Made by a program: the position numbers and the translations under genes. From Eledone cirrhosa (lineage: Eukaryota), in assembly GCA_964016885.1 (NCBI GenBank), contig OZ024750.1, forward strand, positions 21,576,001 to 21,640,000: DNA of 64,000 nucleotides, given 5' to 3'. The notes under the pieces are model-generated. The model did not search any database and was not told the DNA's origin. It saw nothing but the letters and a program-made list of their open reading frames with translations. Within the stretch, counting starts at the first letter, position 1; the number at the start of each line of letters is the position of its first letter. This document shows positions 1 through 64,000 of the stretch, piece after piece.

Positions 1-59
1 ATACACACACACAAATGTATTGTATACTAACGATCATAACCTTAATGTATGAAGAAAGT

Positions 60-270
60 ATATTTTTAGTTGGGTCAATCGGATTATAGCCTTTTTCTTA
101 TTATTATTCTAAGATTTGTATAATCTTTGATATTCTGATTAGCATTCGATCATAAATCACCTAACTTTTCTATAAAAGTCTGATCAGCAATTTCCCATCA
201 TCGAGCGCTTTTGTTCTTTGCTGTATCTTTACAATGCATCGGTTCTTTGGGATTGATTGATGCACTGTTC
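60..270 (-). mobile_element. Possible decayed mariner 3' end
   Basis: tatttttagttgggtcaatcggattatagcctttt resembles a mariner terminal inverted repeat; the minus strand gives SDFYRK, like the DFYRRGI motif. Confidence 0.25.
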
Positions 271-496
271 CATATGATAAAAAAGAAAGATATTTAGAAC
301 GATAGATAGATTGATTGATGGACAGGCCTTTATCTTGTATATATTTATGTTTATGTATATTATATAAATATATCTGTGTGTGTGTATAGAAATTGTGCAT
401 GTATGTTTATATTTATATTTATTTATATGCTTATCTATATGTGGGTGTTTATATATATATATACTTCACTATCGAGAGAAGATGATTGGTGTACGG

Positions 497-563
<67 letters not shown>

Positions 564-1213
564 GACTGAATGGGTAGGTTCAATGATATTACTTTACGTC
601 CATATAGCGACAAACATTGATGTATGTGCTTTATGTATAGATTTACCACTCCATTAAGAATTGGAGTAGAAAAATATATATTAGCTTCATACGATATGAT
701 TATCTTATAAAAGAACGTGTTATACGGTGGGATTTGTGTCATGTTTCGTTATTCTTTTATGCACATATTCTATTATTATAACTAATCCTGGAATTAGTTC
801 TTAAGATTGTATCCTACATTATGCGAAGAATTTCCTCAGAATATTGTCAGGTTTCGAAAAAAAATTAGTTTCAATCTGTGTAACACTCTTTCTGTTAGTT
901 GCCCTTAACACCACCACTTGAAACTTGGCTTGCATTTGCGGTTTGATGATACTTTCAAAGCATCCTCCCACATGTCTCCGTAGAAAACCACCGAAAGGAC
1001 TCTGAGAACCATCGGTTCCTCCTTGACTAAACTGTGAAAATGAAAACAAACATTCAGCAAGTTCAGAAGATGGGGACCAATTTGAGTTGTGATACATGGA
1101 AAAGGGCACATGAACAATGCTGGACTACCGGTATCGGTTTATAGGTTGTCAAACTGATGGTTCACCAAACATTTAGAAAGTCAAAATATATTCGTCACCA
1201 TTCCAATAAATAT

Positions 1214-1401
1214 AATTGTTTCTACTTTTGGCACAAGGCCAGCAATTACCTAGTACATTACTGGTACTTTATTTTATCGACCCCATAAGGATGAAAGGCA
1301 AAGTTAACTTCGGCGGGATTTGAACTCAGACTGTAAAGGGACGTAACTATGCTAGAAAGCATGGCGTCCAGCCCTCTATCGATACTGCCAATTCACCGCC
1401 C
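1214..1401 (-). mobile_element. tRNA-derived Nin-domain SINE, full length, 20-bp TSD
   Basis: A-box TGGCAGTATCG, B-box GAGTTCAAATCCC, GCCTTTCATCCTTAYGGGGTCGATAAAATAAAGTACCAG core; ACCATTCCAATAAATATAAT at 1197-1216 and 1410-1429. Confidence 0.9.
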
Positions 1402-3060
1402 TTTATTCAACCATTCCAATAAATATAATAATAGTTGAATAAATCGGGTAAAGTAGCCCTGGAGACGGGAAAAATAGACGAAGCACTTATAGGGATTCGA
1501 ACTATGATTTTTCGTTCGATTTCTCGCTGGGGTCTCTGTCCGCATTTTCCGACACCCGAGTGTACTTTACTCGATTTTTTCAACTATTATTATATTTATT
1601 TGCATTGTAGACAAGATATATTCAAATTTCCCAAACCATGTGTATAATGTATTTTACTTGCACATATGCCCCATTAAACATAGATTTAACTATTAAAACC
1701 AAATATTGTTCAATATTAACTACTGTGTTTTAGTAATTAGACCCACTGAACTTCCAACTCGTAATTTTAAGTGTATGTGGTCGATTATTCCACAGAGACG
1801 TGTACGCTTAACGTAAATCCCAATTCGAATTAAAGTGGCACAATACGTGGTAAGACTGGACCTTTCAGTTACAGATAAAGTCCATCCTACTGACTTCTAA
1901 ACTATTTCCGCCTCGCCAGTTTCTCTCACATGGCTTGAGGCGATTTGAAACAATTTCAGTGACACTTACTCGAAGCAAACTACTTCACCACTCACCTATA
2001 CCTGCTACCATACTGCATACCATATTGACGCTGTTGTTGATATGGTAAAGAGAACTCGGTCATCAGTTGGAACAACCGAGGAATTCTTGAATAATATTAA
2101 TGAGTATTGGTTTCAGTTTAAAGTTTCAACTACTTGAGTTAATTGTGTTAGTTTTAATTGCAGACTTCACCGAGTTTTAAAGAGTTCCCTTCCATTCACA
2201 ACACACGCACATAGACATACACTGACGCTCATATATACCCCACGTATACACACATACATACACAAGTAAGGAAATTTACTTGGAAATACTAGGAAACCTA
2301 GTGATACACTACAGCAATAAATATACGAAAAAGAAATAACCCAAATAAAACAGGAAAAAAATGTGATAACTATCAGAAAAATACTATGTGACAATAGTAA
2401 CAGGAAGACGAAGGGAAAACGAACATAATGAGTATATAATAATAACAACAACAACAACAATAATAATAATAATAATAATAACGTTTATGATAATCATGAT
2501 AATGCAGCAATGATGATGATGATACCAACAACAATAACTGCAACATTAACAAAATCAACAACAATAAGTAGCCTTCCTTTGTCTTTAATTACGCTGAATA
2601 TACAGTAATCGGTTGCTGAAGACAATATTACCAGCAAGGGAGTTGTTAGAAGGAGGGAAATTTTATGCTGCTAAAAGTTGATTTGTATTAGTTTAATACC
2701 TGTGAGGTGCCAATATAAATGGAGGAAAAAACCACCTCACCATTAAAAATAACCAATAATTGCTTTATGTCTCAAAGGAAGCTGTTGTCTTCGTGTGTAA
2801 TTCTTTATTCGCATTGATGGCTGTTGAGTATCATTGGTAATGTTGTTCAATTTTCCCTTGCAAATTTACTAGACTCGTTATGTTAAAATTATACATTAAC
2901 ACAACTTATTGTTAGGGGAGTCTAATAAGGAAGATTATTTGGTGGGGGAACACTACCCAGCAGCGACCACTTCACTACTACTAACTGGCAATCAATTTCT
3001 GATCATTATTTTTTTAATTGTTGCTGTTATTATTATTATTATTATTGTTCTTATTATTAT

Positions 3061-3177
3061 TGAGTTCAAATCCCGCCGAGGTTAACTTTGCCTTTCATCC
3101 TTACGGGATCGATAAAATAAAGTACCAGTAATACACTGGAATAATTGCTGGCCTAGTGCCTATACTAGAAATCATCA
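3061..3177 (+). mobile_element. 5'-truncated SINE (same family)
   Basis: B-box, Nin core and 3' end, followed by (TAG)n. Confidence 0.85.
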
Positions 3178-3179
3178 AT

Positions 3180-3219
3180 GTTAGTAGTACTAGCAGTATT
3201 AGTAGTAGTAGTAGTATTA

Positions 3220-3255
<36 letters not shown>

Positions 3256-3316
3256 GTAGTAGTAGCAGTAGTATTAGTAGTAGTATTAGTAGTAGTAGCA
3301 GTATTATTATTATTAT

Positions 3317-3391
<75 letters not shown>

Positions 3392-3428
3392 TAGTAGTAG
3401 TAGTAGTGGTGGTAGTAGTAGTACTAGT
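3180..3428. repeat. (TAG)n microsatellite (also 8058-8180, 21030-21140, 35619-35703)
   Basis: Direct inspection. Confidence 0.95.
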
Positions 3429-3765
3429 AAACATATTTTCTGTGTTAGTATACATAATTATTATTATCACTATCATTAAACTAATTCTCATTGGGTACTG
3501 TCACTGCATTAACGAACAGCGCTTTGTCCTTTGGATATGTGCGGTGTTATAGTTATGGTATTGTCACGTCTATTGTATTGTCAGCACTCTACGTAATGTG
3601 TGTGTGTAGTATAGTTTCTCTGTATTGTATATGCTTATATAACATATGATTACGTAACTGTATATGCTTAATATTTACATTATTCCCAGAGCACTTATTA
3701 TTACATGAATTGTTTCGATTGGGATTCCGGTTAAATCTATGTATCTTTTATATATACCAAGGAAC

Positions 3766-3905
<140 letters not shown>

Positions 3906-3940
3906 AGGTATATCTATATATATATACACATATATATATG

Positions 3941-3976
<36 letters not shown>

Positions 3977-4760
3977 AGAGAGAGTAAAAGCGGGCGATAT
4001 GGTATAAATATTTGTGTATAAGGCGAAACTAAAAGTCAATTACGAATAGATAATAATTCCTAGATTTGTAGAATTAAGTTCATTCGGTTATTCTGTTTTT
4101 ATTGAAAATATATTCATAAATTCATAGAGACCATAACACTCAATGCTCCAACACACTAAATGGTAAGTAGCTACTTTGACGATTTACACATTGCTGCTTT
4201 AAGTACTGCTATATGGCTAGACATTGTTTTAGTGATGATTAAAATATATAAGCCATAAACATTGGCTAACCATCGATAAAAGCTAGTCTTCGCCACCAAA
4301 AACAGCAAATTTACGCACATACATACGTATATACATACATACACACACATACATACATACACACACATACATACATACATACATACATACATACATACAT
4401 ACATACATACATACATACATACATACATACATACATACATACATACATACATACATACATACATACATCACCACATGGTGATATGTTATTTTCAAACAAG
4501 TGCATAAAGATATTTTCTGGTGAGTCTATGTCGGTTGTAGATTACCTTTAATTCACAAGACGAATCTTAAAGTAGATATACCTGACAATTATTTTACTAA
4601 CCTTATATATATGACTGTGTGTACAGTATGTATGTATAAAATATATTTAATTTCTATTTATATTTATATTTCTACACGTAAAACGAGAAAACTTTATCAA
4701 ATGTTATACTTTAAATATTTATTAAATATTTTAAGTGGATGTTACATATTATAAGTATAT

Positions 4761-5008
4761 CTATCTATCTAAGGCGGGTAAAATTCCCGAGATCCATGGA
4801 CGAGTTTTCTCCAGCGGTCTCTGTCCCTCATTATCGTTGCCATGTCCTGCATCTCCAACAGACCAGTGTCTGTCCTGAGGGCATCAACATATTTTAACAT
4901 TGGTCTTCCTCTTCTAGTGTGTCCATGTATGGGAGCATCCCAAAAGTCAGCTCAAAAGTGACACAGAGGAGACTGAGGTTAGCTGGACATGCTCACCGAC
5001 ATCCAGAG
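4761..5008 (-). mobile_element. RTE-clade LINE 3' fragment with inverted 5' segment and 11-bp TSD
   Basis: Minus strand: [53 protein letters not shown] plus a (TAGA) tail. Plus strand 4928-5008: YGSIPKVSSKVTQRRLRLAGHAHRHPE (upstream RTE motif). TATAAGTATAT at 4750-4760 and 5009-5019. Confidence 0.85.
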
Positions 5009-5455
5009 TATAAGTATATACTATAACTTAATTTCAACAAATACAGGCTGCACGTTATCATAACTCAATATTTTATACGCAGTACAATTAACAGAACAAC
5101 AGATTTCAGAGAAGCGATGCTGTAAATCCAAAGTTGCAGTTGGTATTTATATGTTGAGTTTTAATCCCCGCGAGATCAACATGCCTTTCATTATTCCAAA
5201 GGAATAGATTATTGTGCCATTCAATCACTGGGATGAAATATATCGGTCTGCTTTGTCTTTCATTCCTACGGGGTCGACAAAATAATGTAGCAGGAGTTCT
5301 TTCCCCATCCCCCAAAATTGTTGGCATTGTTTCTACATCAGAATATATTCATATATATATTTGCATATATATATATATATACATATATATACACATATAT
5401 ATACATATATATATATACATACATATACACATATATAATACATATATATATACAT

Positions 5456-5508
<53 letters not shown>

Positions 5509-5748
5509 CGCATATATATAAATATATATATATATACATATATGTGTGTGTACGTGTGTGTGTGTGAAATGTGAATTAAATGATCTCACCATAAATGTGA
5601 CTGAATAAAATAATAATGACGGAGTCATCTTTTTATATTCTCTGGACTGATACTATCAGACTATTTTTGTTTAGTCAAAGTTACGGCAAAATCTTCTATT
5701 GCAACTTTCAAATTCCACTCGCCGTTTTCTAAAGACACATGTTATATG

Positions 5749-5802
<54 letters not shown>

Positions 5803-6084
5803 ATTTTCTTAAATTTATGTAATGAGATGCAAAAGAGAAAGCGAAAACAAATACGGATGTCAATTCCAAAAGTGGGTGTCCATACATCCATTTTACATCA
5901 ATGACTACGAAAACGTCAAACCAACGCATTGATGACATTAAATCACAAACGCTGAAAATTCTCCGTCTCTTTGCTAATTAAAACTGCTAATTACCATAAT
6001 CTTTATTAGTCATATGGGATTTAAAGAAAATATTTCAGTCCAACATTTATTTTTACTGCGTTTTTGTTTCTAATTTCTTTTCAG

Positions 6085-6198
6085 GTTTCGAATTATAACT
6101 GAACTAATCATCCAAAATAAATCACGACCAGCTATCACAAAAAGCTTAGAAAAATTAAAAAAAACGGACACCCGGATTATATTATTATACGCCACCAG
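6085..6198 (+). CDS. Nmdar2: Internal coding exon of an NMDA receptor NR2/GluN2-like subunit (amino-terminal LIVBP-like domain)
   Basis: Acceptor ctaatttcttttcag| and donor ag|gtcagt; 114 nt, phase 2-2; translates (x)FRIITELIIQNKSRPAITKSLEKLKKTDTRIILLYAT(R). RIILLYAT fits the R-V/I-x-L-L-Y-A/C motif of NR2-type domains; it splices in frame to the 26245 exon. Confidence 0.85.
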
Positions 6199-6865
6199 GT
6201 CAGTATACATTTATCTGCTATAATTTGGTTTTCAGAGAATTTTTCCCGAGCTCAAATTGAAGTTTGCTTTTCAGTGTTGCTTTCTTTAGCTGTAACCTGA
6301 AAAGATCAGCCTCAAACATAGTCTTTGTTACTCTTTTAATGGCTTCTGCTATTTGAATAAGGCGAAAAATAATTGTAGTTTACGTTTCAAAACCTGTGTA
6401 TATGTACATTTATCAACAGCCACGGAAATATAGGTAACTTAGGAAAATGTGCTTCTGAATTTTAAAATGTGTGAAAAACGCATGGAGCCGACTATCACAT
6501 AATTATGACTTTCTACTTTAAATAGTTATTTGCAAATTAATAAATAGAATTTATTTTGCTGCTCATATAAACGATAATTTAATTTACGTTTAATACATTC
6601 GTATATCAAACGTATGGAATTATGATTCTGTGTTTGTGACATTCAATTTCTAACTTCTGTTATAAACAAATATCTCTTAGTTTAAACACCTACACAGCAC
6701 ATTAACACATTTTTCTTATTGTGCCTTGGTTACAGATCATTACTATTCGTGCAGTGGATATATTGACATAGGGTGCATTTGTAGAATCATTAGGGCGCAT
6801 GAAGAATTGTTTTTGTTAAATTACACGGCGTCTGACTTTGCATTTCATCTTTCCAGTTTGATAAA

Positions 6866-7056
6866 ATAATTGTTTCTACTTTTGGCACAAGGCCATCAAT
6901 TACCCCCAGTGTATTTCTGGTACTTTATTTTACCGACTCCGTAAGGATGAAAGGCAAAGCAAACCTCGGTGGGATTTAAATTCAGAACGTAAAGGGCCAT
7001 AACTCTATATCGCAGATCATGGTGTCTGACGCTCTACCGATACTGCCAATCAACCG
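6866..7056 (-). mobile_element. SINE (same family)
   Basis: Full consensus in reverse complement. Confidence 0.85.
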
Positions 7057-7320
7057 GTACCTTCATGTGTTCGGATCAATAAAATCTCCTTTTCCTCTCC
7101 TTCAGAAGCTTTACCCTAGTAACTAAGAGTGGTGTATGTGGAGGAAATATTAGATCGATGGAATAATTCATTTGCGGTATTTGGTTCATGCCGCGTTCAA
7201 ATTTTACTTTCAGCTTTCCTGTGTAGATTAACTAGTATATCAATTAAATAACTGGGTTCATTTCATCGATTTTCCACTCACTCAATATTGTTAGCCGCGT
7301 GCCTAAATCAGAAACTGTTG

Positions 7321-8058
7321 CAGGACACCGTGCTTCACTGCATAGAGTTATGGCCCTTTGTGTTCTGAGTTGAAATCCCGCCGAGGTTAACTTTGCCTTT
7401 CATCCTTACGGGTTCGATGAAATAAAGTACCAGTAATACACTGGATTCGATTTAGTCAACATTTCCTCCTCCACCAAATTGCTGGCCTTGTGCCTAAAGA
7501 AGAAATCATTATTATTATCATTAGAGAGCCGATGGATTGGCAGTATCAGTAGAGAGTCGGACACCATGCTGTGCAGCAGAAAGTTACGGCCCTTTATGAT
7601 CTGAGTTCAAATCCCGCCGAGGTTAACTTTGCCTTTCATCCTTACGGGGTCGATAAAATAAAGTACCAGTAATGTACTGGGTAATTGCTGGCCTTGTGCC
7701 AAAAGTAGAAACAATTATTATTATTATTATTATTAGTGAAGGCGTGTGGCTGAGTGGTTAGACCGATAGATAGTACTAGCAACTGGAAAGAACGACGAAA
7801 ACATTGTTTTCTAGGTCCAATTTGACTAAAGTCAATCGATCCTTTTTTATTAGAGAGCGATGAATTGGCAGTATCGGTAGAGGGTCGGACGCCATACTTT
7901 GACGCATAGAGTTACGACCCTTGCCATTCTGAGTTCACATACCGCTGATGTTAGCTTTGCCTTTCATCCTTACGAGGTCGATAAAATAAAGTACCAGTAA
8001 CACACTCGGTAATTGCTGGCCTTGTGCCAAAAGTAGAAACAATTATGATTATTATTAT
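7321..8058 (+). mobile_element. Three SINE copies (7321-7520 long form, 7523-7734, 7854-8058)
   Basis: Repeated consensus with (ATT)n tails. Confidence 0.9.
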
Positions 8059-8815
8059 TAGTAGTAGTAGTAGCAATAGCAGCAGTAGTAGTAGTAGTAG
8101 TAGTACTAGTAGTAGTAGTAGTAGTAGTTGTAGTACTAGTTGTAGTAGTAGTTGCTGCTGTTGTTGTTGTTATTGTCGTTGTACACTTGCCTAGGTCGAA
8201 TAGAGGAAAAATAAATTATGATGCAATATGCCATATTTCTTTTTTTTATTACGAGCAATAATGAAAAAAAGTGCTGTACTACATTAAGCATATATGCCTA
8301 GACAGAGTTGTATCGTTGCTACATTCACACAAAATATAACAAGAGCAAAATCATGACATTACTCGATAGTTTATGACTTCCCTCAGTAATATTTTACTAC
8401 AGATATTTATCACTGGCTCAAAAATGCAAATTTCAAAAGCAAAGATAATTGTTACCAGCTGTTCACTGTGTGGAGATGAGGTTTGATTTATACATTTTTG
8501 TCAGTTCATGATGTTCTTAGTTTAGTATGTGTATTTATTTATATTAAGGGAATGTTATCTTTATGTTATAGATATTTTTTTTTTTTTTTTCTATTTTTAT
8601 TGCTTTTAATATGCCCATTATATACTTTTATGGCTCATGGACACTTCTTTATGATGCTGGTGAGAATGTATGTGTGTCTTTACATATATATTATATATGT
8701 GTGTGTGTGTGAGTGTGTATACATATTTACATATATATATATATAAATATATATATATATAACTATACACATGCATATGTATGTTATGTATGTATCTATA
8801 TTATAATTGCATATC

Positions 8816-8977
<162 letters not shown>

Positions 8978-9517
8978 GTGAGGGAGAGAGACGGAGAGAA
9001 AGAGAGTGAGACAGAGACAGTAGGTGCAACATCTTTCTAGCAATTTGAGCGACCGTGTAGTTTATTTTTATAGTTGGACTACCCGAAAAAATATGTAGTG
9101 TGTTCTAGATGAATTTCTAGATTCGAAAACAGTTTTATGTCTATATAATTATCTATGATATACAGATATTTCCTGCTCACTTCATAAATTCTCATCTTAC
9201 TTATATATATTTATATGTTTATATATATTGCCGAAGCACCGGAAGGACATCAGAAATGTGTGTGTTTGTGTGTTTGTGTGTGTGTGTATGTCTGTGTCTT
9301 TGTGTGTGTGTGGGTGTGTGTGTGTGTTCTGCAGTTTCCCTCAAAAACATACCACTCGTAGAGCTTCCCTCATCTCAAGGATAATATAGTAGAATATTCT
9401 TAACTGAGTTGCCCCGTCGCGTGAAGGAACCTAAAACCACATGATTAGGAAGTGAACTCCAAAACCACAAGGATACATGTACACACATACACACACATAC
9501 ACACACATATATACATA

Positions 9518-9570
<53 letters not shown>

Positions 9571-9689
9571 TGTTATACTTGGGGAGGGTCATATTTGTGT
9601 AATATTGCCAGAATTAATAACAGAACACACTCATATATATATATACGATATATTAACAAATGGAGACTATATTTATAAAACCGTATTTA

Positions 9690-9750
9690 TTTCATTATAC
9701 ATATTTCAAGGACACCAAGTTAAATTATGGTGTGCTTTCATCAGATAAAA
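9690..9750 (-). ncRNA. Minimal type I hammerhead ribozyme motif (Penelope/retrozyme type)
   Basis: Minus strand: TTTTAT-CTGATGA-AAGCACACCA taatttaact TGGTGTCCTT-GAAA-TATGTA-TA^ATGAAA; 6-bp stem I (one G.U), 9/10-bp stem II, short quasi-palindromic stem III, AUA triplet. Confidence 0.7.
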
Positions 9751-11154
9751 TATAATATAGATCAGTTTTATAAATAAATATTGACATACCCTTAAAGAAT
9801 GTGACCATTTCTATTGGAAGCTCCCGGATAGTGGGGTTATTAAATTTATTTATTCTATTATGCAAATTAGTGTCGGATATGTTTAAATCACAGTAGATTT
9901 AAAATAAGCCGTTGGGGTATGGAGATCGAACGCAAACATTATTAAAATCTTGATAAAACAGACCTCTTAGTAGATTGGATTTTTTTCTGAAATCAGGTTG
10001 GTCTAGCAGTCATGGAGTGGGGCCCTGAGTTCAAAAGGAACATGGCCCTTGTTTGGTGTCATGACCACCAAATATATCATCCGATGAAAATTGTATTAAG
10101 TTATATGATTGATTTATGAAGTCACTTAGCTAATTTCCATTAGTCAGAAAATTAGAAGGGAATTTTAAGTTATATTCTGGATGGTTCAGGTTGCGAGCAG
10201 CTTTGCTTTCGTTTATGAAGGTTATTATCCAAGTAGTTTACATTAAAATAGATGTGCTAAACAAAATATATATAAATGGCTCGAATCGTATATAAACGCT
10301 ATTTAGATATAATGAAATGATAATTAAAATTGATTTGATGTTTTAATGAAACTACAGACAGACAAATTAGAAATTTACAAACGCTTTTCAATTAGAGAAT
10401 CTTCTAAGTAATTTTTATATTTTAAAATTAGAATTTCATATTTCAAAATATATTGGTTCTTTTTATAAAATTTCTTTATTTCAAACGGTTGTAACTAATA
10501 ATATATATTAATTTCCAATAACTTCGAAGAGTTTTAAAAATGTCTTTGGTATTTTGCAATTTTTTAGGCATAATTATCAGCTTCAATTTATCGAAAGGTA
10601 ATGTTATATAATATATTTCCATATTAAATAATATATTTTGAATCCAACTTTTTCAAAATTGTTTGCCAACATGTAAGACTAATACTTCGCAGTTATTACA
10701 GAATTATATGAGCATTGATCAAAATATCTTGCAGCATTTAACTACAACTTTTTATGTTCTAAGTTCTACTAGAACTGTGATCAATTTTACGTTTCATCTT
10801 TCTGATATCCCTCTCAAAGAGAGTAGTAGAAAAATAATAAGTTAATTTGTCTATGCCAAACATAGCTTTCTATATACCATGTTAAAGTAATCTCGTAAAT
10901 TTCCCTTTAACTAATACCTTATATATTATATACATATGTTCATATACATCGCATGAATCTTCAGGTATGGGTATATAAATATGTGAATAAATATATGTAT
11001 CTATATTAGCATATATTATAACTTCGAACAACAATATCTGGTATAGAACTCTTTTATAGGTATTACATGTATCTCTCATGTAGATAATATCAAATAGTAT
11101 CTCTCACTAAATAATATCAAATAAAATTATTTATATATATATATCTATATATAG

Positions 11155-11305
11155 AGTATAAACAAAGTCTCATACACTAACACGTATGTGCGACCAGATT
11201 GTGCACCGTTTTCCTTGATCTTTCTTCTACGAATTCCTACACAAACTGGATCTCAACACCAATGGTCGCAAATACATGGTAAGTGTATGAAATTTTGTTT
11301 ATACT
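11155..11305. repeat. Small inverted-repeat (MITE-like) element, ~42-bp arms
   Basis: AGTATAAACAAAGTCTCATACACT...GCGACCA versus TGGTCGC...AGTGTATGAAATTTTGTTTATACT. Confidence 0.7.
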
Positions 11306-11522
11306 AAATAGGCCCTTTTGCAACAAATAGAGCATCGTTCATCTACAGATTCGTACATATATATATGTTGGGGGGAAGCATAATATAACGTATACCAAAC
11401 TCTACATAATGTCGAATACCAGCAAAACTAATACAAGAGAGATACGTCTCTGATTTATATACTTTTAGATATATATTTTCATTGGGATGTCATAATGACA
11501 AAAATCTTCTTTTTTCTGTTTG

Positions 11523-11584
<62 letters not shown>

Positions 11585-11749
11585 GATAACAAGTTAACGT
11601 TATAGGTAATCCAGTTAGAGGTTATGAGTACACTGCGTCGTGGATAGTTTTAACGTACGGCTTTGTTTGACTCAACAAGATATTTCCATAGTTATGCAGC
11701 GAGGTCGCGGTAATTCCTATGCAGATTATACTTGGAGTAATAATAGTGA

Positions 11750-12064
11750 AAGAATGAAGAGTAACATGGTTGGCTGTACAATAAGGGGCTTTATTTCAAG
11801 TACTGACAATTGTTTCGTTGATCAGATGAGTCTAGAGGTCACTAATCGCTTGAAGTTGCGTCACTTGATCTCCAATACATTATTTACCTCTCGTCAACAC
11901 GTCAGAGTACGTAGATGTGTTGACCAGAGGTAAATAATGTATTGGAGATCGAGTGACGCAACTTCAAGCGATTAGCGACCTCTAGACTCACCTGATCAAC
12001 GAAACAATTGTCAGTACTTGAAATAAAGCCCCTTATTGTACAGCCAACCATGTTGCTCTTCATT

Positions 12065-12067
<3 letters not shown>
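11750..12067. repeat. Near-perfect hairpin, ~154-bp arms, 10-nt loop
   Basis: 11750-11903 is the reverse complement of 11914-12067 with few mismatches; the same peptide appears on both strands in the ORF track. Confidence 0.95.
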
Positions 12068-12132
<65 letters not shown>

Positions 12133-12134
<2 letters not shown>

Positions 12135-12492
12135 GGCTGCAAACTCTGTTAAGAGTATTTTTGCAATCGCTTGTCAGATTCAGATGTGTGACGCTCAAAT
12201 ATGGCTTTTCAAGACTGCAAGAGACTTGCACTCTTTCGCACACTGACAACTATGGATCTCCGTGGCCTGAGGTCTTGCATCAGGTTGCCTGTGAACGCTC
12301 ACAATACCGTGGAGATCATAGTTCACTGGTTCTCTTTGAACATGGCTGCGACTGTGTCTCCTGAGACCAGATTTGCTCAAGCAAATTTTTACACACTCAG
12401 TGCACTTCAATTCAATGGAAACACCGATCGTTTCGAGAGATACACGAGGGTATTGCTTAAAAAGAACCTGCGGCTTCGGAAGCACCCGATGA
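12133..12492 (-). mobile_element. LINE (RTE-like) 3' end with C2H2-type zinc-finger motifs
   Basis: CTECVKICLSKSGLRRHSRSH and CQCAKECKSLAVLKSHI, then a short 3' UTR ending GAGTTTGCAGCCAT plus (TA)n; bounded by (TA)n on both sides. Confidence 0.65.
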
Positions 12493-13805
12493 TATATATA
12501 TATATATATATATGTCACATAAAATTCTGGTCAGGAGTATAGAACTGCTACATTCGAGATATAAAACCTATTATAGGCCTTCCAGTTCAATTGTCCTCAC
12601 ATGGCATTGATCTTGATTAAAAATTTAAAATGCCGATCAATCATAATCACAAAATACCTTGTTGAAAAACGTATAATAATATCATTAGGTCTCTAGGGCC
12701 GAAAACCTTATCTCGATAGTTCTCGAAGAAACAAATTTTCTCTGTTAATTTACGTCGATAAAATTAATACCTGTAATAAAGAGTTCGATTCAGCGGATAA
12801 TATCTCATCCTATCGTAATGTTTTTGCCTTATTTCTAGTGAGATAGAATCAGATTGCACTATACATGTAGCATCTATAGATTACCCCCAAAAAGCATCAT
12901 TTTACGTCGAAATGAGCGATTGTATCTAGTAGAAAACGAAAGAGGGTTAAAACGAGGAAACAATCATCTTTTGTGTAAATCTTTCGTACTGGATAAAGTG
13001 ACGGCTGTCTTTAGAATGTTATTGCTATCAAACGCTTAATCGCAATAAAACAGCATGTGCTATTATTTCCACTGCAAAGTCTGTAACATGCTAGCAATAG
13101 ACTCGTGATTAAATCTTAGAGGGGGAGATTTTACAATATATATAAAATACACACAAAATTGAATTTCCTCCATTGTAGAGTAAAGATGAGTGCGTCAGAA
13201 AAGAGATTAAAGACAATTCTTGTTACATTTACAACAAAAGAAGCAAGTCGAAAATGTAGTCTATTTGACGATCAAAGCTAGCATAAATCTATTAATACAT
13301 AGTCCATTTAATTAGAAGCCATTCTTTCCCAGACTTGTGGACGGTTGTATTTTTGAAAGATTTAAACCAATAATTGTACAGATATTTTTATATATATTTT
13401 GGATATTTTTTATATTACTGTATATTTTTTAAAGAAACATCTACATGAAAATCTTGAAAACATTCTATGTTCTCGGAATCTTTATTCACGTTGTGCATGT
13501 GTCACATCTAAGGTGAATTCGTATGAATAATCAATGATATATACTTTTTTTTTGACAACGAATAATACATTTCCATTTACTTTTCTTCTGGTGTTATATG
13601 TATATATATATATATGTGTGTGTGTGTTTATGTGTGTGTGTGTGTACGTGTGTGTGTGTACTTTTATCTTCCGACTTTACATTTTCAATCACATTCTTTA
13701 CGCGTCTGTCGTAAAGTTAGATTGCACTACATTATTGTATTTCATAGTATTCTTTCTTTTACATAGAGTATCTGAAATGATGTTATATATATATATATAT
13801 ATACA

Positions 13806-13861
<56 letters not shown>

Positions 13862-13862
<1 letters not shown>

Positions 13863-14114
13863 TATAACGGAGGAATTGTGGTAAGGAACCAGATAGACCA
13901 TAACGCACCAGAGTACTCAATGCTTAGGGTAGTAGAGTTGGTAATAGAAAAAAGTATGACCCCGATGGCAGACCTCAAGACGTTTCGACGGCTAACGGCT
14001 TGAGCTCTGCCGTCGGGTTCATACTTTTTCCTATTTCCCACTCTACTACCCTAAGTATTAAGTACTCTGGTGCGTTATGGTGCATCTGGTTCCTTACCAC
14101 ATTTCCTTTGTTAT
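13862..14114. repeat. Hairpin, ~120-bp arms, between (TA)n arrays
   Basis: GTGGTAAGGAACCAGAT...CTCAAGACGTT / AACGGCTTGAG...ATCTGGTTCCTTACCAC. Confidence 0.9.
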
Positions 14115-14222
14115 ATATATTATATATAAATATATTATATATATAAATATATTATATATATATATTATATATATGTATATTATATATATATATTATATAA
14201 ATATATATATATATTATATTAG

Positions 14223-14255
<33 letters not shown>

Positions 14256-14296
14256 ATATCTCCCTTCAAATTAGAAACTACATTCTTAGCGAGTTT

Positions 14297-14331
<35 letters not shown>

Positions 14332-14351
14332 TGTATGGTTTGTACGAGTTT

Positions 14352-14442
<91 letters not shown>

Positions 14443-15298
14443 CGAATGTATGGTTGTGCGTGTATGTACTGCAATGTTGTATTTCAGATTGTGGATCCAA
14501 GTCTTTTCACTATTAGCCTACGATTAACCACAAAATAGTGAGTCATTTTGTAAAGTTTTGTAAATGGTTTACAACCCGAAGTATTGTTTGCAGCTGCACG
14601 CTGGCACTCTACAGTGAGTGAAGCCATTAAAATGGAAACATAAATCATAATCGATATTTATCCCTCGTTCTTTTCGTATGATGAGTCAGGAGGTCAAATC
14701 GTTTCTTATCTTGAGAGAAAGTTGTACTATAGAACATCAATATTTTTATCATTATGCCTTCTCAGAAAAAATTTTAAGCGCCTTGCTGCTGTTGCCTTTG
14801 TTAAAGATGGGAGTAGTTGTTGTTGTTGCAACGTCTCTTTTATCCTTCACTAGTTCTTTCCCCATGGAAATTTGTGAGATGAGCGAGAAAACAGCTGTCA
14901 GTTATCCAGTAGACACACCTAAATTTCTGAGAGAGAAATAGTTGTCCACTATGATACAAATCGGGAAGGATTTGTATAGTGTTTACTTTGGTTTCACAGT
15001 GTTGTTTGTAGTGATATGCCCCAGAAGAAGTGATATAAATATATATGTGTGTGTGTGTGTGTGTGTAGTCTGAGAGTGAAGAATGTACAGCTGTACGTGA
15101 GGCATGCGTGTGTGTGTGTGAGAGAGAGTGTATGTGTCTGTATGATGGAGAAGGATATCATATGGTGTACTAAAGTCACAATTATACAAGTAAAAATGGT
15201 AAAATACTACATTTTGGAGGATATCAGTCAAAGAAACAGTAAAAAGTAACTTAACTAATGCTTTATTGTCCAAGATAAGGCATTGAATTGGCAGATTA

Positions 15299-15465
15299 AT
15301 AATTGTTTCTACTTTTGGCACAAGGCCAGTAATTATCCCAGTGTATTACTGGTACTTTATTTTATCGACCCCGTGAAGATGTGAAAGGGAAATTTAACCT
15401 CGGCAGGATTTGAACTCGGAACATAAAAAGACATAACTCTCTGCTGGAAAACATGGCGTCCGACC
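15299..15465 (-). mobile_element. SINE (same family)
   Basis: Consensus match, reverse complement. Confidence 0.85.
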
Positions 15466-15759
15466 CTTCGGCTCACTACGCTCTGAGTTCAAATCCCACA
15501 GAGTTAATTTTGCCTTTCATTTGTTCGTGGTTGTGAGTAAATTATCAATCCTGTAGTAGAGTCGGTTCTTCCTTTATCTTCTCCTTCTCTTCTCTCGCTT
15601 TCTCACTCCCTCCTCCTCCTTTCCCTCGAATATGTCTCTACGTTCGGACATGAAGAGAAATGGTCACCATCAGGTTTTAAATGCCTAAGGCACGCTACTG
15701 CTTCAGCCAGTAAATCATCTTTTAATGCATTTCTATAAATCCATGTGGGTATATTTATG

Positions 15760-15945
15760 AGGACTAGTGAAGTCTCCCCGTTTCCTGAAGCATGACACTT
15801 TAATTCACGAGGTTCCAATCTACTCAGCTAGAGACAGTTAGTAACAGTATCAGAGGATTAACCCTGCAAAGGACTAGCATTACCTCTAGTAGGAATCCTG
15901 TTCTCTCAGTCCCTTATTGCCGCACAAAACTGAAATAAGCTCCGA
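15760..15945 (+). mobile_element. Old SINE body/tail fragment
   Basis: AACCCTGCAAAGGACTAGCAT...AAAACTGAAATAAGCTCCG, typical of Meta/V-type SINE 3' parts; similar to about 59360-59455. Confidence 0.4.
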
Positions 15946-16345
15946 ACAAAGGATTTGGGGCTTGAAACAAACATTTCCTTATTACTTGGTTGTAGGATGT
16001 AAGACACAATTGCTACTGCCAGGACAACTTCTCTGCCAAAGCTCCCCAGTTCCACCACATCGACTGGCTGGTCTAGTAACATCAAAATGACTAGGATATA
16101 ATATTACATAACGTAATGTAATTTTCCTTATAAATTTAACTGCTATCTCTAATAAATGGACCGTCCACATCGTATCACCATTGTTGAATTATAGAATACA
16201 ATATTAAAATATTTTAATATCAGAAGAAATTAAATAAGGAATAACTATATCTTGAGAATAATTCAACTTGAATTGACCTTTATAAATACATAAAAGAGTT
16301 AAAATAGTTATTTGTCTGTTTAACGCAATATTATTATTAATAAAA

Positions 16346-16540
16346 GGGCGGTGGATTGGCGGTGTCGATAGAGGGTCGAACGCCATGCTTTTCAGCAAAG
16401 AGTTACCGCCATTTATGGTATGAGTTCAAATCCCGCCGAGGTTAACTTTGCCATTCATCCTTACGGGGTCGATAAAATAAAGTACCAGTAATATTCTGGG
16501 ATAATTGCTGGCCTTGTGCCAATAGTAGAAACAATTAATA
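16346..16540 (+). mobile_element. SINE (same family), full length
   Basis: GGGCGGTGGATTGGC head through GTAGAAACAATT end. Confidence 0.9.
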
Positions 16541-17639
16541 TTCTTTCTTTTTCTTTGTCATATTTCTTCCTTTTTCGCCTGCCTATTGTTCTGATTTAAT
16601 ATAAAGACATGTATATGGATAATATTAGATAACTAATTAATTAATGGACTACCTGCTATTCCATTTTTCCGTGCCAACGACTTGTTACATAAGGCTTGAC
16701 AATGGATATAGAAAAAGTGAAAATATATGTAACTTAAATATCTAAAAAATATCACAGCTCGAACTATTTACCTAAACGTTTAAGAGAAAAGAGACAGAAA
16801 ATTCTTAGAAATAATAAAAAACGAAATATATTCTCATCTAATTTCCTGACCACGGGGAAAATAGATTAACCAATTCTCTCGAAATATTTATCAAGGTATG
16901 TGTAACTAATTGTCACCCAGTTATTTATTAGAAATAGTTGGTATAGAATGAAATATGTAAAATGTAGATTTTTTAAAACTTTACTTCCTTCTGCCACCTT
17001 CGTATTACTTCACGTCTCTATCCACGTAGTCCAATTATAATTAACAAAAAGGAGGACAATTTAATACACTTCAGTAAAATTGAATTAGCACATATCCTTA
17101 ATCATATCGTCCAGATACTATTAGCAGAAAAGGACAGTTGAAATCAGTACAATAATAAAAGGATAAGTAATATTTTACCTAGCTATATTCAAACTTAAGC
17201 AGTTAATTAACTGGGTTGCTGAAGTTCAGGAGTCGTAAACTTGAGTCTTATATTATTTAATGAGTCCAAAAATAGCTTTTGCCTACTTGCGTGTTTGAGA
17301 TAATCCGTCGCATAGTTTAACTGCATCACTCAGCCCTTGAGTGCATTTCGTTGTATCCTGTTTTTTACAAGTATTTGGAACATGTCTCTCAGTTGTGGCC
17401 ATCTATCCTCCATGAATCTCAGAAGCCCTGAGATGTGTATTGAGCACTTTTTTCCCCTTCCCTGAATAAGAAGTAAAAATAACTTTTATAATTAAAACAC
17501 ATTGGATCAAGTGATGCATTCAATACAAATTTTATCATGACGTTTCCCTATTGCATATGAACACACAGAGAGAGACACAGGCACACACACACACAGACGG
17601 TCAGACAGACAGACAGACAGACAGACACACACACACATG

Positions 17640-17756
<117 letters not shown>

Positions 17757-18658
17757 ACACACACATACGCACGCTCTCGATCGCTCAAGAATTAGATTTT
17801 TATCTGCTTAATATTACATACATTAACATTGTAACATTGTAATTCTCATGAAATATTACAAGATATAGCTAGTCAAACTACCAATTACATCTAGGTTGTC
17901 AGACAATCGATAGTTATGTGATCTGAATGTAGAAATATATTTCTTTTTGTTTTTCTATTATTTTTTTTATTCGAATTACTTTCCTATAGTCTTTGACATG
18001 ACCAAAATTGTTGCTATCATTAAGGTTTCCCTTGTTAGAATTTTTTTTTTTTATTTTACATCATATCTAAAATGTTCTATCGCCAATTTAAAATATTTTT
18101 TTTTTGCCTTTGAGAACATGTACTTTGTTGCTGCTACTATATCGACAGAAAATCAATGTATAATCAATAATACCTGATAATATAAATCTAACATTGAGCG
18201 ACTGCTGTATTAATTCTGGTACGATATATATGCTGGACATAAAGATGTTTTCATCGACAAGAAATAAAGTATAAATTATTCTAGAGAACACAAGAAAATC
18301 AGTAAAATTGTCCATGCTTTAGAAGTGTCTTGTTGTGTAATTACACCGCTGATTAATGTCTCATTTCATATTGGAAAAGCTAATTTGCCCATATATATTG
18401 TTGTTGTGGTTTTTAATATTCCTTTTAATAACAAGTCGATATCTTTTAATATTTCAAAACTAATAGTTTAGGTGTTTTGGCTTTAAATAAATTATAAAAA
18501 TCAGAGAAAAATGGTAATTTAATTGAACAATTTTAGATATAAAAATTGAATATTTCTAAGTTGTCAAAATTATTGCTTTAATTAGACGACAAGAAACAAA
18601 AGAATGATTAAAATCCGGTGATTTAGAATTGCACCAATTTCAATTTCAGCAATATATG

Positions 18659-18750
<92 letters not shown>

Positions 18751-21029
18751 TCTCATATATATATATATATCTGAGAGTGAGAGACAAATGATAAATACAT
18801 TTCTCTACGTACATATATTTTACCTAGATAAATATATATTACAATGTTTATAGGTTTATTTTTTTATATTTATTTACAGTAAAATTTTTAATATTTTTGT
18901 AGAATATACACAAACGCTTGCTAATTTCACAACATTATAAAACACTTTAAATGTTACCATAGCTTATTATTATGATTATTATTGTTATTATTATTATTAT
19001 TGATCAGTCACTTTGTCGCCATTGATATACTCAGACAACTGTCAATAAATTAAAATTAAAAGTGTTTACTTGATTTGCAATAGATAGAGGTTAACTTCGA
19101 TAGAATTTCTCTTAAACTGTTATTTCTATCATTGTATATTTAGTTATTTTTCTAATGGCCGCTATTAGCGAGAGAAAAGTCAATAAGCAAGCCTTTATTG
19201 TGAACTCATGAATATTTACGAAACAAATTGAATAGAATATAACGAAAGTCTAAACAATTTTATTACGATTTGGCTGTCTAATTTGTTTTATTCTTATCGC
19301 CTTTGTCAATATATATATATATATAAATATTGCTTGCAATATATCTATGATTTATTGGACAAGCAAACATACTTAAGTATTAACAATAGTGTGTATGTTG
19401 TTTCATTTTGAAGTCAATACTAAACTTGATGAAGTACTGGTCAGAGACACATTACACTCAACTTTTAACACAGAATTCATATGCTAAGGCTTTATACGTG
19501 CCATAAACTCAATTTGAGTTTGTATTACTTAAAATACAATATGTATTGTGTCAGATACCATAGAAACATTGATATCACAACATGATTTTCAACCATAACT
19601 TTAAAGTGTTTCTTCTCGCTTGAAGTAAATTATTTCCGCTCTCACTTATTATAAGATATCTATAAAAATAAAGCAAAGTGATAATCAAATGAATTAGAAC
19701 CAGAACAATACCATTTAATAAAGACTATCCTGAACGACATTATATCATGCGTCTCTCCTTTATTTAAGGATAATTTAAGGATCTTATCCCAGGGTCATTT
19801 CTGATTGAGTAGATCTAAGATCAAAGTAATTCCAACCATGATTATCTCATCGTTTTTGTATATCAGGTTCTATATTTTCTGTTTTCTTTCTTTTTTTTTA
19901 ATAGTCAGATATACTTGATGAAATTTGCTTTCTAATCTTTGCAATTCGAATAACTACCTAGAGACTTTGTCGTTGGTTTGCTGTTATTTTCTTGTGATTC
20001 AGATGCTATTTTTGTGATTCGACCGACCACGTAGGAACTTTTTCATCGTTTCATGGTGATCTTTGCATCTATGGATATGTGATCATTCATTTCTTCAAAT
20101 ATGGCGACATATGTGTTAAATATTACTCACAGTTCTTGGGTCCACCAGAGATTGCAATGGGATGGACATCCGCCAGTGTCAACGATGAGTGGAAGTGGCT
20201 GAGCATTTTATATGTACATGTATGTAATACTCAAGTAGCTTCAACTTGACACAATGTGAGAAAGCTGGCCATTAGAATTACACATGCAGTCCATTCGACA
20301 GAAGTTCAAACAGTTATCGTCTACCCTTTTTTACTCACAAGAGTTAAGTCGATGCTAGACTTGCGCATGAAGCCACGCAATAAGATAGAACCCAGGAACT
20401 TATGATTGCGAAGAAACAAACTTCGTAACGATTCCTTCAAGTTGCGTCTACCGGCCAAGGACTATTGTAAAAGACGCGCAGCAAGACACCACGTTTGGCA
20501 ATCAAATCCGAGAACGCATGTTTGCAAGGGGAACTTTTTAACTGCACCGCTAAGCCTGTGTATATCATCTTTCATGAATGCAGCGTTCAATCAGAAATTT
20601 TTGTGTAATCGATCGGAGCTGATAACACTTTTCCATCATTTAAATACAATCTTGTGCATAATGAGCTGAGTAATTGCTCCAATGGGTTTTTCCAAACTTC
20701 CCTTTCTTCATTAAATATGGCATAATTATTGAGTGTCATATGGGTTATCTTATTCGCTTCACTACTTAAAATATCTGTTATATATTTAAATGTAGCCATC
20801 CAGTCTCTTGTTGTGAGTCTTCCGCACTCCACAAATCCCTCTCTGCATTGTTTATTGTATCCCTTAATCAACCATGTCATTTATGAGCAGACGCTGTAAA
20901 AAGAAACTCTATTACTCGCAGTAGTACGAATTATTTTTGCCATTTTTTTTCTAGATTAGTTTTTAATCAGCTCATCATTTGTTATTTACATGTATCATCA
21001 ACTTTATGTAATCTGATACGGTGATACAT

Positions 21030-21129
<100 letters not shown>

Positions 21130-21199
21130 TGTTGTTGTTTTTCCTATCACTTCAAATATACTAAGAATTCCCCAAACTAACGTTATTACAATTATTATT

Positions 21200-21720
21200 G
21201 AGCGGTATGTTGGTGGATCGTTAGTGAGATTTGTTGGACTATTTGTAGCGACTCCTAGCATTCTGAGTTCGAATCCCTGCGGTCGGTAAAATTAATTACC
21301 AGTTAAGTAGTGGAGTTGATATAATCGACATTCCTCTGCTCCAAAATTGTTCGCCATTGTGGATTGGCAGAGTCATAAGAGCGCCACACAACTGTTTAGC
21401 ATGTTTTGTTTTGGCTCTTTAATTTCTGAGTTCAAATAACAAATTTTCATCCTCCCAGAATCCAGTCAAGTACTGGGGCAGATTAAATCGACTTTCTCCT
21501 CTCCCATAGTTCTGGTCTTGTGGCTTACGTACAAATAATTTCTAAAGCGCCGTAGATTGGCAGTCATTAGAGAGTCGGACATATGCTTTACAATAGCTAT
21601 TCAAGCTCTTTATGTGCTGTGTACGACTAAAAATAACGTTGCTTTTCATCCTTCCGAGATAGATACTATAAAGTACCAGACATATACTAGGGTAGATATA
21701 ATCAAATTTTCCCTTCCAAC
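21200..21720 (+). mobile_element. Cluster of old, diverged Nin-type SINE copies
   Basis: Repeated ttggcagagtcattaga-like heads, ctgagttc(g/a)aat B-boxes and tttcatcct...aagtacc cores. Confidence 0.55.
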
Positions 21721-21949
21721 TAATGGGGTCGATTCTTCGTCTATATCATTTCACACTTACTTTTTGTCACTCTCTATCCTTCTCTGAATGAATTCTGTTG
21801 CACTCAGGCCTGGAGATGGGATGGGTTAAAACAGGCTTGAAAATGCCCTTTGAAATCCCGTAAGTTAATATGGCACCCCTGCGAATCCCTTGTGAGTTAC
21901 GGGTTTATAAGAAGGAATACAATCAATAAATGTTATGTTACTTACATGC

Positions 21950-22230
21950 ATCAGTATTCTTTGTTTAGATTTTCTTGTTTTGTTATTTTAGTCATTATTA
22001 TTGGGTGGTTGTAAACTCGCTGCGTCCTGTTTATCAAATAGTTACATTTTTTGCTCGGGGTTCCAGTATTAACTAAAACATTTATATGATAGTGACAATT
22101 CATGCATAAAATATAGTTTTTGTAGGGTTCATTGGTTCTTGTCTCACATATTCTTCGTTTACTAGCTATATTTACTATTATTTCGACGATTTCCGATTTA
22201 TTTCGATTTTTGCTGGGATATTCGTTACAC
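21950..22230 (-). mobile_element. Possible Penelope-like GIY-YIG C-terminal remnant
   Basis: NTGTPSKKCNYLIN weakly resembles the SKKCNLCxxEK tail of Penelope-like endonucleases; heavily decayed. Confidence 0.25.
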
Positions 22231-22239
22231 GTGTCCATG

Positions 22240-22645
22240 ATGTGAATTGGCAGAGTCATTAGGGCGTCGGAGAAATGCGTAACATTATTCGTTCCGGCTC
22301 ATTACGTTCTACGCTTAAGTCTTTCAGAAGCTAACTTTGCCTTTCATCCTTCCGAGGTCGAAAGAAGAAAGTAGCAGTCGAGTACAGTGATTGATACAAT
22401 CGGCTTGCGATAAGAAATTGCAAGCTCTCCGTCTAAATTAGATACCATTATTATTGTGAATTGGCAGTATCGGTAGGTCTGACGCCATGCTTTGTAGCAT
22501 TAGAGTTACGGCCCTTTACTGTCTGAGTTCAAATCCGGACGAAGTTAACTTTGCCTTTCATCCATACGGGGTCGATAAATTAAAGTACCAGTAATGTACT
22601 GAGATAATTGCTGGCCTTGTACCAAAAGTAGAAACAATTATTATT
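22240..22645 (+). mobile_element. Old SINE followed by a young SINE (22457-22645)
   Basis: Consensus matches. Confidence 0.8.
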
Positions 22646-25209
22646 AGAAACACTTCAAGGATTTCCTTTCTTCAAAGAAGAATTGTACCATCTTTGTGAA
22701 TCACACATACAAGTGCTAAATGTCAATGATTGCTATGTGAAAAATATCTAACTATTTATGTGCCTCAGTGTTGTTATTTTCTGGAACGGTCTTTGGATTT
22801 AGTCAATCTATCCGTTTTTCACAAAAGTGTTTTGTATACCACTTAATTTCTCTAAATGTATATAGATTATAGATATTCCAGCTGGGTAGCTAGGTTGATG
22901 TAGTTCTTTAGATTTCCTCATAGTCTCTTCACACGCAACATTATAGACATTTGGTATTGCTATCAAGTTTTCAGCAGTTGCATACGACATTCTATGGTGC
23001 CATCATATTTTATATTATAGTTAAAATTGAAGTATTAACCTGATGCCTTTATTATATTCTCTACTATATAAATTTATAACATTTTCTTTACATTGTGCAA
23101 TACAGTGTCCACTTCATTGATAAACATATGCACGCCTGTCATTTTCTCTGATGTTTTATCGAACAAGATATGTATGGTTTTTATCAGTTTTCTCTCTTCA
23201 AATTCACTTTTGTGTATATTTCAAGATGAATTTGAATGGCTTTATCTCTATTAAACCCAGGCTGTGTATGTAGCAAAGTGCTTAGTTATTTGTCTGCAGC
23301 AACATAGACACACTTTGAGGTTATCCATATGGTAGGTTGTCAAACCATATCATTTATGTATATGAAGTCTTGTTTAAAATGCTGGTTAAAGATGTCTGAT
23401 ATAGAAAATGTTTCTTCTGATAAGGACTGACGTCATTTAGCAACATACTTCGATTACATGTTTCCTATAACTGTAATATATTGTATTGGTGTCAGATCTC
23501 TGTACTTCAGTTACTACTTTATTGTTAGTAACTAACGTTTGCTTTGCCTTTTCCTGTAGCCACCAACTTAAAATTGTGTTGTGGGTGTGTCCTCGTAAGA
23601 TACGGCGTGTCGTGAGTATTTTAATCAGTCTAGGTCCATCTTTTTCCAGTCTGACCACAATCGATTTCCTCCAGAGAGTAAGATAGAACTAGAACCATAG
23701 AAAACGAGAGAGGAAGCACCCACTGCATGACTGAAGTGGTAAAATATTTATCCACCTCGAAAGGATGAAACGCAAATTTGAACTGAGGAACGAATGCCCC
23801 AAAGCATTCTACTCGATGACGTAACGACTCTGCCAACTCATTGCCCAAACTGATGTTTATGATCACGTGTAAGATCATTTCTATTCATCTGAGAGTCGAT
23901 TTTGACGTTTCCATGTGAGCACTTATCTTTTCAGATATATTTGATGCTAAAGATCTGTATATTCCTAACTAACAGGTTATGTTTAATATTTTTGATGTTT
24001 GTAGGTTTTGTCATTCGTTTTAAGATGATTTTCTCTCAATGACCCCCTTCAATATTGGTTTCTGAATATTTCCATAAATTGTTTAAGGCATTTGTTTTGG
24101 GTTTTGATTTGTTTATGAAGTATATGTTGATATTCTGTGATGTTCCTTAGATTATTATATCATCCGACAAATGGTATTTTTAACTGCTTTCTGCTTGGAT
24201 TATTCTCATCCTCATCATTTAGTCCTCAATGAAGACTACTTAAGATGGTGTTCGGTTTGCATTTATATATATGTTGATTTTATAGAATTCCAACAATAAT
24301 ATTTTTCAAAATATTATTGGCAATTGAGATGTCATTGGTTAGAAGATCATTCGTCAAGGATTTTGATTTTAGGTATACTTACATTTCGAGTACTTTTATT
24401 TCTGCTTGTCTGTCTTTTCTCATTTATATTGACCTACTAACTGCCCTCCTACAGTTTCCATTACTTATATATAGCCACGCATTTATATATATACATACAC
24501 ATACATACATACATACATACATACATACATACATACATACATACATACATACATACATACATACGTATGTATCTATGTATATATGTATATATGTATGTAT
24601 GTATGTATATATGTATGTATATGTGTGTACGTATGTATATGTATATATGTATGTACGTATATGTATATATATATATTAAAAAGTGAGAGAGATGTTTGTT
24701 CATACTACGTTGTTGACATGAATAAGGACTGGAAACATTATTCTGCATTCCTTCGTATATTTATTTCAAGGGCGTTATGATTTCTGCACAGGTTGTTTTG
24801 AGGTAATAGCCACTTTATTTTTTTGCTGACTATTCTGGCTTTTGAGAGGTTCTGTTGATTTCATCGAATGACGTTGCTTATTGATCATTATGTCTTATCT
24901 TTCGGAGTAGGTTTTTATGTGTCTATAATATAATTTTTTTTTTTTGGAGGGGGGGTTCTCATATCCAGTTTTGCACAGGCTTTTCTTAGGTATCTCTTGA
25001 TCAGCATTTTGTTGCTACATATTCTCTGTTGGTATACTGGGATTTGGTTTTGCTGCTTGTTCATGTGAAATTTTTCCTGATACGTGTTTTAACTCTTTAT
25101 CATTTCATATGCCTAGTAGTCTAAAGGAATTTTCCTTGTATACTGCTAACGAAATATATGAATCCAGTTGACTTATACTATTTTGTGATATATAGGCAGT
25201 CTAGATCAA

Positions 25210-25765
25210 TCATCAATATAGGTTGGTGTGATGGACATAGACACATAACTTTGCTACACTACAGACTTGTGAGTGTGTGGATGCAAGTATGTTTGCATTG
25301 ATGGTCGGGTCGTCGGCGACTAAACTGGCAACCGCACCAAGCTTGCTTGGTGAGGAGCGTGATATTTGGACAACCTGCGGGATGAAATACAAGACCCGGC
25401 AAAGAGTGAAGGAACTCAGCAAAGTCAACGGCCATCCAGATAGTAATTTTTTTCTCCTGTGAGTGAAATGCACCCAGTTGTTGTCAGAAAACCTTTCTAA
25501 GAGAGGGAAACTCTGAAAAAAAGCCTGCGGCTTCGAAATCATTCGATGATGTTGACCAGTTCTCCTTTTCGAGTAGTGTTTTCGATGCTCAGAGAGTGGG
25601 ATTGGTCGAGTGCAAGGCCTTTCCCCACTTAAGAGACATTCAAAGCACAGGCATTGCTTGTTAAGGATCTGTTACAGGTTTGTGTGACTAGCCAGAGCCT
25701 AAAAGTGCACTGTTTTCTGTAATCTCACAAGCGATTGCAGTACTCTCAGCTGAGTTTGCAGCCAT
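25210..25765. mobile_element. Older copy of the 12.1-kb LINE family with an internal inversion
   Basis: 25519-25549 matches 12461-12492 in the same orientation, but 25721-25765 matches 12133-12180 in reverse complement and is followed by a (TGTA)-like tail. Confidence 0.55.
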
Positions 25766-26244
25766 CCTGTATGTATTCATATAGGTAGGCATGTAGTTAT
25801 GAACGTATGTAAGTATGCATTTATGAATGTATGTATGTATATTTTTATGTATGTATGCATGTATACTTATATAATTGTTATCACCGTCATTCGATCTTCG
25901 ATCAAAGCCCAGCCCTTCACAGTGAACTCGAAAGAGAGGGGGGGGGGGTGCATATCAATAAAATTATATTTCAAAATTTGCAAAGTTTGAAATACGTCAT
26001 TCGAAGAGCTGTGGTCACCTGATAACCGTCCGCAATTCATTGAAACAGTTTTCAGTCACCCTTTTTCTCACAGCCAACATTATATAGATATATAAGCTAT
26101 AAAGAAAATTAATCTAGGTTACAGCTTGAGTAAAGCATGCAAAGGCCACATTTACTCCACGGGAAAATAAAAACAAAAAGAATTGAGATAAAAATGTATA
26201 TTCAAATATATTACTTTCTACAATAATGTTTGTTTTCTTTTTAG

Positions 26245-26378
26245 GTCTGAGACACTGACCATCATGGAGCAGGCGCAATTACTTGGTATTACCAATAGTA
26301 AATATATGTGGATAATGTCACACAAATCCATTGGAAGCATGACACGTACACAGAGGTCCTTACCACCCGGTATCTTAG
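26245..26378 (+). CDS. Nmdar2: Internal coding exon of the NMDA receptor NR2/GluN2-like subunit
   Basis: Acceptor ttttctttttag| and donor tag|gtgaga; 134 nt, phase 2-1; (R)SETLTIMEQAQLLGITNSKYMWIMSHKSIGSMTRTQRSLPPGIL(G), matching the E-x3-I-x3-A-x3-G-L/I-T-x3-Y-x-W-I...P-x-G-x-L-G pattern of NMDA receptor amino-terminal domains. Confidence 0.88.
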
Positions 26379-26420
26379 GTGAGATTCTTCAGATATTTAA
26401 TTTAACGTATTTCCTCATGA

Positions 26421-26833
26421 ATAATTGTTTCTACTTTTGGCACAAGGCCAACAATTATCTCAGTGTATTACTGGTGCTTTATTTTATCGACCACTTAAGG
26501 CTGAAAGGCAAAGTTAACCTCGGCTGGATTTGAACTAGACTGTAAAGGGCTATGCTACAAAGCATGGTGTCCGACCCTCTACCGATACTGCCAATCTCTC
26601 GCCCTCATCAATAATGGTTTCTTATATAGGCATAAGGCCAGCAATTTTTGGGGGGAAGGAAGAGTCGATTAAATCGACCCCAGTGCGTGACTTGTACCTT
26701 ATTCTATCGACCCCGTAAGGATGAAAGGCAAAATGAACCTCGGCGGGATTTGAACTCAGATTATAAAGGGGCGTAACTCTATGCTGCAAAGCATGGCCTT
26801 CTACCCTCTACAGATATTGCCATTCCACCACTC
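26421..26833 (-). mobile_element. Two tandem SINEs (short and long form) 42 nt downstream of the exon donor
   Basis: 26421-26605 and 26611-26833, reverse complement of the consensus. Confidence 0.9.
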
Positions 26834-27427
26834 TCATAAATAATACGCTTCAGTATTTTACCAGCCCCCTTTCTGAAGCTTAAAAACAAGAATAAATCAA
26901 TTCCATGAGTATAATACGACCCCAGGGTACAGCCATGTTTATGTACATCTTGTCATAACCTTGTACTATGCTATTAATCAAAATATTACACATATATTTC
27001 AATACAATATTCAGTTTGTCATGATGTTAAAACAATCCTTTATTAATACATCTTATCAGTTTTTTGTCGTTCAATTGCTCTGATTCACAAACAACAAATA
27101 TTGCCGATACATCAAATACCATTTGTAAACAATTGTTATCAACATGTATTTGAAATCTTGCAATTTGAAATGAGGGTTTTTAAAACGTGTATTCGTGTAT
27201 AAAACGATCCTAGTTTTCTTCTTATTTCAAACTTGTCGATACACGAGAAAATACAAGACATTTTCAATTTTAATATTATTTGAGGCAGCTCACACTCCCC
27301 TATTATATTGTACACTCCGACAGAAAGAAATAATTTCAGAAAATAAGGTCAAATTCGGTCACGCAGTCTAATAGCATCAGGTGTCTTGAGAAACAAAACG
27401 ATGATGTAGTTTATGGAACACCCAAAT

Positions 27428-27847
27428 GATTTAGAAGTCGACCTTAAGTAGGAGTAATAACATTAAGAAAGACATGAACGACACCATATCATTTTGTATT
27501 GAAAATTTTGAAAGTAGGTTGATAAGTATGAATCTTCATTGAATTTTTGCAACTGTCTCAGTGGTCTAGCGGTAGGTACTAGAGCCGGTGCAGATCCTGG
27601 TCAATGGGTACATGTAATTTTTTTCAGTTTTTATTTTACTTCCCATAAAAAAAAACTGAAAAAGTTTACCGAGAACCCTACACCCGACCAGGATCAGCAC
27701 CCTCTATGATTCCTCCAACTAGGCCGCCGAGACAGCTAGAAAAGTATAATGAAAATTCATACTTATAAACCTACTTTCAAAAAAGACGTGGTGTCTTTTA
27801 TGGCTTTCCTAGTGCTATTAGTCATATTTAGGGTCGACTTGTCAATC
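27428..27847. repeat. Diverged ~420-bp palindromic element with tRNA-like boxes in each arm
   Basis: AAGTCGACC...TTGAAAGTAGGTT..TAAGTATGAAT mirrored by ATTCATACTTA..AACCTACTTTCAA...GGTCGACTT. Confidence 0.75.
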
Positions 27848-27929
27848 TTCTGGCTCTTTAGTAACAACCTTATTATTTCTATGTGTATTTAACTGTTGAA
27901 TTAATATAATTTAATTATTTTAACAAACA

Positions 27930-28006
<77 letters not shown>

Positions 28007-28871
28007 TTAGTTAAGCAAAACAAGACCACAAATTTCACAAGGAAGACATTATTAAAAGATTGTCAACATATTTTAGTTTGATGTATGGAATGTAGAGGAT
28101 AATAATAATAATATTAATAATAATAATGTCCGTTTACAATTGTTTCGCTACTCCATATAATATTTCTGGATCAGCTGACTATATATCATAATTGATCTGG
28201 TTCAGTTGAAAATAATTAACATATTTAACAGACAGAGTGGCTCATCGGAACTTCAAAGGAATATAAATTAAAATAATGAGAGAATGTTACATAATATAAT
28301 GTTCCATATATTGGTTTTTACTATAGTGTATTGGTTGCATCAGTTGTCAGCCATAATCAAGCAGTATTCGTCTGTCGAGGCTGCATTGTGTGAGATCTGC
28401 ATATAATGCCAATCATTGTAAGTTTGAATCTAACTGACATGCAAAAACATATATATGTGAATAAAGTAAGTCAATCATAGTAGATCCAAATATCACAGAA
28501 AGAGAGAGAGAGGGGTAGAAATGAGGAGCGACAGAAATGAAACATGGATTACGGGTTAAAATATAGTCTAGATCATCATGTGAAACTGAGGCTCCCCCGA
28601 GGGCCACATGTGTCACATATATGTTGTCTGAGGACCACACACTACAACTAATTGCACACATTACAAATATTTTTTTTATTTTATTTTATATTACGAAGAT
28701 AATACATGTTCGAGTTGTAAAACCCTTTGTGTTTGTAAATGGCCGCATGTTTGACATGCCTGCTTTGGAAAACTCCACTCTGTTGCAAACGTTCTATCCA
28801 AGTCTCATTCAATATATAGCCAAGGTGGGGGCTTGGAATAGCTGGCATTTCCAGTTATTCCATATATAGCT

Positions 28872-29010
28872 GTGAAGGCACATTTCTTAGTGGTTAGAGC
28901 ATTGGGCTTGCAATCGAAAGGTTGTGAGTTCAATTCTCGGACCGGGTGATGTGTTGTGTCCAAGACACTTTATTTCACGTTGCTCCAGTTTACTCAGCTG
29001 TAGAAATGAG
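28872..29010 (+). mobile_element. Second tRNA-derived SINE family (Meta-domain-like)
   Basis: CTTAGTGGTTAGAGC A-box, GAGTTCAATTC B-box, then TGTGTCCAAGACACTTTATTTCACGTTGCTCCAGT; a reverse copy lies at about 59812-59890. Confidence 0.65.
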
Positions 29011-29714
29011 ATGATAGGACTGGGGTTCCTATCATTAAATTACCCAACAGACCTCCAACGAGATATACCTTGCAGGAGGCCAGTTAAACCTGCATAGGTG
29101 GGAGCTGTCACACACACACACATATATAGCTGGAATATATAGCTTGGGCCCATTTCCAGCTTGGATGGGGAGCTACATATTCTCTCTAGCATAGTGATTT
29201 GGGTGTTACGATGCTAAATTCATTGGTGCGGTCCATGAACCTGACAGCGCATTGCGCTCTTCAAAAGGATGGTTTATTTCACATTACTTTTCTGATAAGA
29301 CTGGGGTTCATATCATTAAAACACCCAAGAAAGCACATATATGATGCAACCTCGATGAAATTCAGTAGAACATGCTATACATTCTATTTCATAATAACTT
29401 TGAAGGTTCGAATTTGCATTTGGCCAAATCTCTTATCAATTTTCCATGAAGATGAAGTTGTATTTATATTACAGTACGGTCTTCCGTAGCATCGCTATCG
29501 TCATGCAACTTAAAAATCATTATCAAATACTTTGTTAGATCTCCTGTGTCGTTACACGTTTGTAGGCGATTTAGTGCAGTATAAGGTAGACCACCAGGGG
29601 CTATTCTTAATACGTCAGTGTAAAGTCTAATTAATGGCACATTGGTTGTTGGTTGTTCACCAGAGAATAACATAGTGACTTCAGACATATCACAATTAAT
29701 GATTGAAACGAGTA

Positions 29715-30510
<796 letters not shown>

Positions 30511-30638
30511 TGTGAGATAAAGAGAGAAAGTTGGAGTGATCACCTCACCGAATACCTCTTGTGCTGTTTAACACTCTTGGTTATTAAATATCACACTTAT
30601 TCGAATTACAATTGACTGCCTGGGTATATGTGCAACCA

Positions 30639-30676
30639 GTGATTGTGTGTTTCATAGTTTCTTTGTCTGCTCGTCT

Positions 30677-30765
<89 letters not shown>

Positions 30766-30810
30766 TATAGTCAGACGAGCAGACAAAGAAACTATGAAAC
30801 ACACAATCAC
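30639..30810. repeat. Perfect 46-bp inverted repeat around (TA)n(GA)n
   Basis: 30639-30684 is the exact reverse complement of 30765-30810. Confidence 0.95.
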
Positions 30811-30831
30811 CATTTTTATTTTTTGATACCC

Positions 30832-30882
30832 AGATTCCTGATGATTTCTAAAGAATGAAACAGTTCTAGTCCTGTAGAATCT
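30832..30882 (+). ncRNA. Type I hammerhead ribozyme motif (near-complete)
   Basis: Stem I AGATTC/GAATCT; core CTGATGA; stem II T-TTC-taaa-GAA-T; GAAA; stem III A-CAG/CTG-T with an 8-nt loop; GUA cleavage triplet (cut after 30876). The one deviation is U.U at 10.1/11.1. Confidence 0.7.
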
Positions 30883-30894
30883 CTTCTATATTAA

Positions 30895-30940
<46 letters not shown>

Positions 30941-31036
30941 GATTACTATTATATATATATATATATAATAGTAATCTTTCAGAACATTCCATTAAGGGTT
31001 AAAGCAGCGATTCTTTGCTTAAACTTTAATCTGTTA

Positions 31037-31112
<76 letters not shown>

Positions 31113-31178
31113 TATATATATATACGTATATATATATATATATACGTATATATATATATGCGTATATATATATGCATA

Positions 31179-31248
<70 letters not shown>

Positions 31249-31367
31249 TACGTATATATATATGCATACGTATATATATATATGCATAAATATATATATA
31301 TATATGCATACATATATATATATATACATATATATATATATGTATACATATATACATATATGCATAC

Positions 31368-31401
<34 letters not shown>

Positions 31402-31581
31402 GCATACATATATATATGCATACATATATATATATACATACATATATATGTGTATACATATATATATACATATATATATACACATATATATATACATATA
31501 TATATATGTATACATATATATATACATATATATATACACGATTTCAGATAAAGAATCTTGCTAAACAAATTCAGAAACGAA

Positions 31582-31612
<31 letters not shown>

Positions 31613-31761
31613 CATATATACATAGATATACATATATATACATACATAGATATACATATATATACATAGATATACATATATATACATATATATATACATA
31701 TATATACATAGATATACATATACATACATAGATATACATATATATACATACATATATATAC

Positions 31762-31798
<37 letters not shown>

Positions 31799-31831
31799 CA
31801 TATATATACATACATATATATATACATATAT

Positions 31832-31899
<68 letters not shown>

Positions 31900-31909
31900 T
31901 ATTGTTTGT

Positions 31910-32081
31910 GGCATAGAGTTATGGCCCTTTATGTTCTGATTTCATATCTCTCCGTGCTTAGTTTTGCCTTTCATCCTTACAGGGTCGATAAAATAAAGCA
32001 CCAGTAATGCACTGGGGTCGGTTTAATCGACTTTTCCCTCCCCCCAAATTACTGGCCTTGTGCCTAAAGTAGAAACGATTA
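31910..32081 (+). mobile_element. SINE long form, 5'-truncated
   Basis: Nin core plus GGGGTCGGTTTAATCGACTTTTCCCTCCCCC segment. Confidence 0.8.
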
Positions 32082-33428
32082 TATGGTATCTTACGCAAGT
32101 TTCAGTTCGTTTTTTATTGAAGTATATGACATGCGCAGTAAATATAATTTATGGGGCGATCTTTGCCACTGTCATTTCGAATCTTTACATTTCAAACTTC
32201 CGGAGTTGATAATGTTAAAATAATTGCCCATGACACTGTGTTCGGCGGAATTGTTAAACCCTCTGACAAGATGCCGTGTGATATTTGTCCCAGGTCTGTG
32301 CATTCTGAGTTAAAATCAGACAAGTTCATAATTTGGTAGTAGACCTAATCTGTCCCTCAGTTTAACACAATCACATTGACACCCCCACTCCACCCCCGGC
32401 CGACATATTTGCTATTTAAAGTCATTGTCCCTATCAATCATTTAAAAGCTATACTTGTCATTGCTAACATAACTATACTTTCAATGTTAGCTTAAATTAG
32501 ATAGTATTGTAAATACTCGTTCATGTCTTATGGTTTGAAGATACCGATCACCCTCTCTCCTAACAGTCTCGGGGTCAATTAAGAATGTCTTGAACACTGT
32601 TCTGCTCTCTCTGATTACAAAGAAAATAATTTAACTGTAATTGTTCCCGCTAAAACTGTGTTTGTCCCAGCGGTTTCAATTACAGGCTCAATCATACGCA
32701 ATATGGAATCGTTTTTAAGCAATTTTTTACGGCTAGATATTCTTTCTGGCGTCGGCCATTTCAGTCACCATTTATAGAATACAAGAATAATATAGCTATT
32801 CTAATCCGAATACCAGCAGTCAGTTCCGTCTATAAGCTTTCAATATCTCGATCAACTGAATCTCTAAATCATAAATGAGTGTTTGTAAGACGTTCAGTAT
32901 TTCACAGACGCAAAGAATTAGCGAGACACGCTTACAAAACTATCCGTTTTACGTATTTTCAGGTAGTTTCCGTCTCTTCTCTTTCACTTACTCAAAGTTG
33001 TGATCAATTCAATAGAAATGTCTGACCGTTTCCAGATCTTATAAGATGTCTTCATTTGCTTCTTCGTCTTTCTTCATAAATTCTCACATTTATAGTCTCA
33101 CAATTTACGTCTTTATGTCCGTCATATTATTTTGTTAAATATCATCAACGTATCACTTCAATATCGTCTAATAATAATAATAATAGTAAAAGCATATATA
33201 TAGCAATAGATAAATTATTAATATTACTATATTTTCTCTGGTATAAAACATTTCGGAAATTGGTTTTGCTTGTAAAAAATAAAAAATAGAAAAACAACTG
33301 AGGAAAATATAGCAAATATATTAGAAAATGTGACAGTGGAGCTAATAATTGCATTTCTAAATAAAAAAAATTTGTAAACACACGCATATATATATACATA
33401 TATAATATATATATATATATATATATAC

Positions 33429-33542
<114 letters not shown>

Positions 33543-35384
33543 CTAAATATATATATATACATATAACTAAATATAAATATACATATATATAGACAGCTGG
33601 GAAAAGAGTGATCGATAGACATACACATAGTTATTCATTTGACACCTATCTTTGTACAACCAAACGTGTGTAATACTTGTATGTATGTCTGTGTGTGTGT
33701 GTGTATATACGTATGTGTGTGTGTGTGTATGGATGAATCGGGGAATATGTAGACATTCAAGTAATTATCTACATTGAAATATAAAGAAATAAATGTATTT
33801 TTTATTATTAGTAGTATATCGTCCTCGGAATTCACTATCACCATTCTCCTTGGTGGTCACTTCATCTTCATCTATATATTTCACCGCACTACTATTTCTA
33901 TTAATTACTCAAGAGTATTTAAAGACTTTTGTTATTGATACGAATATTTTTCTTCACAGCTTTCCCATAAGAAATTACTATAATTAATTCAGTTTTAATG
34001 CAATCATTAACGTTGCAATAAGACGAAACTCCATAATACTTTTCTATTCCTCTATCATTTAATTTCATATCATATTATATATTAGTTATTTGTAATGATA
34101 TCTTATACATTTCTCTGCTACACAGAACAGAATTTATCTTTTATTCATCTTCTTGTTTGTAAGGATTTCCACGCTTTCTTTCCTTCTTTAATACTATTTC
34201 TATAGATGGAAAGATTTTTTTCCTTTGGATGGCCGAAATTAAGCATAATCTGTGTTCGCTTTTTACTGATATTAATGCTTCTAGTCATATTTATAACACT
34301 CTGCGATGTCTATGCTGGTTTTCAAATTTTCTTGAAGCATCTATCAAGAGAGGTGTGGAATATAAGAGTTATAGTTATGACATCCTAAGGAAATTTCTCT
34401 TCCTTTTCATTATAACTTTTCACTTATAGATCAAAACGAAAGAAAAAAGAAAGAATAAAAAAGGTTACCTCAGTCAATCAATTATTTTTATACATTTTCT
34501 CTGAACGGAAATCTTTGATCCTAGTTTAATCTATACCCAGGTCCACCATATAAAGGCTGCCTATATTCTATTACGTTTCATATCACAGAAAAGATTGAAT
34601 ATTTTATATAAAATTGTGTTCAGCTTACCGGAACGAAAGCCATTTGAAAACCCTATCAGGACGTTTTTGAAAAGAACACCACTTACTTTCTACATTTTTG
34701 ATGTTTCAAGCACTCCGGACGGCTTATAATTAAGGAAGAATTCTCCGGCACTTGACATACACTATATACTTTACAATCTTCCCATCCTTATTGAATAAGT
34801 TCTTAATCTATATTCCTTCTTGTAAAAGAACTAATATAAGGAAGAAATATTCAACAAAACAACTGATCTTTATCTAAACTGATTAAAGGTAAAAACGGAT
34901 GACACGGAGAGAATACCGTATCTAGAATTAGAAGCATAAGAAAATCTTAAAATTCTTTCCTACCAATTTTTTTAGTTATTTTCCTTCCTTTGTCTGAATA
35001 GCTTTGATAGAAGAAATAACGGACAGATTGGCTCGCTTCCTTTATATATCTGACAGCTGAAAATAGATTGATCTTGGCGGATACGAAGTTTTGTTTAAAA
35101 TAATATCGTCAACGTGTAGGTTGTATGAGGCCCTGCTAATCTTAGGTTAGAGGCTAAACATGATTCAATGGAAGTAGATAAAAACAGAAAAGAGACCTTG
35201 TCTGTCTCCTTATGAAATTTAATATAGTTAAAGTTATATTTGAACAATTGAGAATATTTTTATTGTTGTTTCTTCATTTTCATCTCTTTCCCAAAGAAAT
35301 TTGGTTGGCATAGTGTTGCGGGTACAAAAGCCGAATAGATTTGTTATATTGTCGATCACATTTACTCTTTTGATTTCACTGATC

Positions 35385-35444
<60 letters not shown>

Positions 35445-35618
35445 GCGTTGATTGATAGATGGAGAGATATCACCATTGGACTTACAACCGATGTGGAGAC
35501 TCTATAGGATCAATCAAGATGTTAAGAAGGAAGAGCAGCCAATTTTCCTTCAAATTCGACATTGCTCTCTATCTTACAACATTAATAAATTATTTATTGT
35601 CACCTTACTAGCCATTGC

Positions 35619-35703
<85 letters not shown>

Positions 35704-36639
35704 TCTACTCAAATATATCTAAATTCATTCAAAGAGATTCTAGTTCCTTTGTGTGTGTGACTTATGTTTGGTTTATTCATATTTTTTTTCAATTTGCAAT
35801 CAATCTACCCTGCCTTGTCTCGGGTTACTTTAACTAATATATTAGTGGTTTAATTCTCCTCTCTTTAAGATTACTTTAAGGCATTTTCTCTAAACTCAAT
35901 TACAAATCAATTCCTTCTTGGTGTGTAGGTGACAGATTTTCTCCTAGTTATGTCATGTGCAGCATATAATTTGAGGTTATTCATACACAGGGCACAGCTG
36001 ATTACCATATTGTAGTAATGTACACGTATCTACTCTGGTTTAGTGTTCTGGTAAGATATATCAGCATCAAATACACAGTGAATAATCCCTTCCTACTGCT
36101 GGTATACGTTTTCTCAGCTTGGTTCCTGGGTCATAAGACCTACATCAAACGTAACGTAGAACCTGGCCATACAATAACTTGTGAAATATCAAATATTTTA
36201 ATGCCCGATGAATCATTGCAAATAAATACTTACACCTGGTTGATACACGCCTGCCTTATGTGTGTCTGTCTCTGTGTGTGTGTGTATGTGTGTGTGTGTC
36301 TGTCTGTCTGCCTGTCTGTCTGCATGTATGTGTGAGTGTCTGTATGTATGTATGTATGTGTATTTGTGTCTTTCTCTCTCTTTGTATATATGCAAATGTA
36401 CACACATACAAACACATACACACATACATGATTTGTTGATCGTATTCAGATCTTAGGTGCGGTATCTCATTTATTTCTTTGCATTTGCAACTCTCTTATC
36501 GTCCGAATATTTATTATATGTAGTATTGTTGTTGTTAAGACATTGTATTATGTATTAAGCCAGATGATATGCTTCTAGCTTTTGTGTCGAACCATTATTA
36601 TTGGCTTTACACTCAGAGTTCCAATGTGGTATAACTTTT

Positions 36640-37060
36640 TATCTGTTTTAGTAAATCACCGAATATTTCTGCAACCAATTTTTGCACAACTGTTAAATAT
36701 TTCAGCCCGGAGTTTAAAACATTATCGTTTCTTGTCGTTTACAAACTGTTCATGCCCTGAAGTTGCTGTATTGCTTCATGGCTTGATTTTATTTTTTTCT
36801 TCTCGAAAATGTTCAGGTGCTGTTGTTTTGTACAACGTCGCCTGTGGGAATCGTTCTGATGTCCTTAATTCTTCCAAAAAATTCTTCTACATCTCTTGCT
36901 GTTGGCACTACATTGATTTTTCTTCTTTCTTTTTTACTGTTTTTCGGTGGAATCTTCTTTTGTTATTGAACTGTGCTTTGTTGAAAGAACCATCCCTAAA
37001 AAAATAATGGATTATTTGCGTTGTAGATAGAATCTTATGTTTTAAAAGCCTTTTTTCATG
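36640..37060 (-). mobile_element. Degraded R4/Dong-like non-LTR retrotransposon fragment
   Basis: Frameshifted minus-strand peptide SFNKAQFNNKRRFHRKTVKKKEEK/INVVPTARDVEEFFGRI resembles the N-x-x-F-x4-K-R-F-Y-R...P-x3-E-V-E-x-F-W region before the reverse transcriptase (RT) of R4-clade elements. Confidence 0.45.
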
Positions 37061-39127
37061 ACATATCTTAACTAAACTCTCAGAATTGGCAGACAAATTA
37101 AAGCGTTGCATTAAATGCGTCACTGTGTCGTTTCGTATCTCATTGCTCTGAGTTTAAATCCCACCGAAGTCAACTTAGTTTTTTTTCCTTTTCAGTCCAT
37201 AGACGGTAGAATAGCGAGAATTGTAACATTGTAAGGCGGGATGGCTTGCATTATCTGTTTGCTCACTTTAAAAGCCATGACCCTTCTGCTAAGATTTGAG
37301 ATAGCCAGATAGTATCAACAATGAAAAGACTAATTGAAGCATAGATTCGTTGGTTGGTCCTTTACGTTTGCCAAGAATTGCAGCAAGTAGATATCAACAA
37401 TGAAAACATCGGTTACTTGATCCTATCTTAAGACCGGTTCCTATTTTCTTTGCATAATGTCTTTATTATATTCATTTCTAAGTCCTTTCATCAATGATTT
37501 CAGTGAGAAATAATTTGTTTTTTATGTTTCTATTTATATTAGTTTTTCTACGTTGTTGATTAGTTTATATGTGCTTATATAAGACATTTTGGCAAGAATA
37601 CTCACATTCCATTGTGACTTAAGTAGCGGCTGCCCAGATTATTTTATTTATTACCCTATCTCGTTGTGAATTCAAATTCCATCGGGACTGAATTTGTTGT
37701 TCATCCTTCTCGGATCGATAAAATACTATATCAATACATTATTGAGGCAATATAATCAACATTCCCTTCTTAAAATAACAGGTTTTGAACCAAAATTAAA
37801 AGCTATAATTAGTATTAGTGATGGTAGTGTTGTTATGCACTCAACCAAAGATGTGTTTCGGAACAGATTACACATCCCAATTCTGTACATTACAGTTATT
37901 TATTTCATCAAACTCAAAGTGGATGACATGCAAGATCTAATTTTTACTGTTTCCTATGCCGTAATCTTGACCTGTTGCAGCATTGCTCACTTCTTCTATT
38001 AATGTCACCACGATTGTTAAGATATTTGGCATTCATATGGTTAGAGATTTTCAATAGTTGAATTGATGGTGTATCGAAAACCCAGCCGATAGCTTAGTGA
38101 TTCGTTTCCACTGACCAGTAATGCATACTGTTTGTTGGAAAGTTCCTTAAATCTTACAAATATGATCTACAAAATAGGAGAGATCTGCTGCTATATTGGC
38201 AAAAACTTTAATAGTTCCCGTTATGTTGTATCCACAGTTTTTGTAGGTCTGATGAATAGGCGATTCGGTCTCAGAACTTCCGACATTCATCTATCTCTGC
38301 CTACATTGTCACTGGATTTGTATCGTCGTTCCGATATTTGGAAATGAAAACGTTTAGAGAACAAATTAAGTGTTCAAATGTGAATAAAATGTTGGGTTAC
38401 TGTTGGAAGTCACTTCCAGGTAGATGGTAAGCTTCAGATAAGTGCTTAATTTGTTTAGAAGAGAAAACATCTGAGATACTGCCCTTAAGATCTGAATACG
38501 ATTAACAAAATATTTAAATGGATTAAGATCACATCCATCACAGAAGCAAGACGGATGAGAGTTCCATGAGGCAGTTGTAGAAAGCCTGACTATTGAAGTA
38601 TTCATATAATAGAGCTGAAGAAGCAATGCTTCTTCATCTCTATTATATAAATGGCTTTGCATTTTAACTGCCAAAAGAAGGACCAACCAATTCAGAAAGG
38701 AAGACGTTCGAAGAAAGAACCCAGAATAGTAGAAACTCTTCTTACAAAAGAAAATATCCATGATGAAAAGATGAAAAGTAGTAGAAAAATTATTACGAAT
38801 ACGTGAGGAAAACTTTAGAGAAATTCTTAAGTATTGAATCCGGAACTATATTCTGCCAAAGGAACCTGGTACTGTCATGGATACCGACTGACAATATCTA
38901 TTTGTTCCTTTCTATGGAGACTAGAAAATTGCTGAGTGGTTCAAAATTAATCACTATTCTTTCTAATCACCATTGACAGACCTGGGAACTATATTTGCAG
39001 TGTTTTTTGTAGTTTATTTTTCTATTAGATTGCGAGTACTCTTTGTAATATTTATGCAGTGCCTAATACTGTATAACTGTGCTCGGTAATGCAGTGACAA
39101 CACAGAATAGAAATAAGATTAATAACA

Positions 39128-39888
39128 ATAATTGTTTGTACTTTTGGCACAAGGTCAGCAATTATCCCAGTATATTACTGGTACTTTATTTTATTTTATC
39201 GAGTCTGTATGGAATGGATGAAAGACAAGACTAACCTCGGCGCAATTTGGTAGAAATAATTGTTTCTACTTTTGGCACAAGGCCAGCAATTATTCCAGTG
39301 TATTACTGGTACTTTATTTTATCGACCCCGTAAGGATGAAAGGCAAAGTTAACCTCGGCGGGATTTGAACTCAGTCCGTAAAGGGACGTAACTGGGCTGC
39401 AAAGCATGGCGCCCGACCCTCTACCGATACTGCCAATTCACCGCAATTTGGTAGAAATAATAATAGTAATAATTGTTTCTACTTTTGGCACAAGGCCAGC
39501 AATGACTCAGTACATTACTGGTACTTTATTTTAACGACTCCGTAAGGATGAAAGGCAAAATTGACCTCAGCGGGATTTGAACTCAGATCATAAAGGGACG
39601 TAACTCTATGCTTCAAAGCATGGTGTCCGGCTCTCTACCGATACTGCCAATCCACCGCCCTGGTAATAATTGTTTCTTATATAGGCACAAGGCCAGCAAT
39701 TTTGAGGGGAGGGGAAAGTCGATTAAATCGACCCCAGTGCGTGACTGGTATTTTATTTTATCAACCCCGTAAGGATGAAAGGCAAAGTTCCCCTCGGCGG
39801 GATTTGAACTCAGACCGTAAAGTACCGTGACTCTATGCTGAAAAGCATGGTGTCCGGCTCTCTACCAATACTGCCAATCCACCGCCCT
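39128..39888 (-). mobile_element. Array of four SINEs
   Basis: Copies start at about 39128, 39258, 39470 and 39665; the second is flanked by CGCAATTTGGTAGAAATAAT (39241-39260, 39442-39461). Confidence 0.9.
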
Positions 39889-40174
39889 GGTTTATAATCG
39901 CATTCAATAAATTCCATTTCTATTCGACTGACAGATTATAGCTAGCAAACGAACAACATAGCTGCAGAATTGTGGTAGTTAAAAGAAAATAGGAGTATAA
40001 ATACAAGCCCATTCGTCAGTTCACTAGTAGTAACCACATTAATCACCATAAACTAGTTATAAACAATCAGTAAAGCATACGAACGCATGCTACGTTAAAA
40101 AGGTGTAGATTACTAACAATCTATGTCCATTGTGTTAAAACCATTGGTGCCATTAAAAAAAAATCGATGAACAC

Positions 40175-41275
40175 CGTGTATATATGTGTGTGTATATATA
40201 TGTGTGGCTGTTTCTATATATGTATGTGTGGCTGTTTTTATATATGTATGTGTGTGACTGTTTCTACATATATATATATGTGTCTCTTTCTATATATGTG
40301 TGTGACTCTTCCTATATGTGTGTGTGGCTGTTTCTATATATATGTGTGCGACTCTTTCTATATAAGTGTGTGGCTGTTTCTATATATATGTGTGTAACTC
40401 TTTCTATATATATGTGTGTGACTCTTTCTATATATATGTGTGACTCTTCCTATATGTGTGTGTTGCTGTTTCTATATATATGTGTGTGACTCTTTCTATA
40501 TATGTGTGTGGCTGTTTCTATATATATGTGTGTGACTCTTTCTATATATGTGTGTGGCTGTTTCTATATATATGCGTGTGACTCTTTCTATATATGCGTG
40601 TGGCTGTTTCTATATATGTGTGTGTGACTCTTTCTATATATATATGTGTGTGGCTGTTTCTATATAAGTGTGTGGCTGTTTCTATATATATGTGTGTGAC
40701 TCTTTCTATATATATGTGTGTGGCTGTTTCTATATATATGTGTGTGACTCTTTCTATATATGTGTGTGGCTGTTTCTATATATGTGTGTGTGACTCTTTC
40801 TATATATATATGTGTGTGGCTGTTTCTATATAAGTGTGTGGCTGTTTCTATATATATGTGTGTGACTCTTTCTATATATGTGTGTGACTCTTTCTATATA
40901 TATGTGTGTGACTCTTTCTATATATGTGTGTGGCTGTTTCTATATATGTGTGTGTGACTCTTTCTATATATGTGTGTGACTCTTTCTATATATATGTGTG
41001 TGACTCTTTCTATATATGTGTGTGGCTGTTTCTATATATATGTGTGTGACTCTTTCTATATATGTGTGTGGCTGTTTCTATATATGTGTGACTGTTTTTA
41101 TATATGTATGTGTGTGACTGTTTTTATATATGTGTTTGACTGTTTATATATATATATATATATATGTGTGTGACTCTTTCTATATATATATATGTGTGTG
41201 GCTGTTTCTATATATGTGTGTGGCTCTTTCTATATATGTGTGTGACTGTTTTCATATATGTGTGTGTGTGTGTTC
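40175..41275. repeat. Minisatellite, ~22-26-bp unit TGTGTG(GCTG/ACTC)TTTCTATATATA
   Basis: Direct inspection. Confidence 0.95.
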
Positions 41276-41389
41276 AAGTGCGTAGGTGTATATCTACCGG
41301 GGTGTATGTTTGTGTCTGTGTGTATGTTAGAATCCCTGTATGTCGGTATATGACTGTATATGTAGTATATGCCAGTATGTGCAGCTGTT

Positions 41390-42980
41390 TTTCTGCGTAT
41401 GTGCGCTACTGTGCGTATGAGTGTATGTATGTGTGTACTGTGCGTATGAGTGTATGTATGTGTGTACTGTACGTATGAGTGTATGTATGTGTGTACTGTA
41501 CTGTGCGTATGAGTGTATGTATGTGCGCTACTGTGCGTATGAGTGTATGTATGTGTGTACTGTACTGTGCGTATGAGTGTATGTATGTGTGTACTGTACT
41601 GTACGTATGAGTGTATGTATGTGTGTACTGTACTGTGCGTATGAGTGTATGTATGTGCGCTACTGTGCGTATGAGTATATGTATGTGTGTACTGTGCGTA
41701 TGAGTGTATGTATGTGTGTACTGTACGTATGAGTGTATGTATGTGTGTACTGTACTGTGCGTATGAGTGTATGTATGTGCGCTACTGTGCGTATGAGTGT
41801 ATGTATGTGTGTACTGTGCGTATGAGTGTACGTATGTGTGTACTGTGCGTATGAGTGTATGTATGTGTGTACTGTACGTATGAGTGTATGTATGTGTGTA
41901 CTGTGTGTATGTATGTATGTATGTATGTGTGTACTGTGCGTATGAGTGTATGTATGTGTGTACTGTGTGTATGTATGTATGTATGTGTGTACTGTGCGTA
42001 TGAGTGTATGTATGTGTGTACTGTACGTATGAGTGTATGTATGTGTGTACTGTGTGTATGTATGTATGTATGTGTGTACTGTACGTATGAGTGTATGTAT
42101 GTGTGTACTGTGCGTATGAGTGTATGTATGTGTGTACTGTGCGTATGAGTGTATGTATGTGTGTACTGTGCGTATGAGTGTATGTATGTGTGTACCTTGC
42201 GTATGAGTGTATGTATGTGTGTACTGAGCGTATGAGCGTATGTATGTGTGTACTGTGCGTGTGAGTGTATGTATGTGTGTACTGAGCGTATGAGCGTATG
42301 TATGTGTGTACTGTGCGTATGAGTGTATGTATGTGTGTACTGTACGCATGAGTGTATGTATTTGTGTTCTGTGTGTATGTATGTATGTATGTATGTGTGT
42401 ACTGTGCGTGTGAGTGTATGTATGTGTGTACAGCACATATGAGTGTATGTATGTGTGTACTGTACGTATGTGTGTATGTATGTGTGTACCTTGCGTATGA
42501 GTGTATGTATGTGTGTACTGTGCGTATGAGTGTATGTATGCGTGTACTGTGCGTATGAGTGTATGTATGTGTGTACTGTGCGTATGAGTGTATGTATGTG
42601 TGTACTGTACTGTGCGTATGAGTGTATGTATGTGTGTACTGTACTGTGCGTATGTATGTATGTATGTGTATACTGTGTGTATGTATGTATGTGTGTACTG
42701 TGTGTATGTATGTATGTATGTGTGTACTGTGTGTATGTATGTATATGTATACTGTGTGTATGTATGTATGTATGTGTGTACTGTGCGTATGAGTGTATGT
42801 ATGTGTGTACTGTGTGTATGTATGTATGTATGTATGTATGTGTGTACTGTGCGTATGAGTGTATGTATGTGTGTACTGTACGTATGAGTGTATGTATGTG
42901 TGTACTGTGCGTATGAGTGTATGTATGTGTGTACTGTGTGTATGTATGTATGTATGTATGTATGTGTGTACTGTACGTAC
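41390..42980. repeat. Minisatellite, 29-bp unit ACTGTGCGTATGAGTGTATGTATGTGTGT (34-bp variants)
   Basis: Direct inspection; period 29 (for example 41437 to 41466). Confidence 0.95.
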
Positions 42981-43528
42981 GCCTGGTTTTGTACGTCTGT
43001 ATGCTTGTCTAATTCTATTGAATTAAATAGTTCCAGTATTCCTAAATCTCTCCGTCTTATTGTACCCTCTCCGGCTTCACCACTGCTAACAACTCTTTTG
43101 CATTACACACTTCCTATTCTATCACACTTAAGGATGTAATCATTAAAACAAGCTCTACAAACAGATATTCTTTTTTTGTGTGTGTCTGTGTGTGTAAACA
43201 TGTGTACATATATAAATGTACATATATATGTACTTATATATGTATATATATATATGTACATATATATATGTACATATATATGTACATATATATGTATATA
43301 TATATATACGTACATATATATATGTACATATATATATTTACATATATATGTATATATATATATATGTACATATATACATGTACATATATATATGTACATA
43401 TATATGTATATATATATATGTACATATATATATGTACATATATATGTATATATATATATATGTACATATATATATGTACATATATATGTACATATATATA
43501 TATGTACATATATATATGTATACATACA

Positions 43529-43561
<33 letters not shown>

Positions 43562-43677
43562 TGAGAGAGAGAGAGCTACATATATGTGTGTCTGTATGTA
43601 CATATGTATACATAGAAATGTATGTTTATGTATGTGTATATATATATACAGAGAGAGGGAGAGGGAGAGGGGAAACA

Positions 43678-43725
<48 letters not shown>

Positions 43726-43838
43726 ATACATACTTACAGATATTTGTGTGTATGAATATATACGTGTGTCTGTTTTTATAAATATGTATATAGAGAGATA
43801 TATACCTGTTTGTGTGTGTGTGTGTATGTATGTGTGTG

Positions 43839-43899
<61 letters not shown>

Positions 43900-43989
43900 A
43901 TTCACTATTCATACGCACTTATCCATGCTCGTGGTGCACATCCAAAGGCATTTTATTTTGGCAGCATTCTACGTTTGTAAGCAATCAAC

Positions 43990-44565
43990 GCCATCACCAC
44001 CACCACAACCATCATCACCACGATCATCACCACCACGACCACCACCACCATCACCATCACCACCACCACCACCACCACCATCACCACGACCACCACCATC
44101 ATCACCACGATCATCACCACCACCATCATCACTATCACCACGATCTCCACCACCACCATCATCACGATCATCACCACCGCCATCATCACCGCCATCATCA
44201 TCATCATCATCACTACCATCACCACCACCACCATCATCACCATGATCATCACCACCCCCATCATCACCATCACCACCATCTCCACCGCCACCACCACCAT
44301 CATCATCACCATCATCATCACCACCACCATCATCACCGCCATCATCATCATCACCATCATCGGTACTGCCACCATCATCACCACCACCATCATCATTACC
44401 AACACCACCATCATCACCACCATCACTTCCTAACTGGAAACACAGCAGAAATAGTTGGTTTCCCAGTGGTATTGGTGGTGTCAGTGGTGGTGGTGGTGAC
44501 AGTGGTGGTGGTAGTATTGGTGGTGGTGTTGGTGTTAGTATTGTTGTTGTTGTTGTTGTTGTTAC
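43990..44565. repeat. Degenerate (CAC/CAT)n followed by (GTG/GTT)n trinucleotide repeats
   Basis: Direct inspection. Confidence 0.9.
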
Positions 44566-44618
44566 AATGTAGAGAGTCTTCGTGGTATTATCACGTTTGA
44601 ATAACTGTTGCACTGTGA

Positions 44619-44995
44619 AATAATTGTTTCTACTTTTGGCACAAGGCCAGCAATCACCCAGTGTATTACTGGTACTTTATTTTATCGACCCCGTAAGGAT
44701 GAAAGGCAAAGTTAAGCTCGGCGGGATTTGAACTCAGAGCATACAGGGAGGTAACTATATGCTTCAAAGCATGGCGTCCGACCCTCTACAGATAATTGAA
44801 GTGTGAAATAATTGTTTCTACTTTAGGCACAAGGTCAGCAATTACCCAGTACATTACTGGTACTTTATTTTATCGAACCCGTAAGGATGAAAGGCAAAAT
44901 TAACCTCGGCGGGATTTGAACTCAGACTGTAAAGGGACGTAACTATGCTAGAAAGCATGGCGTCCAACCCTCTGCCGATGCTGCCAATTCACCGC
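44619..44995 (-). mobile_element. Two tandem SINEs
   Basis: Consensus matches; GTGTGAAATA flanks the second copy. Confidence 0.9.
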
Positions 44996-45101
44996 AGTGT
45001 GAAATACACACAAATATGAATACATATATATATATATACATACACGCCCATATGTATACATATATATACTTGCATTATATTTGTATATATATATATATAT
45101 A

Positions 45102-45134
<33 letters not shown>

Positions 45135-45139
45135 GCATA

Positions 45140-45252
<113 letters not shown>

Positions 45253-45504
45253 TAAAATAACAGATTAATGTTTAAGCAAAGATTCGCTGCTTTCACCCTT
45301 ACCGGGATCTTCTGAAACTAACAAAGTCAATCTGTGAACGCAGAAGTGAATATTTCAAAAAATGTTGCAATCGGGGGAAGACAGGAGGACGATACTTTGG
45401 TTCGTGGAAACGTTCCCTGGCAAAGAACGGGAAAAAACGAATATAATACGTCATTATTTGGAGCGGTGAAAAACAATTACACGCAAAGACAAAACCACGT
45501 TTAT

Positions 45505-45584
<80 letters not shown>

Positions 45585-45589
45585 CATAA

Positions 45590-45638
<49 letters not shown>

Positions 45639-45786
45639 CATATATATATATACACATATATATATATTTATATATATATACATATATATATATATACATA
45701 GATATATTTATATATATATACATATATATATATATACATATATATATATGTCTGTATATATATATATATATATGTGTGTGTATATT

Positions 45787-45823
<37 letters not shown>

Positions 45824-45906
45824 GTGTATATTTATATATATATATACATATATATATATATGTGTATATGTATATATATATATGTGTGTGTGTATATATA
45901 TATATA

Positions 45907-45946
<40 letters not shown>

Positions 45947-48449
45947 AATATAATGCAAGTATATATATGTATATACGCATGTGTATATATGTATAGGCAT
46001 ATATACATATGAGAGAGTGAGTGAGAAAGATAATAGTTAAATTGCTGTATACCTGTGTGTGTGTGTGTGTGTTTTGCTGTTTATATGTTTGTATGTGTTA
46101 TTGAATCAGCATGTGTGAATACAAGCGCCATTGTAGCACAACCTGAACAAATTTAATTTAAATAGTCTTAAGAAATGCTTTCGAGATAAATCTTACTGCC
46201 TCGTGAGAAATGAGCATTTTATCATATTTCGTTTTATTTTATTTCATTTATTTTTCTCCTAAGCATAATAATACGATGAGTGGTAGCTGGATAAGGAGAA
46301 TTGAAATTTACAGGTCGACAATGAGGTAATTCTAAATCCGAGTAGTAATGGTTCTCTCACTACTCTTCACAAGTTGTCAAATTATCGAGCGCCATGATGG
46401 TAGCTGAAACAGCAATGCATCTACTTAGAACTTAGAAAGGAAGTCAATATAAACTCAATAGAGAAACTGTAAGGATGTCGAGGGAGAAACACAAAGAAAG
46501 ATTCTGAAAATAAATGTATTATTTCTTCACTGAAGCTGTCCGAGAAAGAGGGATATTGTCAAACATTGACATGATAACGGCTGAAGAACAAAAATAAATT
46601 AATGAATAAATACATACATACAAGTATTGAATTATTATTTACATCTGAGAAGCTGATAGATAGAGAATTTTATGTTTAACAAAATCGGATGTAAATGGGC
46701 AGAGTCGTTAGTGTGTTGAGTAAATGTTTCGTTATATGTTTCGGCTTTTCATGCCCTGTTTTTAAATCCCACTGAAGTTAACAATGCTTTTCGTCCTTCC
46801 GGGGTCGATGAAATAAAGTACATAGCAATGTGAGGAATTGTTGAAATGTCAGACGTGATGCTTTGCATTATTTGATCCGGCTCCTTCAGATTTCGGCTCG
46901 TCAAACTCCGTCTTCTGCCAGGAATTGCTTCCGGCTGATAGTATCAACAATGGAAAAACCAATGGAATCATTGTTTCCTTCGTTTGCTCTGACTATCAGC
47001 TTCTTTCTTTTCTTTAACGCTTAGCAGTACTGAAACTTAAGGATTGTAGATCAGCAAAATCGATTGAACGTTGGACAAAATGGTATGTTTTTACTTTGTT
47101 TTGCATTCAACGCGTCTAGTCATTCACTTCTACTCCTTTAATGTTGTTAGACTAAGCACCAATTGATTAATTCCCATAAAACTGCCTCACCCTGTGCATA
47201 TGTCGCAAATCAATATTCTTGATTATCTAAGTTTTTAGTTCAAATCATCCTTGGCTTCCAATTCACTTTTACCAGTTGAAGCTCATGAACATAAAACATG
47301 TATCGAGGTCTTTTGAGTCGATTATATCACATAACCTTACAAGGCTCCGAATTTACATCAATAACCGTGTTCACCCTTTTTCCTTCTCCCAGTTTGATAA
47401 AATAAAACGACGTTATGTCCGTGGGTCTGTCCAATCGACTATAGACAGCCTTACAACGTTCCGACCTTAGGTCAAAATATAACAAAAATCAATATTTACA
47501 TTCGGAAATTGTTGTTATTGCAGTATTCACTGGTTTTGGAAATCTTATAATGGTGTTTCCATTGTTGGCAACTTCAACAAGGAAAGGGGAAGTGCTTTCA
47601 GGATAACTGTGTGATAATGCAATTCTTATTTCTAAGGATGGTTGTCACAGTCGGTGGTCGTTACAGAAACCGATGTATTTACGGTGCTTAGGCTATCACA
47701 CATGCTATATTGTATTGATAGCAAAGGCAACACAAGCTGACTTTGTTCGTCTAGATGTAAACAAGAAACAGGGAAAACTAATGTTCCTTGCCATTTTGAA
47801 ATATTTAAATCTGCAGCCATTGATTGAAGAATGTTTCCGAAGATCCCGAAAAAAGGTGAAAGCAAAAGTTGTTTGCACAAACTTTTAATCTGTTCAAATT
47901 ATAAACATTCATTCTACAGTTTTATATATATATTGTTGCATGTATATGTTTTCGGCAGAGCTGTTCTGGCCTGGAATAGGTCGCAGGTGGTGGATAGTGA
48001 CACGACCACGAAATAGGGTTAGTTTCGATATGCGTGAGCTCCTGTCGGATGAATAAGGAAAATTGACCACACGGCGGCAAGCTACTAGGAGAGATTGAGC
48101 AATGGGTGACACAGTTAGCTCTCAGCAGAACAGATGTAGTTAAAACGAGTTGAGTAAAAGGGCGCCTCTAAAAAGATTTACACGTCACGGGCCTCAGAAA
48201 ATTACCAAATTGGTAATTGGTGCAAATAAGAACACCAAAACTTGCTGTATGGTCAGATTGAATAATAACAAATATACGAAGGTTTCCTGGGATGCGTTGT
48301 AATGAGAGGACATACCAAATCGGTTATCTAAGTTGTTCAATCTGTATGGGTTATCTGATATATTGTTGTTTTTCTCGGTTCCTTTCTTAAAAAGTGGTGT
48401 TCATTTTAGCTGTGTTTTCGACTAGGCTCTGTTTTGTGAAGTAAGATAT

Positions 48450-48680
48450 TTTGACACTATTCCTTTGTCAAGTGCTTTGAAGAATAACCTAGGTATGCTG
48501 AGCTCCCTTGCAACTGAATATGGCGGTTTATACTAAACAGTATTGCGTGATTGAGACCGATTTGAAGTTCTTTGTTGTTCCTGTATAACGAGTTATCCAA
48601 TATGAAATATAATTCTTTGTTGTGAATAAGCTTTACGATGATAAAATGGAATTGTATATGACCCAGTGTCATGTATGGTA
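48450..48680 (-). mobile_element. Degraded Penelope-like reverse transcriptase remnant
   Basis: KLIHNKELYFILDNSLYRNNKELQIG resembles the NYFxFDNxxYxQxxGxAMG RT motif; stops nearby. Confidence 0.3.
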
Positions 48681-49531
48681 AGGATAAGGTTATTACAATT
48701 AGGTAAATTGGGATTTTCGTTGAAGTTATTACGTCTTTGAGGATTGATCATGCGTGTACTTTTGTGTGGTATATCCTAGTGTTACTTGCACTGGGGCCGT
48801 TTTTGTAGGTGCTATAATGGTATTTCATAGTGCAGCTGTGGCTTTGAACTCAGAGAGCAGAGAGCTGAAATGAATACCATAAAGCATTCTATCCGACGTT
48901 CTAACAACTTTGCCGCCATTAATCAAGTCAAAATAATATGAGGTTACTCTGTATAATATATATATTCGATGTAATCTTTAATCAATTTAACACTTTAACT
49001 CCAGTAACCAGATGAACTTAACCATATTATCGATCATCATATCCAATTATCAATCAGGAACTGTAAACAAATAAGATTTTATGCAATTATAATTTAGGAT
49101 TTTCTGTAAATTTTGAACAATATTAAGCATACTTTCATTGAATGTGTAGCCAAAACATTTATTTATACTTTGCCAAATCAATGCAAAAAACAGTTACCTG
49201 CTTTGTTCGTGTTGTATTTTTCTATTCTTATATTATCGTTCAGTTTTTCATTTAATTCTGTTAGATTTATATAATAAGAATGTGAGCAAAGAAAATCCTT
49301 GTTTTAATGTAATAAGACAAATTACTGTTCAATGTTTTCCCATTATTTTCGTTTCGTTTGTATATTCATGTTTTTTTCCCTCCATGTTTTTGCAACGAAT
49401 CCTGAGCTCGTCTAACCTTTCTTCTAACGTGACTACTTCTATGTTAAGAATAAAAGTTTACCAAACACACAGACACACACTCAACTCAACACACGTACAC
49501 ACTCAAGCACACAAATGCACACATACTATAC

Positions 49532-49583
<52 letters not shown>

Positions 49584-49587
49584 CTAC

Positions 49588-49646
<59 letters not shown>

Positions 49647-49725
49647 AGTGTGTATTATATTATATGTTTATATGTGTGCGTGTGTATGTAAATGTAAATA
49701 TATATATATATTTGAATAGATAAAT

Positions 49726-49796
<71 letters not shown>

Positions 49797-49885
49797 GGGT
49801 GTATTTATCTATTCAAATATATATATATATATATATTTATATATTTACATTCATATACACATACATACAAAGAAACATATCATAT

Positions 49886-50074
49886 AATTGTTTCTATTTT
49901 TGGCACAAGGCCAGCAATTACCCAGTACATTACTGGTACTTTATTTTATCGACCCCGTAAGGATGAAAGCAAAGTTAACCTCGGCGGGATTTGAACTCAG
50001 ATCATAAAGGGACGTAACTCTATGCTTCAAAGCATGGTGTCCGACTCTCGACCGATACTGCCAATCCACCACCC
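49886..50074 (-). mobile_element. SINE with 18-bp TSD
   Basis: AAAGAAACATATCATATA at 49869-49886 and 50077-50094. Confidence 0.9.
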
Positions 50075-50380
50075 TGAAAGAAACATATCATATATTACAG
50101 ACACACACGTTTGCACATAGTTCATAAGTTGAATTATACCAGAATATGATGAATTCCCCAACTGCATAAAACTTTACCTGTCACAAGTTTCCGTTATTTG
50201 TATGGCAGAGATGAAAGTTTAGTTTCTCTTACCACCATATATATCAATAAATATGTATGTGTGTGTGTGTGGTCTGAGAGCGTGTTTGTATATATGCCTG
50301 TATTTTTGTGTGTATATATATATATATATATATAGCCGAAAATAAATGGAGGAGAAGTCAATACATTTAAAAATGTGTTA

Positions 50381-50490
50381 CTCCTTACACAGTGTTTCGT
50401 GTAAGGTATATTTACAATATAACAGGTCTATATATGTGCGTATGCATGTATAATATGATAAAGAATATGCACTTAGAATCCTCAGAGAAG
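50381..50490 (-). ncRNA. Hammerhead-like motif with expanded, degenerate stem II
   Basis: Minus strand: CTTCT-CTGAGGA-[~80 nt, TAAG/CTTA pairing]-GAAA-CACTGTG-TA^AGGAG; stems I and III and the core are intact. Confidence 0.5.
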
Positions 50491-50659
50491 AAATATTATT
50501 GTCTGATATAATTGTATATATATATATTCAGAGAGAGAGAGAGAGAGCGAGAGACACGAGAGTGAGGAGAGGAGAGAGAGAGGGAGAGAGAGAGCGCGAG
50601 AGAAAGTGGAGAATGCATATACATATGGATATGTATTTGTATATATATATATATATATA

Positions 50660-50832
50660 TATTCCTTTCGCTATATGTCTCTCCACCACTCCCCTACACA
50701 CCTTTTGAACTCTCACCTGAAGAAGGGCTTATGCCCGAAACGTCGTCCTCCACCTACCCCCCACTCTCCTGAGCGTGAATTTAATAAACATTTGTCGTAC
50801 TGCCTCTCTGTTCTGTCCCTGTTCAATTTTTC

Positions 50833-50836
<4 letters not shown>
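50660..50836 (+). mobile_element. Penelope-like pseudo-LTR fragment with hammerhead-like core
   Basis: CTGAAGA-A-GGGC ttat GCCC-GAAA-CGTC (50717-50744) followed by a pyrimidine-rich stretch and AATAAA; flanked on both sides by (TA)n; stem I is only about 2 bp. Confidence 0.55.
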
Positions 50837-50918
<82 letters not shown>

Positions 50919-50944
50919 TGTATATGTATATATATATATATATA

Positions 50945-51028
<84 letters not shown>

Positions 51029-51044
51029 TGTGTGTATAGATAGA

Positions 51045-51248
51045 TATATTTCTTTATTTACAATAAAGGCATAAAAAGAAGGGACAAATACAAAGGGGGA
51101 GTTTACATAAAATCGAGTAAAAAGGGTATAAAATGAAAATAATCGAAAACAACCTCAAAAGGGAGGGGACGTGATGGGGGTTGCACACACCCCCGAAAAA
51201 GTGTGCAATCCTTTGCCCGGGGAGCACATGGAGAAGGTGCTCCCCTTG
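51045..51248 (-). mobile_element. LINE 3' UTR fragment
   Basis: The minus strand is pyrimidine-rich and ends ...TTATTGTAAATAAAGAAATA into a microsatellite tail. Confidence 0.4.
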
Positions 51249-51255
51249 TGTGTGT

Positions 51256-51328
<73 letters not shown>

Positions 51329-52130
51329 GAGACGGGTGCATGCACGTGTGGATATGTGTATGTACATATGAACGCATGTATGTATGTATATATATATATA
51401 TATATATGTATTTATATCATGTCTGAATTGCTGAAACAAAATCGTTTCTTCTTGGATTGAATGAATTGCTGTTTCATTTTCTCATTGTTGGGAAATAATA
51501 GTGTAGCAAAGGTGAATATGATGTCCTAATAACACCAAATATATAAATATACAGTGTATTAAATGACCTGACTCAGTTCCATTTGCTATATATTCTCTGT
51601 CTGAAAAGAATACTAAGAACATAACGTTCCATTTTCATGTTGTTAACGAAACAAATGGCATCTTCTTTCAATGGACGAATGAATGGCCGAATCTTCTATT
51701 TTCTAATTGTTGTCAAATGGAGACCACATTATCTATAATCAGTTTTCTTTATTTGTGTATCAGAGGTGAAAATTAATTTGTGATATCACCAAGAATATAT
51801 AACGTATCTTATCCATTTCCTATATATCAAACATAATAAGCCGCCATGTTTTACATGTGTGTGTGTGTGTGTTTGTTTGGCTGCAATTCTGTATAACACA
51901 CATACACAAACATACACATAAACACAATGTATTTACTATCTCAATCGCTTTTCAACAATATTTTCGATTTCTAATCACAATGTCTTAGTTTCTAGTTCTA
52001 ACTTTGTCCCTGTAAATATTTATACCTTCAAAGTTACTCATCATAATATAATAAAGGGAGGAGTGGAGGACTGTGTCCCAAATATATATGTTTATCCCGT
52101 TAGTAAAATAAGTTAGATTACTTTGAATAA

Positions 52131-52420
52131 ATAATTGTTTCTACTTTTGGCACAAGGCCAGCAAATACCCAGTGTATTACTGGTACTTTATTTTATCGAC
52201 CCCATAAGGATGAAAGGCAAAGTTAAGCTAGGCGGGATTTGAACTCAGAATGGCAAGGGCCGTAACTCTATGCGTCAAAGCATGGCGTCCGACCTCCTGC
52301 CGATACTGCCAATCCACCAATAAATAATTGTTTCTACTTTTGGCACAAGGCCAGCAATTACCCAGTACATTACTGGTACTTTATATTATCGACCCCGTAA
52401 GGATGAAAGGCAAAGTTAAC
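52131..52420 (-). mobile_element. Full SINE plus truncated SINE
   Basis: Consensus matches. Confidence 0.85.
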
Positions 52421-52606
52421 CCAGTAATCCACCAATAAATAATGAATGAATATTACATAATTTATGTACTAAATTTCGTAGCTGTTGATTAAATATAAAT
52501 ATTCTTATATATAATGGTTGCTTATTTTAAGATTCACTTTTAAAATTTTCAAATGTCTACACTTTCGGTTAGCGTAACACTTATTACATTGCTTATATAA
52601 ACATCC

Positions 52607-52720
52607 ATCGTTATATAAGGTTTCATTACATTTCACCGTAATGCAGTTTATATATAATATATATCGTTATATAAGGTTTCATTACATTTCACCGTAATGC
52701 AGTTTATATATAATATATAA
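52607..52720. repeat. Tandem duplication of a ~56-bp unit
   Basis: ATCGTTATATAAGGTTTCATTACATTTCACCGTAATGCAGTT occurs twice. Confidence 0.9.
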
Positions 52721-52906
52721 TATCATCTTTTTTTTAATTGATTACAGAAGAGTGTAACACAGTCTCTCTTCAATTTCCGTGTATATTGTCAATTACGATT
52801 TTATTTGACATATACATGCATATATATTTGCATATAATATAAATATGTACACTACACATGCTAGCAAACAACCACCCGAAGGATGGTTTTTTTCTCCTAT
52901 ACACAG

Positions 52907-52963
52907 GTCTTCCCTTTGAATCATCAGCAATTCACTACACTGAACGCTCCGACAATAGAGGCT
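52907..52963 (+). CDS. Candidate 57-nt exon (phase 1-1) of the same gene
   Basis: Pyrimidine tract tttttttctcctatacacag| and donor |gtgagt; restores the expected Gly (G+GT) and is open: (G)LPFESSAIHYTERSDNRG. Homology support is weak. Confidence 0.3.
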
Positions 52964-53060
52964 GTGAGTATTAGGATGTCAATAAAAAATGTCTTCGTAA
53001 GATAATGGGTGAGAATTTGAATATTATTGAAGGGTCGACGGTAGAATGTTTCAATCAGGC

Positions 53061-53238
53061 CAGTATCGGTAGAGTGTTGGACGCCATGCTTTCCAGCATA
53101 GTTACGTCACTTTACGATCTGAGTTCAAATCCCGCCGAGGTTGACTTTGCCTTTCATCCTTACGGGGTCGATAAAATAAAGTACCAGTAATGCACTGGAT
53201 AATTGCTGGCCTTGTGCCTAAAGTAGAAATAATTATTA
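53061..53238 (+). mobile_element. SINE (same family)
   Basis: Consensus match. Confidence 0.9.
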
Positions 53239-53537
53239 CTGTTGCTATTATTTCTACATTTCAAAACAATAAAAACAAAGTATCAAAGTTATTCTTATTT
53301 GAGAAAAACCACCGACCCTCCATCTCAACTCTACTTTTGAAAAGCAGAAGAACTGCGAAACCGGTAAAGGAACCAAATAAATATATATATTTTTTTTTTA
53401 AATAAGACTCCAGTTAAATTTTCGATTTCATCTTTTTTTCTTTATATATATATACATATATAAGTTGGAATAGAATGAAACGAAATTTCATTTCTCACTC
53501 TTAGTACGGCACTTACTTAAATATACATACATACATA

Positions 53538-53630
<93 letters not shown>

Positions 53631-53801
53631 TATATATATATATATAAATCATATATATATATATATAAATCATATATATATATATATATAAATCATATAT
53701 ATATATATATATATAAATCATATATATATTAATCATATATATATATATATAAATCATATATATATATATACTAGAACATAACAGATAAGACATAACAGAT
53801 A

Positions 53802-53871
<70 letters not shown>

Positions 53872-54589
53872 TGAACATAACAGATAAGAGATCCATATGC
53901 CGACTGCCATCACTACAGTATAGTTATATATGGTCACCGACGTATACTAATAATTGCATAACTGCGCCTATGATTGTGTAAGCATCTGATGAAGTTACAT
54001 AAATATATGTCATGCAATAATAATTATGGTGAATTAATCACGTCTTATCTACTCTTATTTTTTATATATATATATGTGTATATATATATATGAAAAATTA
54101 TGACCCCGACGGCAGAGCTCAAGCCGTTTCGACGGCTATTTCACAATTCCTTTGTTATATATATATATATATACAAAGAGAGAGAGGAGGAGAGGGAGAG
54201 CCTGTGTGTGTATGTGTGCGTGTGTGTCTGTATGTGAGTGTGTGTGTGTGTGTGCAGCTGTTGTTTAGAGTAGAATCGTTCTTTCACAATTCCATTACAT
54301 AAAGAATTTTTGCCATTTCATCCCCTTTATAGATTTTAGAAAAGTTTCTTGAATTTTTATTTACTTCATTTTAGCAGACAACAATAGCGTCATCTTCTGA
54401 ATGTACCAGGTTTTTATTGAACATAAAAATCGAATAAATTGTGGTTAACTGATTATATATATGTGTGTTTATGTGTGTGTGTGGGTGTGGGTGTGTGTGG
54501 GGGGGCGTGTATGTGTGTGTGTTTGTGTGTTTGTGTTTGTGTGTATATATGTATATGTATGTATATATATATATGTATATGTATGTATA

Positions 54590-54622
<33 letters not shown>

Positions 54623-54741
54623 TAGGTGTATGTGGTTGTAAGAGTATGTGTCAGTGTTTCAGTATACTTATGAAAGTATATTTCTTTCATATTTATCATA
54701 ACAATGTTACAATGGACAATATATAAATATTATTATTATCG

Positions 54742-54838
54742 TCGAGGTTAACTTTGCCTTTCATCCTTACCGGCTCGATAAAATAAAGTACCAGTAATGA
54801 ACTGGTTAATTGCTGGCCTTGTGCCAAAAGTAGAAACA

Positions 54839-54894
<56 letters not shown>
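54742..54894 (+). mobile_element. 5'-truncated SINE with (ATT)n tail
   Basis: Nin core and 3' end. Confidence 0.85.
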
Positions 54895-55043
54895 GATACA
54901 GGGACGATTTGTTAATCCTTCATTTTGTTTATTGATTGATGACCCGTGTTTCGCTATTGATCCGCTCAAGGTTCGATCTATATCGATCTGGCCCGACTCT
55001 GGAATCAAAAGCTCGTCGGACCTCTGTTGTAGTAATGACAGAA

Positions 55044-55076
<33 letters not shown>

Positions 55077-55518
55077 GCGTGTGTGTGTGTGTGTGTGTAA
55101 TTTCAGTATACTGCTATCACATCAATTAGTTTCTACGTAACTACCGTAAAATTGTGTATTTTGAAAATATATTCTACAAATGTGTGCATTACGATTATGA
55201 TGATGAAGAATTTATAAAATATTGTCATTTTCACTCTCGGTAATTACTGGAAGTGTCCATATATAATTTCAGATATTTTGGTGCCTTTTTTTTATTATAT
55301 GTTGAAGTCGGTGAAAATTGCCAAAATATTGGCCTCGAATGCAGCCGAGCTCGCCATTTTATCTTTTATTTTTGACATATTTTTCTACTCATATACGAGT
55401 ATATGCGACATATACTTGTATGTATCTGTACATACATACGCACCTATGCACAGATATACATACATGTATACAGACATACGTTCAAATATATATACAGGGT
55501 TTGCCAGACTCAATTTAA

Positions 55519-55705
55519 AATAATTGTTTCTACTTTAGGCACAAGGCCAGCAATTACCCAGTGCATTACTGGTACTTTATTTTATCGACCCCGTAAGGAT
55601 GAAAGGCAAAGTCAACCTCGGAGGGATTTGAACTCAGATCGTAAAGGGACGTAACTATGCTGGAAAGCATGGTGTCTGACTCTCTACCGATACTGCCAAT
55701 CCACC
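55519..55705 (-). mobile_element. SINE (same family)
   Basis: Consensus match; TTAAAATAAT flanks. Confidence 0.9.
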
Positions 55706-55788
55706 ATTAAAATAATAAATCAAGAAAAGAAATACAAACCGATTTGAACCGATTTGAACACATATATGTATATATCTGTGTTTAGCTC

Positions 55789-55824
<36 letters not shown>

Positions 55825-55895
55825 GGGGTAACTACAGTAAGTAAGGTATTCAATGCACAGTAGAACTGTTTGAATCGGGACAAATCATTAGGAAG

Positions 55896-55945
55896 GGCTT
55901 CTGATGATTTCTACCGATTAAGACAGTTGTACTCCTGTAGAAGCC
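55896..55945 (+). other. Decayed paralogue of the 30832 hammerhead
   Basis: GGCTTC-TGATGATTTCTA..ACAGTTGTACTCCTGTA-GAAGCC followed by ttctatattaaa as at 30884; GAAA is mutated. Confidence 0.55.
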
Positions 55946-56152
55946 ATTTCTATATTAAATATATATATATATACGATATTAAACAAATGGAAACTATATT
56001 TATAAAACCATATTTATTTCATTATACATATTTCATATATCATATATCGTATATCTACTCCAAAAACTTGTCGAGTGCTTTATATCAGTTATAAAATATT
56101 TACTTGTTGTAACCCAACAATTTTAAATAAAACTTTTGCATATATATATATA

Positions 56153-56215
<63 letters not shown>

Positions 56216-56952
56216 AACAATGTCAGAAAAAAAATATACTATTATGTTCGCTTTTCATGTTACTAACGGAAGACTATCTTTCCTTCTTTCAAAAAATGAA
56301 TCTTTCATTTTTCTTATTGTTGGCAAATGACACTGAGAGAAATGTGAAAATAGATCTCTCCTTTAATGACCAGATTCAGTAGAGAGCTGCGTCACAATTG
56401 TCGATAAATGTAATGCATCATAAGCCACTTCGGGATATCAAATGCTATAATATAGCTACTATGCACTGATGATAATGATGAACTGCCCTAATGCAATTTA
56501 AAGTATCAAGGGAGATAAGAAGCTGTTTGCAAGCTTGAGACGGAACACTAAGCGGCTTAATTGAAAATTTGGCATTCACTTTAGTTTCACAACAAATACA
56601 TACACATATATAGATATGATATATGATATATGTATGTGATATATATATATAGAGAGAGAGAAGGAGATAGAGATACCTACATATGTGTGTGTGTGATATG
56701 TTTGTATGTGTGTATATATGTGTGTGTATATATATGTGTGTGTGTGTACATATATGTATGTATATATGTATATATATATGTATACATATAAATATATATG
56801 TATATATTTAAATGTATATATATGTATATATATATATACGTATACATATATATAAACATTTAAATATATACATAGATATTTATATGTATACATATATATA
56901 TATATATATACTTATATATATATGTATATATATATATGTATATATATATATG

Positions 56953-57075
<123 letters not shown>

Positions 57076-57083
57076 ATATATAT

Positions 57084-57173
<90 letters not shown>

Positions 57174-57362
57174 TTATATATATATATGTATATTATATAT
57201 ATATTTATATATATATATATATATGTATATTATATATATATTTATATATATATATATGTATATTATATATATATTTATATATATATGTATATTATATATT
57301 TATATATACGTACATATATATATATATATATTTATGTATATATATATTTATATATATATATA

Positions 57363-57405
<43 letters not shown>

Positions 57406-57516
57406 GTATATATATATTTATTTATATATGTGTATATATATATATGTGCATATGTATATGTAGTTATGTGTGTATATTTATATATATGTATATATATATA
57501 TATATGTATATATATT

Positions 57517-57640
<124 letters not shown>

Positions 57641-57781
57641 TATATATATATATTTATATATATATATTTATATATATATATTTATATATATGTATATTTA
57701 TATATATGTATATTTATATATATGTATTAGTTTTGCGAGGTTTTTTATATAGACATACAATGTAACGGGAGGAAACAATAG

Positions 57782-57824
57782 CACCACTGAAGATGTTGCA
57801 GATGTGCAACGAAAGAACTTTGAT
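57782..57824 (+). ncRNA. Degenerate hammerhead-like motif
   Basis: CTGAAGA-T-GTTGCA gatg TGCAAC-GAAA-GAACTT; perfect 6-bp stem II, weak stems I and III; lies between (TA)n arrays. Confidence 0.45.
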
Positions 57825-58128
57825 AAACTATATATATGTGTTTGGGTTTATATTGTATCTGTATTATTTTTGACCGTCGGTCAGTCAATGGCAACATTGA
57901 GGACCGAATAAATTAGATTACCGATATAAAAGACACAGAATCGAAAAGCGAAAACCAACCAAACAGTGAGTGTGTTCTGTTATTAATTCTGGCAATATTA
58001 CACAAATATGACCCATCCCAAGTATAACAGTATATATATGTATATTTATATAAATATATATGTATAAAGATATATATATGTATATATGTATATATATATA
58101 TATATGTATATATATATGAATATATATG

Positions 58129-58160
<32 letters not shown>

Positions 58161-58241
58161 TGAATATATATGTATATATATATATATATGAATATATATG
58201 TATATATATATATGTGTGTAGTAGATATATATGTATAAATG

Positions 58242-58277
<36 letters not shown>

Positions 58278-58289
58278 TGAATATATATG

Positions 58290-58321
<32 letters not shown>

Positions 58322-58357
58322 TATGAATATATATGTATATATATATATGTGTGTAGT

Positions 58358-58416
<59 letters not shown>

Positions 58417-58448
58417 TATATATGTATATATATATATATGTGTGTAGT

Positions 58449-58483
<35 letters not shown>

Positions 58484-58486
<3 letters not shown>

Positions 58487-58642
58487 CGGGTAAAATTCCC
58501 GAGATCCATGGACGAGTTCTCTCCAGCGTTCTCTGTCCCTCATCATCGCTGCCATGTCCTGCGTCTCCAACAGACCAGTGTCTGTCCTTAGGGCATCAAT
58601 ATACGTTAACCTTGGTCTTCCTCTTCCAGTGTGTCCATGTAT
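58484..58642 (-). mobile_element. 5'-truncated RTE-clade LINE 3' end (same family as the 4.8-kb copy)
   Basis: Closely similar to 4773-4930; encodes ...[27 protein letters not shown]; inserted in (TA)n. Confidence 0.85.
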
Positions 58643-58989
58643 ATATATATATGCTAGTGTATAGTGTATGTGTAAGTGTTTTTGTGGGTGGGTATGAATG
58701 TATACAACAATTTGTCAATGTGATATGTATTTCAATCGTATTTTGTTCTCCGTACCTGTTTCAGATATATTTTATTGTATTATTTTAATGGATAATAAAT
58801 CTGTACGGCCAATAATAGTTCTTAATAAAAGTTAAAACGTAACTACAATTTCCATGTATATATATTCCGATTATACACCATGTGCATTTATATATACGTA
58901 TACTCACACACACACAGCACAATCACGTGTGTATACAAAAACCACACATACACACACATATATATATACACATATATGTATTCGCATAA

Positions 58990-59040
<51 letters not shown>

Positions 59041-59269
59041 AAATGTGTGAGATCCTTGGTACAGTTAGGTATATTTGAAAAAAAAGGAAAAGAATGACTT
59101 CACTTGTAGTGTTAAAAAATGTTTGATTTAATTTTATATTATAATTTTATGAGTTGGTAGATCCAAGTTCTTTTTTAACTTCAGTGGGAAGAATTTTAGA
59201 GATTCCTGGTTAACTATATATAGGAAAAGTGTCGGGACCCCGACGGCTGAGCTCCGGCCGTTTCGACAG

Positions 59270-59345
59270 CTAGGTCTAAACTAACGCAGTAGTGTTAGGA
59301 CAGCAGTAGACTGGCTCTAACACTACTGCGTTAGTTCAGACCTAG
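59270..59345. repeat. ~28-bp-arm hairpin
   Basis: CTAGGTCTAAACTAACGCAGTAGTGTTAG / CTAACACTACTGCGTTAGTTCAGACCTAG. Confidence 0.9.
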
Positions 59346-60488
59346 TAACATCTAAACGTACTCACTGCGATAGACACACGTCACGTTCAGGGTAGAGGGT
59401 GCTTTGTACTCGCAATTTCGTAATACCACATGAAACTGAGATAATCTTCGGCCTTCGTCCAACTCGTGCAAGCAAGGAATAACGGATGTAAAATGGTTGT
59501 GATGATCGATAATATGAAACTTATTTTAGGAAAAACTTAACGCCTTCGTTGCCGGAAATACGATAATTCTCTCGCATAATATCAAATCTATGAGAGTAAG
59601 AGAGAGAGAGGGGGGACAGAGGAGAGAGAGAGAGAGAAGCAGGGAGCATTCAGTGATGACTAATCATAGGCTTGCATGAGAAAATTTCTCCCTTCAGGGT
59701 GTAAGACTGGGCAAGACGTAATAGATCACCAGTTGCAATGCAAAACAGCCTCATCTCTACACGCCAGTGATGATATTCAAAGGAAAGAAAATGATCCATA
59801 CCGCTTAGCGCCAGTTAACTGGAGCATCGTGAAATAAAGTGTCTTGCCGAAGAACACAACGCGTGACCTATTCCAAGAATCGTAATCAAGACGTTAAGTA
59901 TAATTACAAATGTTTACTAATATACATTTTATTCCAGTGAAACCTAAACAGCATTTTGAACCATGTGAAATATTGTTATTTCTGGTAGAGGTTGTATTTT
60001 TTCGTTGAATTTTTAAGTTTCAATTTTAAGTGTCCAAATGGACTTTGGTCTATCAACTCATTTCAATTCAAAACAATTTTTTTTTTTTTTTTCTACTTGA
60101 TTTTGGGTTGTCGCCATTTTCCTTTGTTTGGTTTAGTTAAGCATTGTTCACATACTGAAGGACATTCTGTATAATTTCCTTCCAAAGTGAAACAATTACG
60201 CCATTCCAAGTAACAACATCTAATAAGTAATTTCCACACATAACCTACAAATTAATGTTTGTAAGAGAAGTAGCATTATTTAGATAGATTTCAATCCGTC
60301 CATTTACACAGTTTATGTAATAACAACAAGCCTCTCAACAATCACAACCAAGAAAAGTGAGACGCTACTTCGAAAATCACTTAGAAGGCAGCTATTATAT
60401 TCCTAAACACAAATGTAAATTGTTATTATTTAGTTTTAATGGTGTATTATGCCACTTTGAAACAACCCGCACAATAATTTAGTATATA

Positions 60489-60582
<94 letters not shown>

Positions 60583-60665
60583 GTATATATATTCATATAT
60601 ACATATATATATATATTCATATATATATACATATATATATACATTCATATATATATACATATACA

Positions 60666-60716
<51 letters not shown>

Positions 60717-60725
60717 GTACATATA

Positions 60726-60791
<66 letters not shown>

Positions 60792-60921
60792 TATACATAT
60801 ATATGTGCATGTGTTTGCATCTTGTACGTATATATTTGAATTAACTGTTTGTGACTTGAATTTGTAACCTTTACGACACGCGTTTATGAGTATATATATA
60901 TATATACATATGCATATACAC

Positions 60922-61054
<133 letters not shown>

Positions 61055-61086
61055 TATATACATATACATGAACACATATATATATG

Positions 61087-61146
<60 letters not shown>

Positions 61147-61148
61147 GC

Positions 61149-61228
<80 letters not shown>

Positions 61229-61514
61229 GTCAATGTATTATGGTAAATTACCCATCCTATCTACTACAGAAAACTACAGTAATCTTCAGATTATCTGATA
61301 TAGATTACTTAATATACTATGTACTATTTCGATTTGCAGTAACACCAGTTAATTGGTATCTATTAGTAATATTTTAGAGTATCTGAAGAATTTAACAACT
61401 TAATGAGCTATCAGCTTTCCTCATGATATATTCTACACAATATTGTTGAAAATCTGAGAGATAGCACCTCAATTAGGCTTCTCTGCATTTTGTAGAATTA
61501 AAAAGGTTTGGGGA

Positions 61515-61995
61515 AATTTAGTAGTGTTTCTATAGCTTAGTATAATGTATAACGTTGAAAGAGATAGAACAATGCAAAATGGATTGTAAGATGAGGTAAC
61601 GAAAAGTAAGTTACCTGGTAATCTTTGTATCTTTTTTTTTGTTTTTGTTTTTTATTGTTCTTTTTTTCTGTCCAATATTTCGGGACCTAAATGTCCCTTC
61701 TTCGTGAAGAGCGAAATAACCATGAAAAAACGCTTGAAAACGACTTAGAAAAATGTTAATCAAAATCAAAATTTAATCCCAAAGAGAGGAAAATGGAAAG
61801 TTCCTTGAAACCTTCAAGAAGTGACTTTTAGGTCCCGAAATATTGGACAGAAAAAAGAACAGTAACAACAACAAAAAAAACAAGATAAAGATTACTTTTT
61901 GTTACCTCATCTGACAGTCCAGTTGGCATTGTTTAGCCTTCTATCTCTTTCAACATTATATATTATATACAATGCTTCGAGCAAACTACAACATT
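61515..61995. repeat. Inverted repeat, ~185-bp diverged arms, ~115-nt spacer
   Basis: TTCTGTCCAATATTTCGGGACCTAAA versus TTTAGGTCCCGAAATATTGGACAGAA; GTTGAAAGAGATAGAA versus TTCTATCTCTTTCAAC. Confidence 0.85.
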
Positions 61996-62070
61996 TTAGT
62001 ATAATGTGTTATTGTATTGAATTGGCAAAGTTGTTTGTGCGTTGGATAGACACCTTGCGTTATTCGTTCA

Positions 62071-62648
62071 GCTGCATATATCGCCGTGTAGGTGTTTACC
62101 AAGTTTGCTTCACAGCCATATGGGTAGCTTCGCCAGTGTTCACCTCGATTTTCAATTGAGAAGGTAAAAATCAACTTGACCAGTTCAAATACCACCGAGG
62201 TAACTTTGCATTCCCTCCTTTCGTGGAAGTTGAATAAAGCATTAGTCTTGTTCTTCTATGTTTTAGTATAATGAGTTAATTGTGGCGAATTAGAAATAGC
62301 GTTAACGTACTGAATAGAAAGCCATGCATTTTTCGATCCGATATAAGTTCAAATCTTGCCAATGTCAACTTTACAAGTCCTCATTTCGTGCTTGATAACA
62401 TATCAGGTGTGATCAATCACTGGTTGACTGAGTTTACTACTGCAAGCATATCGAGAGATCGTCTGGAGCAACTACCATACTAAGTATTCCATGTATGTGT
62501 ATGTGTGTTTGTGTATGGCAAAGCAAACATCACGACAACTAGTTGATTTTTACCTTCTCAATTGAAAATCGAGGTGAACACTGGCGAAGCTACCCATATG
62601 GCTGTGAAGCAAACTTGGTAAACACGCCTACACGGCGATATATGCAGC
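62071..62648. repeat. Near-identical 106/108-bp inverted repeat, ~365-nt spacer
   Basis: 62071-62176 versus 62541-62648; differs by a 2-nt indel. Confidence 0.95.
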
Positions 62649-63682
62649 CGTTTTCATTTAAAATGTTATTTTTGGTAGCAATGATTTGAAACTTAAACAA
62701 CAATTATCATGTTCTTTTGGACATTTATCATTTCAAAGTCGTTATAAAAACTGATAAAAGCATTGAATGCGAAGCAAACTCTTAGCCACAATCATATGGT
62801 CATGCCAGTTTCTCCATTTTTATTATAATTATTTTACTGTTGGTCACAACGCTTTGAAATTTTAGCACAAAAAGAAACTCAAATTCGTTTGGCATTCTAA
62901 AATTGTAAATACTAGTATAACCAATAAATGCAAAGCAAACATCTTAACCTTAAACACACGGCCATTCCTAAGCCTGTTTTCATTTAAAATATTTTATTGT
63001 AGCTAGCAACGATTTAAAACTTTTAGCAGAAAAGTTCTTTTGGCGTTATCAATTGAAACATCGAGGTGAAGAGTGGCGAAATATAAGCGATTATATCTGA
63101 CAGATGCTTTCGATATATATTTAGTCCCATATATAACCAGTTCATTCACAGACTGTTAACCTTTCGAAATATAACATGTCTGATGCAGATTATTGGACAA
63201 CTTTCACTTTTATGTTTCCCCATGGTATTTTGACTTTTACAACATAAGTTATTTCCCCTTATTCCCACCACGTCGTTACTTAGTCTAATCGTATATATGT
63301 GATGTGTATGTTTATTTATGTGTGTGGGGTTGTGTGGTTATATGCTTACGTGTGTAAATATACATATATATATATATATATTATATATATATATACAGAC
63401 ACACAACATATATATACAAACACACGCGCACGCATATATATGAATGTATGTATGTATGTATATATATATATATATATATGTGTGTATATATATGTATATG
63501 TATATATATGTATATATATATGTATATGTATATATATGTATATATATGTATATATATGTATATATATATGTATATATATATATGTGTATATATATGTATA
63601 TATATATGTATATATGTGTGTATATATATGTGTATATATATATATATATGTGTATATATATGTATATATGTATATATATATG

Positions 63683-63719
<37 letters not shown>

Positions 63720-63748
63720 GTATATGTATATGTATATATATATATGTG

Positions 63749-63805
<57 letters not shown>

Positions 63806-63809
63806 ATAT

Positions 63810-63850
<41 letters not shown>

Positions 63851-63900
63851 TATATATGTATATATGTATATATATATATGTATATATGTATATGTATATA

Positions 63901-63997
<97 letters not shown>

Positions 63998-64000
63998 ACA

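Follow-up and report, generated by a model that had tools for sequence, protein, structure and literature searches.

The hammerhead ribozymes closest to the one reported here belong to animal retroelements and to amniote introns, as far as the sections of the literature drawn on below describe them. Non-LTR retrozymes consist of units of 150-450 bp (Cervera and de la Pena 2020, PMC7229834) and of families of 51-972 bp when predicted in silico (Li, Clavereau and Pollet 2026, bioRxiv 10.64898/2026.07.22.740005); the latter preprint argues that retrozymes of this type are non-autonomous Penelope derivatives and finds that ~ 42-44% of Xenopus retrozyme copies overlap introns. Among them, axolotl HHR_Amex2 combines a type I topology, a 6-pair helix I, a U.U at the base of helix II and a helix III of two pairs and a tetraloop, in a family with very many copies and tandem forms; its monomer cleaves 22% in one hour and its dimer much better, and monomer cleavage rates of ~ 0.8 and 0.1 per minute are given for the type I motifs of coral and mussel, respectively (PMC7229834). 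Hammerheads of Penelope pseudo-LTRs possess a palindromic helix III and occur as dispersed, truncated solo copies and opposite-strand pairs in (TA)n targets (Cervera and de la Pena 2014, PMC4209133; PMC8557442), and the minimal form of the Penelope termini has a helix II of 7-8 pairs, a helix I of 4-5 pairs, an extra base after A9 and a G10.1-C11.1 pair (PMC4209133). Endonuclease-bearing Penelope-like elements leave inverted 5'-truncated copies and an optional tail of 30-40 bp, with a bias towards microsatellites (Craig et al. 2021, PMC8557442 and preprint; PMC11167929). The intronic hammerheads of the amniote genes RECK, CTCL and DTNB are conserved at their loci across birds, reptiles or mammals (PMC6155905). 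Lastly, U10.1-U11.1 is a described natural hammerhead variant, with which cleavage proceeds further than with other mispairs (Perreault et al. 2011, PMC3088659). Judged by titles and the first lines of abstracts, no paper among those listed on octopus hammerhead ribozymes concerned the family described below; cephalopod families may figure in the tables of the retrozyme preprint and in the supplements of PMC4209133 and PMC8557442.

Here, we analysed a window of 64 kb (the whole stretch of DNA presented above), in which a hammerhead motif at 30.8 kb had been noticed in a putative intron. Our favoured reading, held with good confidence, is that this motif is a young, truncated and solitary copy of an abundant hammerhead repeat, likely inserted by Penelope-type machinery into a (TA)n run. 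The ribozyme of this repeat is predicted to act mostly as a pair in tandem transcripts, so that the lone copy would cut the host pre-mRNA slowly or not at all. The elements of the motif are the following:

30832..30882, plus strand: type I hammerhead motif with an intact 13-nt core and U.U at 10.1/11.1, found by descriptor scan
30876, plus strand: predicted cleavage nucleotide A17, with the cut 3' of it, from its position in the motif and the hammerhead consensus as given in PMC3088659
30821..30828, plus strand: 5' strand of distal stem I, 8 pairs with 30889..30896, one of them G-U
30889..30896, plus strand: 3' strand of distal stem I, pairing with 30821..30828

Each part named in the preliminary description of this locus (stems, CUGAUGA, GAAA and GUA) was found where it had been placed. 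On the plus strand, stem I comprises 6 Watson-Crick pairs (30832-30837/30877-30882) and is followed by CUGAUGA (30838-30844), U10.1 (30845), a stem II of 3 pairs with a UAAA loop (30846-30848/30853-30855), U11.1 (30856), GAAA (30857-30860) and a stem III of 4 pairs, including A15.1-U16.1, closed by an 8-nt loop (30860-30863/30872-30875), up to the GUA triplet that ends at 30876. The core CUGANGA/GAAA/NUH is thus present in type I order and surrounded by three helices of 6, 3 and 4 pairs, with the documented U.U variant at 10.1/11.1 in place of the usual pair (usually G-C). That description was nevertheless incomplete, as it contained neither the related copies nor the 8-pair distal stem I, which is part of the fold of lowest energy predicted at 37 °C for 30819-30898. 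This copy thus has a distal stem I as well as an internal loop, and a tertiary contact between loops 1 and 2 is conceivable.

The motif was the sole match in the window, on either strand, to three hammerhead descriptors. In sequences simulated with an order-3 Markov model trained on the 49,231 non-microsatellite bases of the window, all-Watson-Crick stems of at least 4/3/3 pairs gave 0 matches in 100 Mb, the observed stems counting 6/3-4/3 pairs when A15.1-U16.1 is left out of stem III. When the requirement was relaxed to 4/2/2 pairs and G-U was admitted, 24 matches were obtained in the 100 Mb (0.024 per window). The Rfam hammerhead models, proposed as a first check of the motif, returned no match to it even at E up to 10; another Rfam search gave no hammerhead among the best 150 of 155 matches, and none was found at gathering score over the whole 64-kb window. 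Matches to Rfam microRNA families in the window were rejected as microsatellite artefacts. The folding energy of the lone motif was no better than that of shuffled sequences (z 0.20), and a 26-nt stretch of the core had no exact match in metagenome contigs. Taken on its sequence, 30832-30882 is a genuine type I hammerhead motif with a predicted cleavage site.

This motif belongs to a repeat family (hereafter family 1) with three copies in the window, a profile built from these three retrieving no fourth one:

30809..30898, plus strand: family-1 copy 1, extent given by contig cover; truncated
55896..55960, plus strand: family-1 copy 2, found by self-comparison (81% identity over 59 nt, E 6e-10)
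55823..55896, minus strand: family-1 copy 3, inverted and truncated, with a damaged core, fused to a one-sided tail at 55823-55860

The core of copy 2 is also damaged, with one C lost and the GAAA altered. Public contigs at least 80% alike to 30766-30899 numbered 5,146, 5,585 and 4,914 in runs X1, X2 and X3, which all derive from one sample, whereas X4, a run from another study, gave 6; contig counts are not copy numbers, and summed depth was rejected as an unsound measure of these, yet thousands of matching contigs are incompatible with a single-copy motif. The run search gave 24 listed runs, one of which held half or more of the query words; contigs were counted in X1-X4, and X5-X24 have small word shares. 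Contig cover begins at 30806-30810 and is highest over the hammerhead core, with zero depth in X1-X4 over the inverted flank (30766-30805), a hole which in itself proves nothing as to polymorphism or misassembly. The 30.8-kb copy is truncated, since longer members run past both of its ends in X1-X3, upstream of 30809 in 7-15 contigs per run and downstream of 30898 in 25-39. In the loose ends before 30809, a TATA-like sequence stands in these longer copies immediately before the position that corresponds to the 5' end of this copy.

Abundant contigs differ from the 30.8-kb copy at 2 of 90 bases (X4, depth 162) and at 3 of 66 bases (X3, depth 154). At these divergences, the computed chance that a 13-nt core survives intact is 0.75 and 0.55, respectively, and the intact core is therefore no sign of selection at the locus. 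All 6 pairs of stem I are kept in both full family-1 copies through two double changes (A-U to G-C and A-U to C-G), and such compensatory changes indicate that the hammerhead fold was under selection within the family. Loose ends of contigs hint at subfamilies with another stem I; as their agreement is low (0.41-0.62) and their register ambiguous, they were not counted as covariation. At no position did an alternative letter reach 5% of the depth in the matched contigs, which are biased to copies 80% alike; the absence of a variant is not proven sameness.

These data indicate that the 30.8-kb copy is a young one of an abundant repeat, not a conserved singleton. It resembles the RECK, CTCL and DTNB hammerheads as a type I motif in a probable intron, probably of retroelement origin (PMC6155905), but differs from these locus-conserved ribozymes as a young member of an abundant family. 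The isolation from any young and abundant repeat that characterizes amniote-type domestication is thus lacking at this copy, and a domestication or regulatory role is not supported for it.

The surroundings of the copy hold further traces of its insertion:

30899..30935, no strand: (TA)n run directly after the copy, likely insertion target
30639..30683, no strand: left arm of an inverted duplication (45 nt, 45/45 identical) of the flank around (TA)n(GA)n
30766..30810, no strand: right arm of this inverted duplication, 45/45 identical, ending where the repeat copy starts

A (TA)n run lies directly 3' of four of five insertion sites and ~ 20 nt away at the fifth, in a window where (TA)n is common; the output of a repeat finder on 29-33 kb was likewise dominated by (TA)n. 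The perfect 45-nt inverted duplication at the 5' end of the copy suggests a recent event. Perfect fold-back duplications around (TA)n were observed at the 5' ends of both neighbouring copies (30639-30683/30766-30810, 45/45; 30936-30981, 46/46), and these possibly result from fold-back synthesis during insertion. A 36-nt direct repeat, 89% identical, also occurs at 29012-29047 and 29293-29328, 281 nt apart.

The 55.8-kb site starts with (TA)n, followed in turn by a one-sided tail of 38 nt, the inverted truncated copy, the forward copy and (TA)n again, so that the inverted 5'-truncated copy and one-sided tail of Penelope-type insertions are both found at this member; compared by eye, its tail agrees with the optional downstream extension of longer family-1 copies at 12 of 15 bases, all differences being transitions. 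The site at 30.8 kb has no tail, and what is inverted there is DNA of the flank. The link to Penelope-like elements or retrozymes drawn in the preliminary description holds. Family 1 shares with the Penelope pseudo-LTR hammerheads of PMC4209133 and PMC8557442, as described in the consulted parts of these papers, the dispersed truncated solo copies, the opposite-strand pairs, the palindromic helix III, the (TA)n targets, the inverted 5'-truncated copy and the one-sided tail. By contrast with endonuclease-bearing elements, no reverse transcriptase (RT) or GIY-YIG frame adjoins the 30.8-kb copy, no remnant of either was found in the 160 of 449 window reading frames that were scanned, and the RT plus GIY-YIG frame between terminal repeats of an autonomous Penelope-like element is likewise missing from these 160 frames.

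The ribozyme itself lacks the long helix II, the short helix I, the extra base after A9 and the G10.1-C11.1 pair of the minimal Penelope motif. Its geometry (6-pair helix I, short helix II) fits the canonical retrozyme type instead, and the 6 pairs of helix I, the 4 positions of helix II and the closing stem I of non-LTR retrozyme hammerheads are all recognizable in it. It is alike HHR_Amex2 in type I topology, in the 6-pair helix I, in the U.U at the base of helix II, in a helix III somewhat stronger than the newt type, in very many copies and in tandem forms in the family, from which it differs as a solitary and truncated copy and in a helix III of 4 pairs with an 8-nt loop (compared with PMC7229834 as far as consulted). 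The head-to-tail units of retrozymes are not found at this solitary copy, and in the family they appear as joints 76-78 nt apart in three runs of one sample, at a small share of the depth; this spacing is below the 150-450 bp of retrozyme units (PMC7229834), and a size of 77 nt alone is not new, given the in silico units that go down to 51 bp. The likely assignment from these features is thus to the type I hammerhead motifs, within a non-coding repeat mobilised by Penelope; we do not attribute the locus to an autonomous element or, in the strict sense, to the retrozymes. The enzymes that mobilise family 1 would be a reverse transcriptase of Penelope type and a GIY-YIG endonuclease, both provided in trans, and the 30.8-kb copy was likely inserted into its (TA)n run by such Penelope-type retrotransposon machinery.

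Other repeats and frames of the window include a frequent SINE-like family on both strands, with recurring translated motifs (e.g. 26420-26830, 39070-39830 and 55520-55710), and a probable LINE remnant at 12198-12530 on the minus strand, whose frame is C2H2 zinc-finger-like (Pfam E 0.0015-0.019, below cut-off). A frame at 4772-4951 on the minus strand, without any Pfam match, resembles a LINE C-terminus and is presumably a LINE remnant as well. A 97-codon open frame at 20590-20880, also on the minus strand, has a protein-like composition and no convincing Pfam match.

A second and unrelated hammerhead-like repeat (family 2) was observed in the window at 30977-31041 (plus), 45250-45345 (minus) and 47808-47903 (plus). 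It is built of a proximal and a distal stem I, a C-rich/G-rich stem II and a stem III of at least 4 pairs; all three copies have an altered core, with A or C at position 4, decay having gone further in the one at 31.0 kb, and two of the three copies end at (TA)n. Four of the six hammerhead-like copies of the window thus lie on the plus strand and two on the minus strand, and only the one at 30.8 kb has an intact core. The preliminary description would have counted a lack of related copies with an intact core elsewhere in the genome against its reading: relatives abound, the other two of family 1 in the window being core-damaged.

All six copies, three of family 1 and three of family 2, carry U.U at 10.1/11.1. 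The mismatch had been regarded as the only, private defect of the 30.8-kb motif; being common to both families, with published natural precedent, it is not one, and we regard it as a family trait, not as a lesion awaiting repair. It is the same mismatch at the base of stem II as in the natural U10.1-U11.1 hammerheads of PMC3088659 (as far as consulted), here fixed in two repeat families of one animal genome.

The question of monomer or dimer concerns the strand of helix III:

30860..30875, plus strand: helix III strand, a near-palindrome of which 12 of the 16 positions can pair with another copy (-12.8 kcal/mol for the homoduplex, -1.4 for the hairpin)

The centre of the helix III loop is CUAG at 30.8 kb and GUAC at 55.9 kb, both palindromes with a homoduplex of -12.8 kcal/mol; in a modest control, 105 of 840 loop permutations paired equally well (12.5%), and with two copies compared the backing for the palindrome is thin. 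Modelled alone, the hammerhead fold lies 3.4 kcal/mol above a competitor that pairs the 3' strand of stem II with loop III, with a probability of ~ 1e-3, falling to ~ 1e-5 with flanks, and stem II is the least populated helix in every fold model (probability at most 0.017). In a tandem pair folded without constraint at 37 °C, both stems I and a 12-pair helix III form, and the junction hammerhead reaches a probability of 1.3e-2 versus 7.3e-4 for the solo copy (18-fold). At 20 °C, the ratio is similar (2.3e-3 versus 1.5e-4), but without constraint the pair adopts another fold than the double-hammerhead scaffold. Formation of the double hammerhead in full is a rare event at either temperature (1.8e-4 at 37 °C). 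These nearest-neighbour models rank forms and predict no rates, and low fold probabilities are no proof of inactivity, because tertiary contacts are omitted and no active hammerhead served as control. The contrast initially drawn with dimer-type motifs is not supported in view of the near-palindromic helix III and its covarying centre, the modelling favouring the paired form.

In the contigs of X1, X2 and X3, all from one sample, head-to-tail joints of 76-78 nt were identified; among the matches listed for X1, their depth amounts to at least ~ 1,000 units versus 140,000-530,000 at the ends concerned, that is, a small minority. These joints, which fall on 30818-30896, have the appearance of genomic arrays in which each unit contains hardly anything besides the hammerhead. 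Multimeric RNA of the element would be processed by a double hammerhead joined through helix III. The 30.8-kb copy has no intact partner in cis, the closest other member of family 1 lying 25 kb off in a damaged state, and it would be weakly active, given the U.U below a 3-pair A-U-rich stem II, the competing fold and the missing cis partner. Its 4-pair helix III is longer than in most type I motifs of animals, which have 1-2 pairs there, and slow cleavage as a monomer in vitro is quite possible, with about an even chance.

The alternative that survives best concerns the possible host gene, for which one exon was proposed:

26245..26378, plus strand: candidate exon resembling a glutamate-receptor amino-terminal domain, from splice signals and a weak domain match

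This candidate has proper splice signals and 44 whole codons; its Pfam match to ANF_receptor (E 0.025-0.031) is below cut-off and its sole PDB match is GluN1 at E 1.6. A word-index search for homologues found nothing, Atlas gave no usable match, and an exhaustive homology search returned one repetitive and unrelated protein, which was rejected. No receptor domain was detected in 16 of the 24 further exon candidates of the window and no second exon was found. An ionotropic glutamate receptor gene is a plausible host on these grounds, so that, of the intron of an NMDA receptor gene first proposed, the shared plus strand of exon and hammerhead stands, whereas the identity of the gene is weak, with a single exon and an ANF_receptor match below cut-off. 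If the lone copy folded as a monomer, it could cut the nascent pre-mRNA after 30876 and influence the processing of the host receptor transcript, by domestication or incidentally. This would agree with the candidate exon lying 4.45 kb upstream on the same strand, with a long intron that would give time to cut (the remaining 37 kb yielded no exon downstream), with the 6-pair stem I, 8-pair distal stem and 4-pair helix III around the only intact core among the six hammerhead-like copies, and with the cleavage that U.U permits beyond other mispairs (PMC3088659, in the part consulted). However, an intact core is expected without selection in a copy of an abundant young family, the fold is disfavoured by 3.4 kcal/mol and even less probable in context than alone, hammerhead-like copies occupy both strands, the amniote cases were recognized by a cross-species conservation (PMC6155905, likewise in part), and the identity of the host gene is weak; we thus consider such cutting improbable. 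The 30.8-kb copy is probably ordinary debris and not a regulator of the possible host receptor gene, for which the insertion would be neutral.

Slightly less probable again is a hammerhead that is dead or irrelevant throughout the family, disabled early by U.U and a weak stem II, the repeat being propagated either passively, like a satellite, or as a terminal stub whose parent element has no need of cleavage. The missing Rfam match and the sparsely populated stem II are compatible with such a loss, as is the anole Penelope-like element that inserted in vitro without cleavage and showed no RNA ends at the site (PMC11167929, as far as consulted). The compensatory changes in stem I and the maintained palindrome argue against it, as do the recurrence of U.U in the unrelated second family and in active natural motifs and, within the bias of the matched contigs noted above, the lack of any alternative letter at 5% of the depth. 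Chance resemblance to a hammerhead, which the Rfam result and the unremarkable folding energy might have suggested, is effectively refuted by the simulation, whose descriptor was looser than the observed motif, and by the covariation of stem I in a related copy, with a second family of like architecture in the same window, and its probability is negligible.

We therefore retain the reading of a young, solitary copy of an abundant, probably pair-cleaving repeat. Hammerheads of retroelements scattered in animal introns have already been described, and the 30.8-kb case is ordinary in this respect. Its value is modest and of interest to specialists: two unrelated families of one genome are fixed for U.U at 10.1/11.1, and a helix III that is long enough to look monomeric, yet keeps a palindromic centre, offers a clean construct for the question of when a partner is needed by an animal hammerhead. 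A more far-reaching scenario, which we consider very improbable, is that the hammerhead-only tandem arrays of 76-78 nt would be transcribed, cut as double hammerheads and closed into ribozyme-only circles, which would anneal to solitary intronic copies by way of the helix III palindrome and trigger cutting of host pre-mRNA in trans; the existence of circles of about 77 nt, taken by itself, is less improbable, though still rather unlikely. Should the 77-nt arrays give circles, these would be among the smallest natural self-processing RNA circles, and cutting of a glutamate-receptor pre-mRNA by the lone copy in neurons, if it took place, would represent a rare direct action of a ribozyme on a host gene.
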